Assembly: GCA_965660665.1 (NCBI GenBank)
Contig: CBFIAY010000003.1
Location: 161,265 to 225,264, forward strand
DNA from: Roseivirga sp.
GTDB taxonomy: Bacteria > Bacteroidota > Bacteroidia > Cytophagales > Cyclobacteriaceae
Length of the DNA: 64,000 nucleotides
Reading direction: 5' to 3'
Shown here one piece after another: positions 1-64,000 of the stretch; position 1 is the stretch's first letter; each line of letters starts with the position of its first letter. Both the position numbers and the translations under genes were made by a program. The notes beneath the pieces are model-generated. The model saw nothing but the letters and a program-made list of their open reading frames with translations. It ran no database searches and was not told the DNA's origin.

Positions 1-71
1 GAATTGACTCAAAGTGGGTTGGCAAAAGTTGAAAAGACCGAAGATGGTCTATTCATTCAATCCCTTTAGGA

Positions 72-2819
72 TTAATTAAATCCACCCTGATCGAACTGGC
101 TTCTGCGTCTACTGATCTTTAGGTCTTTAAGTGCAGAAGCTTTTATTTGGATGTCTATCGTGTAGGAAGTAAATGTTCCGAAGGGAATCCAGTTGGCGCG
201 CATTTCCCAACATCCTAGATCTCGGTAAAGACCAATTGAGGTTTGAACAAACTCTTTGACATCGAAGTCAAAGCCAGTATTATAAGTCACTTGCCATTTA
301 GGAGTAAGCTGTAATTGGCCATTTGCTCTTATCGTTTGTCTTGTTGTCGCCCCCGAACTTGACCATCGATAGTTGTAGTCATAACTCAGTCTAATGTTCC
401 AAGGAATATTGATGTCAACGTAGGAGTTGGGGTTATAAAAGTATTCAGGAATGGCAGTATTTCCTCCGTTATTAAGCGCTCCAAATTCATTAGGGTCTTC
501 GCCTGGAAAATCGCCCAATCCGCTCAAGGACTCATCACCTATCGAAGCGGCACCCCTTTGGCTCATAGATGAATTTGCTTGTGAATTAAGGTTGGTGCTC
601 AGGGAAAAGCGAGCAGTAGTAAGTTTTCCAAGGCCCTGCCCAGACCTTAGTGCCAATGCAGCTCTTCTCTCTGTTGAGGTAACCCCTTCGTTTGTAGAGG
701 TGATATAGCTGTAAGGATCTAATGATCCACCAATAATGATGCTAAGTTTTTTGTTAAATAGACTGGTTCTCGCATTAATGTTGATGTTAGATAACTGAAA
801 TGAGTCGGCTAGGAAGTTATAGGCGCCTGTCATTGATAAATTGTCAAGTATCGATACTTTCCTAGACTTAGCAGTATCACTCTTCACTTTCATTTCTAAC
901 TTATTACTCACCGAGAAACTTAAGGCTGCGGACTCACCTAAAGACGGAGATCCGAACCGGAACCCATCGTAAATAGAAAGTTGCCTAAAGGTACCAGTTC
1001 CAGTGGTGTCTGTTTGAACGGTTTGGTAGTAGCCAAATTTAGGGTCACTGAAGTCGGGTCTGTAAGTAAAGGCTACAGTAGGGGTTATGATATGCCGAAT
1101 CGCCTCAATCTTTCGGCTATTTTTGAATGGAATCATACCATAGATCTGAGTAGATAAACCCATGCTCGTACTGTAGGTCATGGCACGACTGAAAGTGTTA
1201 GTTGTGTCAATTCTTACTGCATTTTCATCAGGTAAGAACTCATAGTTTAATTCTTCTAGGTACCATAATTCCTCCACATTAAAAGAGGGGGTGAACGTCA
1301 GGTTGTCTAGAAATGAAAATGATGTAGAAAGATCAAAGTTGTGACGAGCACCATTCTTAGCATTGTCTAAAAGGTCAGGAAGACTGGCAAAGGTTACGGC
1401 AATCGTGTCGTTTGTAGTTGCCTTGTTAGCAATGTTAAACCCAGTGGTGCCAGGTTGGACTACATTTGTAATACGATTCGAAGCATTAAAGCGCCAGCCT
1501 AAATTCAGCCTTTTTAATATTTCTCCTTTGGCACTTTTGAATGGAGTCACCCTATTCATGGTCATCGAAAATTCAGGTAGGGAAATGTCTAGCACACCTG
1601 TTTGAACATTTTGATTATGTCTACCACTGATCGCATAGCTGAAAGGCGATCGAGGGATTACGCCACTAAAATTGACGTTTGATCTAAACTCAGACCTAAC
1701 ATTATTCTGAAAGTTGATAGTCGAAAGGTTATTTTGGTTATAAGTACTCGTACCTGCCGTTACACTAGCAGAAAACCTTGAGTTCCTGCCTTTTGAATCA
1801 GGTCTGTGAGACCACGAGACCCAAAAGTCTTTAGAGTCTAAGGGAACTTCATCCGTGTCGGGTGTTTTATTTCGGTTATAGCTAATGTCTAATGAACCAC
1901 TGTATTTGTATCGACTGTTATAGGCAGTCCTAAGTTTTAACCCCCAACTTCCTTTTGAGTAAATGTCTCCAGTGACTGCCGTATGAAACCTATCATTCCA
2001 TGCCTGATACCAACCGCCCTCTCTTAAAAAGATGCCCCTACGTTGCTCGTCACCATATTTCGGAAAAAGAATACCAGATTCATTAGAATCATCGGTATCA
2101 GGAAAGAAACCGAATGGCAAACCCAATGGGGTTGGAATCCCTCCTACATAAAGCAAGAAAGGCCCAGTAATAACACCTTTATCAGGGATAAGCTTAATTT
2201 TTTTTGCTTTGATATAGGTGCCCGCGTCAGGGTCGTCTAAACAGGGTATGTATTTTCCTTGTGATATATAGGCAGTTTCATCTGCATTCCTCTTGATTAC
2301 CTCTCCCCTGAGTAGTCCATCGGGTTGTTCTGTGGCTACACCTTTAATTCTAGCGCGTTGGGTCACGAAGTTATACCTGATCTCTTCTGTCTCATAAATT
2401 CCACCAGGATCCTTAAATATTGGTCGGCCTACCCAGAAACCTGTAGAATCTTGAACCCCGCGTGCCGTCAATTCGTTAGTATTGCGGTCGATAGTGATTT
2501 CAGCTGCTCTTAGATTGATGAGCCCATACTCAATTTTGGCATCACCATAGAGGTAGGTAATGTTTGTTTGAGTTTTATTGATGATAGAATCCTTGGCGTA
2601 ATATTTAATAGTTGTTTCTATGCCATTGACTACTATTTTTACCGAATCTTGAATGCCAGCTAGTGTATCTTTGTCGGCTGCGAGTTCCGTATTGAATGAA
2701 TTGGTACGGTTTTGAAGGGTAGTAAGTGAATCAGGCTTTACGCCATTGGTTTGCGCCTTCAAATTAAAAATTGAAATGAAGAGACAGAGCGAAAAAAATA
2801 TAATCCGTTTTGAGAGCAA
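72..2819 (-). CDS. lptD: LPS-assembly outer-membrane protein LptD (Bacteroidota type)
   Basis: ~920-aa ORF with signal peptide, OstA-like N-terminal part, beta-strand-rich body ending LKDLKISRR; sits divergently from amidase/mlaD. The ORF is open to 2894, but TTG at 2819 is the more plausible start. Confidence 0.85.
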   Translation of the reverse strand: MLSKRIIFFSLCLFISIFNLKAQTNGVKPDSLTTLQNRTNSFNTELAADKDTLAGIQDSVKIVVNGIETTIKYYAKDSIINKTQTNITYLYGDAKIEYGLINLRAAEITIDRNTNELTARGVQDSTGFWVGRPIFKDPGGIYETEEIRYNFVTQRARIKGVATEQPDGLLRGEVIKRNADETAYISQGKYIPCLDDPDAGTYIKAKKIKLIPDKGVITGPFLLYVGGIPTPLGLPFGFFPDTDDSNESGILFPKYGDEQRRGIFLREGGWYQAWNDRFHTAVTGDIYSKGSWGLKLRTAYNSRYKYSGSLDISYNRNKTPDTDEVPLDSKDFWVSWSHRPDSKGRNSRFSASVTAGTSTYNQNNLSTINFQNNVRSEFRSNVNFSGVIPRSPFSYAISGRHNQNVQTGVLDISLPEFSMTMNRVTPFKSAKGEILKRLNLGWRFNASNRITNVVQPGTTGFNIANKATTNDTIAVTFASLPDLLDNAKNGARHNFDLSTSFSFLDNLTFTPSFNVEELWYLEELNYEFLPDENAVRIDTTNTFSRAMTYSTSMGLSTQIYGMIPFKNSRKIEAIRHIITPTVAFTYRPDFSDPKFGYYQTVQTDTTGTGTFRQLSIYDGFRFGSPSLGESAALSFSVSNKLEMKVKSDTAKSRKVSILDNLSMTGAYNFLADSFQLSNININARTSLFNKKLSIIIGGSLDPYSYITSTNEGVTSTERRAALALRSGQGLGKLTTARFSLSTNLNSQANSSMSQRGAASIGDESLSGLGDFPGEDPNEFGALNNGGNTAIPEYFYNPNSYVDINIPWNIRLSYDYNYRWSSSGATTRQTIRANGQLQLTPKWQVTYNTGFDFDVKEFVQTSIGLYRDLGCWEMRANWIPFGTFTSYTIDIQIKASALKDLKISRRRSQFDQGGFN

Positions 2820-2895
2820 GCTATTTTTCGGTTTTACCGAAATTTTAAGATTTTTGCGTAAAGTTATTTTAATCGATCGTTTCATTCGCATCAAA

Positions 2896-3693
2896 GTGAA
2901 AAATTATAGCCTTCTGGTCATCTTTCTGTTGTTATTAACCTTTCAGACAAGTGCTATGCAAGCACCAGAAGGTGGGAAAAAGAAAAAGTATAAAGTGGTA
3001 CTTGATGCTGGGCATGGCGGAAAGGACCCAGGTACGCGAGGTAAGAATCTAAAAGAAAAGGACGTAGTCCTTCCAGTGACTTTATTAGTTGGTAAATACC
3101 TAGAAACGCTGTCTGATAACATTGAGGTGATTTATACGCGTACAGAAGATGAGTACAGTCATCCCAAAGTTCGTGCCATCATTGCCAATGACGCAGAGGC
3201 TGATTTATTCGTTTCAATTCATGCCAATGCGATGAATCCAGGATATGAGTCAGTTTCTGGAACTGAAGTTTTCGTCATGGGAACTAAGAACGAAGGGAGG
3301 AATTTTGAAGTTGCAAAGAGAGAAAACTCTGTAATCTTGCTTGAGGAAAACTACCAAGAAATTTATCAGGGCTTTGATCCGAACGCTCCAGAAGTTGATA
3401 TCATGGTCTCAATTCAACAAGAGGCCTTTCAAGAAAATAGCATTTTGCTCGCCTCGAATATAGATGAACAGTTTAAAAAGAGAGCTGGCCGAAAGAGCCG
3501 CGGTGTAAAGCAATCAAGTCTTTGGGTGCTTTGGAGCACTTCTATGCCTAGCGTTTTGGTGGAATTAGGTTATCTTACAAATCCTAAAGAAGAAAAAGAC
3601 TTAGGTAAGACAGAGGTTCAGGACTATATGGCCTCGGCTATTTTTAGGGCGATAAGGGATTATTTTGAATATTTAGAATCAATAGGAAACTAA
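2896..3693 (+). CDS. N-acetylmuramoyl-L-alanine amidase (Amidase_3)
   Basis: Motifs LDAGHGGKD, KEKD, SIHAN, LVELGY; GTG start at 2896 gives a clean signal peptide (the track's 2746 start overlaps lptD). Confidence 0.92.
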   Translation: MKNYSLLVIFLLLLTFQTSAMQAPEGGKKKKYKVVLDAGHGGKDPGTRGKNLKEKDVVLPVTLLVGKYLETLSDNIEVIYTRTEDEYSHPKVRAIIANDAEADLFVSIHANAMNPGYESVSGTEVFVMGTKNEGRNFEVAKRENSVILLEENYQEIYQGFDPNAPEVDIMVSIQQEAFQENSILLASNIDEQFKKRAGRKSRGVKQSSLWVLWSTSMPSVLVELGYLTNPKEEKDLGKTEVQDYMASAIFRAIRDYFEYLESIGN

Positions 3694-3697
3694 GCAA

Positions 3698-4672
3698 GTG
3701 AGAAGAGGTAAGGAATTCAAGGTAGGCTTATTTGTGGTGCTGACAGCTATCGCTCTCTATGTGGGTTTTAATTACCTCAGAGGGCTTGATGTATTTTCTC
3801 CATTTAATACCTACTACGTTGAATATCAGAACGTAAGTGGACTCAAGAAGGGAGATCGAGTAGTGCTCAGCGGTCTAGATGTTGGAAGTGTAATTGACAG
3901 GCGTTTTAGCGATAATAGCTATGACAATATCTTAGTCACTCTTGCCATTGACAATAGTATCAACCTTACTGACAGTACAGTTGCCAGGCTAACCAAACCA
4001 GATTTTTTAGGGGGTATAGAAATTAAATTGGTAATGAATCCCGGTAGTCGCCTCCTTGAAGTAGGAGAAATGCTGATTAGCGATATAGACGGTGGAATTA
4101 CAGAACTCTTAACAGAGGAAGGCCTCTCTGCAGCCAATTCACTTTCGGCTTTGGTAAATAAGATTAATAATGTTTTAGATCCATTTGTTGAGAAGTCAGA
4201 TAGTATTGGTAGGGCCATAGATAATTTCACTGAAGCATCTGAAAACGTAAAGAACTTAACAGGAAGATTAGAGGGTTCTCTAGACCTGATAGAGAATAGG
4301 ATTACTTGGCTTACGGACTCAATTACTCATGCATTGAGTGGTTTAAAACCTATGACAGAAGAGTATGCGAAATTGGGAGAGAAGCTTAATGCTATAGACC
4401 TTGAGTCGCGCTTAGTGAGTATGGATTCGTTATTACTGGGCACCAGAACCTTTATTGAAACATTGAATTCAAACGAGGGCACCCTAGGTAAGCTTATGTC
4501 TAACGACTCTCTTTATAATACCATGAATCAGACAATGGCTGATCTTGATAGTCTATTTATAGACCTCAGATACAACCCTAAGCGCTACATGCATTTCTCA
4601 GTATTTGGCAGAAAAAATAGAGGGCCAGCTGACGGAAGAGAGACCTCTGGGAAAAAGAAAAAAGACCGATAG
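3698..4672 (+). CDS. mlaD: MlaD/MCE family protein
   Basis: N-terminal TM after KEFKVG, MCE signature GLKKGDRVVLSGLDVGSV, helical tail ending DLRYNPKRY. Confidence 0.88.
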   Translation: MRRGKEFKVGLFVVLTAIALYVGFNYLRGLDVFSPFNTYYVEYQNVSGLKKGDRVVLSGLDVGSVIDRRFSDNSYDNILVTLAIDNSINLTDSTVARLTKPDFLGGIEIKLVMNPGSRLLEVGEMLISDIDGGITELLTEEGLSAANSLSALVNKINNVLDPFVEKSDSIGRAIDNFTEASENVKNLTGRLEGSLDLIENRITWLTDSITHALSGLKPMTEEYAKLGEKLNAIDLESRLVSMDSLLLGTRTFIETLNSNEGTLGKLMSNDSLYNTMNQTMADLDSLFIDLRYNPKRYMHFSVFGRKNRGPADGRETSGKKKKDR

Positions 4673-4693
4673 ACTTTTCAGTCTTGAAAAGTC
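4672..4693. promoter_or_regulatory. Perfect 9-bp inverted repeat between mlaD and the carboxylase gene
   Basis: GACTTTTCA-GTCT-TGAAAAGTC; no U-tract follows, so it is a weak terminator or an operator. Confidence 0.45.
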
Positions 4694-4769
4694 CACTTCT
4701 TGGGTCTAATTTTAGTCACGCGTAAACTACTACATGGAATTGCCATTAATTTGGCATAAACGAGGCTAA

Positions 4770-6398
4770 ATGGATATTGAATTCAATAAGAATCAAGACG
4801 AAATGCAACAACTGATCTTTCAGTTAGACACACGACTTAAAAAAGTCAAACTGGGTGGAGGAGAAACAAAAATTACCAAACAACACGATAAAGGTAAGCT
4901 CACGGCTCGTGAGCGAGTTGATTATCTAATCGATAGCCCTAAAGATTTCTTGGAGATCGGAGCATTTGTGGGTGACGGCATGTATCAAGAATACGGAGGT
5001 TGTCCTTCAGGAGGTGTTGTAACAGGCATTGGTAGCGTGAGGGGCCGAACATGTGTGATTGTAGCTAACGATGCTACAGTTAAAGCTGGTGCTTGGTTTC
5101 CTATTACGGCTAAGAAAAACATGCGTGCCCAAGAGGTTGCCATGGAGAATCATTTGCCGATAATCTATTTGGTTGACAGCGCTGGGGTTTTTCTACCACT
5201 CCAAGACGAGATTTTTCCGGATAAGGAACATTTTGGTAGACAGTTTCGCAACAATGCGAAGATGTCTTCAATGGGTATTATTCAAGTCGCGGCCATTATG
5301 GGTAGTTGCGTGGCTGGTGGGGCATATCTGCCTATTATGAGTGATGAAGCTGCCATTGTTGATAAAACGGGCTCCATCTTTCTGGCGGGTTCCTACTTAG
5401 TAAAAGCAGCTGTAGGTGAAACAATAGATAACGAAACACTTGGAGGAGCTACCACACACTGTGAAATCTCTGGCGTGACTGATAATAAGTTTCCAAATGA
5501 TAAGGCTTGCCTAGACTACATCAAGAATATCTTCGATAAGGTAGGTGCATTTGAGAACGCTGGTTTCGATCGTGCTGAAGCGAAGCCACCAAAGCTTGAT
5601 CCTAAAGAGATGTTAGGCATCATGCCTTTGGATAGAACCAAACCTTATGATGTACGAGAATTAATCAAACGCATGGTCGATGATTCTGAATTTGATGAAT
5701 ACAAAGAAAAGTATGGTCAGACCATAGTATGTGGTTATGCACGTGTCGATGGATGGGCTGTGGGAATTGTCGCGAACCAACGCATCGTTGTTAAGTCTAA
5801 GAAAGGCGAGATGCAGATGGGTGGCGTTATCTATTCTGATTCTGCTGATAAGTCAGCGCGCTTCATTATGAACTGTAACCAAAGGAAAATACCATTGGTT
5901 TTTATTCAGGATGTCAGTGGGTTTATGGTTGGTAGTCGTGCCGAACATGGTGGAATCATAAAGGATGGTGCTAAAATGGTGAATGCTATGGCTAATTCTG
6001 TCGTACCAAAGTTTACCATCATCACCGGAAATTCATTTGGTGCTGGTAATTATGCCATGTGTGGCAAGGCTTACGATCCTCGTTTGATTTACGCATGGCC
6101 AACAGCTCAAATTGCAGTAATGAGTGGGGCATCAGCAGCTAAAACGCTACTTCAAATTAAAGTATCCACACTAAAGGCACAAGGGAAAGAAATTACGCCT
6201 GAGGCAGAGAAAAAATTATTAGATGATATAACCGCTAGCTATAATGAGCAGATGAGTCCATATTATGCAGCTTCTAGGCTTTGGGTAGACGGTATCATCA
6301 ACCCATTAGAGACAAGAAATGTCATTTCGAAAGGGATTGAAGTAGCGAATCAATCGCCAATCACTGAGAAATTTAATGTAGGAGTGATTCAGACTTAA
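4770..6398 (+). CDS. Acyl-CoA carboxylase carboxyltransferase (beta) subunit, methylcrotonyl/propionyl-CoA type
   Basis: KLTARER, ANDATVKAG, DSAGVFLP, GSCVAGGAY, GNSFGAGNYAMCG; 542 aa. Confidence 0.92.
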   Translation: MDIEFNKNQDEMQQLIFQLDTRLKKVKLGGGETKITKQHDKGKLTARERVDYLIDSPKDFLEIGAFVGDGMYQEYGGCPSGGVVTGIGSVRGRTCVIVANDATVKAGAWFPITAKKNMRAQEVAMENHLPIIYLVDSAGVFLPLQDEIFPDKEHFGRQFRNNAKMSSMGIIQVAAIMGSCVAGGAYLPIMSDEAAIVDKTGSIFLAGSYLVKAAVGETIDNETLGGATTHCEISGVTDNKFPNDKACLDYIKNIFDKVGAFENAGFDRAEAKPPKLDPKEMLGIMPLDRTKPYDVRELIKRMVDDSEFDEYKEKYGQTIVCGYARVDGWAVGIVANQRIVVKSKKGEMQMGGVIYSDSADKSARFIMNCNQRKIPLVFIQDVSGFMVGSRAEHGGIIKDGAKMVNAMANSVVPKFTIITGNSFGAGNYAMCGKAYDPRLIYAWPTAQIAVMSGASAAKTLLQIKVSTLKAQGKEITPEAEKKLLDDITASYNEQMSPYYAASRLWVDGIINPLETRNVISKGIEVANQSPITEKFNVGVIQT

Positions 6399-6400
6399 GT

Positions 6401-7261
6401 ATGTCAGAAGGAGAGAATCTGAATAATAAAGAGCTTAAAGCAATGGTCTCGTTGTTAGACGAGGACGACTTTGAAATTGTCGAACATGTTGAGGACAAGA
6501 TCAAGGCTATGGGTACCTACATTATTCCTTATCTGGAGTTTGAATGGGAGAATAGCTTTAACCCTGTCATTCAGAAACGTATTGAAGACCTAGTGCATAA
6601 ACTCCAGTTTGAGTTACTCAAAGAAAAGCTTTATGCCTGGAGAGTCAATGGTGGTAAAGACCTATTAGAAGGTGTTTGGCTAGTCAATACCTATCAATAT
6701 CCCGATTTAGAATACGAGCAGTTGAGTAAGGAGCTAGAGCAACTTTATTACGAGGCATGGCTTGAGTTTAAAGCAGAAATTCATCCTGTAGATCAGATTA
6801 AGATTCTCAATTCAGTGCTCTTTGGTAAGCTCCACTTTGGCGCCAATACTAAGAACTTTCATTCACCAGGTAACTCCATGTTAAGTGTCGTGCTGCAGAC
6901 TAAGAAAGGCAATCCAATTTCACTCTGCATCATTTATATGTTGGTTGCCCAAAAGCTGAAAATGCCAGTTTTCGGTGTGAACTTGCCAAATCTTTTTGTG
7001 ATGACTTACAAACAAGACAATGTTCAGTTTTATGTGAATGCATTTAATCGTGGACTCGTTTTCTCTCGGAAGGAATTAGATGAGTACATCGCCAACCTGA
7101 AACTATCCCCAAATGACGTGTTCTATGAGCCCTGCAGCCATATAGATATTGTGGTTCGTATGTTAAGAAATTTGATTAATTCCCATGAGAAATTAGGGCA
7201 CACCGAACGCGTGGATGAAATTAAGACCTTATTGAATATTGCCGAAAAGGGAGTTGAGTAA
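6401..7261 (+). CDS. SirB1/transglutaminase-like domain protein
   Basis: FHSPGNSMLSVVLQTKKGNPISL, GVNLPNLF, RMLRNL pattern. Confidence 0.8.
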   Translation: MSEGENLNNKELKAMVSLLDEDDFEIVEHVEDKIKAMGTYIIPYLEFEWENSFNPVIQKRIEDLVHKLQFELLKEKLYAWRVNGGKDLLEGVWLVNTYQYPDLEYEQLSKELEQLYYEAWLEFKAEIHPVDQIKILNSVLFGKLHFGANTKNFHSPGNSMLSVVLQTKKGNPISLCIIYMLVAQKLKMPVFGVNLPNLFVMTYKQDNVQFYVNAFNRGLVFSRKELDEYIANLKLSPNDVFYEPCSHIDIVVRMLRNLINSHEKLGHTERVDEIKTLLNIAEKGVE

Positions 7262-7264
7262 GCG

Positions 7265-7888
7265 TTAGTAGGCACAACATAAGTGCACATTGTCAAGCGC
7301 TTCGTATCTCAGTTTGTAGGTAGATTTAGAGTTGTTCTCAAGGATCATTCCTTGAACTTCACGTGCACTAATAAAGTCTGAAATCACTAGTTGCTCGGCA
7401 AAGATGAGCTGAGTTCTGCCATGCAATTTGTATAACGCCTCTTTTGCAGTCCATATTTTCGTGAGCTTCTCCCCATCACCAGCGACCCAAGAGGCTTCTG
7501 ATTCATGTAAGAACTTATGGGCAATCCGATGGATTTGTGCTCTTTCTGTTTCGATGTCGATACCGACCTCACCTTGCAGATTAATTGCTGCGGCCCCAAA
7601 ACCCTTGGCATGTGACACCGAAATGCCAATGGGAGTATCTTTTAAATGAGGTTTTCCGAACTCGTCTTTGTAAATATAAAATTGACCTATTTCTTTCACT
7701 AAGAACTTCAGTGCTGTTCGTGCGCCTAGCCACTCAAGCCGTTTAGCAGCAATTTTCACAGAATCCAAATCAGCTTTTTCCTCCTCATTAAGGTTCAGGT
7801 GTTGCAGCAGTTCGTCTTCGGTTTCGGTGATTTCCCATACGATATAGGAGACATCACAATTGATCGAAGATTTATGGGCAATTGGCAT
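7265..7888 (-). CDS. 4'-phosphopantetheinyl transferase (Sfp type)
   Basis: GKPHL, SVSHA, GIDIE, WTAKEALYK. Confidence 0.9.
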   Translation of the reverse strand: MPIAHKSSINCDVSYIVWEITETEDELLQHLNLNEEEKADLDSVKIAAKRLEWLGARTALKFLVKEIGQFYIYKDEFGKPHLKDTPIGISVSHAKGFGAAAINLQGEVGIDIETERAQIHRIAHKFLHESEASWVAGDGEKLTKIWTAKEALYKLHGRTQLIFAEQLVISDFISAREVQGMILENNSKSTYKLRYEALDNVHLCCAY

Positions 7889-7959
7889 GAATAATTAATG
7901 AATGCTCGTTCTTGATTGACTAATTTTACCTTAAATCGAAGATACTAGCTTTTTCATTG

Positions 7960-8871
7960 ATGTCTAAAATCGAAGTCAATAAAGTCAATACCGTAGGAGG
8001 CCATTCTGATTGTGTTTACACGCTTGAACAAGGCCCAAAACCTAACCAATTCTTCTCCTCAGGAGGAGACGGGGTTGTTGCGCTGTGGGATCTAAATGAC
8101 ATGGACAACGGCCGTATGATTGTAAAAGTGCCAAGTTCCGTCTATGCCCTTTGTTACTATGCAACACGGAATGTACTGATTGTCGGGCAAAATTTTGATG
8201 GCATTCATTTAGTTGATCTTGAGAAAAAGGAAGAGGTTGGTTCTATTAAGTTAGGCTCCAGTGCCATCTTCGATATCAAAGTAGTGAAGGACCGTATCTT
8301 TGCAACCTTGGCCAGTGGCCAAGTACATGTGCTCAACCTCAGGACATTAGAAACCATTCACGTGATTGAGGCTTCTGAAATGAGCGCAAGAACAATAGCC
8401 ATATCTGAGCACTTAGACCACCTAGCGATCGGCTTTAGCGACAATTTCATTCGCATCTATAGTTTGGTTGATTTCAGTTTAATCAAAGAAATCAAAGCAC
8501 ACAAACTTTCGGTCTTCACTGTACAATATTCTCCTGATCAGCGTTATCTCATTAGCGGAAGTCGGGATGCCCATCTAAAAATATGGAATACTGAAAAAGG
8601 TTATGAATTGCAGGAGTCTATAGTGGCGCATATGTTTGCAATTAACCATTTGGTTTTTAGCCCTGATAGCAAACATTTTGTAACTTGTAGTATGGATAAG
8701 TCCATTAAGGTCTGGGATGCCAAGACTTTCCAACTCCTGAAAGTGATTGATAAAGCAAGACATGCAGGCCACGGTACTTCGATCAATAAAGTGCTTTGGA
8801 CAAACTTCAACAACCTTTTATTGTCGGCCAGTGATGACCGGAGTATATCAACCTGGGATATCAAATTTTAA
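7960..8871 (+). CDS. WD40-repeat beta-propeller protein
   Basis: Repeated GH...SxxxDxxxxxW(D/N) units (GHSDCV...LWD; AHKLSV...SGSRDAHLKIWN; AHMFAI...SMDKSIKVWD; GHGTSI...ASDDRSISTWD). Confidence 0.9.
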   Translation: MSKIEVNKVNTVGGHSDCVYTLEQGPKPNQFFSSGGDGVVALWDLNDMDNGRMIVKVPSSVYALCYYATRNVLIVGQNFDGIHLVDLEKKEEVGSIKLGSSAIFDIKVVKDRIFATLASGQVHVLNLRTLETIHVIEASEMSARTIAISEHLDHLAIGFSDNFIRIYSLVDFSLIKEIKAHKLSVFTVQYSPDQRYLISGSRDAHLKIWNTEKGYELQESIVAHMFAINHLVFSPDSKHFVTCSMDKSIKVWDAKTFQLLKVIDKARHAGHGTSINKVLWTNFNNLLLSASDDRSISTWDIKF

Positions 8872-8883
8872 TTTTCGGTAAGC

Positions 8884-9750
8884 ATGAACATTACACCGCT
8901 AGAGATTAGGCAAAAAGAATTCGAAAAGGGATTTCGTGGTTATGATAAAGATGAGGTCAGCGCATTTCTGAACTCACTTTCCGTTGAGTGGGAAAGACTT
9001 TATGACCAGAATAAAGAGCTGAAATATAAACTTGAAGCTTCAGAGAATGAAGTGAAGAAGTTGCGAGAAGTGGAGAACTCCTTATTCAAAACTTTGAAGA
9101 CGGCCGAAGATACTGGTGCGAACATGGTAGAGCAGGCGACCAAGACTGCCGAACTCCACATGAAGGAAACCGAAATGAGAGCCGATGGCCTGATGAGCGA
9201 AGCCAAGTCTAGGGCCCGATCAATCATTGAGGAAGCCGAGAATAGATCGAGCATTATCATTGACGACATGGAAGATGAGATACGCCAGCTTGAGCAAGTT
9301 TTTAGGAGTATGAATGCAAATAAAGACTCTCTAATGTCTGAATTGAAGTTACTAGCAGAGGATATCCTGAATAAACTTCAGAGACACCAAGATTTTCCAA
9401 GTGACATTAAGCCTCATTTGAAGAAAGCTAAGGAACTCGGTAGAGAAATGAATGACAATAGCGATAAGCCGATCAGTGTCGAAGGCATACTATTAGAAAA
9501 TGAACACAAGGCCGCTGAAGAGAGTATAGATGAAATGGTGGAGGCGACAGAAGAAGATACCCAGACAGAGCCAATAGCTGAAATGACACCAGAAATCGAG
9601 GAGGTTGGATCAGAACCAGTGATTGAAGAAATAGAAGAAGCTCCAATAGCCGAAGAGACTCAAGAAGGAGAATTAAACGAAGAAGTTCAAGCAAAAGACA
9701 TCATCGAAGAAGATAAAGAGAAGAGTTCCTTCTTCGATAAGTTTGAGTGA
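8884..9750 (+). CDS. DivIVA domain-containing protein
   Basis: ITPLEIRQKEFEKGFRGYDKDEV N-terminus, coiled coil, acidic low-complexity tail. Confidence 0.9.
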   Translation: MNITPLEIRQKEFEKGFRGYDKDEVSAFLNSLSVEWERLYDQNKELKYKLEASENEVKKLREVENSLFKTLKTAEDTGANMVEQATKTAELHMKETEMRADGLMSEAKSRARSIIEEAENRSSIIIDDMEDEIRQLEQVFRSMNANKDSLMSELKLLAEDILNKLQRHQDFPSDIKPHLKKAKELGREMNDNSDKPISVEGILLENEHKAAEESIDEMVEATEEDTQTEPIAEMTPEIEEVGSEPVIEEIEEAPIAEETQEGELNEEVQAKDIIEEDKEKSSFFDKFE

Positions 9751-10114
9751 GATGAACAAAGATATCGTTTCATTGGAAGGCATGGAATTCTATGCCTTTC
9801 ATGGTTTTTACGAGGAAGAAAGAGAGAAAGGCAATGACTTTGTAGTTGACGTGCACGTAACTACCGATTTTGCCTTTGCCTCAGAACATGATGACCTTGA
9901 AGGTACAGTCAATTACGAGGCCATCTACGCCATTACTAAAGAAGAAATGGCTATACCCACAAAACTATTAGAACGCGTTGCTCAGCGAATCCTAGATCGG
10001 CTTTTTTACGCTTTTAGTAAGGTTTCGACTATAGAAATTTCAGTAGCCAAAAAGAATCCTCCTGTAGGTGGTCAGGTGAAGCAATCTCGAATAACAATGA
10101 TCCGTCACAAATAG
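9743..10114 (+). CDS. folB: Dihydroneopterin aldolase
   Basis: FYAFHG, TVNY, LLE, KKNPPVGG. Confidence 0.93.
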   Translation: MSEMNKDIVSLEGMEFYAFHGFYEEEREKGNDFVVDVHVTTDFAFASEHDDLEGTVNYEAIYAITKEEMAIPTKLLERVAQRILDRLFYAFSKVSTIEISVAKKNPPVGGQVKQSRITMIRHK

Positions 10115-10136
10115 TACTTCTCATCAGTACAGTATA

Positions 10137-12026
10137 ATGACCGAAGCCCAAAACACCTTAAGTAAGCTTAAAGAACTTCTCAGAATGGAGAAGGATGAAG
10201 ATTATGCGCAATATCAGCGTAAAATGCTCAATACATCCGTTGATGAAAGAAGACAAAAAGGCGTCACGTGGTATCCGGTTCAACTCGTAAATAGATTCAT
10301 CAGTACGGGTGAACGCTACACGCTAGAACTAGATCGGACATCTCATTTAGAGCAGAATCATGCTTTTCAAGTCGGAGCCATTGCCAGTGTATTCTCAGGC
10401 CATGGAGAAGACGCAGATGCTATTTCAGGAGTTATCAGTTATGTGCGTAGAGACAAAATGAGGATAGTCCTTAATGCTGATGACGCACCGGACTGGTTAA
10501 AAGATGGTAAGCTTGGCGTAAACTTACTCTTTGATGAAGGAGGCTATCGTGAAATGCAAAAGGCCTTAAAAGAAGTTCAGAGTGCTGATACGGGTAGGTT
10601 AGCCGATTTGAGAGAGATTCTTTATGGCGCTAAACAAGCATCGTTCAAAAAAGGCTTTGACTTTCAATCTGTCAACTTGAATGAGGGTCAAAATCGAGCA
10701 CTGTCTCAGATATTCAATGCAAAAGACGTTGCCATTATTCATGGCCCTCCAGGCACAGGGAAGACTACTACTTTGGTAAACGCGATCAAAGAAGTTGTCA
10801 AAACTGAAAAGCAGGTTTTAGTTTGTGCACAAAGTAATGCAGCAGTTGACCTGATGGTTGAGAAGCTAGATGGATTGGGGATTGAAGTGTTGCGAATTGG
10901 TCATCCGGCTCGACTGACACCTGAAGTGATTGAGAATAGTCTTGACGTTAAAATTTCAAAGCATCCCTTTTTTAAAGAGCTGAGAGAAATCAGAAAGCGC
11001 TCTGATGAGTATCGAAAAAAAGGGCTGAAGTACAAGCGTAATTTTGGTCACGAAGAACGCATGCAGCGAAAGATGGTCATGCATGAAGCCAAAATGCTAA
11101 AAGGCGATGCCGATCGTATTGAATCCCAAATTACTGAAGACTTGGTCGATAGGGCACAAGTGATTGCCTGTACACTGGTAGGATCAACCCATAGACTCTT
11201 GCAGGACAGAACATTTAGGTCTGTTTTTATTGATGAAGCTTCGCAGGCATTAGAGCCTGCTTGTTGGATCGCTATTAAGAAGGCACACCGCGTGATCATG
11301 GCGGGTGATCACCTACAACTACCTCCAACGATCAAGAGCATTAAAGCGGCTAAAGATGGACTCGCCAATACCCTCTTTGAAAAGGCGATTAAGCATATTG
11401 ATGAGTCTGTAATGCTTGAAACTCAATACCGCATGCACCCAGACATCATGAAGTTTTCAGGAGACCATTTTTATGGAGGTCAATTGAAAACCGCTGAGGA
11501 TGTACTATTGCGAGAAAAGGGAAGCGAGCTTGAACATTTCGTCTTTATAGATACTGCTGGTTGTGGCTTTGCCGAAAAAGTCAAGAAGGAAACCTTAAGT
11601 ACCTACAATAAAGAGGAGGCCGATTTGTTAGTGAAGCACCTTTCCAATAATCTATCACTTGATAAATCTGTCGGCATCATTGCACCATACAAGGCGCAAA
11701 TTGAATTGCTCAGAGACTTGGTGATGAAGAATCCAGCTTTTGATGCAGTCCGAGATCAAGTCTCGATTAATACAGTTGACGCCTTTCAAGGGCAAGAGCG
11801 TGACGTGATCTATATTGGCTTGACCAGAAGCAATGAACAGAATGAGATTGGATTCTTGAAAGAGTACCGAAGGATGAATGTGGCGATGACTAGAGCAAAA
11901 TCTCAACTGGTCATTATAGGAGACTCTGCTACGCTAGGCCGCGATGCCTTCTACAATTCAGTGATTGACTATGCCCAGCAGATTGGTGGGTATAAAAGTG
12001 CTTTTGAGTTTTTGTATGCTGAGTAA
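10137..12026 (+). CDS. Superfamily 1 helicase, IGHMBP2/Upf1-like (AAA_11/AAA_12)
   Basis: GPPGTGKTT, AQSNAAVD, DEASQ, GDHLQLPP, QYRMH, VDAFQGQE, RRMNVAMTRA. Confidence 0.9.
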   Translation: MTEAQNTLSKLKELLRMEKDEDYAQYQRKMLNTSVDERRQKGVTWYPVQLVNRFISTGERYTLELDRTSHLEQNHAFQVGAIASVFSGHGEDADAISGVISYVRRDKMRIVLNADDAPDWLKDGKLGVNLLFDEGGYREMQKALKEVQSADTGRLADLREILYGAKQASFKKGFDFQSVNLNEGQNRALSQIFNAKDVAIIHGPPGTGKTTTLVNAIKEVVKTEKQVLVCAQSNAAVDLMVEKLDGLGIEVLRIGHPARLTPEVIENSLDVKISKHPFFKELREIRKRSDEYRKKGLKYKRNFGHEERMQRKMVMHEAKMLKGDADRIESQITEDLVDRAQVIACTLVGSTHRLLQDRTFRSVFIDEASQALEPACWIAIKKAHRVIMAGDHLQLPPTIKSIKAAKDGLANTLFEKAIKHIDESVMLETQYRMHPDIMKFSGDHFYGGQLKTAEDVLLREKGSELEHFVFIDTAGCGFAEKVKKETLSTYNKEEADLLVKHLSNNLSLDKSVGIIAPYKAQIELLRDLVMKNPAFDAVRDQVSINTVDAFQGQERDVIYIGLTRSNEQNEIGFLKEYRRMNVAMTRAKSQLVIIGDSATLGRDAFYNSVIDYAQQIGGYKSAFEFLYAE

Positions 12027-12027
12027 T

Positions 12028-12240
12028 CTATCTCGGTAAAAACCAATGAACGTAATCGCAGTTGTCGCAAACCAGGCAAGTAGCTTCGGTATCCGCCCAA
12101 TCAAAATTAAGTAAAGTAGAAATGGCAGTGTTCAATTGAGCATGCCGCTCTTCGAACTCCTAGTGCTGGCAAACAACACACTTCAGTCTTGTTCCATTTA
12201 CTTCGTAAGTTCTGGTTTTATCCCTACTGAAAAATCCCAT
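12028..12240 (-). pseudogene. Small Zn-ribbon protein gene (70 codons) interrupted by an in-frame TAG
   Basis: Manual translation: MGFFSRDKTRTYEVNGTRLKCVVCQH*EFEERHAQLNTAISTLLNFDWADTEATCLVCDNCDYVHWFLPR; TAG at 12162-12160; not in the ORF track. Confidence 0.75.
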
Positions 12241-12287
12241 GGCATACTTATTATTTGTAATCCATATTACTAAATAGGAAGGAAATC

Positions 12288-13178
12288 TTATAGAGATTTA
12301 GCCAAAACCTGAGCAGCTTCTGGCTTTAGACGAAACCAAAGTTCAGGCTCTATCAACTCTAACTCAATCAATGCAAGCTGATCGTTATTGTCTCTGATGA
12401 TATCTACTCGGGCATAAGTGGGTTGTGGATCGCAAGCGGCCACTGCTTTTTCAGCAAAAGTAATTTCTTCCGAAGAAGGGTCATATAAATGTACTGTGCC
12501 ACCAAAGTCGTCTTGCACCCTGAAGTCACCTGGTTTAGCTACTTTTAATACAGCATGTGTGAATTCACCACCCATGACCATTAAAGACACTTCTCCTTTT
12601 TCCACCACATTCTTTTGAAAGGGTTGAAGCATCATGGCTTCTTTGGCGATCAAGGTTTGGAAAATTTCTTCGTGTTCTTCAAGGGTATCGACATTTAACT
12701 TATAGGTGTGGCGAGATGCTCCCGATACACAAGGCTTAAGGATGCAGTCTGTCCAGCCAGTTTCGCTATAGAGGGCTTTTAAGTCCAATTCTTCACTGAT
12801 TTCGATATAACGTGTTGCTGGAATATTGATGCCGCGATCGTTGAGATCACGCAGGTAATGTTTGTCCATATTCCAGTTGATCAAGGCATAAGGATTGACC
12901 ATTTCGGTAAGCTTACTTGTGGAGGCTAACCACGCTTTCCATTCTTCAAACCTGTCAAAATAGTCCCAAGTAGTTCTGAAAATTATGGCTTGAGTACTGG
13001 CCCAGTTAAATTCTGGGTTGGACCAGCTAATACGGGTAACGCGATATCCATTTGCTTTCAACGCGTCAAGCACTAGACCATCTTCGGTGAGAATGTTTTC
13101 AACGTTTTCATCAAGCGTGGTAGGGGCAACGTAGCGATCGTCTGTGAGCACTACAAAGTCGTAAAGAAACTGACTCAT
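12288..13178 (-). CDS. ATP-grasp ligase (RimK/glutathione synthetase-like)
   Basis: FRTTWDY, WNMDKHYL, ILKPCVSGAS, LQPF, DFRVQDDFGG, ARVD, ELELIEP. Confidence 0.85.
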   Translation of the reverse strand: MSQFLYDFVVLTDDRYVAPTTLDENVENILTEDGLVLDALKANGYRVTRISWSNPEFNWASTQAIIFRTTWDYFDRFEEWKAWLASTSKLTEMVNPYALINWNMDKHYLRDLNDRGINIPATRYIEISEELDLKALYSETGWTDCILKPCVSGASRHTYKLNVDTLEEHEEIFQTLIAKEAMMLQPFQKNVVEKGEVSLMVMGGEFTHAVLKVAKPGDFRVQDDFGGTVHLYDPSSEEITFAEKAVAACDPQPTYARVDIIRDNNDQLALIELELIEPELWFRLKPEAAQVLAKSL

Positions 13179-13489
13179 TCTGAAGTAACGCTGTTTGGGT
13201 TAATAAAAGTAAAGCCTCTGGCATCGCTGCCCTCGTAGAAATCAACTTCCAAACCAACCAAGTACATGGTTTGCCTTTTTTCTATGTGAACTGTGATTCC
13301 TGCGATTTCATAGGTGAGATCACCCTTTTTTGGTTTGTCAAAACCTAGCATAAAGCCATGTCCACCGCAGCCACCACCGCCTTTTACCCCAATACGAAGG
13401 CCATAGCCTTCGGGAATACTTTTATTGCTCATGATGTTTTTCACCTCTTCAATCGCTTTTTCAGTAAGGCTTACAGGTTCAATGTTCAT
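13175..13489 (-). CDS. HesB/IscA-like A-type carrier homologue lacking the C-terminal CGC motif
   Basis: LTEKA, LRIGVKGGGGCGG, VDF, GFTFINPN, then stop; only one Cys. Confidence 0.8.
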   Translation of the reverse strand: MNIEPVSLTEKAIEEVKNIMSNKSIPEGYGLRIGVKGGGGCGGHGFMLGFDKPKKGDLTYEIAGITVHIEKRQTMYLVGLEVDFYEGSDARGFTFINPNSVTSE

Positions 13490-13596
13490 AAGAATGAGAA
13501 TTATTTCACGTTTTCAGATGTAAACTTAAATACCTATTCGAGAATCTCACTAATTTCAGTTTTTAAATGAAAAGTCCGAGAGGGTAAATTCTATTT

Positions 13597-14118
13597 ATGG
13601 ATTACGTAACAGAGTTTTTAAAATTATTAGTTCCCGCAGCATTAGTCATGTATGCTATGTATTTAGTGATGAGGAATTTCCTGCAAAAACAATTCGACCA
13701 TAGATTGTTAGACATAAAGATTAAAAACAACGAAACTGTTTTACCAATTCGGCTTCAAGCTTATGAGCGCATTGCTTTATTGCTCGAAAGGATTTCCCCT
13801 AATAACATGTTGTTAAGATTAAGTGATCCTTCGATAAGTGCTTATGCTTTTCAACAGCTATTGCTGAATGAGATCAGAGAAGAGTTTAATCATAACCTTT
13901 CGCAACAAGTCTATATGTCTGATCTTACTTGGGCGAAAGTACGTGCCACAGTGAATGAAATCGTAACGGCTGTTCAAGAGTCTGCTCAAAAGATGGATGA
14001 AAATAAAAATGGAATCGACCTCGCTGAGGCCATTTTTGATTATATGATTAAATTGGAAAGAGATCCAGTTGGAGAAGCACTAACGCTGGTCAAAGAGGAA
14101 ACAAGACAACTATTCTAA
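13597..14118 (+). CDS. Conserved Bacteroidota membrane-anchored hypothetical protein
   Basis: N-terminal TM, LPIRLQAYERIALLLERISP, EFNHNLSQQVY. Confidence 0.7.
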   Translation: MDYVTEFLKLLVPAALVMYAMYLVMRNFLQKQFDHRLLDIKIKNNETVLPIRLQAYERIALLLERISPNNMLLRLSDPSISAYAFQQLLLNEIREEFNHNLSQQVYMSDLTWAKVRATVNEIVTAVQESAQKMDENKNGIDLAEAIFDYMIKLERDPVGEALTLVKEETRQLF

Positions 14119-14128
14119 TATCGTATCA

Positions 14129-14545
14129 ATGGCCAAAGAACCATCAGCTAGAGAAAAGAAATACTTTAATCGTTTTAAAAAGAAAGCGGTCGATATTGTC
14201 AATGACAGTGACTCGTTGAAAAGCCTATTGATTAAGTTAAAGGATAAGCTGGATGCTTCAGAAGGTGATGATTCACTACGTCACAAATTAGTTGAATACG
14301 TGAAACTCGTGTCGCGAATGGTCACCAATACAGTTAGTGGTAACTATAAAGATATGCCATGGCAGACGTTGGTCATGATAGTCGCTGGACTACTTTACTT
14401 TATTGCCCCATTGGATGCTTTGCCTGATTTTATTCCCGTTGCAGGCTATTTAGATGATGCTACTATTTTGGTGTGGCTGGGAAAATGCTTCCGAGAAGAC
14501 CTAGAAAATTATAAAACTTGGGAACAGGCGAACTTTTCTGAATAA
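14129..14545 (+). CDS. YkvA/DUF1232 family protein
   Basis: LLYFIAPLDALPDFIPVAGYLDD. Confidence 0.88.
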   Translation: MAKEPSAREKKYFNRFKKKAVDIVNDSDSLKSLLIKLKDKLDASEGDDSLRHKLVEYVKLVSRMVTNTVSGNYKDMPWQTLVMIVAGLLYFIAPLDALPDFIPVAGYLDDATILVWLGKCFREDLENYKTWEQANFSE

Positions 14546-14588
14546 CAAAAGTGTTTACTCGCTGTTAAATCATTGAGTACAACAAAGA

Positions 14589-15224
14589 ATGTCAAATTTG
14601 ATCAATCAATCCTTAATCAACGAATCCTATACTTACGCTTCTTATCGCGAGCTTTTAGACAGTCTCCTAAAGCAAGGCCTAACTACCGGAACCAATCAAT
14701 CTGAAAGCATGACCAACTATGCTATGCTTAATCAGAAGCGTATGCGTAAGTGGGATAAGATTGGAAAGATCGCATCTGAGTTGATGGAGAAAATTATGGT
14801 TTTGGATCAAAAAATGACCTGGTTGGTCATTACCGAAGGCTGGTGCGGTGATGCTGCTCAAAATTTGCCTTTCCTTAATAAAATGGCCGAATTGAATCCG
14901 AATATTGATCTGAGATTCGTACTGCGTGACGAAAATTTACCATTAATCGATGCTTTTCTAACCAACAGTGGTAGGTCGATACCTAAGTTAATCGCCTTAG
15001 ATAGTGAATTGAGTGTGCTAGGAACATGGGGTCCCAGGCCTGAACCAGTGCAGAAGGCTTTCCTTGAGAATAAAGTGAGTCAGGAAAGAACGGGTAAAGA
15101 ATTTACAGAATACCTCCACCTATGGTATGCCAAAGACAAGGGAGTTACCCTTCAAAATGAATTTTTGGCTATTTTAGATGTATGGAATCAAAAACTGCAA
15201 TCATTGCTGGTGCAAGCGGACTGA
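14589..15224 (+). CDS. Thioredoxin-fold protein (monothiol WCGD)
   Basis: TEGWCGDA, LRDEN, RSIPKLI, WGPRP. Confidence 0.85.
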   Translation: MSNLINQSLINESYTYASYRELLDSLLKQGLTTGTNQSESMTNYAMLNQKRMRKWDKIGKIASELMEKIMVLDQKMTWLVITEGWCGDAAQNLPFLNKMAELNPNIDLRFVLRDENLPLIDAFLTNSGRSIPKLIALDSELSVLGTWGPRPEPVQKAFLENKVSQERTGKEFTEYLHLWYAKDKGVTLQNEFLAILDVWNQKLQSLLVQAD

Positions 15225-15832
15225 TTGGCCAGTCACTAACTCAGATGTTGCTTAATAGCAAAGACTATGGTCAAGTCATTGCGCTAGTGAGAAAGCCACT
15301 CGGAATCCAGCACGCAAAGCTGAAAGAACTTACTGTAAATTTTGATCATCTGGCAGATATGGAAGACTTTCCAGAAGTGGATGATATTTTTTGTACACTA
15401 GGTACCACCATTAAAAAGGCAGGCTCACAAGAAGCATTTTACACCGTTGATTTTACCTACCCCATGGAGCTTGCGCAGCGAGGTCTGAAAGCCAATGCGC
15501 AACGTTTCTTTTTGGTGGCTGCCCTAGGCTCTAATATGAATTCAGGCAATTTCTATAGTAGAGTTAAAGGTGAATTGGAGGATAAAATCTCATTTCTAAA
15601 CTACCGAACAATTTACATTTTCAAGCCTTCTTTGTTAAGGGGTGATCGACAGGAACATCGTCTTGGAGAAAAGATTGGGCAAGCCATTACTCGGATCATA
15701 CCATTTGTTGGAGCTTTGAAAAAGTATCGCCCAATTCATGTCGATAAAGTGGCAGATGCCATGATGAAAGTGGCCAAGCAAGAAGACAAAGGCTGCTATT
15801 ACTATCAGTCTGAAATTATGCAGAAGATGTAG
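15182..15832 (+). CDS. NAD(P)-binding Rossmann oxidoreductase (TIP30/YraR-like)
   Basis: GASGLIG, CTLGTTIKKAGS, FYSRVKGELE, PSLL. Confidence 0.85.
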   Translation: MESKTAIIAGASGLIGQSLTQMLLNSKDYGQVIALVRKPLGIQHAKLKELTVNFDHLADMEDFPEVDDIFCTLGTTIKKAGSQEAFYTVDFTYPMELAQRGLKANAQRFFLVAALGSNMNSGNFYSRVKGELEDKISFLNYRTIYIFKPSLLRGDRQEHRLGEKIGQAITRIIPFVGALKKYRPIHVDKVADAMMKVAKQEDKGCYYYQSEIMQKM

Positions 15833-15858
15833 TGTTTCTTTCGTAATCCCCTTTATAC

Positions 15859-15932
15859 GGCTTCCTGAACTTGTTTCAGAATCTCTGATGTCAATATGGT
15901 TTGCGAAGACCCTGAAGCGAGTACAGGGTCAC
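15859..15932. repeat. REP-like inverted doublet between convergent genes
   Basis: Two related 26-nt palindromic units in opposite orientation: CTGAA-CTTGT-TTCAG within 15859-15884 and GACCCTG-N9-CAGGGTC within 15907-15932. Confidence 0.6.
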
Positions 15933-15959
15933 GTGCCCAATTTGGTTTTTAGAAACTCT

Positions 15960-17798
15960 TTAATTCACAGCCTTTTCAAACGCTGCTTTACCACCAACCA
16001 CTGGAATTGAAATTGAAGTACTACTAAGGTCTATCATCAATTTGGTTCCTGGTGCTGGGTGAAGCGTAAACTCGCTGTCACTTGAAAAGATCATTAAACC
16101 AATTTGCTGGCCTGCAGGAATGATTTGATCATCAGGCTGAAGGTCGAATTTTAGTTCATAGAATTTACCAGGTTTCAGTGGGGCACTTTTGCTGATTGAT
16201 TTGCTGTTCTGAGGATCTGCCCAACCTCTTGTGATGATGTTTTCAGTAATTTTTGTGTCTTCTCCTTCATTCCAAGGTAGGGACACCATCCATACTGAAA
16301 GATTTGCCGCGGCCTTGTCACTAGCAACTTTAATGGTCAAAGTAGAGAGTCCTGAAAGATGAACATCTTCCTTTAAAATAGGTGTAACGAAAAGCAAACG
16401 GTTATCCGAGTTTGTCGCTTTCGCTAGGGCAGTACCTGATTTCCTGTAATCATCAGTAAGTGTTTCGGTTTTCTTTGCTTTAGCTTTAATTAAGCTAAGC
16501 TTACCCGTGCCCGGTGCACCGGCTTCAAGGTAGAGGCTAACGGGCTTTGCTGCTGGATTAGGGTAATCGTCATAGGCTGTTGGATTCGTTCTGGCATCGT
16601 CTTCTCTGACAATCCAAGCCTTAGCATCATTCTCTACGCCATTTTCAACACCGTGCAGATAGCGTGTAAACCAACGATTCATCATTTTCATTGGTGGAGG
16701 TCCGCCATGCCCATTTTGGTGATAGAAGATCTGAGTTGGTATGCCCATCTTTTTTGCCTCTTGAGAGATTCTGTTACTATGTTCAGGCATCACGTTCCAA
16801 TCGTTAAAACCATGAGACATCAATAATGCGGCTTTCATTGGCTTCATATCGTTGATATAATCTCTTCCCGCCCAAAAATCATTGTAGTCACCTGTGATTC
16901 TGTCCATGTTATTGGCCATCTCTGTGTCTCGAACCGTCTTGATGTTATAAGCGCGTTTGTCTTCGGCACCACTATGAATAAAGTCAAAGAGGACATCAAT
17001 ATCTTCACCAAGGTATCCTCCTGGGCTTCTTACCAGACCATTAGATCTGTAATAGTGATAGTAAGATGTATTGGGAGCAATGGGGATAATGGCCTTCAGT
17101 GCGTCAACACCAGTGGTCGCTGCCGCTAAGGGTATTGTGCCATTGTAAGAAGTTCCAGTCATGCCTACATTTCCAGTAGACCAATACGCCTCAACTTTTT
17201 CATTGCCGGCAGGTGTTGTATAGCCATTGTCTTTTCCTGACAACCATTCGATCACTGCCTTTGGAGCCAATGATTCATTGTCTCCACCAACTGTTGGAGA
17301 TCCCTGTGAAAGCCCTGTTCCAGGTGACGAAGAGTGCACTACGATGTATCCTCTTGGTACCCAAGTTCTAATTTGAGAGTTTGAGATAATTGGTCTTTTG
17401 CCTAATCTTTTAACGTCTTTGGATCCTCTGGGTGGAGGAGTCGCACCAATTTCATGCTGCACATTCCAGAATAACTCTGGAGCCGTACCTGCCGTACCGG
17501 CATAGTAGGGGCTAGATTCATAGACTATTGGAAGTTTAAGCCCTTCTGTTTCCGTTTGACTAGGACGCGTAACCGCTACATGCACGCGATCCATTTTACC
17601 ATCTCCATCTGTATCAAATTCAGTCTCTACCCAAAGATCATGACGAATCCAGTCTTCCATTTTACTGAAAGCTTCTACGATTTGAGCTTCACCGTCTTTG
17701 AAAACTGGAGCAGCTTTACCAGTAGACTGTGCCAGAGCAGGCTGGATAGACAAGAGTATGACGGATAAGCAGGTCAGAATATAAATTGGACGCTTCAT
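15960..17798 (-). CDS. pepX: Xaa-Pro dipeptidyl-peptidase (S15), secreted
   Basis: Signal peptide, DTDGDG, GTSYNG nucleophile motif, WNVMPEH, HQNGH, C-terminal PepX domain. Confidence 0.9.
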   Translation of the reverse strand: MKRPIYILTCLSVILLSIQPALAQSTGKAAPVFKDGEAQIVEAFSKMEDWIRHDLWVETEFDTDGDGKMDRVHVAVTRPSQTETEGLKLPIVYESSPYYAGTAGTAPELFWNVQHEIGATPPPRGSKDVKRLGKRPIISNSQIRTWVPRGYIVVHSSSPGTGLSQGSPTVGGDNESLAPKAVIEWLSGKDNGYTTPAGNEKVEAYWSTGNVGMTGTSYNGTIPLAAATTGVDALKAIIPIAPNTSYYHYYRSNGLVRSPGGYLGEDIDVLFDFIHSGAEDKRAYNIKTVRDTEMANNMDRITGDYNDFWAGRDYINDMKPMKAALLMSHGFNDWNVMPEHSNRISQEAKKMGIPTQIFYHQNGHGGPPPMKMMNRWFTRYLHGVENGVENDAKAWIVREDDARTNPTAYDDYPNPAAKPVSLYLEAGAPGTGKLSLIKAKAKKTETLTDDYRKSGTALAKATNSDNRLLFVTPILKEDVHLSGLSTLTIKVASDKAAANLSVWMVSLPWNEGEDTKITENIITRGWADPQNSKSISKSAPLKPGKFYELKFDLQPDDQIIPAGQQIGLMIFSSDSEFTLHPAPGTKLMIDLSSTSISIPVVGGKAAFEKAVN

Positions 17799-17856
17799 GG
17801 GCTTAATTATAGTTGGTAATAGTTGAAGTTAAATTTACAAAAGAAAATCTTGGGCA

Positions 17857-19035
17857 TTACTTTTTTATGCTTAGCCTCGTTACGCTTTGAGTTATTAAAC
17901 AAGCCATGAAGACGTAGCCTAAGATCAACAAAACGAATCCAGATGAGGCAAACTCAGGATACCAACTTTCCCAAGCATCCCATTCAAAGGCTGGGTTTGG
18001 AATGTTTTTATAAAGTAGCATCAAGGGTATCGAGAGCAAACCCAATGTCAGAAACTGCTTTGCATTGAGCTCTTGGAGTTCATACATGATCCACGTGCCA
18101 ATAAATGGAAAGCCGAGATAGATGATGCGTGTCATATCACCTCCAGCCAGTACACCGAAGCCAAGATAAACTGCACTGAAAAGTACGAGCAAATTCCTTG
18201 TGTTGTCATACCGAAAACTTCTTGCAAATCGGCCAAACGTTAAGAAGAGTGAAGGCCCAAAGGCCACGGCCATGGCTGCTAGCCATCGGACAATTTCGAA
18301 TGGATTTAGAAGTGCCTCTTTCGCGTGATACCCCAAGGTAATCAAGGCACCTTTCCCTTCTTCTACCGGCAGGAAGTTTCCATTGACTAATGATTTGGCT
18401 ACTATCGCTAGCACCAATGAAGCAGCGATCAACGGTAAATCATAAAACCCTTCCTCTGTTTTCCGATTATGCCACCAGGCATAAATCAACAGGACAATCA
18501 TTAAGGCAATGAAAGACTCTTTTTGAATGGTAGCCAATGGCGCTAGCCAAAGCAAGTGCATGAACTTCCTTTTGATGAGTAACCACAGGAAAAGTGCCTG
18601 AAAAAAGTATAATGGGACGTCAACGGTAATGGGATCAAAGGCATTCAGCCTGATAAGACCAGTCCAGTGAAAGAGGAGCCAAATAAAGCCCGCAAAAAAC
18701 CATTTTAACTCAAAGCCTAACTGTCGCCAAAGTAGAAAGACAATCCAAACAGACAGTAGGGTGAAAATTAAATTGACAACTTGAAAGTCGTATATGATAT
18801 CCCCTGAATTGATGAGTGAGGCTAAAGCAGGTACTAGGATGCGCTGGTGAAATGGGAAAGCTACTTGGAATTCAGTTTGAACGCCTGTGAAGAACTCATA
18901 GATTCCTCGGTAATCATTTCCGTCAAAGGCTGGGGCAAAATCATAACTGATGGGTTCTTGCAAATAATGATACCCAAAGAAGCAAGCGATGGATAATCCT
19001 AAAAAAATGTACAGCCAATAGAGCCGAATTCGCAT
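17857..19035 (-). CDS. Polytopic membrane protein with GT-C glycosyltransferase-like motifs
   Basis: ~10-11 hydrophobic segments; first loop DGNDY...PFHQRILVP; TVDVP; QKES. Confidence 0.55.
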   Translation of the reverse strand: MRIRLYWLYIFLGLSIACFFGYHYLQEPISYDFAPAFDGNDYRGIYEFFTGVQTEFQVAFPFHQRILVPALASLINSGDIIYDFQVVNLIFTLLSVWIVFLLWRQLGFELKWFFAGFIWLLFHWTGLIRLNAFDPITVDVPLYFFQALFLWLLIKRKFMHLLWLAPLATIQKESFIALMIVLLIYAWWHNRKTEEGFYDLPLIAASLVLAIVAKSLVNGNFLPVEEGKGALITLGYHAKEALLNPFEIVRWLAAMAVAFGPSLFLTFGRFARSFRYDNTRNLLVLFSAVYLGFGVLAGGDMTRIIYLGFPFIGTWIMYELQELNAKQFLTLGLLSIPLMLLYKNIPNPAFEWDAWESWYPEFASSGFVLLILGYVFMACLITQSVTRLSIKK

Positions 19036-19095
19036 GGAGTGAAAATATGCAATTAACTTGAATCATAAGTTATTTATCGGGTTTTTTGCATCCGC

Positions 19096-19548
19096 ATGAT
19101 TGCAGTAATACAACGTGTTTCAGAGGCTTCCGTAAGCATTAACCAGAAGGTAAAGGCTCGTATTGGCGTTGGTTTAATGATACTCTTGGGTATTGAAGAG
19201 GCTGACGACCAGAGCGATATTGAATGGTTGAGTCGCAAAATTGTGAACATGCGCATATTTCCTGATGATGAAGGGGTAATGAACAAGAGCTTGCTTGTTG
19301 CGAAAGGAGAAGCCTTAGTAATCAGTCAGTTTACCCTCCATGCAAGCACTAAAAAAGGGAATAGACCTTCTTACTTAAAGGCTGCCAAGCCTGAAGTATC
19401 AATACCACTTTATGAGGCATTTAAGAAACAATTGGCACTAGATTTGGGTAAGGATGTTGGCTCTGGCGAGTTTGGTGCCGATATGCAAGTATCACTGGTT
19501 AATGACGGTCCGGTAACGATTGTCATGGACACAAAAGACAAGAAATAA
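19096..19548 (+). CDS. dtd: D-aminoacyl-tRNA deacylase
   Basis: VIQRVSEASV, SQFTL, GEFGADMQVSLVNDGPVT. Confidence 0.96.
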   Translation: MIAVIQRVSEASVSINQKVKARIGVGLMILLGIEEADDQSDIEWLSRKIVNMRIFPDDEGVMNKSLLVAKGEALVISQFTLHASTKKGNRPSYLKAAKPEVSIPLYEAFKKQLALDLGKDVGSGEFGADMQVSLVNDGPVTIVMDTKDKK

Positions 19549-19889
19549 TGAGTATTCAAGACAAACCCTTAGCGTCCGTTCAAGCAGAAGTTGACACTTG
19601 GATAAAAGAAGTTGGTGTACGCTATTTCAATGAGCTAACGAACATGGCTCAGCTTACTGAAGAGGTAGGTGAGGTAGCAAGGATAATGGCAAGAAGATAT
19701 GGGGAGCAGTCTGAAAAGGAATCAGATAAGTCGAAAGACTTAGGGGAGGAGCTAGCAGATGTGCTTTTTGTAGTAGTATGTTTGGCAAATCAAACCGGAG
19801 TAGACCTACAATCAGCTTGGGAAAACCGCATGACAAGCAAAACATCTAGAGATAAGGATAGACATAAAAACAATGAAAAATTACATTAA
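19548..19889 (+). CDS. MazG-like nucleotide pyrophosphohydrolase
   Basis: LTEEVGEVAR, EELADV. Confidence 0.9.
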   Translation: MSIQDKPLASVQAEVDTWIKEVGVRYFNELTNMAQLTEEVGEVARIMARRYGEQSEKESDKSKDLGEELADVLFVVVCLANQTGVDLQSAWENRMTSKTSRDKDRHKNNEKLH

Positions 19890-19898
19890 AATAAGATT

Positions 19899-20759
19899 AT
19901 GAAAAGAATTATGGGATTGGCGTTAGCGCTAATAATGACCGTCAGTTTGGTAAATGCACAAAAGCCAACTGGTTACAATTTGAAGAAAGGTGATAAGTTC
20001 ACCATGACAGCTGTCATCAAGCAAGATATCAAGCAAGAGGCAATGGGTCAAACTATGACTACAGAGCAAACCATTTCTAACACGGATGAATTAGAAGTTA
20101 CTGCAGTAAACGGAGACATTTATACCATCAAGTTTACTGGGATGAGAAGAGCGGTTTCTATGCAGTCTCCTATGGGTTCCAATGAGATGGATTCTGACGA
20201 AGAAGGTACTCAGCATGCACCGCTTAGAATTATGAGTGGTAAGACTTATTCAGTAGAGATGAATAGAATGGGTAGGGTCTTGAAAATAACTGGTGTTGAA
20301 GACATGAGAAGCGCTATGATGAAAGAAATGTCAGATGCAGGAATGGGGGCAGTGGCAGATCAAATGTTAGCTAGCTACAATGATGATTTATTAAAAAGTT
20401 CTTTGGAGTCTCAAATGGCTATTTATAGTGAAAGTAATAGCTCCGAATGGACTGTTAAAACAACTTCAGTAGTAAATAATATTCCTGTAGAACTCGAAAA
20501 CAGCTATAGATGGGATGATGATAAGACCATTTTAGCAGAAGCTAAAATTGATATTAGCGGTACAATGGAGGCAATGGGTACAACTGTGAAAACAGCTATG
20601 TCAGGTGACCAACAGACTATTATCGATCTAGATGTAAAGACAGGAATGCCGTCTAAAATTCAAGCAATTCAAACCGTAGAAGGTAATTTGGAAGCACAAG
20701 GAATGACAATTCCAATGAATATAGTTTCAGAGACGACTACTACAATTGTGAAGCAATAG
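19899..20759 (+). CDS. Secreted hypothetical protein (DUF6263-like)
   Basis: Signal peptide, YNLKKGD start, beta-rich; family name from recall only. Confidence 0.6.
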   Translation: MKRIMGLALALIMTVSLVNAQKPTGYNLKKGDKFTMTAVIKQDIKQEAMGQTMTTEQTISNTDELEVTAVNGDIYTIKFTGMRRAVSMQSPMGSNEMDSDEEGTQHAPLRIMSGKTYSVEMNRMGRVLKITGVEDMRSAMMKEMSDAGMGAVADQMLASYNDDLLKSSLESQMAIYSESNSSEWTVKTTSVVNNIPVELENSYRWDDDKTILAEAKIDISGTMEAMGTTVKTAMSGDQQTIIDLDVKTGMPSKIQAIQTVEGNLEAQGMTIPMNIVSETTTTIVKQ

Positions 20760-20783
20760 ACTGATTAGGATTCAGTAATTAAA

Positions 20784-20815
20784 CAAAGCCCATTGCAATA
20801 GTGCAATGGGCTTTG
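20784..20815. terminator. Bidirectional intrinsic terminator
   Basis: Perfect 14-bp stem CAAAGCCCATTGCA-ATAG-TGCAATGGGCTTTG between convergent genes, A-rich before and T-rich after. Confidence 0.85.
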
Positions 20816-20839
20816 CTTGTTTTAGGTCAGATATGAGAA

Positions 20840-21538
20840 TCAGACGGTTAGCGATCCTTCAACCAATTTCGGAACTATGTCAAACGCATCTGTGCTTGAA
20901 CAATATTCGATATCTTTTATGATTCCGAATTTGGAAAGCCTTGAAGCATGGTTACTCCGACTGATATAATAGAATAGGTCTTTTTGCATTGACTCATAAA
21001 GATAAAAAGCAGAGATAGCGGCATCGGAATCAAATTCAGCCTCTTTTTTCAATCCATCACATACGGCACCGGCAAACAAGCTGTCCTCTAAATTGTAATG
21101 TCCTTTCCAGCCAGCACAGAAGAGAAGTATATCCCTGTTCTGCGATTTTAAATAATTCACGATAGCAGAAAGGTTTAAGAATGCACCAATGATTACTTCA
21201 GGAGCACCTTTCGAAAGGTCAATTGCCCTAGTACCGTTAGTTGTTGTTGCCGCAATACGTTTACCTTTGAATTCGGATTGCATATAATCGAATGGAGAGT
21301 TCCCGATATTGAATTGCTCTAGCTTTTTACCACCTCGTTCACCCGCCATTATATAGCCTTGCTTACCGAGCGCTTCACACTCCTCGACAGTTGCCACAGG
21401 CTTTATGCTTTCGACACCAGAGCCTAGGCCAGCTACCATGCAAGAAGTAGCTCTCAATACGTCAATAACTACAACGCATTTATCTGATACATCAAATTGA
21501 TGAATCAGTTCAGGAGTGTAGCAAATATCTATTTTCAT
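20840..21538 (-). CDS. comB: 2-phosphosulfolactate phosphatase family protein
   Basis: IDVLRATS, GERGG, GNSP, TTNGT, LEDSLFAG. Confidence 0.88.
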   Translation of the reverse strand: MKIDICYTPELIHQFDVSDKCVVVIDVLRATSCMVAGLGSGVESIKPVATVEECEALGKQGYIMAGERGGKKLEQFNIGNSPFDYMQSEFKGKRIAATTTNGTRAIDLSKGAPEVIIGAFLNLSAIVNYLKSQNRDILLFCAGWKGHYNLEDSLFAGAVCDGLKKEAEFDSDAAISAFYLYESMQKDLFYYISRSNHASRLSKFGIIKDIEYCSSTDAFDIVPKLVEGSLTV

Positions 21539-22623
21539 TATTTGTAAAAAGGCAATTTGATCACCTCAGCCTTTAGTTTATGCTTGCGTACGGCTACTAA
21601 AATTTCAGTGCCAATCTTACTATTTTCTTTAGTCACATAACCTAAGCCAATACCGTAACCCAAAGATGGTGACATAGTACCCGAAGTTACTTCGCCTATT
21701 GTATTTTCACTGCTATCTAATAGCTCATAATGACTTCTAGGAATGCCTTTGTCTATCATTTTGAAGGCCACAAGCTTGGTAGCTACTCCTGCTTCTTTTT
21801 GCTGTTGCAGTGCAGTAGAGTTGGTAAATTCTTTTGTGAATTTAGTGACCCACCCTAAGCCAGCAGCCAAGGGCGAAGTCTCATCCGTAATATCATTTCC
21901 ATAGAGGCAATAACCCATTTCCATTCGGAGTGTGTCACGGGCGCCCAAGCCGATTGGCTTGATATCGAATGCTGCACCCGCTTCGAATATTTGATTCCAG
22001 ACAGCTTCAGCATGATCATTATGAAGGTAGATTTCGAAGCCACCAGCACCTGTATACCCTGTAGCAGAAATGATTACATGCTCTACACCTGCAAATGGAC
22101 CTACAACAAAATTGTAGTACTTAATCTCGGAAAGATTTACTGACGTTAATTTCTGTAGTACTTCGGTTGCTTTTGGTCCTTGAACCGCAAACAAAGAGTA
22201 TGCATCAGAAACGTTTTTCATGTCTACCCCTTCGGTGTTAAACTTGGAAACCCAATTCCAATCTTTTTCAATGTTAGACGCATTGACCACGAGCATGTAC
22301 TTAGTTTCATTGAAGCGATAAACAAGCAGGTCATCTACTACGCCACCATCTTCATTTGGGAAGTAAGAATATTGCGCTTGGCCATCCACTAGCTTGGATG
22401 CATCGTTGCTGGTTACGCGTTGGATTAAATCAAGTGCATCGGGTCCTTCTAAGATAAATTCGCCCATGTGCGACACGTCAAAAACACCAACACTATTTCT
22501 CACAGCCTTGTGTTCTTCCATATCAGAAGAATATCGAACAGGCATATTATAGCCCGCGAAAGGGACCATTTTACCTCCAAGACGCTCATGAAGGTCGTTT
22601 AATGCTACTTTTTTAATTTCCAT
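21538..22623 (-). CDS. gcvT: Glycine cleavage system aminomethyltransferase T
   Basis: [41 protein letters not shown]. Confidence 0.97.
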
Positions 22624-22645
22624 TTTCCCATAAGTTTTCCGATGA

Positions 22646-22653
22646 CAAAAGTA
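22646..22653 (-). promoter_or_regulatory. Bacteroidota -7 promoter box for gcvT-comB
   Basis: TACTTTTG on the minus strand, 22 nt upstream of the ATG. Confidence 0.5.
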
Positions 22654-22806
22654 ACCATAGCCGAGTATAATTTGATCTAACAGGCAAAAAACTTAGTGTA
22701 CCCAGATATAATTAACTAAATATATAGTTGTTTAATTAATGCTTTGAAGCAACCTTTAGCTTCCAAGACCTATCTTATACAATAACTCCAACTAAAAGGT
22801 CAAAAC

Positions 22807-25194
22807 ATGTTTAGTAATTTCTTTAAAGTCACTATGCGAAGCTTTCTAAAAAGTAAGCTCTTTGCTTTCATTAATATCATTGGCTTGGGGCTTGCGCTCG
22901 CTTGCTGTATCATTGCCTACCTAAACTATGATTTCTCTAGTTCCTTTGATGATAACCACCTTAATAAGGATGAGATCTACCAATTAAGTGTCAATAGACA
23001 AATTCAGGCAAATCAAGTACCCTTCAATTTTGCTCCAATGATGGTTGCCGAAAATCTCAAAGAAGATGTGCCAGGCTTGAAACATGTGACTAGGTATAAT
23101 ACGGGCGGAATAACTATTAAATCTGGTGACAGGGCATTTATTCGCAATATCGGTTATGGTGATGAAGATTTCTTCAAGATGTTTACCTACCCTCTCAAAT
23201 ATGGGTCGATTGAAAACTTTAGTGATAAGTCGAATATTTTTCTTTCATCTCAAACTGCGGCAGCACTTTTTGGAAATAAGAACGCGCTTGGTGAGAATAT
23301 AGAAATTGTAAATAATAGCGGGCCTAATTGGTTTTTCATGGTAGGCGGAGTTTTCGAGCCAATTCCTGAGAATACCTTGATGCAATTTCAAACTTTTACA
23401 AGTTGGGAAAACAGTTACTTATTAGGCGACCAAAAGAGGAATGACTGGAGATCATTTGTTGCTGCTGTATTCGTTCAGACCGAAAACGAACAGACTGCCA
23501 GAAATATGCCCCAATTACTCGATAAGTATGTAGGTATACAGAATGAAGCACGTAAGGACTTTGAGATTTCCGGTTTTTGGGTACAGTCCTTAGATGAAGC
23601 ACCGGTAAATCAAAGAGACCTTAATGGAAGCAGTTTGTGGCAAGCCATGAATCCCGCTGCCATTGTTGCTCCAAATGTCATGGCAATTTTGATCTTACTA
23701 TTGGCATGTTTCAACTTTACAAATACAGCAATCGCAATGTCTAATAAACGATTAAAGGAGATTGGGGTTAGAAAAACGCTAGGTGGAAGTAGAAACCAGT
23801 TGATGTTTCAATTTTTGGGTGAGAATCTCTTGTTATGCTTTTTGGCGTTAATAGTAGGAATAGCATTTGCCACTTGGTTGGTGCCTGAATACAGTAGTAT
23901 GTGGGATGGGCTCACTATACAGCTAAGTTTTAGTGAACATCCAGACTTGTTGATCTTCCTCATTGCGGTACTTGTTGGTACTGCAGTTATTGCTGGTGGC
24001 TACCCTGCCTTATATGTCAGCAGGTTCAGACCCGTCTCTATCTTAAGGGGAACCCTTAAGGTAAATAGCTCCAGTATTTTGGCAAAAGTACTACTGTCAA
24101 TTCAGTTCATGATTTCGGTAATGGCTTTAGTCTCTGGTTTTGCATTTTTACAGAATGCTGCTTATCAAGAACAATTGGATCAAGGTTATGATGATGACCA
24201 ATTGTTAATGATTCCAATGAGAGATACTCAAGAAATGATGCAGATGAAGAATTTAATCGCCTCAAATCCTTCAATTCAAGAAACGGCTTCTACTAGGCAT
24301 CACATTGGCTGGGGTGTTCCTACGAGATCTGTTAAAAACAAAGACCAACAGTTTGAAGTCGATATCATGGACATTGGTGTCGATTATATGAAAACTGTAG
24401 GAATTCAGGTTTTAGGTGGACGTGGTTTTAATAAAGAAAACCAAGAAATAGATCGAACATCATCGGTAGTGGTCAATCAAAGAATGGCAAGACAATTTGG
24501 TTATACCGATCCTGAATCAATAATCGGGGAAACTTTTACGCTCTATGATACAATCAGATACAATGTTGTCGGTTTGGTAAAAGACTTCTTCGATGCCGGA
24601 TTATGGGATCCAATTGATCCGGCCATGATTAGGTTATTTAATGAAGACGAGGTAAACAACTTGGTGATAAGAGTGAGCTCAAGTCAACTCAATGAAATTG
24701 ATGATTATTTGGAGGGAAAGTGGCCTGAAGTGGTGAGTGACCGGCCTTATGCTGGCTTTGTGCATCAAGAAAATATACTCGGCGAAGCGAAAGAGGTGAA
24801 CGGTAACATTGTAACGATCTTCTTGTTCCTCTCCATCATTGCAATCATATTATCAGCCATAGGACTATTCACATTAGTGTCGATAAACATCCTGAGCAGG
24901 ACGAAAGAAATTGGTGTCAGAAAAGTCTTAGGTGCTTCAATCCTTAGAATAACCTCTTTGATCAACAGGCCTTTCTTGATCATCGTTTTCATTGGTTCAA
25001 TTTTGGGTAGTACTGCAGGGTACTTTATTACTGACTTGCTAATGGATGAAATTTGGACTTATCACATGGACCTGGGCATATTAACTTTAATAGTACCAAT
25101 CTTATCTATTCTTTTTGTCTCGCTTATTTCAGTTTCAAGTAAGGTTGTTGGAGCTGCGAAAAGAAATCCAGTGGAGTCTTTACGTTACGAGTAG
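22807..25194 (+). CDS. ABC transporter permease, duplicated MacB-PCD/FtsX architecture
   Basis: Two periplasmic+TM halves; KEIGVRKTLG and KEIGVRKVLGAS; ends NPVESLRYE. Confidence 0.92.
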   Translation: MFSNFFKVTMRSFLKSKLFAFINIIGLGLALACCIIAYLNYDFSSSFDDNHLNKDEIYQLSVNRQIQANQVPFNFAPMMVAENLKEDVPGLKHVTRYNTGGITIKSGDRAFIRNIGYGDEDFFKMFTYPLKYGSIENFSDKSNIFLSSQTAAALFGNKNALGENIEIVNNSGPNWFFMVGGVFEPIPENTLMQFQTFTSWENSYLLGDQKRNDWRSFVAAVFVQTENEQTARNMPQLLDKYVGIQNEARKDFEISGFWVQSLDEAPVNQRDLNGSSLWQAMNPAAIVAPNVMAILILLLACFNFTNTAIAMSNKRLKEIGVRKTLGGSRNQLMFQFLGENLLLCFLALIVGIAFATWLVPEYSSMWDGLTIQLSFSEHPDLLIFLIAVLVGTAVIAGGYPALYVSRFRPVSILRGTLKVNSSSILAKVLLSIQFMISVMALVSGFAFLQNAAYQEQLDQGYDDDQLLMIPMRDTQEMMQMKNLIASNPSIQETASTRHHIGWGVPTRSVKNKDQQFEVDIMDIGVDYMKTVGIQVLGGRGFNKENQEIDRTSSVVVNQRMARQFGYTDPESIIGETFTLYDTIRYNVVGLVKDFFDAGLWDPIDPAMIRLFNEDEVNNLVIRVSSSQLNEIDDYLEGKWPEVVSDRPYAGFVHQENILGEAKEVNGNIVTIFLFLSIIAIILSAIGLFTLVSINILSRTKEIGVRKVLGASILRITSLINRPFLIIVFIGSILGSTAGYFITDLLMDEIWTYHMDLGILTLIVPILSILFVSLISVSSKVVGAAKRNPVESLRYE

Positions 25195-25249
25195 GGGCTT
25201 GACTGTGCTTTAGGTTTGTATTCTTGTTTGAAACAAATGCTGATGCTCT

Positions 25250-25846
25250 TCAAAACAATGCTGTTTGTTCAGGAAGCAGGCGAAACGACTTTCTATGTAG
25301 CGGTGTTATGCCGAGAATCCTAATGGCATCGCGGTGCTTTTTCGTTGGGTACCCAGCATTGGTTTCCCAACCGTACCCTGGGTATTGAAGAGCCGCTTTG
25401 GTCATAAATCTGTCTCGGTGGGTTTTGGCAAGAATAGAAGCCGCAGCAATCGACATGTACTTTCCATCACCCTTGATGATACATTCATGTGAAATACCAG
25501 TATAGGGTTTGAATCGATTACCATCAATCAGTAATAGCTCAGGTTTGATTTTAAGCTTGTCTACTGCGCGGTGCATGGCAATGAATGATGCATTGAGGAT
25601 GTTGATTTCGTCAATTTCAGTATGACTTACTTCTACTACTTCCCAGGCTAATGCATCCCTTTTGATCTCAATTTCGAGGCGCTCAAGAACTTTTTGAGTT
25701 AATTTTTTAGAGTCATTCAAAAAAGGATTGACATAATCCTCTGGAAGTATAACAGATGAAGCTACTACTGGCCCAGCTAGAGGCCCTCTTCCAGCCTCGT
25801 CACAACCCGCTTCTATTTTTCCCGAACCAAAACTTGATTTCAACAT
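25250..25846 (-). CDS. rnhB: Ribonuclease HII
   Basis: DEAGRGPLAGPV, DSKKL, IDGN, IAAASILAK, HRKSF. Confidence 0.96.
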   Translation of the reverse strand: MLKSSFGSGKIEAGCDEAGRGPLAGPVVASSVILPEDYVNPFLNDSKKLTQKVLERLEIEIKRDALAWEVVEVSHTEIDEINILNASFIAMHRAVDKLKIKPELLLIDGNRFKPYTGISHECIIKGDGKYMSIAAASILAKTHRDRFMTKAALQYPGYGWETNAGYPTKKHRDAIRILGITPLHRKSFRLLPEQTALF

Positions 25847-25894
25847 GATGACGATAAACTTAAGGACTAAGCCTAAGAACTTGAAACGTTTCTA

Positions 25895-25902
25895 TAATTT
25901 TG
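25895..25902 (+). promoter_or_regulatory. -7 promoter box only 4 nt before the NUDIX ATG
   Basis: TAATTTTG-CGAC-ATG. Confidence 0.5.
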
Positions 25903-25906
25903 CGAC

Positions 25907-26455
25907 ATGTCTGAGAACAATAGTCCATGGAAAACCTTAAGTGGCGAGCTTATTTATGAGAACGATTGGATTCGACTTGATGAATATCAAGTGATCAATC
26001 CCTCTGGTGGAGAGGGCATTTATGGCAAGGTTTCATTTAAAAATAGGGCCATAGGCATTATACCAGTGGATAATGACTTGAATACATGGTTGGTTGGCCA
26101 GTATCGATATACACTCAATGCGTATAGTTGGGAAATTCCAATGGGTGGTGTGCCCATGAATGAAGACTCAGAGGAAGGAGCCTTGCGTGAACTCAAAGAA
26201 GAAACAGGATTGATTGCTAAAAAATTAGATTTTCTTTCCAAGATTCATACTTCTAACTCAGTAACAGATGAAGTTGGGACCATCTATTTGGCTACAGAAC
26301 TTACAGAAGGTGAAGCTGAATTTGATGAGACCGAAGAAATTGTAATCAAAAAAATGCCTTTTAAGCAAGCACTCGACTGGGTGATGGAGGGGAAAATAAC
26401 GGACAGTCTGTCAATCGCTGGAATACTTAAATATGCCAGAAATTTAGGTCTATAA
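25907..26455 (+). CDS. NUDIX hydrolase (ADP-ribose pyrophosphatase-like)
   Basis: VGQYRY, WEIPMGG, Nudix box GGVPMNE-x7-RELKEETGL. Confidence 0.9.
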   Translation: MSENNSPWKTLSGELIYENDWIRLDEYQVINPSGGEGIYGKVSFKNRAIGIIPVDNDLNTWLVGQYRYTLNAYSWEIPMGGVPMNEDSEEGALRELKEETGLIAKKLDFLSKIHTSNSVTDEVGTIYLATELTEGEAEFDETEEIVIKKMPFKQALDWVMEGKITDSLSIAGILKYARNLGL

Positions 26456-26458
26456 TTC

Positions 26459-27853
26459 ATGAGACCCTTACCCTACAAAGTACATTTTAATAAGACTTTC
26501 AACCTAGCTTATCCTGTGATGCTAAGTCAGTTGGGTCATATTATGGTCGGCATGGCGGATAGTATTATGGTCGGCCAACTAGGACAAACTCCTTTAGCAG
26601 CTGCTTCTTTTGCCAATGGAGTTTTAGGGATCTTTATGATGTTTGGGATTGGGCTGTCGTATGGAATTACGCCATTGGTTGCGCAAGCTGATGGTGAAAA
26701 GGATCACGTAAAAATTACTCGACTATTTCGGCATGGAATGATCTTATGCGCTGTGGCTGGGATATTGTTGTTTACAATCTTATTTAGTTCCACTTACTTA
26801 TTTCCATATCTACAGCAACCAGAGGAGGTTTTATCACTCGGAACACCTTACTTACTCATTATCGGGTCTTCCTTAATTCCACTGATGATCTTCCAGAATT
26901 TCAGACAATTCTCAGAAGGTTTATCGGTGACTAAACCCACGATGTACATCACCATCATTGCAAACCTTGTCAATATCTTATTGAATTACCTTCTGATTTA
27001 CGGAAAATTTGGGCTTCCTGAGTTAGGGCTAAATGGTGCTGGCTGGGCGACATTTATTTCTCGCGTACTTATGGCGATTGGACTCTATGTTTTTGTGATC
27101 AGGTATAAGAAGTTTCAGGCTTATCTCTCGGCATTTCAGTTTAGTAAAATTAAGGCCGACTTTTTTGTTCCAATGTTAAAAATCGGAGTGCCCAGTGGCG
27201 TTCAATTCTTTTTCGAAGTAGGCGCTTTTACCATGGCGGCTATCATGATGGGATGGTTGGGTACTGGTCCTTTAGCGGCACATCAGATCGCTTTGAGTTT
27301 AGTATCACTCAGCTATATGATGGCTTCTGGCATTTCAGCAGCTTCAACGGTACGAATTGGCAATCAAATCGGGATGAAAGATGGTACTAACCTACAAAGG
27401 GTTGGGAATACCAGTTTTCTAATGTCCCTCATTTTTATGGCTTGCTGTGCTATACTGTTCACCAGCTTGAGCAGCTTCTTTCCTACACTATATGTGGGAG
27501 AACCAGAGGTGATTTCAATTGCTACTACACTTATCATCGTTGCTGGATTCTTTCAGCTTTCAGACGGTATTCAAGTGGTAGGCTTGGGGGCCTTAAGAGG
27601 GATGTCGGATGTGAAAGTACCGACAATCATCACTTTGATTTCTTATTGGGGATTAGCAATACCAGCCAGTTACATTTTAGGGTTTACTTTAGAGCTTGGT
27701 CCTGCTGGTATCTGGTATGGCCTTCTTATAGGTCTAACAGCAGCTGCGATTGCCCTATTTATTCGCTTCAAACGATTGGCTAAGAAAAAGGCTACTGGCT
27801 TTATTAAAAAGACTGACGACAATGCAACCCTTGATCTTTCGGTCAGTCTTTAA
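26459..27853 (+). CDS. MATE family efflux transporter (NorM-like)
   Basis: 12 TM, LAYPVMLSQ, DSIMVG, LAAHQIA, FQLSDGIQVV. Confidence 0.93.
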   Translation: MRPLPYKVHFNKTFNLAYPVMLSQLGHIMVGMADSIMVGQLGQTPLAAASFANGVLGIFMMFGIGLSYGITPLVAQADGEKDHVKITRLFRHGMILCAVAGILLFTILFSSTYLFPYLQQPEEVLSLGTPYLLIIGSSLIPLMIFQNFRQFSEGLSVTKPTMYITIIANLVNILLNYLLIYGKFGLPELGLNGAGWATFISRVLMAIGLYVFVIRYKKFQAYLSAFQFSKIKADFFVPMLKIGVPSGVQFFFEVGAFTMAAIMMGWLGTGPLAAHQIALSLVSLSYMMASGISAASTVRIGNQIGMKDGTNLQRVGNTSFLMSLIFMACCAILFTSLSSFFPTLYVGEPEVISIATTLIIVAGFFQLSDGIQVVGLGALRGMSDVKVPTIITLISYWGLAIPASYILGFTLELGPAGIWYGLLIGLTAAAIALFIRFKRLAKKKATGFIKKTDDNATLDLSVSL

Positions 27854-27864
27854 CTTGAAATAAA

Positions 27865-28566
27865 ATGAAGTATACTATGAGGACATTATTTACCACATTT
27901 TTACTGCTTGTCACGCTCACGGCATTCTCTCAGAATAGAGAGACCAGAGATGTTGCCGATTTCGATGAAGTAGTCATGAGGCTATCAGGAAAGGTTTATA
28001 TCAAGTTGGGTACCAAGAATGAAGTGATCCTAGAAGGGGATGAAGATGTACTCGAAAAAGTAACACTGGATGTAAGGGAAGGTCGATTATCTATTGGAGA
28101 GGAAAGTAGAAGCAGATGGAGTTGGAGAAGTTCAAGGACTAGCTTGAACGTTTATATCACGGTCAAAGAGCTAAACGGAGCTTCGGTTAGTGGTTCTGGC
28201 GAGGTTATCGGTCAGGATGTGTTTAAGTCAGATGGTTTCAGGATATCAGTTTCTGGTTCAGGTAATATTGAGTTAGAACTTGACGCTAAGGAGGTAGATT
28301 CAAGAATTTCGGGATCAGGCAATATTGAATTATCTGGGTCAGCAGAGTATTCAAAACTTGGAATGAGTGGCTCAGGAAAATATTTAGCGGAAGAGATGAA
28401 AGTTGATGACTATGAAATTTCAATTTCTGGTTCAGGGAGAGCTTCGGTTAACGCCCAAGAAAGTTTAGATGTAAGGATTTCGGGGAGTGGCGGTGTTTAT
28501 TATAGAGGAAGACCTTCAGTAAACTCGAGTGTCTCTGGAAGTGGTAGGGTGAGAAGAATAAACTAG
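27865..28566 (+). CDS. Head GIN (DUF2807) domain adhesin-like protein
   Basis: Signal peptide; seven (S/R/G)xSGSG beta-helix repeats. Confidence 0.85.
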   Translation: MKYTMRTLFTTFLLLVTLTAFSQNRETRDVADFDEVVMRLSGKVYIKLGTKNEVILEGDEDVLEKVTLDVREGRLSIGEESRSRWSWRSSRTSLNVYITVKELNGASVSGSGEVIGQDVFKSDGFRISVSGSGNIELELDAKEVDSRISGSGNIELSGSAEYSKLGMSGSGKYLAEEMKVDDYEISISGSGRASVNAQESLDVRISGSGGVYYRGRPSVNSSVSGSGRVRRIN

Positions 28567-28588
28567 TTAGCCAGACTTCAAGGAAATT

Positions 28589-29275
28589 TTAAGATCCAGC
28601 TTCGTGCTGGATTTTTTGTATAAAGACAATTAGGCCTTGAATGATAAAAAACTGAGCACCTATATAGGTGAGCATATTAAGGAATTCAGCGGAAGAGAAG
28701 GTTTGGTTGAATTTGTCATAAGCTAAAATTGAATCGCTGATTAAAAATAGTATGGACCCTAATAGTACGAGTCGATAGCTCTGGTCATCTGTTTTCTTCC
28801 ATCGTTTTTTAGCTGTTACTCCCATAATGCAGATCACAACGGTGTAGATCACAACAGGAATATACATCTCACCTAGGTTCTTATTGATGACAGAAAAAAT
28901 GGCAAACCCAAAGAGTACAAAAACCAAATCTGACCACTCAGGCTTGACGCTCCTTTCTTCGCTTGATATAGCATTCATATTGATCACGATATAGACGACA
29001 TGAGCGAGCAAAAAGCTGATTAATCCAGCCAGAAAAAAGATTTCAGACCGAGGGACTAACATCAGCAATGTATCTCCTAAGAAAGAGAAGAAAAGTGCTG
29101 CCAAAACGAACTTGTTCAGTGGTGTAGGACGAACACTCTTCACAAAGTAGAACATCAGGGTCGGCATCAAGAGTGGCTTGGTGATGGCAACTAGTTCGTC
29201 CATGCTAATTAACCGACTAGTCAAATCAAGTGCAGTGATGATTAAAAAAGGATAGAGTGATTTATCAACTTTCAT
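28589..29275 (-). CDS. Lysoplasmalogenase (YhhN family)
   Basis: TKPLLM, SFLGDTLL, FLLAHVVY, LFLISDSILA, TYIGAQ. Confidence 0.88.
   Translation of the reverse strand: MKVDKSLYPFLIITALDLTSRLISMDELVAITKPLLMPTLMFYFVKSVRPTPLNKFVLAALFFSFLGDTLLMLVPRSEIFFLAGLISFLLAHVVYIVINMNAISSEERSVKPEWSDLVFVLFGFAIFSVINKNLGEMYIPVVIYTVVICIMGVTAKKRWKKTDDQSYRLVLLGSILFLISDSILAYDKFNQTFSSAEFLNMLTYIGAQFFIIQGLIVFIQKIQHEAGS
28594..28617 (+). terminator. Intrinsic terminator of the NUDIX-MATE-GIN unit, inside the antisense yhhN 3' end
   Basis: ATCCAGC-TTCGT-GCTGGAT followed by TTTTT. Confidence 0.7.
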
Positions 29276-30467
29276 GCGTAATGTATCTACTAAATACTCG
29301 TTGAGACCAATTTAGACCAAAAGTAAGAAATAAGAAGCCTAGAAATGAAGATGCTGCACAGACGATAAAAGCGACTCTTAAGTTTGAAATATCGTTGGCG
29401 TAGATATATCCAGCAATGAAAGCGCCTAAACCTATTCCAATCTCCAAGGCGATATACATCGTAGCCAGTCCTTTTCCTCGGGCTTTGTCTAAACTCAGGT
29501 CTATGGTCCAAGCATAAATAGTTGGAGTGTTCATTCCGACGGCTACCCCGAATGCGACTGAACTAGCGATTAACATGGCTTGGGTAGTGGTGTAAGCCAC
29601 CAGTAAGTCCGCAATAACGATAGCAATAGCCGCATATTTCAGTACAATTACTCGTCCAAATTTATCCGACGCCTTTCCCGCTAACACACGAATAATTAGT
29701 GAGGAAAGCACGAATACACCAAAAAATACTCCTTTATTCGACTGGCTGAACCCAACGCTTATGGCAAGGTCTGGCATTAAAGTGAGTGCAGCTCCAAAAG
29801 AGAATGATGTCAAAAGAAAAAAGAGTGAAGGGTTGAAAACTCTTGGCTCGAAGATTTCATTTTTCTTAACGCGAAGTAGTCGTGGATGAAAACGCTGTTT
29901 AGTAGTTAACGTTTCCTTCATGCCAATCAGAATGAGAACAGATAATAGCGCTAATACTGACGAGGTATGAAACATGGTGTCTAAACCGAAAGCTTGAGTA
30001 ATTTTTGGTCCGAAACTAGGGCCTGCGGCCATGCCAATACTTCCAAATAACCCAGAGTATCCCATGGCTTCTCCTCTTCGGTGAGCGGGTACGATGTCAG
30101 CTATGTAGGCCGAGGTACCTGTAGGTTTGAAACCTGTAGAAAAACCATGCAAGAAGCGCAGAAGCATAAAGGCCCATACAGAACTAATCAAAGGGTACAT
30201 AAAACCCATGACGAAGCACACTACGGCACCCAGTATCATTACTGGGATTCTACCGATTGAATCGGCTAGTTTCCCGCTAAAAGGCCGGGATAGACCTGCG
30301 GTTATCGTAAATAATGAGATGACAAGGCCTTTCTTTTCACCACCACCTAAAGAGGTCAGGTAGTCATAGAGATCTGGCACGATCATGTTAAAGCTCGCGA
30401 AGAAGAGGAACGAACTAAGGCAGAGCAAGAAAAACTGGGGTGAGAAAATGTTCTTTTGCTCTGTCAT
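29265..30467 (-). CDS. MFS transporter
   Basis: 12 TM; motif A GKLADSIGR and GKASDKFGR. Confidence 0.92.
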   Translation of the reverse strand: MTEQKNIFSPQFFLLCLSSFLFFASFNMIVPDLYDYLTSLGGGEKKGLVISLFTITAGLSRPFSGKLADSIGRIPVMILGAVVCFVMGFMYPLISSVWAFMLLRFLHGFSTGFKPTGTSAYIADIVPAHRRGEAMGYSGLFGSIGMAAGPSFGPKITQAFGLDTMFHTSSVLALLSVLILIGMKETLTTKQRFHPRLLRVKKNEIFEPRVFNPSLFFLLTSFSFGAALTLMPDLAISVGFSQSNKGVFFGVFVLSSLIIRVLAGKASDKFGRVIVLKYAAIAIVIADLLVAYTTTQAMLIASSVAFGVAVGMNTPTIYAWTIDLSLDKARGKGLATMYIALEIGIGLGAFIAGYIYANDISNLRVAFIVCAASSFLGFLFLTFGLNWSQRVFSRYITHES

Positions 30468-30474
30468 CAACTAC

Positions 30475-31552
30475 TTACTGTTGCATCAAAAATGCTTTTA
30501 TAAAATCGTCTAAGTCACCGTCAAGTACATTTTGCACATCGGTTCGTTCAACAGAAGTCCGATTGTCCTTTATCAATTTGTACGGATGGAGAACATAGTT
30601 TCGTATCTGAGAGCCAAAGTCAACGCGCATTTTTCCGCTTTCCACTTTGTCTCTTTCTTCCATGCGCTTGTCTAGTTCAATTTGATAGAGGCGTGATTTT
30701 AACATCTCCATTGCACGTTCTCGGTTCTCTAGTTGAGAGCGAGTTTCAGTGTTTTCAATATTAATACCAGTCGGTGCGTGCTTAATTCTTACACCAGTCT
30801 CTACCTTATTTACATTTTGGCCACCAGCTCCGCCTGAACGGAAGGTATCCCATGATATGTCTGAGGGATTCACGTGAATCTCAATCGTATTGTCAATGAC
30901 AGGATAAGCAAAAACCGATGAAAATGAAGTGTGTCTTCTTCCTCCAGAATCAAAAGGAGAGATTCTTACCAGACGATGCACGCCTGATTCGGATTTTAAT
31001 TGTCCATAAGCAAAATCACCTTCAAACTCAAGTGTAGCAGATTTTATCCCTGCAACATCACCTGGTTGATAGTTGACTTGCTTAACTTTCATGCCGTGCT
31101 TCTCGCCCCACATGATGTACATACGCATCAACATTTCAGCCCAGTCGTTACTCTCGGTACCGCCAGCACCAGGGTTGATTTCAATCATGGCGTTGAGCTG
31201 ATCTTCATCGCCACTGAGCATTTTCTTAAATTCGAGTGCTTCGACAACCGCCAAGGCCTTTTGAAATTCCTTTTCAACATCTGCCGCATCTCCTTCTCCC
31301 ATTTCGAAGAATTCGTAGAGCGTATCGAGGTCTTCAACGGCATCGTTTGCCGCCTCAAAGCCATTGGTCCATACTTTCTTAGTACGAATGTTTTTTAATG
31401 CCTTCTCTGCTTCTTTTGGGTCATTCCAGAAATCGGGTTGGGCAGTAACAAGTTCTTCCTCTACTACCTCTCTTTTCTTGACATCGTAGTCAAAGATACC
31501 CCCTCAAAGCTGCTATACGAGCCTTTAAATCCTTCAGCTGATCTGCCGTCAT
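30475..31552 (-). CDS. prfB: Peptide chain release factor 2, decoded via +1 frameshift (join 31552-31493, 31491-30475; 358 aa)
   Basis: ORF1 [20 protein letters not shown] then +1 frame DYDVKKRE...FWNDP; SPF and GGQ motifs downstream. Confidence 0.97.
31489..31504 (-). other. Programmed +1 ribosomal frameshift site of prfB
   Basis: AGGGGG TAT CTT TGA C on the minus strand. Confidence 0.95.
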
Positions 31553-31573
31553 GGTGTTGAAATTTTGATGATA

Positions 31574-31604
31574 CAAAGGTGACGAATTGGGTCGGATATT
31601 TCAA
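31574..31604 (-). promoter_or_regulatory. Probable prfB promoter
   Basis: TTG-N20-CACCTTTG, a near-consensus Bacteroidota -33/-7 pair. Confidence 0.45.
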
Positions 31605-31739
31605 GGTCTATGCAGAGCTTAGTTTTGGGCAATTATTAATTTTCTTAAGTTGGGTGATGATGAATGTCAAATTGTTAATTAAGAATCGTTAATAAATAAT
31701 TTGACTTGATAGGTCAGAAAACTAATTTTACCTCGTCAC

Positions 31740-32246
31740 CTAAAACGACCCAATAATGAAGGCCTCATATTTAGGATTGGTGAGGTCTACTTTCTTACGC
31801 CTCATCCATTTAAGACCGTAGCCTGTAAGCACTAGCGCTGCACTAGAAGAAGTAGTTCCATTATCAAAAGTGAATGGGTTACCCTCTATTACACTATTGT
31901 TGAAAAGATCAATGGCCAATAAGCCATACCCGGCTACAGGAAGAACATCTTCAGCGCTTCTTAAGAGTGGAGGTCTGTTAGAGAATGCATTAGATACATT
32001 GATTATTTCAATTTGCTCTAGGGTTACTATGTTGTTTTCTAACACGATGGTGCTATCTGCAAATTGAGTGATACGGTCAGTGAAGAAGTCTAGTTCTCCT
32101 TTTTGCTTGTAGACAAGGTAGTTGCCTATGCGATACTCATATCTACGGGTGGTGCCTTTTTTTCTAAGCACCATGTAGGCTTGAGCCGATACTGCCTGAA
32201 AGCAAAAAAGCAGCCCGAGAACGAAAAATAGTTTTTTCAACTTCAT
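31740..32246 (-). CDS. Exported hypothetical protein
   Basis: Signal peptide MKLKK...VSAQ, C-terminal hydrophobic segments; no recognisable motif. Confidence 0.6.
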   Translation of the reverse strand: MKLKKLFFVLGLLFCFQAVSAQAYMVLRKKGTTRRYEYRIGNYLVYKQKGELDFFTDRITQFADSTIVLENNIVTLEQIEIINVSNAFSNRPPLLRSAEDVLPVAGYGLLAIDLFNNSVIEGNPFTFDNGTTSSSAALVLTGYGLKWMRRKKVDLTNPKYEAFIIGSF

Positions 32247-32285
32247 AGAGGGCGCTAGTTAAATTAAAATCTTCGTTAAGTATTG

Positions 32286-33350
32286 TTAAACTTTATAAGT
32301 CCAACCATATCTGTCCTCAATTGCTCCTGTTCGGATGTCATTAAGCTCCTTGAGTATCTTACTTGAAAACTTACCTTGATCAGAATGGTTGAGCTCATAG
32401 ACATCATCTTCAAAACCAATTTTCGCTATAGGAGCAATAGTTGCTGCTGTACCTACCCCGAAGACTTCCTGGATTCGACCTTCTTTGGCAGCAGTAATAA
32501 TTTCTTTTACTGTAATTGGTCTTTCTTCTACTTCCATGTCCCAATCTCTGGCAATGGTGAGTACACTATTTCTGGTGATTCCATTCAAGATGGTTCCAGA
32601 AGTAGGAGCTGTTAACAGTTTTCCGTCTACTATGAACATGATATTCATTGTTCCTGATTCCTCGATATACTCATGTGTCTTGGCGTCTGTCCAGACTAAC
32701 TGATGAAATCCTTTTTGTTGAGCAAGCTTAGCGGGGTATAAACTCGCAGCATAATTACCACCAGCTTTTGCAAAGCCTGTTCCTCCTTCGACTGCTCTTG
32801 AGTATTCTGTTTCGATTTTGACATTCACTGGCTGTGAGTAATATGCACCCACTGGGCAAGTGATAATCATGAAGCGAAAATTTTCTGAAGGTCGAATACC
32901 AATGTACTCATCTGTACCGAAGACAAATGGTCTTATGTAAAGCGCGGTGTCAGGAGATGATGGTACCCAGCTGCTATCGAGTTTTACTAACTCCGTTAAG
33001 GCTTCCATGAAAAGTGATTCCGGAACTTCAGGAATACACATTCTTTCGGCTGATACATTCAGTCTTTTCGCGTTAGCATCAGGCCTGAATATCATTACTT
33101 CACCTGCTGGGTTTCTATAGGCCTTTAAGCCTTCGAATATTGTAATACCATAGTGCAATGCACTATTAGCAGGGCTGACCGAAATGTTTTGGTAGGGTTC
33201 AATTCTCAGGTCTTGCCATTCACCATCTGTATAGTCGGCAACAAACATATGGTCAGAATATAGTTGGCCGAATGGTATGTTGCTTTCATCTAGCGTGTCA
33301 ATGCGTGATTGACTAGTCTGTTGAATGCGAATGGTCTGAGAATCTATCAT
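32286..33350 (-). CDS. ilvE: Branched-chain amino acid aminotransferase
   Basis: LHYGITIFEGLKAY, LYIRP, AKAGGNYA (PLP Lys), EESGTMN, ILNGITR, GTAA. Confidence 0.95.
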   Translation of the reverse strand: MIDSQTIRIQQTSQSRIDTLDESNIPFGQLYSDHMFVADYTDGEWQDLRIEPYQNISVSPANSALHYGITIFEGLKAYRNPAGEVMIFRPDANAKRLNVSAERMCIPEVPESLFMEALTELVKLDSSWVPSSPDTALYIRPFVFGTDEYIGIRPSENFRFMIITCPVGAYYSQPVNVKIETEYSRAVEGGTGFAKAGGNYAASLYPAKLAQQKGFHQLVWTDAKTHEYIEESGTMNIMFIVDGKLLTAPTSGTILNGITRNSVLTIARDWDMEVEERPITVKEIITAAKEGRIQEVFGVGTAATIAPIAKIGFEDDVYELNHSDQGKFSSKILKELNDIRTGAIEDRYGWTYKV

Positions 33351-33378
33351 CTATTCAGTTTTTGTCAAATTTGGAATG

Positions 33379-33410
33379 CAAAAGTACACCTAATACGTTC
33401 AAAATGCAAA
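33379..33410 (-). promoter_or_regulatory. Canonical Bacteroidota sigma-A promoter of ilvE
   Basis: TTTG-N20-TACTTTTG on the minus strand. Confidence 0.7.
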
Positions 33411-33543
33411 CGATCCCAATTCTGTAAATTGTTAGTATTCAACTAATTAAGGTGTTTTATTGCCAAATAATGTTATGGAATAAACACCTCGTAGAGATGA
33501 AATATTTGGTCAAAAAATCACAAAGCCCAATAAACTATTGAAT

Positions 33544-34101
33544 TCAGCTTTTTGACTTTCTTGGTTCCCAAATCACTTCTTCTGCCTTTAACTCTTGTGC
33601 CATTTTACGACCTAGAACGAAAAGGTAATCGGAAAGTCTGTTGAGGTATCTAACGACAAGTCCGTCTATGGGTTCAAGGTCGTTGAGACTAATTACTAGG
33701 CGCTCTGTTCTTCTACAAACACAACGGGCAATGTGAGCAAATGAAACTGACTGATGCCCACCTGGTAATATAAAATTTGTTAGGGCAGCAAGTTCTTGAT
33801 CCATTTCATCCATTGCTTGCTCCAATTGGGTAACATCTTCTTCGAATAAGTCAGGCTTTACGACTTTGTCTTTTCCTGGTTCGGTCGCGAGTTCTGCCCC
33901 TAAGGTAAAGAGCCTGTCTTGGATGTTTTTGAGTAGGTCTTTTCTCCCGCTGTTTACCTCTTGATCACGTAGTAGGCCGATGTAGCTATTGAGCTCATCT
34001 ACTGTCCCATAGGCATCAATTCGGATGTGTGCCTTTGAAACACGAGCACCACCTAATAAAGAGGTGGTGCCTGAATCTCCTGTTTTTGTATATATCTTCA
34101 A
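33544..34101 (-). CDS. Cob(I)alamin adenosyltransferase (PduO type)
   Basis: KIYTKTGDSG, YGTVDELNS, FILPGG, CRRTER, LNRLSDYLF. Confidence 0.93.
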   Translation of the reverse strand: MKIYTKTGDSGTTSLLGGARVSKAHIRIDAYGTVDELNSYIGLLRDQEVNSGRKDLLKNIQDRLFTLGAELATEPGKDKVVKPDLFEEDVTQLEQAMDEMDQELAALTNFILPGGHQSVSFAHIARCVCRRTERLVISLNDLEPIDGLVVRYLNRLSDYLFVLGRKMAQELKAEEVIWEPRKSKS

Positions 34102-34103
34102 AC

Positions 34104-34838
34104 TTACGCTTCCTCGGTTTGCATTTTCAATGGATTCACTTTTGTAGGATTCTCATTGATTACGTCTGATTCAACTAGGCCATCTCTAAGTCGAATGATA
34201 CGATGAGAATATTGAGCAATATCATCTTCGTGTGTAACCATGATAATTGTATTTCCTTTATCGTGTAGCTGAGCAAATAATTCCATAATGTCATATGACG
34301 TTTTAGAATCCAAGTTACCAGTCGGCTCATCCGCAAGGATGATAGAAGGATCATTCACAAGTGCTCTTGCAATCGCTACTCTTTGTCGCTGACCACCTGA
34401 CAGTTCATTTGGCTTGTGATGAGCTCTGTCACCCAAACCAACACCTGTTAATGCAGCTAAGGCTTTTTCTTCACGCTCTGATTTGCTAAAACCAGCATAA
34501 ATTAGAGGCAAGGCTACATTCTCTAGGGAAGAAGCTCTAGGAAGAAGGTTAAACGTTTGGAACACGAAACCAATTTCTTTGTTTCTGATTTCTGCGAGTT
34601 CATTTTCAGTCATGTCGCTCACATCATTGCCATTCAAGATGTATTGTCCACCAGATGGCGTATCCAGACACCCAATCATGTTCATGAGTGTAGACTTACC
34701 AGAACCAGAAGGACCCATAAAAGAAACGTACTCACCTTGTTTGATATTGATACTTACTGATTTCAAAGCTTTAATGGTCTCACTACCCATTTGGTAAATC
34801 TTTGAGATGTCTGTGGTTTCTATAACTGTTTTGCTCAT
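34104..34838 (-). CDS. ABC transporter ATP-binding protein (MacB/LolD family)
   Basis: [32 protein letters not shown]. Confidence 0.95.
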
Positions 34839-35002
34839 ACTGGTTTGACGTCAGTTAGTGACTAAAAGTTTAATACAATACTAAATAATTGTATAAAAGG
34901 TTTAAGGATTCAAAAGAATCAAAAAGAAAGCACTGTTTAAAATCTCTTTACTTAAGCGGAAAACCTAACGGATTATAGGTGAATCCAGCTCCTAAATCTA
35001 GT

Positions 35003-37561
35003 CTAACGATTAAGGGTTTCCTGACGCCTTTTATTTACGAGGTCATTAAACTTAATGGTGATCTCACTGTGAACGGTGGGCTCCGTCAGGGCTTCAATTT
35101 TAGAAAGAGCCGTTCTGCCGAAATTACTGAGTCCTGTTTTAGCACATTGATAGATATATTGCTCTAATAACTTGCTAGAGTTTACGTTTATATTGATTAC
35201 TTCTAAGAGTATTTCATAAATCTCATGCTCAGTAATATTTGCTAACTCAAGTGATTGAATGGCAGAAAGCGTTGTTTCTTCATCGAAGGCATTTTTTAAT
35301 GCGATTGACTTTAATCGTGAGATATAATCCGAGCTATCTAGATTTACTTTTTCCTTTTCCAACGTATGGAGTAACTCGCTGATATCTGCTTTTTCAGTAT
35401 AACTATTGACTGCCTTGATCTCATCAATAAAGATTTTCACCTGTGGTTCGTTGTAGCCATTTTTCTGTGCAGCCTCAAGACTTTCTATCGTCATTGCTGC
35501 CTGACCTTGATCAAAAGCCCAAACAGCTTTTATGAAATAGGGAAACCCGGCAGAAGCTTGACCAGCAGCAATGGTAATCTCAATTGTGGTAAAGGCTTGA
35601 TTGATTTCCCCTGAGTTGTAAAGTGCTATGGCCTTTGCAATCAAAAGGAAGTTACTATAGATGTTATTTTTTGCACTGCTTAGATAGAAGTTGATTGCTG
35701 AAAGTATCTGCTCGTTGTCAGTAGAAGCTTGATTAAGTGCAGCGTTGTATAAATAGAATAACTCTTCTTTTAGTAGTAAGGTGTCTTTGTCTAGCTCAAG
35801 ATTAAAGGCAATGGTGTTGCCTTGCGCGTTCGCTAGTGCTTGCCGGTTGATCATCACATGAATGGCATCAGTGTGCTTGTAGTTTACCGTGGTGTCGAAA
35901 TTTACTCTCGCTGCCAGGTCGTAGTTGAGCGCTGCTAAATTCGCTTCACTCACTACTGCAGATTTACCATCAATTCCTTCGAAGTAGCGATAGGCGGAAT
36001 CATAATTGCTGTATCGATAATGGGATAAGCCGAGGTTGTTTTTGACTTGTCCGCTGGTCTGACTTTCAACTGTGTTCATTAGCGCGGTAAGCTCTCGGTA
36101 TAGTAAGTCACGCTCGGCATAATAATTTGCAAAGGCTACCCGAGCTTTTGGACTATTCGAGGCTTCTAAAATACTTCTGAGCTGAGACGGTACTTCGTTT
36201 AATTCTCTTTCACCTTCCGCAAGTCTCGTTAAGCCATAATTAGCCTTAAAGTTGTAAAAATCCAAATAGACACTCTGTTTGTAGTATTGGTCAGTCAGTA
36301 ATTCGTTGTCGATCTCTTCTGCTAAAGAGGCTAGCATTGAGAACTGACCTGACTTCACCTGATAATAAGGCCTATTCTCTAAGTAGAATATACCTCCTAA
36401 AAACAGTATGAAGGCCAATAATCTGACCATAAGAATTGGAGTTCTTAAGCCTTTAAAAAAGATGGGCCAGACTTCCAGATTGGAAATAAGAGGAGGAATA
36501 AAGTTAATCAATGCATAAGTAAAAAAGGCTAAACCGAACGTCATGTGGCTAATGATAATAATCCATTCCATTGCATTTATGATTGAATCATTCACCGAAA
36601 GATGTGCCCAAGCAATCAAGCAGAATGTCAAACTTGCGCCCATAGGAAATAGCCAATATCGAATAAGCTTTAAATCGATATCACCGGCCATCGCTTCTAG
36701 TTTTCTTTCTAAACAGAAGAAGGCTGAGATCACAGAAAATACTAGGAACAAATAGGGGTTGAGGAAGTAGATGTCTATTTCAGTATAGCCAGTGCGTTGA
36801 AGGAACAATAGTATAGCTAGGGCAACATAAATTGAACCGATAATTGAGAAATGCTTGAGGCTATTCTTACCGTTAGAAGACCCTTGGGTGGTTAGTTTAA
36901 ATAAGCTGAAAATGTTATCACCTGCAATGAATAGGATAAAAATGGTGACAAATATAATTGGGCCTAGTATTCCGTATGAAAGTGTTACTAGGTGTGGATC
37001 TGCTACATTGGTGAATAGCATGATGGTGGTAATTAAAGCGCCAAATAGCAATAAGCTGCTCAAGAGGCGCTTCCAAAGTTTAGTCTCTGGAATGAAGCTT
37101 TGGAAAAGATAGGTAACGATGAAATAGCCTCCTATTGCCCCGTAGGTTAAGTATGGATCAGATATTCCTAATTCTTCCAGTCTCAATTGAATCAAGGTGA
37201 AAACCACCACGCCAGATACCATAAAGTAGGAGAACCGATCGAAGTAGCTGACCAGCGTAGTGATAGTCACAAGAGAGAGATAAAAGGCAATCAGTAAGAT
37301 AGTTTCTGGCCAACCTAGATATAGAATGTCCCCTGTGGTGAACTTTTGCCAACTGATAATTTGATCGATGTAAAGTCCTGCAGCTTGTCCCTTGAGTTGA
37401 AAATACTCAAGAAGGAGGGGTCTTGTTTTGAATGTAGTTTCAATTTCCCATGGAAGGGCTAAATTATCACCTATGATCAGGGCATACATGAATAATACAA
37501 AACAGCATAGTGTGATACTATAGCTAAAGATTTTGAAGTAGTTGAATGCCTTGTTATCCAA
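35003..37561 (-). CDS. Large polytopic membrane protein with TPR-like C-terminal region
   Basis: ~13 hydrophobic segments in the first ~390 aa, then helical repeats (NNLGLSHYRYSNYDSAYRYF; KAIALYNSGEINQAF). Confidence 0.65.
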   Translation of the reverse strand: MDNKAFNYFKIFSYSITLCCFVLFMYALIIGDNLALPWEIETTFKTRPLLLEYFQLKGQAAGLYIDQIISWQKFTTGDILYLGWPETILLIAFYLSLVTITTLVSYFDRFSYFMVSGVVVFTLIQLRLEELGISDPYLTYGAIGGYFIVTYLFQSFIPETKLWKRLLSSLLLFGALITTIMLFTNVADPHLVTLSYGILGPIIFVTIFILFIAGDNIFSLFKLTTQGSSNGKNSLKHFSIIGSIYVALAILLFLQRTGYTEIDIYFLNPYLFLVFSVISAFFCLERKLEAMAGDIDLKLIRYWLFPMGASLTFCLIAWAHLSVNDSIINAMEWIIIISHMTFGLAFFTYALINFIPPLISNLEVWPIFFKGLRTPILMVRLLAFILFLGGIFYLENRPYYQVKSGQFSMLASLAEEIDNELLTDQYYKQSVYLDFYNFKANYGLTRLAEGERELNEVPSQLRSILEASNSPKARVAFANYYAERDLLYRELTALMNTVESQTSGQVKNNLGLSHYRYSNYDSAYRYFEGIDGKSAVVSEANLAALNYDLAARVNFDTTVNYKHTDAIHVMINRQALANAQGNTIAFNLELDKDTLLLKEELFYLYNAALNQASTDNEQILSAINFYLSSAKNNIYSNFLLIAKAIALYNSGEINQAFTTIEITIAAGQASAGFPYFIKAVWAFDQGQAAMTIESLEAAQKNGYNEPQVKIFIDEIKAVNSYTEKADISELLHTLEKEKVNLDSSDYISRLKSIALKNAFDEETTLSAIQSLELANITEHEIYEILLEVININVNSSKLLEQYIYQCAKTGLSNFGRTALSKIEALTEPTVHSEITIKFNDLVNKRRQETLNR

Positions 37562-37589
37562 TGATTTGATTTATCTGGAACGCTTGAAT

Positions 37590-37889
37590 TTACTTTGAAT
37601 TGCGCTTCATGACATTTGGTACTTTAAAAAACTGGTCGTCATGATCTGGTGCATTTTTAAGTCCTGCAGAAGTAGTAATCGTTTTCTCAGATATATCTTC
37701 AGGGAGCGAATTTACCTCTTGGGTCATATGGGTTAACGGCTCAATACCATCTGTATTTAGCTCCTTTAACTTATCAACCCAGGTCAAAATCTCCGTCATA
37801 TCCTTTAGCAACTTGTCTTCTTGCTCAGGTTTGATATTCAACCGGGCTAAATGGGCCACTTTGGCTAAGCTATTCTTATCAACTTTCAT
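37590..37889 (-). CDS. gatC: Asp/Glu-tRNA amidotransferase subunit C
   Basis: VAHLARL, ILTWVDKLKELNTDGIEP, KNAP, FFKVP; ATG at 37889. Confidence 0.92.
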   Translation of the reverse strand: MKVDKNSLAKVAHLARLNIKPEQEDKLLKDMTEILTWVDKLKELNTDGIEPLTHMTQEVNSLPEDISEKTITTSAGLKNAPDHDDQFFKVPNVMKRNSK

Positions 37890-38625
37890 GACTAGTAAAT
37901 TTATCCATCTGTGCTTCAATGGTTGCCCGAACTTTTTGCTTGAGCGCTTTCACAGCTTGTTCATCATTTCCCTCTGGCCAAATGGGCTCATGCACATGCA
38001 TACAAGCCGTTCCTGTGTGCATTATAAGAGGTATTTTGTCTGGTAAAAGTAGATGATTGAAAGGAATTGTGACTGGAACAATAGGGATTTGTTGTTCCAC
38101 TGCTATCCTAAAGCTACCCTCTTTAAATGCTACCATCTTTGGTGGTTCTTTTGACAGAATCCCTCCTTCAGGAAAGAATACTAAACTGAAACCATTGGCA
38201 ATGGCTTCTTTAGCATTGAGCCATGTACTATGCTTGCTTCGCATACTTTCACGGTCTACCAGTATGTGCAGTTTATTATACATGTATCCCCAAATCGGTA
38301 CTTTCTTCAGTGAGGCTTTACCAATAAATTTAAAGTTGTGCCGAATCAAACCAATGGTTGGAATGTCTAGAAATGACGTATGATTTGCACAGAAAATATA
38401 GGTCTGCTTTCTATCTAATCTCTTTTCAAAGGTAATTTTAGTTCTGTTTAAGAAGAGAAAGAAGAAGAAAACACGAGCCCAGATATAGTTGAGCGTAGCA
38501 GCCATTTTCTCCAGAGGCTTCACAAAAATAGCGAGCAAGAAAAAGGGTAGGAGTATGATGAAGGTAAGGGCAAAAACCACCAATCCGTATATGGAATAAA
38601 TCTTTAAAAGGCCTTTCTTCATCAC
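37879..38625 (-). CDS. plsC: 1-acyl-sn-glycerol-3-phosphate acyltransferase
   Basis: NHTSFLD (HX4D), FPEGG, FKEG, PIVPV. Confidence 0.9.
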   Translation of the reverse strand: MMKKGLLKIYSIYGLVVFALTFIILLPFFLLAIFVKPLEKMAATLNYIWARVFFFFLFLNRTKITFEKRLDRKQTYIFCANHTSFLDIPTIGLIRHNFKFIGKASLKKVPIWGYMYNKLHILVDRESMRSKHSTWLNAKEAIANGFSLVFFPEGGILSKEPPKMVAFKEGSFRIAVEQQIPIVPVTIPFNHLLLPDKIPLIMHTGTACMHVHEPIWPEGNDEQAVKALKQKVRATIEAQMDKFTSHES

Positions 38626-38650
38626 TGGCAGCGAATATAGTAAAGTAAGC

Positions 38651-39019
38651 TTATTGATTAATCATATGCAGTGCCGCCTTGTATACATAATCCCAGAATT
38701 CATCTTTCTCTTTTTCAGCAAAAGTGGCTTTTTCTAGCGCATTGTGCATGTGTTGTAACCAGTGTGTGGCTTCTTCTTGACCAATTTTCCATTGAAAATG
38801 TCTCCTTCGAAGCATGGGTTGGCCACGTTCATCTGTATAGCTCTGATGGCCACCAAGTGATTGAATGAAAAATAGCTTAAGTCTATTTTTAGCGGGCACT
38901 AGATCTTCGGGGTACATCTTTCTAATCAGGTCATCACTTCCAATCCCTTCATAGAAGTCATCCACTAATCGAAGGATGTTTTCTTCCCCAATTCTTTCAT
39001 AGAGGGTTTGGTCGGCCAT
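38651..39019 (-). CDS. Group II truncated haemoglobin (globin)
   Basis: LYERIG, DDFY (TyrB10), MYP (TyrCD1), LGG, RGQPMLRRRH (HisF8), W at G8. Confidence 0.88.
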   Translation of the reverse strand: MADQTLYERIGEENILRLVDDFYEGIGSDDLIRKMYPEDLVPAKNRLKLFFIQSLGGHQSYTDERGQPMLRRRHFQWKIGQEEATHWLQHMHNALEKATFAEKEKDEFWDYVYKAALHMINQ

Positions 39020-40275
39020 TACATCTGATTTAGTGCTTGATCGAAATCTGAGATTAGGTCATTTGGATTTTCGATACCTACGGAGATTCTGACAAGGCTT
39101 TCGGTGATGTTGTTTTTTATCCTGTCTTCCTCGTTCATATTAGAGCTGCTCATGGTGTAAGGGTGAGAGGCTAATGTCTCAGTACTGCCCAATGACACAG
39201 CAAGTTTGACTAACTCTAAGCTGTTTAAAAAGGCGAACGCTGCTTTTTCACCACCCTTGACTTCAAAGGCCATCATTGCGCCTGCTGAATTCTGCTGCTT
39301 TTTGTAGATCGTGTGTTGTGGATCTCCTTCCTTCAAGTGTCCGAGGAAGTAGACTTTGTTCACCATAGAATGATCTTTCAAGAAGTTGGCCAATTGTTCA
39401 GCATTAGCAGCTTGTTTTTCCATGCGAAGAGAAACCGTTTCCAAACTTCTAGTCACTAACCATGACGTAAATGGAGAGGCCATACATCCCAGTGTTGTCC
39501 TTAGTCCTTTGATGGTTTGAATCAAGTCCTCTTTACCTGAACATGCCCCTGCGATAACATCGCTATGTCCCCCAATGTATTTGGTAGCTGAATACAGATT
39601 TAGGTCTGCACCTGAAGCCAGTGGCTTTTGGAAAATAGGGCCTAGGTAGGTGTTGTCTACTGCGATAACGGCTTGGATATCATTTGATCTTAAGTCTTCT
39701 CTTAGGTCTGCTATCATTCCAATGTCTGTTAAGGACAATGTTGGATTGGCAGGAGTTTCTACGTAGATCATCTTGAGTCTCTTCGCTCTCGGATGATCAA
39801 GGATAATCGCTTTAATTTCTTCTAGAGAATGGTTGTTGTCAAACTCTATATAAGCAACATCAAAATGATTTAATGTACGCTTGATAAAGGTGTCTGTTCC
39901 ACCATATAACGGGGATGACATAAGAATTAAATCTCCCGCTTTGCAGAAAGTCATTAGGGTAGTCGAGATAGCAGCCATACCACTTTCGAAGAAGGCCGCG
40001 TCTTCAGCACCATCTAGTTGTGCTAAGCGAAACTCAGCAGCGGTAAGGTTCGGGTGATTCAGTCGCGTATAGATGAGGCTACTGTTTCTTTCCTCCAGCG
40101 TGTCAGCGCTTGAATACTTGTTGAAAAAGGCTTTTCCTTCTTCGGCAGTATTGAACACGAAAGTGGACGTTTGGAAGATTGGGTTCTTCAGGGAGTTTAA
40201 AACTCCGATTGGATCGTGACCGCCTGCGACTACAAGGCTTTCGGCACTAAATTTTGCTTTGTTTTTTTTATCCAT
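39019..40275 (-). CDS. PLP-dependent trans-sulfuration enzyme (cystathionine gamma-synthase / methionine gamma-lyase family)
   Basis: PIFQTSTF, YTRLNHP, SGMAAI, ETPANP, VDNT, YSATKYIGGHSD (PLP Lys), SLGSTETL, RISVGIE. Confidence 0.92.
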   Translation of the reverse strand: MDKKNKAKFSAESLVVAGGHDPIGVLNSLKNPIFQTSTFVFNTAEEGKAFFNKYSSADTLEERNSSLIYTRLNHPNLTAAEFRLAQLDGAEDAAFFESGMAAISTTLMTFCKAGDLILMSSPLYGGTDTFIKRTLNHFDVAYIEFDNNHSLEEIKAIILDHPRAKRLKMIYVETPANPTLSLTDIGMIADLREDLRSNDIQAVIAVDNTYLGPIFQKPLASGADLNLYSATKYIGGHSDVIAGACSGKEDLIQTIKGLRTTLGCMASPFTSWLVTRSLETVSLRMEKQAANAEQLANFLKDHSMVNKVYFLGHLKEGDPQHTIYKKQQNSAGAMMAFEVKGGEKAAFAFLNSLELVKLAVSLGSTETLASHPYTMSSSNMNEEDRIKNNITESLVRISVGIENPNDLISDFDQALNQM

Positions 40276-41654
40276 TATTTAATGACTCTTACTTTGAGTG
40301 TACTGCCTTCTTGACTGATCACAACAACTCGTTCACCAGCCTCTACATACTCTCCACGAGTATACGCATCATAGACTTCACCTTCTATTTCTATTCTACC
40401 ACTGGGGCGAAGAATAGTATTTGCGGTACCTTGACGACCCACGAAGTCATCAGCATAAATTGTGGCGACATAGCCATCTTTCTTTTCTTGACTTGTCATC
40501 AAAGCTACTCTGCTAAATATTTCTGACTGTGTAAGCCGATAGCCAAAAAAGAAGAGTACTACTATTGAACCTAAAACACCAACGCCAACCACGGTGGCTG
40601 CCGTAGTTATTTCTCCTACGGGGACATAATCGAAATTGAAATTGTCGTTACCGAGCATCATAAAGATCAAAGCACCTACCGTACAGACTATCCCCGCTAT
40701 TCCTGCTAATCCAAATCCTGGGATCACAAATACTTCTAGCGCGATTAGTGCAAAACCAATGAAGAAGGCTGCGATTTCCCAGTTTTCCGCTAATCCGTTG
40801 AGGTAATACGGGACTAGGTAAAGTACTAATGCAATTCCAGCTGCTGCTATCGGAAAACCAACTCCAGGAGTCTGTAACTCAAAAAAGATACCTGCGGTAA
40901 TGACTAAAATTAATAACCCACTGACAAACGGGTTTAGAAAAAAGGAAATGACTTCTTCAGTACCTGATAACTCATATTTGATCAGTTCATAGTCAACAAT
41001 ATTATTTTTCTCTAGTATGTCTTGAATACTTGCTACTTCTCTTTCACAATAACCATTAGCTATAGCTTCTGAGGTGGTAAAAGTGATGATTTTACCAGAT
41101 TCGGTTACTCCTTCAATCTCCACTCTATCATCCACCATGCCTTCTGCAATCAGAGGATCTCTGTTGTTTTCTTCTGCCGTTGAGCGCATGATGGATCTCA
41201 TGTAAGATTGATACTTGTCAGGGGCTTGAGCACCATCAGCGCCATTCACTACAGTTGCTGCGCCTATATTGGCTCCAGGCACCATGTAAATACTGTCACA
41301 GGCAATTGAAATGAGCGCACCAGCAGATGCCGCATCATTATTGATAAAAACCCAAACTGGCTTTTCGTATTCTAGTATTTTGGTGCGAATGTCGTTGGCA
41401 TCGTTGACTGCTCCACCATAGGTGTCCATGTCTATGAGGACGATATCGGCATTAACTTCTGTGGCTTGGCCTAGCGCCAAGTCGACATATCGATTCATCC
41501 TTGGGTCGATGTCCCCCCTGATTTCCATTAAGAAAACCTTAAGTGTGCCTTCTTGGTACTTGGATTGCTCAGAAGCCCATGCTGCGGCTACTAACCATAA
41601 AAAACTGCTTAGGACAATTCCTCTGACTACGATTCTAATTCCTTTGATCCCCAC
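40275..41654 (-). CDS. nfeD: NfeD family membrane serine protease (long form)
   Basis: DTYGG, AASAG (Ser), ANIGAATVV, DKY (Lys), TM core, C-terminal LRPSGRIEIEG OB-fold. Confidence 0.88.
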   Translation of the reverse strand: MGIKGIRIVVRGIVLSSFLWLVAAAWASEQSKYQEGTLKVFLMEIRGDIDPRMNRYVDLALGQATEVNADIVLIDMDTYGGAVNDANDIRTKILEYEKPVWVFINNDAASAGALISIACDSIYMVPGANIGAATVVNGADGAQAPDKYQSYMRSIMRSTAEENNRDPLIAEGMVDDRVEIEGVTESGKIITFTTSEAIANGYCEREVASIQDILEKNNIVDYELIKYELSGTEEVISFFLNPFVSGLLILVITAGIFFELQTPGVGFPIAAAGIALVLYLVPYYLNGLAENWEIAAFFIGFALIALEVFVIPGFGLAGIAGIVCTVGALIFMMLGNDNFNFDYVPVGEITTAATVVGVGVLGSIVVLFFFGYRLTQSEIFSRVALMTSQEKKDGYVATIYADDFVGRQGTANTILRPSGRIEIEGEVYDAYTRGEYVEAGERVVVISQEGSTLKVRVIK

Positions 41655-41694
41655 GTGAATAGCTTATTTTTGCTTCAAATTACAAATAAAGGAC

Positions 41695-42474
41695 TTGTCA
41701 AAACAGTTACGACACCATTTTTCACACGGCTTTGATGCCGATATCTGGGAGGTGCTTTCTTTTGGGAATCAACTATTGATTACCATTAGAGACAGTGAAG
41801 CACTAGCGGTTCGTTTTTCACTTTTTGATTTAAATGCAGGTGACTTTCTTTGGAAAGACATCAGCTTCGATGATTCTTGGTGGATTAGCGTTTATCACTT
41901 TGCTGGGGATGTCATTGTTTTCCAAACCTATGACGATACACAAAATATTGAAGCCCGATCTGTCTTTGGGTTTGACACCAATACGCTAGAGGCAATATGG
42001 TCAGTAGATGACGTCAAATTGTTCAATATACAGTCTGGGTTACTTCAGTTGGCCGCAATCAGTGATCCTGTTTACCAGTTTAAGATTGATTTGAGAACGG
42101 GGGCTGAAGTCAATGAACACACTATTTCTCTAGAACCTATAGCATTAAGTGAAACGTTTTATCCTACTCATTATGAGCCTGAAAGTCCTCATTTTGTGAC
42201 GGTTGCTAAATTTCTGAAGGACAAACTATCGTTGGAGTTAGTGGGCAGTTGTGATTACCTCGAATGGGACCAATATTTTGCCATTGCAATAAATACCAAG
42301 GGCGCAGCAGGCTATAAATTAGATTTATTCGTATTTAATCTAAATGGTGACTTGTTGCTACACCAATTACTGGAGAGTGAATTGAAAGGCTTAGCGACTG
42401 GTACGTTTTTTATAGTTAATCAAGCCCTTATATTTGTTGAGGGTAAGCGAAATTTAATTGTTTATGGCTTTTAG
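41695..42474 (+). CDS. DUF4905-like beta-propeller protein
   Basis: TTG start; WWISV, YPTHYEPESPHF; family name from recall. Confidence 0.6.
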   Translation: MSKQLRHHFSHGFDADIWEVLSFGNQLLITIRDSEALAVRFSLFDLNAGDFLWKDISFDDSWWISVYHFAGDVIVFQTYDDTQNIEARSVFGFDTNTLEAIWSVDDVKLFNIQSGLLQLAAISDPVYQFKIDLRTGAEVNEHTISLEPIALSETFYPTHYEPESPHFVTVAKFLKDKLSLELVGSCDYLEWDQYFAIAINTKGAAGYKLDLFVFNLNGDLLLHQLLESELKGLATGTFFIVNQALIFVEGKRNLIVYGF

Positions 42475-42478
42475 GCAT

Positions 42479-43342
42479 ATGAGAAAGTACTTCGGAGTAG
42501 TAATGATGTTCTTAATGGTTACTACTGCTGGTTTTGCACAAACGGATTCTCTTGGCATCGAGAAGCAAGGTGATAAGGTATTTGTGGTACACAAGGTATT
42601 GTCAAAACAGACGCTTTTCTCCTTAGCCAAACGTTATCAAACAACTGTTACAGAGATCAATCAGGCCAATCCAGCCTTAGCCAACGGTTTGCAAGTAGGT
42701 CAGACTTTAAAGATTCCATTTGGCGGTAAAATGCCAATGAAAGAAAGTGCAGCGAAGCTGACAGTAGTAAAAGAAAAGAGGCACAAAGTAGCCCCCGGTG
42801 AGACCCTTTTTGCTATCGCAAAGCAGTACGATGTTAATATTTCTGATCTAAAAGCATGGAATGACTTGTCTTCTAATTCACTTTCTCTCGGTCAGGAATT
42901 GATAATAAGAGTTGAAAGTGAGGTGGTTGCCGATGCTAAGCCTGCAGTGGCTACTGTTAAGGTGGGAATTAAAGCAGATGTGAAAGCAGTACAAATACCA
43001 GTGCTGAAAACGGATACTGCAAAGACTCAGCTAGTCATTGCTCCTGAGTCAGAAAACTATGGGGGGACTAAATTGGCACCTTTCGAAGTAGAAGGCCTAG
43101 CTGAATTAATTGAAGAAGATGAACCATCGGCCAAATTCTTTGCATTACATAGAACAGCTAAAGTAGGTACTGTGATCAAAGTAAAGAACATGATGAACGA
43201 CCTCACAGTTTATGTAAGAATAGTAGGTGCAATGCCGAGCGTGGTCGATGAAAAGGTTATTATCAAGTTGAATCAAAAGGCTTACGATCACCTGAAGGCC
43301 ATTGATAAACGATTCAGAGTTCAGTTGAGTTACTTTCAGTAA
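42479..43342 (+). CDS. Secreted 2xLysM protein with C-terminal RlpA-like DPBB domain
   Basis: HKVLSKQTLFSLAKRY and HKVAPGETLFAIAKQY LysMs; ALHRTAKVGTVIKVKN DPBB start. Confidence 0.85.
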   Translation: MRKYFGVVMMFLMVTTAGFAQTDSLGIEKQGDKVFVVHKVLSKQTLFSLAKRYQTTVTEINQANPALANGLQVGQTLKIPFGGKMPMKESAAKLTVVKEKRHKVAPGETLFAIAKQYDVNISDLKAWNDLSSNSLSLGQELIIRVESEVVADAKPAVATVKVGIKADVKAVQIPVLKTDTAKTQLVIAPESENYGGTKLAPFEVEGLAELIEEDEPSAKFFALHRTAKVGTVIKVKNMMNDLTVYVRIVGAMPSVVDEKVIIKLNQKAYDHLKAIDKRFRVQLSYFQ

Positions 43343-44125
43343 ATGGCGCGCAATGACTTTGAAGGTCTAAAAGCTTTTCTAGATGAAAAGGTAGCGTTGT
43401 ATAATCAGCCATCATTTATCAGCTCAGACCCAGTGAGTATTCCTCATGCTTACGCGCTCAAACAAGATATAGAAATAACAGGTTTTTGGGCGGCTATTTT
43501 AGCTTGGGGCCAACGTGTTACCATTATTAATAAGTGCAATGAGTTGTTTGCGATGATGGATAATCAGCCCTATGATTTCATTTTGAATCATAGCGAAAAT
43601 GATCTTAAACCGCTTCTAAAGTTTAAGCATCGCACATTTAATGATATCGATACGCTTTATTTTATCTCCTTTTTCAAGACTTTTTATCAAAAGCATGACT
43701 CCTTAGAAACAGCATTTTTATCAGGGTTAAAGCAAGGTGACGAACATATTGGGAATGCCTTGATTCATTTCCATGATCAATTTTTCGCTTTGCCAGATGC
43801 GCCTCAGCGTACCCAAAAACACATTGCGACACCGGTTAGAAAATCAGCTTGCAAACGGATAAATATGTTTTTACGATGGATGGTGAGAACTGATAAAAAC
43901 GGAGTTGACTTTGGGATTTGGCATGGAATTAAGTCCTCTCAATTAATCTGTCCATGCGATGTGCATGTAGAACGAGTTGCTCGAAAACTTGGCTTGGTTA
44001 AGCGAAAACAGATGGATTGGCAAACCGCGCTTGAGCTAACGGAAAACTTGCGTCAGTTCGATCCTGAGGATCCCGTGAAATATGACTTCGCACTATTTGG
44101 TCTTGGAGTAGAAGAGAAATTCTAG
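43343..44125 (+). CDS. TIGR02757/DUF2400 family protein
   Basis: DPVSIPH, LAWGQR, SACKRINMFLRWMVR, PCDVHV, DPVKYDFALFG. Confidence 0.9.
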   Translation: MARNDFEGLKAFLDEKVALYNQPSFISSDPVSIPHAYALKQDIEITGFWAAILAWGQRVTIINKCNELFAMMDNQPYDFILNHSENDLKPLLKFKHRTFNDIDTLYFISFFKTFYQKHDSLETAFLSGLKQGDEHIGNALIHFHDQFFALPDAPQRTQKHIATPVRKSACKRINMFLRWMVRTDKNGVDFGIWHGIKSSQLICPCDVHVERVARKLGLVKRKQMDWQTALELTENLRQFDPEDPVKYDFALFGLGVEEKF

Positions 44126-44275
44126 AAATGGGGTCAAGAATTACCTTTTTTCGCTAGAAGCTGGCTTCTAGCTTGGCCTCAATGTTTAAATAAAAATTAA
44201 CAATGAATCGCTGGTGACAAGTTATAAGCTTTGCCCCTCACCTACCAAAGCCTTGAAGTAGGTAGAAACACCTGA

Positions 44276-44923
44276 TTATCCCCAGTTTCCTGGATCATTT
44301 CTCCATTCTTCTAAAGAGGCAACATTAGATTCATTGATATAGCCAAGTTCCACAGCTTTTTCAAGCATGATTTTATAATTGCTTAGACAATGGAGTTTAA
44401 TACCAGCCTTTTGAAAGTTATCATCTGCCAAAGGGAATCCATAAGTGAAAATGGCAAGCATGCCCATTACTTCGAAACCTGATGCAATAAGCGCATCGGC
44501 AGCCTTTAAAGAACTTCCACCAGTAGAAATTAAGTCTTCAACCACAATTACTTTTTGGCCAGGGGTAACTTTTCCTTCTATCAGGTTTTCCATTCCATGG
44601 CCTTTCGGCTTAGATCTTACATATATGAAAGGAACACCCAATGCTTCTGCTAGTAGGGCACCTTGGGGTATTCCTGCCGTAGCCACACCAGCTACCGCTT
44701 CATAGCCCGGGAATTGAGCTTTTGCTGCTTTCGCCAAGGCTTCTTTAATAAACGTTCTTGTTGGGGGATAAGAGAGAGAAAGCCTATTGTCACAATAGAT
44801 TGGAGATTTCCAACCAGAGCTCCACGTAAATGGATCCTCAATGCTCAACTTAATTGCTTTGATTTGAAGTAAGTCAGATGCTACTTTTAATGCGATTTCC
44901 TTTTCAGATAAGACTTTTTCCAT
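44276..44923 (-). CDS. pyrE: Orotate phosphoribosyltransferase
   Basis: WSSGWKSPIYCDNR, VATAGIP, KGHG, VVEDLISTGGS. Confidence 0.96.
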   Translation of the reverse strand: MEKVLSEKEIALKVASDLLQIKAIKLSIEDPFTWSSGWKSPIYCDNRLSLSYPPTRTFIKEALAKAAKAQFPGYEAVAGVATAGIPQGALLAEALGVPFIYVRSKPKGHGMENLIEGKVTPGQKVIVVEDLISTGGSSLKAADALIASGFEVMGMLAIFTYGFPLADDNFQKAGIKLHCLSNYKIMLEKAVELGYINESNVASLEEWRNDPGNWG

Positions 44924-45021
44924 GTCGCGAATTTAAGATATTTTTATTCTCAAAATGTCATGATTTTCTTTTACGTACTTAGAGATTTTTTTTTGATATT
45001 GACAAAGAATTAAGACCCTCA

Positions 45022-45705
45022 ATGAGGATTTATATAAAGGACACCCCACTCAGGATCAAAAGACCTGAACATATTAAAGACGATAGTCTTTTTGACGAAG
45101 TTATTCAAGAGGATGACCTGTTGATCAATGAACGTAAGTTCAGAGGCAATATGCTCATTCGGAATGCCAATAGAGATACCATTAAGAGTATTCTATTCAT
45201 TCTACATAATAAAAAGATCAAAGGATTAGAATCGGTAACTGTCGTTACTCCTCACTACGATGAGTCTATTGAGTACATCAAGAGCAAGTTTAAAATTATT
45301 AAAGCTGGTGGAGGTGTAGTTTATAAGAACGGTAAGATTCTAATGATTCATCGACTTGGCAAGTGGGACCTACCTAAAGGTAAAATTGAGGGTAAAGAGA
45401 CTTTTTTAGCAGGCGCGAAGCGTGAGGTAGAGGAGGAGTGTAATGTTAAAGTCAAGGTGTTGGACAAGGTTTGTACGACATGGCATACTTATACAACAGG
45501 AGAGAAGAGCATTCTGAAGAAGACGGTTTGGTATCAAATGGAAAGTCTAGATGATAGTGCTATGAAGCCTCAACTAGATGAAGGTATAGATGAAGTAAGG
45601 TGGATGAGCAAAAAGGAAGTGGATGTAGCCCAGTTCAACGCGTTCAGTTCCATTCGACACGTCCATAAAAAGTTTAAGAAGCAGTTATTAGCTCACAAAT
45701 CGTAG
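45022..45705 (+). CDS. NUDIX hydrolase (Ap4A hydrolase-like) with N-terminal extension
   Basis: AGGGVV, WDLPKGK, Nudix box GKIEGKE-x7-REVEEEC. Confidence 0.88.
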   Translation: MRIYIKDTPLRIKRPEHIKDDSLFDEVIQEDDLLINERKFRGNMLIRNANRDTIKSILFILHNKKIKGLESVTVVTPHYDESIEYIKSKFKIIKAGGGVVYKNGKILMIHRLGKWDLPKGKIEGKETFLAGAKREVEEECNVKVKVLDKVCTTWHTYTTGEKSILKKTVWYQMESLDDSAMKPQLDEGIDEVRWMSKKEVDVAQFNAFSSIRHVHKKFKKQLLAHKS

Positions 45706-46148
45706 GGTAAATATCTTTGCACTTCTCCACCATATCGGTGAACTTCTCTAACAATTGAAGAGTTTACAGCAGCCAGCTCTGCTGATGTGATCAAGAATAC
45801 CGTTTCAAGGTGGCTGTTCAAGTCCCGGTTGACTTGGGATATACTATTTTCATACTCAAAGTCGGTGGTGTTTCTTAAGCCTCTGAGGATAAATGAAGCG
45901 TCTAATTTATCAGCTATCTGCGCGGTTAGTTCATTGTAAACAATGACCGATACACCCGGAACATCTTTGAAGGTTTGGTTGATCTTTTCCTCCATGTAAG
46001 CGATTTCGAAATACCGATTCGTCTTTTGGTTGTTATAGCCGATGGCTATTACGATTTCATCAAAGAGTTTCAGTCCCCTTCGGACAATGTCCTCGTGACC
46101 TTTTGTAAATGGATCAAATGAGCCTGGGAAAACTGCAATGCGCTTCAT
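45693..46148 (-). CDS. coaD: Phosphopantetheine adenylyltransferase
   Basis: FPGSFDPFTKGH, RGLRNTTDFEYE, SSIVRE. Confidence 0.96.
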   Translation of the reverse strand: MKRIAVFPGSFDPFTKGHEDIVRRGLKLFDEIVIAIGYNNQKTNRYFEIAYMEEKINQTFKDVPGVSVIVYNELTAQIADKLDASFILRGLRNTTDFEYENSISQVNRDLNSHLETVFLITSAELAAVNSSIVREVHRYGGEVQRYLPYDL

Positions 46149-46170
46149 ATCGTAAATCTAAGGAATTAAA

Positions 46171-47034
46171 CTAGAGGTTCGAAAGCACATCGAAATACTC
46201 CATTCCTTCAAGTTCGTTGAAGATTGGATGTATCATTATATCAGATGGCCGTTGACCAAGTTCAATATTCTTGAAGTACTTTTTCAAAGTAGGTAGGTTC
46301 TTGTTTACTAGGCTTTTGCTACCATACAGGAGGACGGGAATTGATTGTCCCTCTTCACTGAACTGCTTTGCTGTTGATAAAATTCCATTCACAAGATCCA
46401 TTGAATTTGAAAACTGCAACTGATTGTAAATAGCTAGACGGCTGAGGTTAAATCCTGCTAGCAGTACCTCTTGATCATTTATGAGTAAGTAGATACTACT
46501 TTGCGCCCGTTCTCTTAATTGACCTTTTAATCCCTTGAGAAAGGCGATACTCTGATGATTAAAGTGCAGAGAAGTATTCGGGTATTTTTCATTAAACCAT
46601 TCTTTGAGTGCAACAGGGTAGGCAAAAGCAATGGCTAGTCCCAATTCATCTAAGACCTTAAACCTGTACTCATCTAGATTAGGGTCAGTAGGCTCATTCA
46701 GCTGAATGTATTGTTGTATCAGCGATTTTTCGAATACTGGATACGGTACTAGTGAAAACTGTCTGTTTCTTCTAAAAACTTGAACCTCCTTCCAAAAACC
46801 AGCAGCCATGAGCACATGCTCGTCATAGACCTTTTGAATATTTTCAACAAGACTAATTTTTGAATTGAAGCCGACTTCCTCAAGGAGCAATAGGCGTTTC
46901 TTCTGAATGTCAAATATGCTGATTTGACAAGATTCGGAGGAAATAAAAAACGAAAGACGATAGTGATCTATGCGATCAATATCTAGTCTTTCGTCCTTTA
47001 TAGATATTATTGATGGCGTATTTTTTGAACGCAC
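46171..47034 (-). CDS. DUF3822 family protein
   Basis: YRLSF, FSLVPYPVF, YNQLQF pattern; upstream of coaD; family name from recall. Confidence 0.7.
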   Translation of the reverse strand: MRSKNTPSIISIKDERLDIDRIDHYRLSFFISSESCQISIFDIQKKRLLLLEEVGFNSKISLVENIQKVYDEHVLMAAGFWKEVQVFRRNRQFSLVPYPVFEKSLIQQYIQLNEPTDPNLDEYRFKVLDELGLAIAFAYPVALKEWFNEKYPNTSLHFNHQSIAFLKGLKGQLRERAQSSIYLLINDQEVLLAGFNLSRLAIYNQLQFSNSMDLVNGILSTAKQFSEEGQSIPVLLYGSKSLVNKNLPTLKKYFKNIELGQRPSDIMIHPIFNELEGMEYFDVLSNL

Positions 47035-47040
47035 CTGATC

Positions 47041-47616
47041 TTACCAGTTACCTGCTGTAGTGATATCAGTTCTTGAACCGAATCTCAATGGTCTACGCTT
47101 TTCATTCTCGTTATCGTCAGTTCTAGTTCTGTCGAATGGATAAGTATCCGCAACTTCAAGGAAATCAACATTTACACCAGATTTGATAGAATCTTTTGCG
47201 TAGAGTGAGAAGTATTTTCCTTTAGAATGAGGCAGTTCGGGTAGCGCTTTAAAGTCAAAACCTTTAGAGAAAAGCGAATCTCTAACTGGAACAACTTCTA
47301 AAGTGTCATAAACAAATGTCGATTGTTCAGCACCGTAGTCGAGCATTTTGATTACTTCAGTTCTTTCTATTACGTAGATGTTACCAGAGTCAGCATAAGC
47401 GATTAATTTCTCCCATGTGTCTGCATAATCACCGTAAGTACTCAAATAAGCGATTTGGACATCTCGAATAAGTTCAAGTCGCGCTTTTACAATATTTTCA
47501 ACTCTTTCTATTTCCTTTCCTTTTTCAATGGTACTATGAATACCATCATATAAGAAATACGCCACTACAACGGCTAGGACAAAGAAAACGCCAGTAAGAA
47601 TTTTAGTAAGGTTCAT
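47041..47616 (-). CDS. Conserved membrane-anchored protein with a pilin-like helix
   Basis: N-terminal TM then RLELIRDVQIAYLSTYGDY; ends FGSRTDITTAGNW. Confidence 0.6.
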   Translation of the reverse strand: MNLTKILTGVFFVLAVVVAYFLYDGIHSTIEKGKEIERVENIVKARLELIRDVQIAYLSTYGDYADTWEKLIAYADSGNIYVIERTEVIKMLDYGAEQSTFVYDTLEVVPVRDSLFSKGFDFKALPELPHSKGKYFSLYAKDSIKSGVNVDFLEVADTYPFDRTRTDDNENEKRRPLRFGSRTDITTAGNW

Positions 47617-47692
47617 TTTAAAGTCTATTTTCGCTAAATTAACTAATTATTTAGGTAATGCATAATAAATCAAAACGCTAGTTTATGGATAA

Positions 47693-48184
47693 TTAATGAA
47701 ATTTGAAATAACCTTTCCTATTAATCATCTCATTGATCGAGCTAGCGTTTTGTAAAACGTAGTGTAGGTTTTCCATTTCTTGTGTCTGTATCATGTCTAA
47801 ATTATAGTATCCAATCTTTGTAAGTATTTGATTTTCAGCCGTCATCTCAGGATCAGTACCTAGTTTGAGCTCGCCTGAAATGGTATTTACCAAAAAGAAA
47901 AGCTCAATTCCATGGAGTGGGCGATCGAGGTATTCATGAACAAATAAGAAATCTTTTATTTCAATGGTCAAGCCTGTCTCTTCCTTGAACTCTCTGATCA
48001 AGGCCTCTTCGGCACTTTCGCCATATTCCATTCCACCACCTGGTGGTGCCCACAGTGAACCAGTTTTACCGAGTGATTTGTGATGGACTAAAAGTATCTT
48101 GCCCCCTTTAATACAAATTCCACAAACCCTAACCCTCAGTTTTTCTCCATAAGCTTCGGATATCTTAGTATCTATCGGGTTCAT
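47693..48184 (-). CDS. NUDIX hydrolase (MutT-like)
   Basis: WAPPGGGMEYGE-x7-REFKEETGL. Confidence 0.88.
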   Translation of the reverse strand: MNPIDTKISEAYGEKLRVRVCGICIKGGKILLVHHKSLGKTGSLWAPPGGGMEYGESAEEALIREFKEETGLTIEIKDFLFVHEYLDRPLHGIELFFLVNTISGELKLGTDPEMTAENQILTKIGYYNLDMIQTQEMENLHYVLQNASSINEMINRKGYFKFH

Positions 48185-48233
48185 CTGTAGGGGTGGTTAA
48201 GACTAGTGGATATATTTGCACAAATTGTAGACC

Positions 48234-48683
48234 ATGGTAAAGGTATTTAATCCTGACTTCAAGTCAAGGATAGAGAAATTTCTAGATCGTCAGTATTTTA
48301 TGAAACTCGTAGGGTTTGAGCTCAATGTAATTGAGCCGGGTCGTACAGAAGGTTGGCTAGATTTGACACAAGATCACCAGCAGCAAACAGGTTTGGTACA
48401 TGGCGGTGTCACCGCCACCCTTGCAGATATTGTGGCCGGCTTTGCCGCAGTTACTGTTGTGGCAGAGGACCAACATGTGGTTACAGGGGAAATAAAAATA
48501 TCCTACTTCACCCCAGGAAGAGGGCAAAAGCTACATGCAATTGGTTGGGTAGTTAAACAAGGTAGAAAGATGAGCTTTTGTGAGGCTGAAGTGTGGTCTG
48601 TAGACGAGGGTAAGCGAACCCTAATCGCTAAGGCCAGTACCTCGATGGTTACAATTTTTCCAGAAGACAAGAAAAAGTCTTAG
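48234..48683 (+). CDS. PaaI family hotdog thioesterase
   Basis: QQTGLVHGGVTATLAD. Confidence 0.9.
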   Translation: MVKVFNPDFKSRIEKFLDRQYFMKLVGFELNVIEPGRTEGWLDLTQDHQQQTGLVHGGVTATLADIVAGFAAVTVVAEDQHVVTGEIKISYFTPGRGQKLHAIGWVVKQGRKMSFCEAEVWSVDEGKRTLIAKASTSMVTIFPEDKKKS

Positions 48684-48685
48684 GA

Positions 48686-50086
48686 TTGGCTAAACCTTCA
48701 GAAATATTAATTAGTAAGTTTCCTTTCGAACCAACGGATGGTCAAAGAGAGCTATTTCATTTGTTCGATGACTTTCTCCTAAATCAAAAATTACGAAAAC
48801 CTGCCCTCGTACTCCGAGGTTATGCAGGTACTGGTAAAACTACTGTGGTTGGAGCCATCGTTAAAATGCTGCCCTTCTTCAATTATAAATATGTGTTGAT
48901 GGCACCAACTGGTCGTGCTGCAAAGGTGATGGCAGGCTACACTAACCGGACCGCATTTACCATCCACAAGAAGATCTTTCAGCAAACTTCAGAACCTGGC
49001 GGAGGCCTTGAATTTAAGCGACAAAGCAATTATCATAAGAACACCTTATTCATTGTCGATGAAGCCTCCATGATCTCCAACCAATCGGATTATGGAAAGA
49101 ATGGGCTACTGACGGATTTAATGGACTATGTTTTCGCGCAAGAAGGAAATAGACTGCTGCTAATTGGTGATGTGGCGCAGTTGCCCCCAGTCGGCTCATT
49201 AGAAAGCCCAGCATTGGAGAGCGATTTCTTGACTCAAACTTTCGGAAACGATGTGAGTGCTTTAGAACTCACCGAGGTAATGCGGCAAGAGGAAGAATCA
49301 GGTATTCTTTTTAATGCTACTAATCTCCGTAAGGAATTACTAAAGGAAGAATTCACGATTAAATTCGCTACCTCTCGCTTCAAAGATGTGTTCAAAATGA
49401 CTGGCGAACGCCTTGAAGACGGCCTTCGTTATGCTTATGATAAGTACGGAACAGAAAACACAGTAATCATCTGTCGTAGTAATAAGAACGCTGTTCAATA
49501 CAATCAATACATCAGGAGAAGTATTCAGTTTAGAGAAGACGAAATTGAGGCGGGTGATATTCTAATGATCGTTAGAAATAATTATCATTTCCTTCCAGAG
49601 AATGCTCCTGCAGGGTTTTTGGCCAATGGAGACTTTGTTGAGGTAATGAAGATTATTCGCTTTGAAGAATATTATGGTTTGCGCTTTGCAGAATTAAGAG
49701 TGCAATTGCTTGATTATCCAGATCAGGAGCCATTCGAGGCAAAGGTGATTTTGGATACGCTATATTCACCAGAAGCGTCTTTGAACAACACGGACTACAA
49801 ACGACTCTATGATGAGGTAAGTGAAGGTTATGCTGATCTATCTACCAAAACTGAACGTAGGAAAGCAATTAAGAATGACCCTCACCTTAATGCCTTGCAA
49901 GTAAAGTTTGCTTATGCCTTGACTTGTCACAAATCTCAAGGGGGGCAATGGGATGCGGTTTTTGTAGATCAAGGATATCTGACAGAAGAAATGGTTGATC
50001 AAGAATATGTGAGGTGGCTCTATACTGCTATAACTCGGGCGTCTAAGGAACTTTTCTTAGTCAATTTCCACTCTAGATTCTATTGA
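48686..50086 (+). CDS. RecD-like ATP-dependent DNA helicase / exonuclease V alpha-like
   Basis: GYAGTGKT, APTGRAA, VDEASM, GDVAQLPPV, YALTCHKSQGGQW, YTAITRA. Confidence 0.9.
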   Translation: MAKPSEILISKFPFEPTDGQRELFHLFDDFLLNQKLRKPALVLRGYAGTGKTTVVGAIVKMLPFFNYKYVLMAPTGRAAKVMAGYTNRTAFTIHKKIFQQTSEPGGGLEFKRQSNYHKNTLFIVDEASMISNQSDYGKNGLLTDLMDYVFAQEGNRLLLIGDVAQLPPVGSLESPALESDFLTQTFGNDVSALELTEVMRQEEESGILFNATNLRKELLKEEFTIKFATSRFKDVFKMTGERLEDGLRYAYDKYGTENTVIICRSNKNAVQYNQYIRRSIQFREDEIEAGDILMIVRNNYHFLPENAPAGFLANGDFVEVMKIIRFEEYYGLRFAELRVQLLDYPDQEPFEAKVILDTLYSPEASLNNTDYKRLYDEVSEGYADLSTKTERRKAIKNDPHLNALQVKFAYALTCHKSQGGQWDAVFVDQGYLTEEMVDQEYVRWLYTAITRASKELFLVNFHSRFY

Positions 50087-50097
50087 TTAAATCTGGT

Positions 50098-50475
50098 TTA
50101 TAGTGTTTTTGAAACACCGAGAATCATAAATATCCATCCTAATATGAAGGCCAGTCCTCCAATGGGAGTAATGGCACCCAGCCAGGTAATGTTTGTCAGG
50201 CTTAAAGTGTACAAAGAACCACTGAAAATCACTATGCCAACTAGAAAGCTTATTCCCGCATAGTTGAAGTAATTACTTTGCACATTCAGCATAAGTATTC
50301 CCAAAAGGATCAATGCAAAGGTGTGATAGAACTGATACTTTACTGCAGTTTCAAATGTATCCATCCGAGCGTTTGCAGTTAAGGTTGCCTCTAGACCATG
50401 TGCCCCGAACGCACCAATACCTACTGAAAGTACACCAAGAATTCCACCAAAGATCAGAATAGTTTTTGCGGTCAT
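50098..50475 (-). CDS. DUF423 (YgdD/TMEM256) membrane protein
   Basis: GAFGAHGL, ETAVKYQFYH, FSGSLY, GAITPIGG; ATG at 50475. Confidence 0.9.
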   Translation of the reverse strand: MTAKTILIFGGILGVLSVGIGAFGAHGLEATLTANARMDTFETAVKYQFYHTFALILLGILMLNVQSNYFNYAGISFLVGIVIFSGSLYTLSLTNITWLGAITPIGGLAFILGWIFMILGVSKTL

Positions 50476-50479
50476 GTTA

Positions 50480-51160
50480 TTATTGTTGAGGGTAATTACG
50501 AGCACCAAATATGGCACTTCCAATTCTCACCATTGTACTGCCAGCTTCACAGGCTTCTTTATAGTCACCAGTCATACCCATTGAAAGCTCCTGCATTTCT
50601 ACATTCTTCAGATCGAAATTGTTTTTAATCTGATCGAACAAGGTTTTTAAATGGTTGAATTCTTTGCTGACTTGTGCTTTGTTATCTGTGTTAGTCGCCA
50701 TGCCCATGAGGCCAAGAATCTTTATGTTATTGTATTCAGATAACGTATCGCTTTTAAGAAACTCTAAAAGCTCGTCTTCGTCAAAACCGAATTTCGTCTC
50801 TTCTTCCGCAATGTGAATTTGCAGTAAACACGAGATGACGCGATTATTTTTCAATGCCTGCTTATTAATTTCTGCTAGAAGACGAGGGCTGTCTACGGCA
50901 TGAATTAAGTACACAAAGGGGGCGATGAGTTTTACCTTGTTTCTTTGTAGATGCCCAATCATATGCCATTTGATGTCTTTAGGCAAGGTTTCAAACTTCG
51001 TGCTTAGCTCTTGCGCCTTGTTTTCACCAAAGTCTCTTTGCCCACCTTTATAAGCCTGCAATAAATCTTCAACAGGTTTAGTCTTGCTCACAGCGATGAG
51101 TTGCGTCTTGTAAGGAGCAAGTTGCTCATTGTAGTGGTTAATCTTGTTTACAATTGACAT
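50480..51160 (-). CDS. yggS: PLP homeostasis protein
   Basis: LIAVSKTK, FGENKAQE, WHMIGHLQRNK, LSMGMTGD, VRIGSAIFG. Confidence 0.95.
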   Translation of the reverse strand: MSIVNKINHYNEQLAPYKTQLIAVSKTKPVEDLLQAYKGGQRDFGENKAQELSTKFETLPKDIKWHMIGHLQRNKVKLIAPFVYLIHAVDSPRLLAEINKQALKNNRVISCLLQIHIAEEETKFGFDEDELLEFLKSDTLSEYNNIKILGLMGMATNTDNKAQVSKEFNHLKTLFDQIKNNFDLKNVEMQELSMGMTGDYKEACEAGSTMVRIGSAIFGARNYPQQ

Positions 51161-51278
51161 ATTGCAGGAATACTATCGAGTTTAGATTTATATTATCTTT
51201 GATCAAATGATCTGTCGGTCAAAGTTAGTAGATTTTAGTCACTAACGTTAGGTCATTTTTTAGAGAAGACAACAACGA

Positions 51279-52823
51279 ATGCCTATAATTGGATCAATTT
51301 TAAAGAAAGGTATTAAGCTCCGCGAAACGTTGGAGCAAGATTTTACCTCACCATATGATTTGCAGAAGAAGGAGTTGTCAAAACTCTTAATTAGTGCAAG
51401 GAACACTCAATTCGGTAGAACATACGACTTCCACACAGTGCTGGAGCAATTCAGAAGTTTCGGACAGCATGATTTCTTTGAAAAATTTAAAGAACTCGTC
51501 CCGGTTTGTGACTATGATAAAATGGACCATGAATGGTGGCATAAGATGAGGGATGGTGAAGCTGATGTCAGCTGGCCAGGTAAAACCAAGTTCTTTGCCC
51601 TCAGTTCAGGTACCTCTGGTTCTGCTTCCAAGTATATTCCTGTTACGAAGGATATGATCCGACAGATCAGGAAGACCGGAACGAGGCACATGTACACCCT
51701 GTCTAAATACGATTTCCCCGATAAGTTTTTTCAATCAGGTATGCTGATGCTGGGCGGAAGTACAGCGTTAAACTTCTCAGGCAACTACTATTATGGAGAC
51801 TTAAGTGGGATAACGACTGGCCAATTACCACTTTGGGTACAAGGTTTTTCTCGACCTACACCTAAAATAAAAAAGCATAAGGATTGGGAAATGAAATTGG
51901 AAGAAATTGTTGAGTCAGCACCGAAATGGAATATCGGTATGATAGTAGGCGTTCCTGCCTGGATGACGATACTTCTTGAGCGAATAATTGAACGATATGG
52001 AGTAAAAAACATTCATGAGATTTGGCCAAACCTAGGGTCATTCGTACATGGGGGAGTGGCTTTCGAGCCTTATAGACATAGCTTCGATAAATTATTAGGC
52101 AAACCAATTCATTACATAGAAACATATCTGGCTTCAGAAGGCTTCATTGCGTTTCAGGACTCGCCGGAGAAACGTGGAATGCGCATGATGCTAAATGGTG
52201 GCATCTTCTACGAGTTTGTCCCATTCAATGAAGAAAACTTTGATCAGGATGGGCAGATAGTCGATAACCCTGAAACGCTCATGATTGATCAAGTGGAAGA
52301 AGGTAAAGATTATGCACTACTGATTTCGACTTGCTCAGGAGCTTGGCGATATCTCATTGGCGATACCGTTAGGTTCTTAGACAAGCATAGCTCTGAAATT
52401 ATTATCACTGGTAGGACTAAGCACTTCTTAAGTCTTTGTGGAGAGCATCTGTCTGTCGATAATATGAATCGAGCCATAGAACAGACTTCTGATGAATTCA
52501 ATATTGGGGTAAAGGAGTTTACTGTAGCCGGTGTACCTGATGGCAAACTGTTCTCACATCATTGGTTTGTGGGTACTGATGATCCTGTTGATGCCGAAGC
52601 CTTAAAAGAAAGAATTGACGATTGCTTGAATGAACTCAATGATGATTATGCCGTAGAGCGTAAGCATGCGTTGAAAAATATTAAACTCGATGTGTTGCCT
52701 ACCGAAGTCTTCTACGATTGGTTAAGATCTCAAGGCAAAGAAGGCGGGCAAACAAAATTTCCACGCGTGTTAAAGAAAGAGAAACTTGAAAGCTGGCTCA
52801 CCTTTGTTGGTAGTAAAGCCTAA
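51279..52823 (+). CDS. GH3 family acyl-adenylate/amido synthetase
   Basis: SSGTSG, YLASEG, WRYLIGD, GGQTKFPR. Confidence 0.9.
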   Translation: MPIIGSILKKGIKLRETLEQDFTSPYDLQKKELSKLLISARNTQFGRTYDFHTVLEQFRSFGQHDFFEKFKELVPVCDYDKMDHEWWHKMRDGEADVSWPGKTKFFALSSGTSGSASKYIPVTKDMIRQIRKTGTRHMYTLSKYDFPDKFFQSGMLMLGGSTALNFSGNYYYGDLSGITTGQLPLWVQGFSRPTPKIKKHKDWEMKLEEIVESAPKWNIGMIVGVPAWMTILLERIIERYGVKNIHEIWPNLGSFVHGGVAFEPYRHSFDKLLGKPIHYIETYLASEGFIAFQDSPEKRGMRMMLNGGIFYEFVPFNEENFDQDGQIVDNPETLMIDQVEEGKDYALLISTCSGAWRYLIGDTVRFLDKHSSEIIITGRTKHFLSLCGEHLSVDNMNRAIEQTSDEFNIGVKEFTVAGVPDGKLFSHHWFVGTDDPVDAEALKERIDDCLNELNDDYAVERKHALKNIKLDVLPTEVFYDWLRSQGKEGGQTKFPRVLKKEKLESWLTFVGSKA

Positions 52824-52828
52824 TCTGC

Positions 52829-53464
52829 ATGGATGTCATCATTAACGGATTGTTATTTGGGTTGCTACTGTGTGTCTTGATTGGCCCAGTATTCTTTGCA
52901 TTGATACAAAATGCAATTGAGAAGGGATTTTTCTCGGGTTTCTTTATGGCAGTAGGTATCGCACTGAGTGATACCATCTATATTCTCATTACTTATCTGG
53001 GTATTTCACAATTAGTCGATAATCCATCTTTCAATATGTGGCTTGGTGGTGTAGGTGGAGGAATCATGCTAATTTTTGGAATTACTTATATGCTTAAGCC
53101 AGTGCCTAAAAAGGGAGTCAAGCAGCTGCATGCTAAACAGACAAAATGGTTTCAACAGATAATGAAAGGCTTTTTCTTGAATGGAATTAATCCTTTTGTG
53201 CTGATCTTTTGGATTGGCATAGTAAGTAAAATCACGGTTGATTTTCAGTATAATACAAACCAAGCCATTACTTTCTTTGTGGTACTGATTGCAACAGTAT
53301 TTTCTGCAGATATCCTTAAATCCTACTTTGCTGTGAAACTGAGTGAGATTGTTACGCCACGTTTTATGAAGATTATGAATAGGGTAGTGGGCGTGGCTTT
53401 AGTGCTCTTTAGCCTTCGCCTATTCAATTTTGTACTCGTAGGTTTTGGGATTGATTTGTTTTAG
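52829..53464 (+). CDS. LysE family translocator
   Basis: IGPVFFAL, GIALSD, KGFFLNGINP; 6 TM. Confidence 0.88.
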   Translation: MDVIINGLLFGLLLCVLIGPVFFALIQNAIEKGFFSGFFMAVGIALSDTIYILITYLGISQLVDNPSFNMWLGGVGGGIMLIFGITYMLKPVPKKGVKQLHAKQTKWFQQIMKGFFLNGINPFVLIFWIGIVSKITVDFQYNTNQAITFFVVLIATVFSADILKSYFAVKLSEIVTPRFMKIMNRVVGVALVLFSLRLFNFVLVGFGIDLF

Positions 53465-53522
53465 ATTCAGTTTTCTAAACCCTTCATTCAAATCTCAGTT
53501 ATCCTTCTATTAACCTCATGCT

Positions 53523-54119
53523 ATGAAGAAGTATCTATTCATCATTTTTATCTTAGCGATCTTTAGTTGGGATGCAGTTGCGCAAAGCGCAGATCTCATA
53601 TCTTTCAACACCGAAAGGCTTCAAGTCAACAAAGTAGGGATGATTGTCTTGGGTAGTTGGGCGCTAGGCAATATGGCAACAAATGGAGTCTTGTTGAGCA
53701 ATCCTTCGTCAAATGAGCAAGCACATTTTTATCGAATGAATATCTTTTGGAATGTGGTCAACTTGGGGCTAGCTATTCCGGGACTTAGGCACTCTATCAT
53801 CACCGATCCAGAATCACTTTCTTTGGCGCAAACCGTGGCTGAGTATGGCTCTATGAAAAGAATTGTACTGATGAATGCAGCGCTTGATGTAGCCTATATC
53901 ACGGGTGGTGTCTTAATGAAGGAAATGGCTAAGACCAGAGAAAACAAAAGAGATATCCTTCGAGGCTATGGCAAATCATTAGTCCTGCAAGGAGGGTTCT
54001 TATTGGCCTTTGACGCAGTGCTTTATATGGCGCTTGAATCTAAGAGCAAAGGTTTGACAAGCATCCTTGAAAAGGTGTCGATCACTCCAGAAAGTATTGG
54101 CTTAGTTTTTAAGTTCTAA
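53523..54119 (+). CDS. Exported hypothetical protein (DUF6992-like)
   Basis: Signal peptide; GMIVLGSWALGN, MNIFWNVVN, LDVAYI; family name from recall. Confidence 0.6.
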   Translation: MKKYLFIIFILAIFSWDAVAQSADLISFNTERLQVNKVGMIVLGSWALGNMATNGVLLSNPSSNEQAHFYRMNIFWNVVNLGLAIPGLRHSIITDPESLSLAQTVAEYGSMKRIVLMNAALDVAYITGGVLMKEMAKTRENKRDILRGYGKSLVLQGGFLLAFDAVLYMALESKSKGLTSILEKVSITPESIGLVFKF

Positions 54120-55165
54120 TCTTCCAGCACATTGCTAATGAAGGTGCTTTTGGATAGGAGATAGAGCAAGAAAAACACGATTCCCCAACTCAGGTAGATA
54201 GTGTAGAAGTCAGTAGTATTCTTGTAACGGGTTTCCTTGATCTCCGCTTTCTCATATTCATCAATTAGTTTGAATACGCTGGCTAAGGCTTGGTTATCAG
54301 ACACGCGATAGAACTCGCCATTGCCGATTTGGGCAATCTCTCTCAATGTGGTTTCATCCAATGTATTCTCAACATAGTTTGGGCGACCAAAGAAGTCTTT
54401 TCCAAAAGGAACTTTACCCTCTTTGCCAATACCAATCGTGTAGATCTTAATGTCAAATGCTGAAGCCAATTCTGCTGCCGTCACAGGGTCGATATTTCCT
54501 GCAGTATTATCTCCGTCAGAAATCAATATCATCACCTTAGAAGCCGCTGTAGACTCTCGCATTCTGTTGGTGCCAACAGCGATGGCACTACCGATGGCTG
54601 TACCACGGTTTTCAATTTTATTAAAGTCAATCTCTTCTTCGATGAACTTATAGAGCAGTTCGTAGTCGGTGGTCAAAGGAGAAAGTGAATAGGCGTCTCC
54701 AGAGAAGATGACCAATCCAATACGATCTTGGCTTCGGCCCCCGATGAAATCGCGTGCTGTTCTTTTTGCAGCCTCTAGACGGTTTGGCTTAAAGTCTTCT
54801 ATTTGCATGGACTCAGAGATATCAATCACCAACGCGATATCAATACCTTCTGACCATTGTTCCACTTCTTCATTCGTTCTTTGCGGACGCGCCAAGGCAA
54901 CTAATAGTAGCATGAGTGATAATGCCATGAGTGCGTTTGGTATGACTCTTAGGTAACTAGCCCAATGCTTTTTGATTTCTTTTTTCGGTAGGGCTACAGA
55001 TAGTTTCTGTTTGATTTTGCTTCCGATCAACCACTTTAGAATAAACAGTAGTAAGACAATCGGGATAGCGTAGAGTACAAAGAAGAACTCCCAGTCAAAA
55101 GACTTGAAAGTTGTAGGGGTAAACCATTCCAGCGAATACCATTTGTATAGTGTTTCGTCAAGCAT
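54116..55165 (-). CDS. VWA domain protein (BatA-like)
   Basis: LARP, MIDAS DISESM, TAIG, ISDG, DETTLREIA. Confidence 0.9.
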   Translation of the reverse strand: MLDETLYKWYSLEWFTPTTFKSFDWEFFFVLYAIPIVLLLFILKWLIGSKIKQKLSVALPKKEIKKHWASYLRVIPNALMALSLMLLLVALARPQRTNEEVEQWSEGIDIALVIDISESMQIEDFKPNRLEAAKRTARDFIGGRSQDRIGLVIFSGDAYSLSPLTTDYELLYKFIEEEIDFNKIENRGTAIGSAIAVGTNRMRESTAASKVMILISDGDNTAGNIDPVTAAELASAFDIKIYTIGIGKEGKVPFGKDFFGRPNYVENTLDETTLREIAQIGNGEFYRVSDNQALASVFKLIDEYEKAEIKETRYKNTTDFYTIYLSWGIVFFLLYLLSKSTFISNVLED

Positions 55166-56051
55166 TCTTTATCACCTCCGTTACATGATTGTATCTATCC
55201 TCTGAGTAATCTTTCAAAAACTCGAAGTCATTTTGTAAAGCTGTGACTTCTATTGGACTGTAAATGTTTTTATCAATTGACTTTAAAGTCTCTTCTAATG
55301 AAGTGCTTTTCTGTACTAAAACGATTTCTTTCGTGGTGAGTTTGGTATACGGTATTTTCTCAAGTCTTTCCATATAACCTTTCCAGAACTTAAGAACCGA
55401 CTCAATTTTCAATTTAGTAGTGTCAGCATTTAACTGCTCAATTTCAATGTCAAATTGCTCCTTGAATTTTATCAGCTGCTTATTCAGTCTATAGAGCTTA
55501 ATACGTTTCTGAATTTGATTACCCCAAACCAGCATCACGATCAAGGCCACGATGCCTAAAATAATCAATCCAATCACCCAGTAGGGATAGTTAAACTGTA
55601 ATGAAACGGGCATATAAGCCGATGTCTCAGCAAGACTCACAGAGTCAGGCATCTGAGTGACCACCTGATCTAACGTAATGGAATCCATCAAACTGTATAG
55701 TTCTAGGCTGTCATTTCCAATGAAAAGGAATATCGGTAAACTGAGCCTTTGCACCGTATCAATTTCAAAAGTGGCCAAATAATAAACGGCACTATCAATA
55801 CTGTTGATGTCATCAGACTGGGTGTCGAAATACTCTTTTTTTAAGAGCTCAAATGGCGAGAAGTTAAAGAGCGAGTCGGGAAAAATAACTGGCCTATTCT
55901 TGCGATCCTTGTAACTCAAGGAGTAAGGAACAGACTCACCAATTTTCACACTGTCTTTCAGAAAAAAACCAATAGGTTTAAGTTCCTGCGCTGAGGCACT
56001 GCCAATGATAAAAACCGATAAAATCAGAGATGCTAGTAACTTTCTAATCAC
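55158..56051 (-). CDS. Membrane protein of the DUF58-BatA cluster
   Basis: Signal peptide, DSVKIGE, single TM, TTKEI; overlaps both neighbours. Confidence 0.7.
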   Translation of the reverse strand: MIRKLLASLILSVFIIGSASAQELKPIGFFLKDSVKIGESVPYSLSYKDRKNRPVIFPDSLFNFSPFELLKKEYFDTQSDDINSIDSAVYYLATFEIDTVQRLSLPIFLFIGNDSLELYSLMDSITLDQVVTQMPDSVSLAETSAYMPVSLQFNYPYWVIGLIILGIVALIVMLVWGNQIQKRIKLYRLNKQLIKFKEQFDIEIEQLNADTTKLKIESVLKFWKGYMERLEKIPYTKLTTKEIVLVQKSTSLEETLKSIDKNIYSPIEVTALQNDFEFLKDYSEDRYNHVTEVIKNA

Positions 56052-56922
56052 GTTTCATCGTTTTATTCCTGATCATAAAAAGTTTAATAAGCCTCGGTAC
56101 ATAATTGTCCTTGGTATTCACTTCGAGATAGTTGATTTGGTGCTTTCGACAGAACTGTTCAAGTTCTCCTTGATTCACCGTATATGTCTTCTCTAGTTTT
56201 TTTCTAAAGTCCTTTGAAGAAGTATTTACCCAAACTGTTTGACGACTCTCTTTATCATAAACAGGTACAATGCCCAAGTTAGGAAGTTGGGTTTCTCGGT
56301 CATCTTTTAGATGAATGACCACAAGGTCATGTCTTCTGGCAAGTAGCCTTAAACTTTGCTCATATCCTTCATCAATGAAATCAGAGATTAGGATCATCAC
56401 ACTCTTCTTATGAATGATTTCTAGTGCTCGCTTGATGCCTTCGCTGATATCTGTCTTAGTAGACTTTGGAACGTGGTTGTATAACTGATGGATGATGGCA
56501 TAGCCATGCTTATTGCCTTTCCCTGATTTTACATACTTCTCTTTTTGGTCAGTAAAAGTAAGTAAGCCTACTCGGTTCTGTTGTTTAACAGCAGCAAGGG
56601 TAAGCACTCCTGTAATCTCCTTACCGATATCTACTTTTTGGGCTCCTGGCGTTCCGATTTCTTGTGAAGCACTTACATCTAGCAGGAAGAAAACAGTTTG
56701 TTCTTTTTCTTCTTTGAAAGTTTTAACGAACGTACCATGACCTTTGGCAGAGACATTCCAGTCGATGCTTCTGGTGTCATCACCATATTGGTATTCCCGC
56801 ACTCCGTCAAACTCCATACCCGAGCCCTTGAATATAGAATGGAAATCACCCTGCATTCTTGAATTGATGGCTTTTCTGATCTGAATTTCGTACTTCCGAA
56901 GTTTGGAAATAATATGCTCCAT
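56044..56922 (-). CDS. DUF58 domain protein
   Basis: KGSGMEFDGVREYQYGDD, IDWNVSA, DVSAS, LISDF. Confidence 0.92.
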   Translation of the reverse strand: MEHIISKLRKYEIQIRKAINSRMQGDFHSIFKGSGMEFDGVREYQYGDDTRSIDWNVSAKGHGTFVKTFKEEKEQTVFFLLDVSASQEIGTPGAQKVDIGKEITGVLTLAAVKQQNRVGLLTFTDQKEKYVKSGKGNKHGYAIIHQLYNHVPKSTKTDISEGIKRALEIIHKKSVMILISDFIDEGYEQSLRLLARRHDLVVIHLKDDRETQLPNLGIVPVYDKESRQTVWVNTSSKDFRKKLEKTYTVNQGELEQFCRKHQINYLEVNTKDNYVPRLIKLFMIRNKTMKRD

Positions 56923-57072
56923 AATGAATGGTCAAAAATATGACTTATTTGAGTTCTGGAAAGTCCTTTAGTTCTTAATTTTGGTTAATTCTGCGGATTT
57001 CCTCCGCCATATCCTTTATTTTTGCTTAGCGTATGAACAAAGTGTTCGCAAAATTAACTTGGACGTACTAAG

Positions 57073-57429
57073 GTGAAAAAGGTTTTTTTATTTACGGTTG
57101 CTTTAATTGTTTTCTCCTGCGGAGGAAAAGAGGAGATTCCTGAGGATATTTTGAGCGAAGCTCAAATGGTGGACCTTTTGATAGATATTAGGATAGCAGA
57201 AGGCAAAGTGTCCAACTTAACCTTGAGTACTGATTCATCAACGATTTTATTTAAGGTATTAGAAGATCAGATTTTCGCTGAACGGAAAATAGATTCTAGC
57301 AACTATATGGCTAGCTATAACTACTACTTACTCAACCCAGATAAATTCTTACGCATTACAGATATCGTCATCGATAGTTTGAAAGTAAGACAACAGATTC
57401 AGACCACAGGAAGAAGGCCTACCAATTAA
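57073..57429 (+). CDS. DUF4296 family lipoprotein
   Basis: GTG start; lipobox VFSC; ILSEAQMVDLL, SYNYY. Confidence 0.8.
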   Translation: MKKVFLFTVALIVFSCGGKEEIPEDILSEAQMVDLLIDIRIAEGKVSNLTLSTDSSTILFKVLEDQIFAERKIDSSNYMASYNYYLLNPDKFLRITDIVIDSLKVRQQIQTTGRRPTN

Positions 57430-59795
57430 TGTTATACCCGAATAATCTAGAGCAAAAGCTGGGTTTTGACAAGGTCAGACAGCACATACAATCATTTTGC
57501 GAGAGTAACTTAGGAAGTCAATACGTTGATAAGATTGCGTTCTCTTCGAGTAAAGAAAATATAGAAGAGTGGCTTGCCCAAACCGATGAGTTTGTAAAGA
57601 TCATTCAGAGCGGTGAGCTTTTCCCTAACTCGAATTACATTGATATCTCGCCTTACTTCGCGAAGATAAAAGTACAAGATGCCTTCTTGTCAGAGGAAGA
57701 ATTATTCGATGTGGTTCTAGCATTGAAGACATTGGATAAGTGCTTGGACTTCTTTAGAGACAAAAGAGAGGATTATCCCATTTTATCAGAGTTGACTCAT
57801 CCGGTATATTTTAATTCAGATGTGCTTTGGTCGCTTGATCGCGTACTTGACGACAGGGGTAAACTTAAAGATAATGCCAGCGATCGGCTGTATGAAATCA
57901 GAAAAGGAATTGCAGCGGAAAGACAGCGTCTTCGTGGAGCACTTGACAGAATTATAGCGCATACAAAGCGTGAAGGATATTCGCCTGATGATTTATCGAT
58001 TACCATCAGGAATGGGCGAATGGTGATCCCGATGTTTGCGGAGCATAAGCGTAGAATCAAGGGTTTGATTCATGGAGAATCTGCCACAGGTCAAACGATA
58101 TTCCTAGAGCCTACAGAAGTTTTTGAAATCAATAATGAAGTCCAAGAGCTTGAATATGCTGAACAGCGTGAAGTTGCTAAAATCCTTATCGAACTTACGG
58201 ATCTATTACGCCCAGAAGTAGAGGGCCTAATGGGCATTATGAAGTTTTTGGGTCTAATCGATTTCATTCGTGCCAAGGCAAGATTGGCAATTGATATTGA
58301 TGCTTGCAAACCCTTGTGGTCCAATACCAAGCAGTTTCAATGGCAGAATGCCAAACACCCTGTTTTGCTTAAAGGACATCGAGAGCTTAATAAGGAAGTC
58401 GTGCCACTGAACATTGGACTGAGCGTTGATGCCAGGATTCTCTTAATTTCTGGACCAAATGCTGGAGGAAAAAGTGTTTGCCTGAAGACGGTTGGGCTGC
58501 TACAATACATGTTTCAATGCGGTCTATTGGTTTCAGTTGATGAAGTTTCAGAATTCACTGTTTTCAAAGATTTATTCATTGATATCGGTGACGAACAGTC
58601 CATCGAAAATGATCTGAGTACTTATAGTTCTCACCTGATTAACATGAAAAACTTGTTGATTCATGTCAACAAAAAGAGCCTCTTCCTGATCGATGAATTT
58701 GGTACGGGTACGGAACCTCAATATGGAGGCGCCATTGCCGAGGCTATCCTCACCGAGCTGACCGCTTCGAATGGAATGGGCATCATTACTACGCATTATG
58801 GTAACCTGAAGGAATATGCCGATAAGAACCCGGGTTTGCAGAACGGTGCGATGCGTTATGATATTCAGAAGCTGCAACCGCTTTACGAATTAGAAATTGG
58901 TAAACCGGGTAGCTCATTTGCACTCGAGATTGCCACTAAGATTGGCTTGCCGAAATCTACTATTGATCAAGCGAAGAAAAAGGTAGGCGTGAAGCAAGTG
59001 TCTTTCGATCAGATGCTAGGACAGCTGCAAGCGCAAAAGCAAGAAATAACCAGAGCAGAGCAGCGCATTAAGCAGCGTGAAACGGACCTGACTGAGTTGA
59101 CAACTCAATATCAAGACCTAAAGAGTCATCTAGAAAAGCAGGAGAAGAAGATCTTGAACAAGGCGAAGCAAGAAGCGACACAGATTGTTCAGGATGCGAA
59201 TAAGGAGGTTGAGAAGGCCATCCGTGTGATCAAGGAAAAGAAAGCTGATAAAGTAGTCGTAAAGCAGCAGCGAGAAAAGTTAGCCGAAGTCAAAAAGAAG
59301 AATGTCGTCAAAGCCGAGGTGAATGCCCAAGCTGATGATGAAATGAAAGTGGGTGAATATGTACGCGTGATCGGTCAAGACACGGTTGGACAGATCGCTG
59401 CCATAAAAGGCAAGGATGCTGAGTTGAAGATGGGGGCATTAACCTCTTTCGTCAAGCTCAGTCGCTTAGAGAAAGTCAATAAGAAAGCATTCAAACAGCA
59501 AAGCCAAGTATCATCCTATTCAGGCTTCGACTATACTTCCAAGCGCGCGAATTTCAATGCTAAAATAGACCTGCGTGGTAAGCGCGCAGAGGAGGTGATT
59601 TCTTTACTCGATTCATGGCTGGACGAAGCCATTCTATTGGATGCTAAAGAGCTTCAAGTGCTCCATGGTAAAGGAAATGGCGTTTTAAGACAGATTACCC
59701 GCAATCACCTCGGTACCTTCAAAGAAGTAGCCTCTTGCCGCGATGAACATGTAGAGCGTGGCGGAGCAGGGATTACGGTTGTGGTGTTGAGGTAG
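57429..59795 (+). CDS. mutS2: Endonuclease MutS2
   Basis: SATGQT, GPNAGGKS, IGDEQSI, DEFGTGT, ITTHY, C-terminal Smr (DLRG, HGKG). Confidence 0.95.
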   Translation: MLYPNNLEQKLGFDKVRQHIQSFCESNLGSQYVDKIAFSSSKENIEEWLAQTDEFVKIIQSGELFPNSNYIDISPYFAKIKVQDAFLSEEELFDVVLALKTLDKCLDFFRDKREDYPILSELTHPVYFNSDVLWSLDRVLDDRGKLKDNASDRLYEIRKGIAAERQRLRGALDRIIAHTKREGYSPDDLSITIRNGRMVIPMFAEHKRRIKGLIHGESATGQTIFLEPTEVFEINNEVQELEYAEQREVAKILIELTDLLRPEVEGLMGIMKFLGLIDFIRAKARLAIDIDACKPLWSNTKQFQWQNAKHPVLLKGHRELNKEVVPLNIGLSVDARILLISGPNAGGKSVCLKTVGLLQYMFQCGLLVSVDEVSEFTVFKDLFIDIGDEQSIENDLSTYSSHLINMKNLLIHVNKKSLFLIDEFGTGTEPQYGGAIAEAILTELTASNGMGIITTHYGNLKEYADKNPGLQNGAMRYDIQKLQPLYELEIGKPGSSFALEIATKIGLPKSTIDQAKKKVGVKQVSFDQMLGQLQAQKQEITRAEQRIKQRETDLTELTTQYQDLKSHLEKQEKKILNKAKQEATQIVQDANKEVEKAIRVIKEKKADKVVVKQQREKLAEVKKKNVVKAEVNAQADDEMKVGEYVRVIGQDTVGQIAAIKGKDAELKMGALTSFVKLSRLEKVNKKAFKQQSQVSSYSGFDYTSKRANFNAKIDLRGKRAEEVISLLDSWLDEAILLDAKELQVLHGKGNGVLRQITRNHLGTFKEVASCRDEHVERGGAGITVVVLR

Positions 59796-59807
59796 GCCTT
59801 ACCCTCT

Positions 59808-59834
59808 CTGGTCTTAGCGTCTCGCTGAGACCAG
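59808..59834. repeat. 12-bp hairpin downstream of mutS2 (terminator or REP-like)
   Basis: CTGGTCTTAGCG-TCT-CGCTGAGACCAG (one G.U). Confidence 0.6.
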
Positions 59835-59870
59835 CCAAGCTTAGTTTGCTTCTTCGTTTACATAATTAGG

Positions 59871-59895
59871 AGATTCCAGCCTGTGCGTGAATGAC
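59871..59895. repeat. Degenerate REP-like unit
   Basis: AGATTCCAGCCTGTGCGTGAATGAC: ATTC...GAAT arms ending TGAC; resembles AGATTCCTGCCTGCGCAGGAATGAC-type repeats (recall). Confidence 0.45.
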
Positions 59896-59913
59896 GGTCT
59901 GTATTGTGGTTAT

Positions 59914-61179
59914 TTATCTAAACCTTTCAAAAGCAGCTTTCTCCAAATCTTTCCGATGATTAGGATGTGCAATTTCAATCAATGATTTAGCGCGTTGCCT
60001 AAGGTTTTTACCATATAAATTCGCCACACCATACTCGGTCACAACATATTGAACGTGAGCACGGGTAGTTACCACGCCAGCACCAGACTTCAGCACGTGA
60101 GAGATTTTTGATTCTCCTCTTCGTGTCGTGGAGGTTAAAGCGATAATCGGTTTGCCACCCTTAGAAAGCGAAGCCCCTCTAATAAAGTCCATCTGTCCAC
60201 CGACACCTGAGTACATTTTAGTACCAATAGAATCCGCGCAAACCTGCCCTGTGAGATCGACTTCGATGGCACTGTTGATACTTATCATATTGTCAATCTT
60301 ACGAATCACCTTTGTATCATTGACGTACTCGATGTCCAGCATGCGTATGACAGGATTGTCATCCACGAAGTCGTAAAGCTTGCGACTGCCAATCATAAAA
60401 CCTGAGACTAAAAAGTCCCGATGAAGTTTTTTATACTTATTGGTAATCACACCTTTTTCCATCAGTGGGATCACACCATCTGAAAACATCTCAGTATGAA
60501 CACCAAGGTCTTTGTGGTTTCCTAAACAAGAAAGTACTGCGTCTGGAATGGCACCAATGCCCATTTGTAATGTAGCCCTGTCGTCAATAAGGCCCGCAAT
60601 ATGTTGGCCTATAGCGGCTTCCTCAGGTGTTATGGTATGTGGAAATAATTCGGGTAGTTCTGTTACAGTTTCAAAATACCTTGTGATGTCATTTATATGA
60701 ATCATTCCGTCTCCATGCGTTCTTGGCATTCTTGGGTTCACTTGCGCGATGATCACGGAAGCACAATCTACGGCCGCTTTTGTTGCGTCAATAGAAACCC
60801 CCAATGAACAATAGCCATGAATGTCTGGTGGTGAAACTTGGATCAAAACTACATCTACGGGGACCACACCAGAACGGATCATAATTGGTACCTCACTCAA
60901 AAAGCAAGGAATGAAGTTGATGCGCCCAGCCACATGCGCTTGTCTAACATTGCCTCCTAGAAATAAGGAATTAACCTCGAATGATTCGTAGTGTGCTTCA
61001 TCTGCATATGGAGCATTTCCTTCCGTATGCATATGATAGATTTTTACGTTCTTGAGTTCAGGAGCACGTTGTGACATGGCTTCCACCAAATGAACAGGGG
61101 TAGCGGCAGCAGTGTGTACAAAAATAGATTGACCTGATTCGATTATGGATACAGCCTCTAGGGCAGAATTGACCTTCAT
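59914..61179 (-). CDS. Acetyl-CoA hydrolase / 4-hydroxybutyrate CoA-transferase family
   Basis: HTAAATP, LQMGIGAIP, HTEM (catalytic Glu), SGVGGQMDF, VVTEYG, IAHP. Confidence 0.92.
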   Translation of the reverse strand: MKVNSALEAVSIIESGQSIFVHTAAATPVHLVEAMSQRAPELKNVKIYHMHTEGNAPYADEAHYESFEVNSLFLGGNVRQAHVAGRINFIPCFLSEVPIMIRSGVVPVDVVLIQVSPPDIHGYCSLGVSIDATKAAVDCASVIIAQVNPRMPRTHGDGMIHINDITRYFETVTELPELFPHTITPEEAAIGQHIAGLIDDRATLQMGIGAIPDAVLSCLGNHKDLGVHTEMFSDGVIPLMEKGVITNKYKKLHRDFLVSGFMIGSRKLYDFVDDNPVIRMLDIEYVNDTKVIRKIDNMISINSAIEVDLTGQVCADSIGTKMYSGVGGQMDFIRGASLSKGGKPIIALTSTTRRGESKISHVLKSGAGVVTTRAHVQYVVTEYGVANLYGKNLRQRAKSLIEIAHPNHRKDLEKAAFERFR

Positions 61180-61346
61180 TGTTTTTTTTTCAAAAGTGGG
61201 TATTACATATTAGCCATATACTGATGAAAATCAGGTTTTGGTATAATTCTTTAGCTAAGGTTAAGAACAATTTTTTTTAATTTCACTTAGATGTAAGTGG
61301 ATGATCCTAGAATACTAAGAATCGCCGCCTTTAAATCGCGTGTAGT

Positions 61347-61356
61347 CAAACGTTTG
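61347..61356. promoter_or_regulatory. LacI-type palindromic operator candidate upstream of glgP
   Basis: CAAACGTTTG perfect palindrome with central CG. Confidence 0.5.
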
Positions 61357-61402
61357 CATGAATCTTTTTTATAGCACGTCTCATGTGCTCAACCGTTTCG
61401 GT

Positions 61403-61410
61403 TACTTTTG
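61403..61410 (+). promoter_or_regulatory. -7 promoter box for glgP
   Basis: TACTTTTG, 19 nt upstream of the ATG. Confidence 0.55.
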
Positions 61411-61429
61411 GCCTTTATAAAATCAAGAG

Positions 61430-63073
61430 ATGAAATTCAAACACCCTTATAAATTTGGTAAAGGTTACGAGAAATCAGTAGCCTATTTTTCAATGGAATT
61501 TGCCATTGATCAACCTTTGAAAATATATTCTGGAGGCCTCGGATTTTTGGCAGGTTCTCATATGAGAAGTGCTTATGATTTAAAGCAAAACATGGTTGGT
61601 ATCGGTATCCTTTGGAAATATGGGTACTATGACCAGGGTCGGAAACATAACAATGAATTGGATGCGCTTTGGCAAGAGCGTCACTATAACTTTTTAGAAG
61701 ACACTGGACTCGAATTAGAAGTAAATGTTAATCACCATCCAGTGAAGGTGAAGGTATTCTACCTAGCTCCAGATGTATTTGGTTCTGCTCCAATGTTCTT
61801 GCTTTCTACAGATCATCCAGAGAATGATCATCTAGCTCAGACGATTACACATAAGCTTTATGACAATAACATCTCTACAAGAATCGCTCAGTATATCTTA
61901 CTTGGAATCGGTGGTGCAAAATTACTTGAAGCCATCAATCATAATGTTGAGCAATATCACTTCAACGAGGCGCATGCTTTGCCGGCAGCTTTCCGTTTGA
62001 TGGAAAAATTAGGGGATATTGAAAAGGTTAAAGAACAGCTTGTATTTACCACACATACTCCTGTAAAGGCGGGTAATGAGGTCAATGACCCTTACATGCT
62101 GCATAATATGGGTTTCTTCAATGGGTTTTCAATCCAAGAAGTAGAAGAGATGGTAGGTTTTGAAAACGGAATGTTTAACCATACCCTTGCAGCGCTGCGG
62201 ATGTCGAAGGTCTCTAATGCAGTTTCGAAGAAGCATTGTGAGGTTTCAAAGGAAATGTGGGGCGGATTTGATGGTGTTTGCGATATTATCCCAATTACCA
62301 ACGCTCAGAATAAAGCCTATTGGACTGATTCAGAATTGGAAAAGTCACATGCTAAAAAAGACGACAAGAAGTTTCTGAAACGGAAGATTGAACTGAAGCA
62401 GGAGCTTTTCAAATTTGTGGCAGACCAAACAGGAAAGATTCTCGATCCGAACGTTTTGACGATAGTTTGGGCAAGACGATTTGCTGGATATAAAAGAGCG
62501 GATTTGATTGCTCGTGATGTCGAGCGTTTTGAAAAGCTATTGAATAATAAAGACTATCCAGTTCAGATTATCTGGGCAGGTAAGCCTTATCCATTAGATC
62601 ATGGTGCAGTGAGTACTTTTAACTGGTTAGTACACTTTACAAGGAAGTATCATAACGCTACTATTTTAACTGGTTATGAATTAAGCCTTTCGGCTTTGAT
62701 GAAGAAGGGGTCTGATGTATGGTTGAACAACCCGAGGATTCCACTGGAAGCATCGGGTACTTCAGGGATGACAGCGGCTATGAACGGTTCTTTAAACTTT
62801 TCTACCAATGATGGTTGGATCCTAGAGTTCGGTGAGCACGGTAAAAATGGTTTTGTAATTCCAGAAGTAGATACTACACTTCCAGAAGGTGAGCAAGATC
62901 AGCACGATGCAGATCACATGATGCGCATATTGGAAGACGAGATCGTTCCAATGTATTATACAGATCAAAAGGCCTGGGCTGCCATGAACTATCAGAGCAT
63001 GGATGATGTCGATAAATATTTTAGAGCATCTCGTATGGCGGATGAGTATTATAAAAAGCTATACAATCACTAA
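61430..63073 (+). CDS. glgP: Short alpha-glucan phosphorylase (GT35) homologue with PLP-Lys replaced by Thr
   Basis: YFSMEF, YSGGLGFLAG, HFNEAH, TTHTP, ARRFAGYKR, EASGTSGMTAAMNG; 547 aa. Confidence 0.88.
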   Translation: MKFKHPYKFGKGYEKSVAYFSMEFAIDQPLKIYSGGLGFLAGSHMRSAYDLKQNMVGIGILWKYGYYDQGRKHNNELDALWQERHYNFLEDTGLELEVNVNHHPVKVKVFYLAPDVFGSAPMFLLSTDHPENDHLAQTITHKLYDNNISTRIAQYILLGIGGAKLLEAINHNVEQYHFNEAHALPAAFRLMEKLGDIEKVKEQLVFTTHTPVKAGNEVNDPYMLHNMGFFNGFSIQEVEEMVGFENGMFNHTLAALRMSKVSNAVSKKHCEVSKEMWGGFDGVCDIIPITNAQNKAYWTDSELEKSHAKKDDKKFLKRKIELKQELFKFVADQTGKILDPNVLTIVWARRFAGYKRADLIARDVERFEKLLNNKDYPVQIIWAGKPYPLDHGAVSTFNWLVHFTRKYHNATILTGYELSLSALMKKGSDVWLNNPRIPLEASGTSGMTAAMNGSLNFSTNDGWILEFGEHGKNGFVIPEVDTTLPEGEQDQHDADHMMRILEDEIVPMYYTDQKAWAAMNYQSMDDVDKYFRASRMADEYYKKLYNH

Positions 63074-63101
63074 TCAGGACTGAAAAATTTCATATTATTG
63101 T

Positions 63102-63130
63102 ATCGGCAGACTTAGGTCTGCCGATTTTTT
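63102..63130 (+). terminator. Intrinsic terminator-like hairpin abutting the tRNA 5' end
   Basis: ATCGGCAGAC-TTAG-GTCTGCCGAT followed by TTTTT. Confidence 0.75.
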
Positions 63131-63205
63131 GGGGTATTAGCTCAGTTGGTTTAGAGCGCTGCCTTGACAGGGCAGAGGTCACTGGTTCGAATCCAGTATG
63201 TCCCA
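63131..63205 (+). tRNA. tRNA-Val (anticodon GAC), CCA not encoded
   Basis: Acceptor GGGGTAT/ATGTCCC+A73, D arm GCTC/GAGC, anticodon arm CTGCC-TTGACAG-GGCAG, T arm ACTGG-TTCGAAT-CCAGT. Confidence 0.97.
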
Positions 63206-63211
63206 CTTTCC

Positions 63212-63237
63212 AAAAGCCACCCGAAAGGTGGCTTTTT
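63212..63237 (+). terminator. Intrinsic terminator of tRNA-Val
   Basis: AAAAGCCACC-CGAAA-GGTGGCTTTTT. Confidence 0.85.
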
Positions 63238-63263
63238 GCATTAAGTTTGGACTGGATTCTAAC

Positions 63264-63343
63264 CACTGGTTCGAAATCGATTTTAGGAGCTTCACCAAGT
63301 ATGGTGCGGCATGGATTGCGCGCATGAGTAATCCAGTATGTCC
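63264..63343 (+). repeat. Split direct-repeat copy of the tRNA-Val T-arm/3' end
   Basis: 63264-63275 equals 63180-63191 (12 bp); 63330-63343 equals 63190-63203 (14 bp). Confidence 0.8.
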
Positions 63344-63412
63344 TAGGGATAAAGATGCGTTTTGAGTGCATTTTTTGGTTACGCTATTTTGAGAGACCTG
63401 ACACTAAGCCTG

Positions 63413-63643
63413 TCAGAATGGACTACCTGACTTTGGTTTCCGTTTTATCAGCCTAAAGCCAAAGTACAAGCCTCCGAGTGCTAAATAAAACGCTCCGAAC
63501 CATGCAAAAGTAAAATCTGGCTGATCGCTCGTTAAGAAATCGTAGGCTAGCACAATAAAATAAGGTACGCTGGTAAGAATGAAAAGCGGAACTGCTAGTT
63601 TGTGTGCTGGCAGCGCTTCGACTTGTAGGTGTTTTTCTTCCAT
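63413..63643 (-). CDS. Small two-TM membrane protein
   Basis: 76 aa, two hydrophobic helices, basic C-tail; fills the intergenic gap. Confidence 0.5.
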   Translation of the reverse strand: MEEKHLQVEALPAHKLAVPLFILTSVPYFIVLAYDFLTSDQPDFTFAWFGAFYLALGGLYFGFRLIKRKPKSGSPF

Positions 63644-63720
63644 TTAATTGAGTTGAACTGGATACCTTAACGCTCCGACCTGTTACTTGTTTTAGCATTT
63701 CGTATGAACGGTAAAAAAGA

Positions 63721-63749
63721 AAGCCCCACCAAAAAAAAATGGTAGGGCT
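63721..63749 (-). terminator. Terminator of the peptidase gene
   Basis: Minus strand AGCCCTACCA...TGGTGGGGCT followed by TTCTTTTTT. Confidence 0.7.
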
Positions 63750-63771
63750 CAAAACTTCAATCTTACGAAGA

Positions 63772-64000
63772 CTAATTGCCGCCTTTCTTGAACTTATCAA
63801 AACGAGAGTCACGCTTGTTTTTATTAGGGAAAACGTTATTCTCCATATCTACATCTGCCAATTCCTTGAAAGGGTCAAATAGAATACTATCGACTTCTTT
63901 GTCTTTTACAAAGAGTTTAGTGACTTCACTTTCATTTCTTCTCCAAATTTCTGCAGGGATTCTCTCTATCTCTTTGCTTCCATCTTTGTAAGTCCATTCA
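63772..64000 (-). CDS. 3' end of a probable M1 family aminopeptidase (partial)
   Basis: Manual translation EWTYKDGSKEIERIPAEIWRRNESEVTKLF...FDPFKELADVDMENNVFP...GGN*; resembles Bacteroidota M1 peptidase C-termini (recall). Confidence 0.65.
   Translation of the reverse strand, partial: EWTYKDGSKEIERIPAEIWRRNESEVTKLFVKDKEVDSILFDPFKELADVDMENNVFPNKNKRDSRFDKFKKGGN

Follow-up and report, generated by a model that had tools for sequence, protein, structure and literature searches.

A short glycogen phosphorylase gene of Roseivirga sp. belongs to a GT35 clade that lacks the pyridoxal phosphate lysine and carries a covarying lysine

Introduction

For decades, alpha-glucan phosphorylases were believed to depend absolutely on the lysine that anchors pyridoxal phosphate (PLP), a view that was overturned in 2024–2026 through a single archaeal enzyme. 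In rabbit muscle glycogen phosphorylase and in E. coli MalP/GlgP, which are dimeric, allosteric proteins of about 800–840 amino acids, the cofactor is bound covalently to Lys680 and Lys646, respectively. The glycogen phosphorylase of Segatella copri (ScGP; PDB 9L6I and 20YR; PNAS 2026, PMC12912991) is an AMP-regulated pentamer or decamer of 852 amino acids, with extra N-terminal and helical domains, and carries PLP on Lys609.

The archaeal enzyme is that of Methanococcus maripaludis (MmGP; UniProt Q6LXX5; Gonzalez-Ordenes et al., bioRxiv 10.1101/2024.09.29.615707; published as FEBS J 2025;292:5818), which converts glycogen and phosphate to glucose-1-phosphate, with kinetic parameters that fall in the range reported for prokaryotic enzymes, and for which the classical lysine is dispensable for activity. 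The protein was found to be without PLP by absorbance, fluorescence, a cyanohydrin assay and mass spectrometry. Its pyridoxal pocket was modelled as filled, with Phe26 placed inside, and a two-phosphate mechanism, which in that paper is a model only, was proposed; the authors took the trait as limited to Methanococcales (Gonzalez-Ordenes et al.). In a phylogeny of glycogen phosphorylases (Nat Commun 2026;17:5756; PMC13324651), clade VIII of GP1 comprises the enzymes of about 550 amino acids, in which the lysine is replaced by Thr, Gly or Ala in Flavobacteria, Chitinophagia, Cytophagia, Akkermansia, Gastranaerophilales and Archaea, and this loss coincides with a split within the clade. Here, a gene of this type from Roseivirga sp. 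is compared with these systems.

Results

The window analysed, a stretch of 64,000 nucleotides of a Roseivirga sp. contig, contains at 61430..63073 (+) an open reading frame that starts with ATG, has no internal stop codon and encodes a short GT35 alpha-glucan (glycogen) phosphorylase of 547 amino acids, assigned to the Lys-less, PLP-independent clade. The predicted protein scored above the curated cut-offs of NCBIfam TIGR02094 (‘more_P_ylases’; 441.4 bits, cut-off 191.7) and Pfam PF00343 (58.4 bits, cut-off 27). No Pfam match to the glycogen or starch synthase models (GT5, GT3) was obtained at E <= 0.01. The best solved relative in a PDB sequence search was ScGP (E 1e-73). Tertiary structure prediction with AF2 (alignment-based run) gave a model with a pLDDT of 95.7 and a pTM of 0.93, and Foldseek searches with this model revealed the GT-B fold of two Rossmann domains, with TM values of 0.90–0.91 (TMq) to ScGP and of about 0.8 (TMq) to the phosphorylases of E. 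coli, rabbit and plants. The best 50 Foldseek matches by E-value were all phosphorylases, glycogen synthases numbered zero among the matches listed, and no synthase chain was found either in the PDB sequence search or in the best 50 fold matches.

Comparison with the described enzymes showed that MmGP is the closest, with 49% identity over 534 residues and a position in the same clade. Both proteins are short, have no N-terminal regulatory region, and share V-W before the RR pair and the GKP(H/Y)P motif; Thr428 of MmGP stands at the site of the PLP lysine, F26 corresponds to F39, and S401/K405 correspond to S421/K425 of the Roseivirga protein. MmGP differs in being archaeal, in having 520 rather than 547 amino acids and in half of its residues, and its elaborate regulation (F6P, FBP, PEP, PPi and ADP) should not be transferred to the Roseivirga protein. 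ScGP belongs to the same GP1/TIGR02094 family and shares the catalytic residues (H316, R507, R508 and K513 in its numbering), with 29% identity by fold, but it has PLP on Lys609 where the Roseivirga protein has Thr448, and Val586 in place of Lys425. The rabbit muscle and E. coli MalP/GlgP enzymes have the same GT-B fold (TM about 0.8) and catalyse the same reaction. They also have in common the GGLG loop, His and Asn as glucose ligands, a phosphate site of the form R-x4-K and the EASGT motif, although identity in structural alignments is only 15–18%.

Codon 448 (62771..62773, +) is ACA and thus encodes Thr, giving G-M-T-A-A-M-N-G within PLEASGTSGMTAAMNG. In alignment with the solved S. copri enzyme, Thr448 falls on the Schiff-base lysine that binds PLP, which is K680 in the rabbit enzyme, K646 in E. 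coli MalP and K609 in S. copri; this lysine, which classical GT35 enzymes carry within EASGTxxMK, is absent from the Roseivirga protein. The substrate-site residues (GGLG loop, His of T-x-H-T, Asn of T-N, R-R...Y-K-R and E-A-S-G-T) are all present, within the motifs SGGLGF (34–39), FTTHTP (206–211), RRFAGYKR (349–356) and EASGTSG (440–446). The GGLG loop is followed by Phe39 (61532..61546, +), the counterpart of Phe26 of MmGP; the TTHT motif (62048..62059, +) holds the glucose-binding His209, which is conserved in both clades and corresponds to rabbit H377 and S. copri H316. The strand and loop V346-W347-A-R349-R350-F-A-G-Y354-K355-R356 (62465..62497, +) carries the phosphate site R349, R350 and K355 (R507, R508 and K513 of S. 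copri). The EASGTSGM motif (residues 440–447; 62747..62770, +), which binds the glucosyl group and, through the N-terminus of its helix, the phosphate, is intact. The glucosyl and phosphate subsites are therefore unchanged (GGLG loop, His209, Asn291, Arg349, Arg350, Tyr354, Lys355 and EASGTSG), and across the Lys-less clade the catalytic residues are 95–100% conserved.

The initial annotation of this DNA had reported the ACA codon, the missing lysine, the unbroken 547-residue frame and the intact GGLG, THT, R..YKR and EASG motifs, all of which were confirmed by the analyses above. It had also suggested Thr in other short Bacteroidota homologues and proposed a tally of Lys against Thr at this site. 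The suggestion was correct: among the best 120 homologues (99% down to 60% identity), Thr was found in 119 and Ala in one, with Lys in none. Among 39 genomes, each from a different species, the codon at this site was ACA (14), ACG (12), ACT (4), ACC (2) or a Ser codon (7). Across the site, the window is matched exactly by contigs from two independent runs of marine metagenomes, and a metatranscriptome contig of about 97% identity retains the codon. The possibility, left open by the annotation, of a sequencing error or private mutation is thus excluded by the homologues, the codon variety and the independent assemblies, with Thr or Ser fixed at this position throughout a deep clade. Judged from the synonymous codon turnover and from the metatranscriptome contig, where third codon positions account for 16 of the 18 differences listed, purifying selection is strong and expression of the gene is supported.

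In all, 284 Lys-less sequences were compared with 111 Lys-bearing relatives. With Thr448, a small residue, and 547 amino acids, the Roseivirga protein falls within the range of the Lys-less short phosphorylases (about 520–570 amino acids), which form a strongly supported GT35 clade in the neighbour-joining (NJ) tree. All Lys-less sequences, plus four nested sequences with Q425/K448, were separated from the Lys-bearing relatives in 200 of 200 bootstraps, and in 197 of 200 when the diagnostic columns were removed. In this NJ tree, the Roseivirga protein groups with MmGP and is separated from the Lys-bearing GP1 proteins. The published phylogeny of GP1 clade VIII (PMC13324651) agrees with this tree as to the split at which the lysine was lost. 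At site 448, the 284 sequences have small residues (T/S/G/A/C), most commonly Ser as the replacement, and never Lys. The carriers belong to Bacteroidota, Patescibacteria, Campylobacterota, Verrucomicrobiota, Melainabacteria and Methanococcales, and the survey adds many Patescibacteria/CPR, Campylobacterota (Sulfurimonas, Hydrogenimonas and Nitratifractor), Hippea and Halopseudomonas to those already published.

Further analysis of the two sets revealed a second lysine that covaries with the loss of the first. Codon 425 (AAG; 62702..62704, +) encodes a Lys near the end of helix 418–427, as assigned from the AF2 model, in the place of a buried hydrophobic side chain. Lys-less sequences carry this Lys almost without exception (282 of 284, with Arg in the other two, P0341 and P0344) and, across genomes, encode it by both AAA and AAG, whereas the 111 Lys-bearing relatives all have V, T or I at this position. 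Lys or Arg at 425 thus occurs in 284/284 Lys-less against 0/111 Lys-bearing sequences, the two lysines being mutually exclusive, and the nested Q425/K448 subgroup (four sequences, including P0180, P0309 and P0327) presents the same coupling in reverse. One helical turn before Lys425, codon 421 (TCG; 62690..62692, +) encodes a Ser, equivalent to rabbit A653 by motif counting, which is found in 268 of the 284 Lys-less sequences, as against Ala/Gly in the Lys-bearing clade. Position 39 is F/Y in 212 of 284 Lys-less sequences and V/I in the Lys-bearing relatives, and V346 and W347 stand where the latter have G-F. Taken by position, many pocket residues are bulkier in the Lys-less clade (G25A, V/I39F, G346V, F347W and G393A/M), and the signature F39, V346, W347, P386, S421 and K425 is common to the Roseivirga protein and MmGP. 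The covarying lysine is not mentioned in the MmGP preprint (bioRxiv 10.1101/2024.09.29.615707).

Genomic context analyses showed, 29 nt past the stop codon, a hairpin resembling an intrinsic terminator (63102..63131, +; stem of 10 bp, 6 of them G-C pairs) with a T-run behind it and a tRNA-Val directly after, so the phosphorylase gene looks monocistronic. The gene stands alone, as no conserved neighbours were found in the window or in seven loci of relatives (L001, L002, L003, L004, L007, L009 and L011). A glycogen cluster was present among the relatives' loci in L005 and L006 only; in L006 the order is a GT4/5-like transferase, an unknown gene, a GlgX-like debrancher and the Lys-less phosphorylase. 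In one protein (P0491), a ROK sugar kinase is fused to the Lys-less phosphorylase. The gene order of L006 and this fusion suggest a catabolic context.

Discussion

The results indicate that the Roseivirga gene probably encodes a working glycogen/alpha-1,4-glucan phosphorylase of a short GT35 branch that dispenses with PLP, named GP1 clade VIII in the published phylogeny (PMC13324651), its function being carried over from the archaeal enzyme at 49% identity. Its cellular role would be the release of glucose-1-phosphate from stored glycogen. Among the options that the initial annotation had offered for cofactor and donor, the absence of PLP is favoured by the PLP-free MmGP, non-covalent PLP is disfavoured by the same results, and a nucleotide-sugar donor gained no support. 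The Lys-less subfamily, which the annotation had implied to be novel, is already in the literature (PMC13324651; bioRxiv 10.1101/2024.09.29.615707), with Cytophagia named among the carriers, and the Roseivirga gene adds one member to it. What is new relative to PMC13324651 is the finding of Ser as the commonest replacement, the covariation of Lys425 and Ser421, and the nested Lys448 subgroup. The invariance of Lys425 along with the Gly/Ala-to-larger substitutions was not found in the literature accessible to us and is one new point of this work.

The strict exclusivity of K425 and K448 could also mean that the Schiff-base lysine has migrated, with Lys425 forming the aldimine, covalent PLP kept and activity conventional. 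Exchanging (V/T/I, K) for (K, T/S/G/A) leaves the volume unchanged. The pyridoxal pocket keeps its aromatic residues, W298 (rabbit W491) and Y416 (rabbit Y648), and the phosphate-binding start of the GTSG helix is likewise preserved. We consider this very unlikely, since MmGP, which has the same pair in K405/T428, was PLP-free by UV-visible spectroscopy, fluorescence, whole-protein mass and an acid cyanohydrin assay that releases Schiff-base PLP, and peptide mapping at 89% coverage revealed no adduct (Gonzalez-Ordenes et al.). The many bulkier pocket residues argue against it as well. The reading was set aside on the PLP-free MmGP carrying K405, and the two natural members with Arg425 agree with this, as Arg cannot form an aldimine.

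It is highly improbable that the emptied PLP site accommodates the nucleoside monophosphate moiety of ADP- or UDP-glucose, which would make the protein a glycogen/glucan synthase that has regained the usual GT-B chemistry. PLP in GT-B enzymes is regarded as a substitute for a nucleoside monophosphate (Chem Rev review), ADP-glucose binds MmGP tightly (IC50 0.045 mM, about tenfold higher at saturating phosphate; Gonzalez-Ordenes et al.), and some clade members have weak precomputed matches to PF08323, the starch-synthase domain. However, ADP-glucose and UDP-glucose are inhibitors of the demonstrated phosphorolysis by MmGP, and regulation of phosphorylases from bacteria and yeast by these two sugars has also been described (Gonzalez-Ordenes et al.). 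The pocket residues are larger, not smaller, the best 50 fold matches are all phosphorylases, and L006 already has a separate GT4/5-type transferase, while its Lys-less phosphorylase adjoins a debrancher. Beyond the tight inhibition of MmGP by ADP-glucose, nothing was found in favour of this synthase. That the protein is a dead or regulatory pseudo-phosphorylase, merely binding glucan or phosphate, is hardly credible: a cofactor lysine held essential for 60 years is missing and the assayed clade member is archaeal rather than from Bacteroidota, but the other catalytic residues are conserved at 95–100% across a very deep clade, purifying selection is strong, and the kinetics of MmGP lie within the prokaryotic phosphorylase range (Gonzalez-Ordenes et al.). 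Confusion with the GT3 glycogen synthase of Bacteroidota (Chem Rev review) was also set aside, no GT3/GT5 signal having been obtained by sequence or fold.

For a phosphorylase that works without PLP, the pyridoxal pocket would be closed by larger side chains (Ala25, Phe39, Val346, Trp347, Pro386, Ala393, Ser421 and Lys425) and, following the MmGP proposal, a second, free orthophosphate in the place of the PLP 5'-phosphate would be the proton shuttle to the substrate phosphate. To this we add that the buried ammonium of Lys425 may reach from the neighbouring helix into the space of the old Lys448 side chain, where it would be an anchor or counter-charge for the free phosphate. From covariation, helix topology and motif counting, we infer that Lys425 and the larger residues could jointly fill the pocket and help to hold this phosphate. 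Arg at 425 in two natural sequences fits anion binding, yet it indicates that Lys itself is not strictly required. PLP is still used elsewhere in the organism, by a PLP enzyme of Cys/Met metabolism encoded at 39019-40275, and cofactor scarcity is therefore not the explanation.

It is tentatively proposed that Lys425, aided by Ser421, may be the evolutionary replacement for the cofactor, that is, a buried ammonium in the former pyridoxal/Lys680 groove which either clamps a free orthophosphate that stands in for the PLP 5'-phosphate in acid-base catalysis or is itself the proton shuttle, a reading that we find possible but hold with reserve. If true, the two lysines would be mutually exclusive alternative solutions, and the nested Q425/K448 sequences would represent a natural return to the earlier state, perhaps with PLP in use again. 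Lys425 could instead belong to an effector site, because R583 of S. copri, which corresponds to the neighbouring A422 of the Roseivirga protein, contacts allosteric AMP, and many phosphorylated metabolites regulate MmGP.

The residues that could explain cofactor-free phosphorolysis are Lys425 first, and then Ser421, Phe39, Val346 and Trp347, and the natural Q425/K448 revertants provide a ready comparison for the Lys-less forms. The production of glucose-1-phosphate and enzymatic glucan synthesis are further uses for which a monomeric phosphorylase free of cofactor is attractive. By analogy with the archaeal enzyme, the same PLP-free solution would be present in an ordinary marine Bacteroidota genome, and the PLP lysine has commonly been lost in at least seven phyla, among them the Patescibacteria with their reduced genomes.

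Family Assignment and the Residue at Codon 448

The open reading frame at 61430-63073 (+) starts with ATG and runs unbroken over 547 residues. Its codon 448 (62771-62773) is ACA, giving PLEASGTSGM-T-AAMNG with Thr at the PLP-lysine site of phosphorylases, and the motifs SGGLGF (residues 34-39), FTTHTP (206-211), RRFAGYKR (349-356) and EASGTSG (440-446) are present. The initial annotation had described this replacement in an intact frame, and the observation is confirmed. The protein scored 441 bits against TIGR02094 "alpha-glucan family phosphorylase" (NCBIfam; cut-off 191.7) and also matched Pfam PF00343; judged by sequence, its membership of the phosphorylase family is secure. The best solved relative was the Segatella copri glycogen phosphorylase (GP; 9L6I/20YR; E about 1e-73), which reads EASGTSGEK and whose lysine, aligned to Thr448, is named as the PLP lysine (Lys609) in that enzyme's paper. 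An AlphaFold2 model based on an 88-sequence alignment (pLDDT 95.7, pTM 0.93) retrieved S. copri GP with Foldseek (TM 0.90-0.91), followed by the E. coli, rabbit, human and plant phosphorylases (TM about 0.8); no glycogen synthase was among the 50 matches listed (best by E-value).

Fixation and Extent of the Lysine Loss

A sequencing error or private mutation, which the initial annotation had allowed for, is ruled out by the homologue tally, the varied Thr/Ser codons and independent contigs. The comparison of Lys with Thr proposed there was made on the 120 best-matching homologues, which span 99% to 60% identity and belong to Roseivirga, Fulvivirga, Cyclobacteriaceae and Flammeovirgaceae: 119 carry Thr, a single one Ala and none Lys. 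A genome scan taking one genome per species yielded 39 loci, the closest from an uncultured Roseivirga sp. MAG (99% identity). The site was ACA in 14 of these loci, ACG in 12, ACT in 4 and ACC in 2; the remaining 7 had Ser codons, and none had a Lys codon. In two independent metagenome runs on marine plankton, the assembled contigs matched the window exactly across codon 448, which was also kept in a marine metatranscriptome contig roughly 97% identical to the window. Third codon positions held 16 of the 18 differences listed for the latter contig, a signature of purifying selection, and the gene is probably expressed, DNA carry-over in RNA libraries being the alternative source of this contig.

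In an exhaustive profile search against representatives clustered at 50% identity, the nearest relatives all lacked the lysine and had T, S, G or A instead, and Lys-bearing proteins first appeared at about 39% identity and below. The set was enlarged by two more searches seeded with distant members. In the combined alignment of 397 sequences, 284 were without Lys448 (Ser 162, Thr 108, Gly 7, Ala 6, Cys 1). Neighbour-joining separated these 284, with four sequences nested among them, from all Lys-bearing relatives in 200/200 bootstraps, and in 197/200 with the diagnostic columns left out. Named Lys-less members on the Bacteroidota side belong to Cytophagales, Flavobacteriales (Weeksellaceae, Ornithobacterium), Hymenobacteraceae and Saprospiraceae; others are from many Patescibacteria/CPR lineages, Verrucomicrobiota, Vampirovibrionales, Hippea, Halopseudomonas, Methanococcales and Campylobacterota (Sulfurimonas, Hydrogenimonas, Nitratifractor, Sulfurovum).

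Relation to Published PLP-Free Phosphorylases

That Methanococcales carry Thr or Ser at the lysine site was noticed by Gonzalez-Ordenes et al. (bioRxiv 10.1101/2024.09.29.615707; cited in PMC13324651 as FEBS J 2025;292:5818). According to this preprint, the purified Methanococcus maripaludis enzyme (MmGP) forms glucose-1-phosphate from glycogen with kinetic parameters inside the range reported for prokaryotic enzymes, and PLP was undetected by absorbance, fluorescence, cyanohydrin assay, intact mass and peptide mapping (89% coverage). In its AlphaFold-based model bulky residues such as Phe26 fill the pyridoxal pocket, and a second free phosphate in the PLP-phosphate subsite was proposed as the acid-base catalyst. 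MmGP is inhibited by ADP-glucose, UDP-glucose, ADP, PPi and PEP, and activated by F6P, FBP and polyphosphate (bioRxiv 10.1101/2024.09.29.615707). A 2026 Nat Commun paper placed these proteins in "GP1 clade VIII (ca. 550 residues)", with Thr, Gly or Ala replacing the lysine in Flavobacteria, Chitinophagia, Cytophagia, Akkermansia and Gastranaerophilales (PMC13324651). Published work (2024-2026) thus already covers the subfamily, its occurrence in Cytophagia and its activity without PLP.

P0388, which represents the cluster containing the M. maripaludis protein, has Phe26 where the preprint puts it. Aligned over 534 residues (E 2e-173), it and the window protein share 49% identity, which makes the window protein a bacterial member of a described, experimentally anchored kind. 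Of the donor and cofactor options in the initial annotation, the absence of PLP gained support from this archaeal relative, and nucleotide-sugar use did not hold.

Covariation at Position 425

Column-by-column comparison of the Lys-less and Lys-bearing groups revealed that the catalytic residues are conserved to an equal degree, and that a compact set of positions differs. The most striking is 425, where 282 Lys-less proteins have Lys and the other 2 (of 284) have Arg, and where the 111 Lys-bearing sequences have V, T or I and never Lys; across genomes, Lys425 is encoded by either Lys codon. One helical turn earlier, Ser421 occurs in 268/284 Lys-less proteins, with Ala or Gly in the Lys-bearing group. 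Residues are larger in the Lys-less group at G25A, V/I39F/Y (MmGP Phe26), G346V, F347W, A386P and G393A/M, and only small residues are tolerated at 448. MmGP has the same arrangement (Ser401/Lys405/Thr428 for Ser421/Lys425/Thr448), whereas S. copri GP has Val586 in place of Lys425. By motif counting, we take the rabbit GP equivalents of Tyr416, Ser421 and Lys425 to be Tyr648, Ala653 and Ile657. The Arg425 exceptions are P0341 and P0344, the sole 2/284 without Lys425, in which Met or Gly replaces Ser421; since P0344 was found on four contigs from three sources, assembly error is unlikely there.

The model places a helix at 418-427, a strand at 430-433 and the next helix at 444-451. Consecutive helices of a Rossmann-type beta-alpha-beta-alpha unit pack next to each other against the same face of the sheet, so that Lys425, near the end of the first helix, could plausibly reach the groove that the former lysine, placed in the opening turn of the second helix, used to occupy.

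Four survey proteins (P0180, P0309, P0326 and P0327) nested in the Lys-less clade keep its markers W347, P386, K319 and F475 and combine Gln425, Met421 and Arg393 with Lys448. Because this subgroup pairs Gln425 with Lys448, the 425/448 coupling is visible in both directions; the subgroup, in which one named member is from Candidatus Giovannonibacteria (Patescibacteria), resembles a natural reversion and might have regained PLP binding. Lys405 is not mentioned in the bioRxiv version of the MmGP preprint (the final FEBS J text lying outside this comparison), nor is any compensating residue in the Nat Commun text (PMC13324651), and the covarying lysine at 425 seems to be new.

Genomic Context

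The phosphorylase gene stands alone in the window: on one side is an acetyl-CoA hydrolase/transferase gene in divergent orientation, and on the other a terminator-like hairpin, directly after which tRNA-Val (anticodon GAC; 63131-63206, +) begins. The sequence TACTTTTG at 61403-61410 (+), 20 nt 5' of the ATG, fits TAnnTTTG, which we take to be the Bacteroidota -7 promoter consensus; a sigma-70 consensus scan upstream of the gene gave nothing convincing. No conserved neighbours were found around related genes in the contigs compared. In a TARA Oceans Bacteroidota contig (L006, 5230-11614), a same-strand cluster comprises, in order, a GT4/GT5-like glucosyltransferase (419 aa), a 343-aa protein, a GlgX-type debranching enzyme (CBM48, GH13 (alpha-amylase) and isoamylase (ISOA) C-terminal domains) and a Lys-less phosphorylase; the cluster of contig L005 resembles it. 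The 343-aa protein had no Pfam match and may be an uncharacterised component of glycogen metabolism. P0491 (866 aa) is a fusion protein with a ROK-family sugar kinase domain at residues 24-298, N-terminal to a Lys-less phosphorylase, a hint that ties the clade to glucose and glycogen catabolism; cluster and fusion together hint at a catabolic role.

Elsewhere in the window, no Pfam family was matched by a long TTG-start ORF at 35003-37561 (-; 852 aa in the ORF list; E <= 1e-5), a 392-aa ORF at 17857-19035 (-) or a 297-aa ORF at 55158-56051 (-); the last lies between DUF58 and VWA genes, an arrangement that may resemble that of BatA/MoxR-type aerotolerance clusters. About 8.6 kb upstream of the phosphorylase gene, at 51279-52823 (+), the window encodes a bacterial protein homologous to the plant GH3 acyl-acid amido synthetases (PF03321/PF23571/PF23572); in Ornithobacterium rhinotracheale, too, a GH3 homologue (contig L011, 2802-4319) is found about 4 kb away from the phosphorylase orthologue. 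This shared proximity may be coincidental residual synteny.

Discussion

The evidence best supports a closed pyridoxal pocket and phosphorolysis that proceeds without PLP. Scarcity of PLP is not the cause of the loss, since the organism encodes a PLP-dependent enzyme of Cys/Met metabolism (39019-40275, -). In contig L009, from Niyogibacteria (CPR), PLP enzymes likewise adjoin the gene of the Lys-less phosphorylase. We tentatively propose that the free "catalytic" phosphate suggested for MmGP would find its anchor or charge in the buried ammonium of Lys425. Lys425 could instead contribute to an effector site, as R583 of S. copri GP, at the neighbouring position (A422 in the window protein), binds allosteric AMP, and many phosphorylated metabolites affect MmGP (bioRxiv 10.1101/2024.09.29.615707). 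Relocation of the Schiff-base lysine to 425, first suggested by the 425/448 exclusivity, was rejected, because MmGP is PLP-free despite the same lysine, the two natural variants have Arg, which forms no aldimine, and the pocket is generally bulked up.

What remains of interest is the breadth of the clade, the covariation of Lys425 and Ser421, and the natural revertants, which together offer a direct experimental handle on phosphorolysis without the cofactor.
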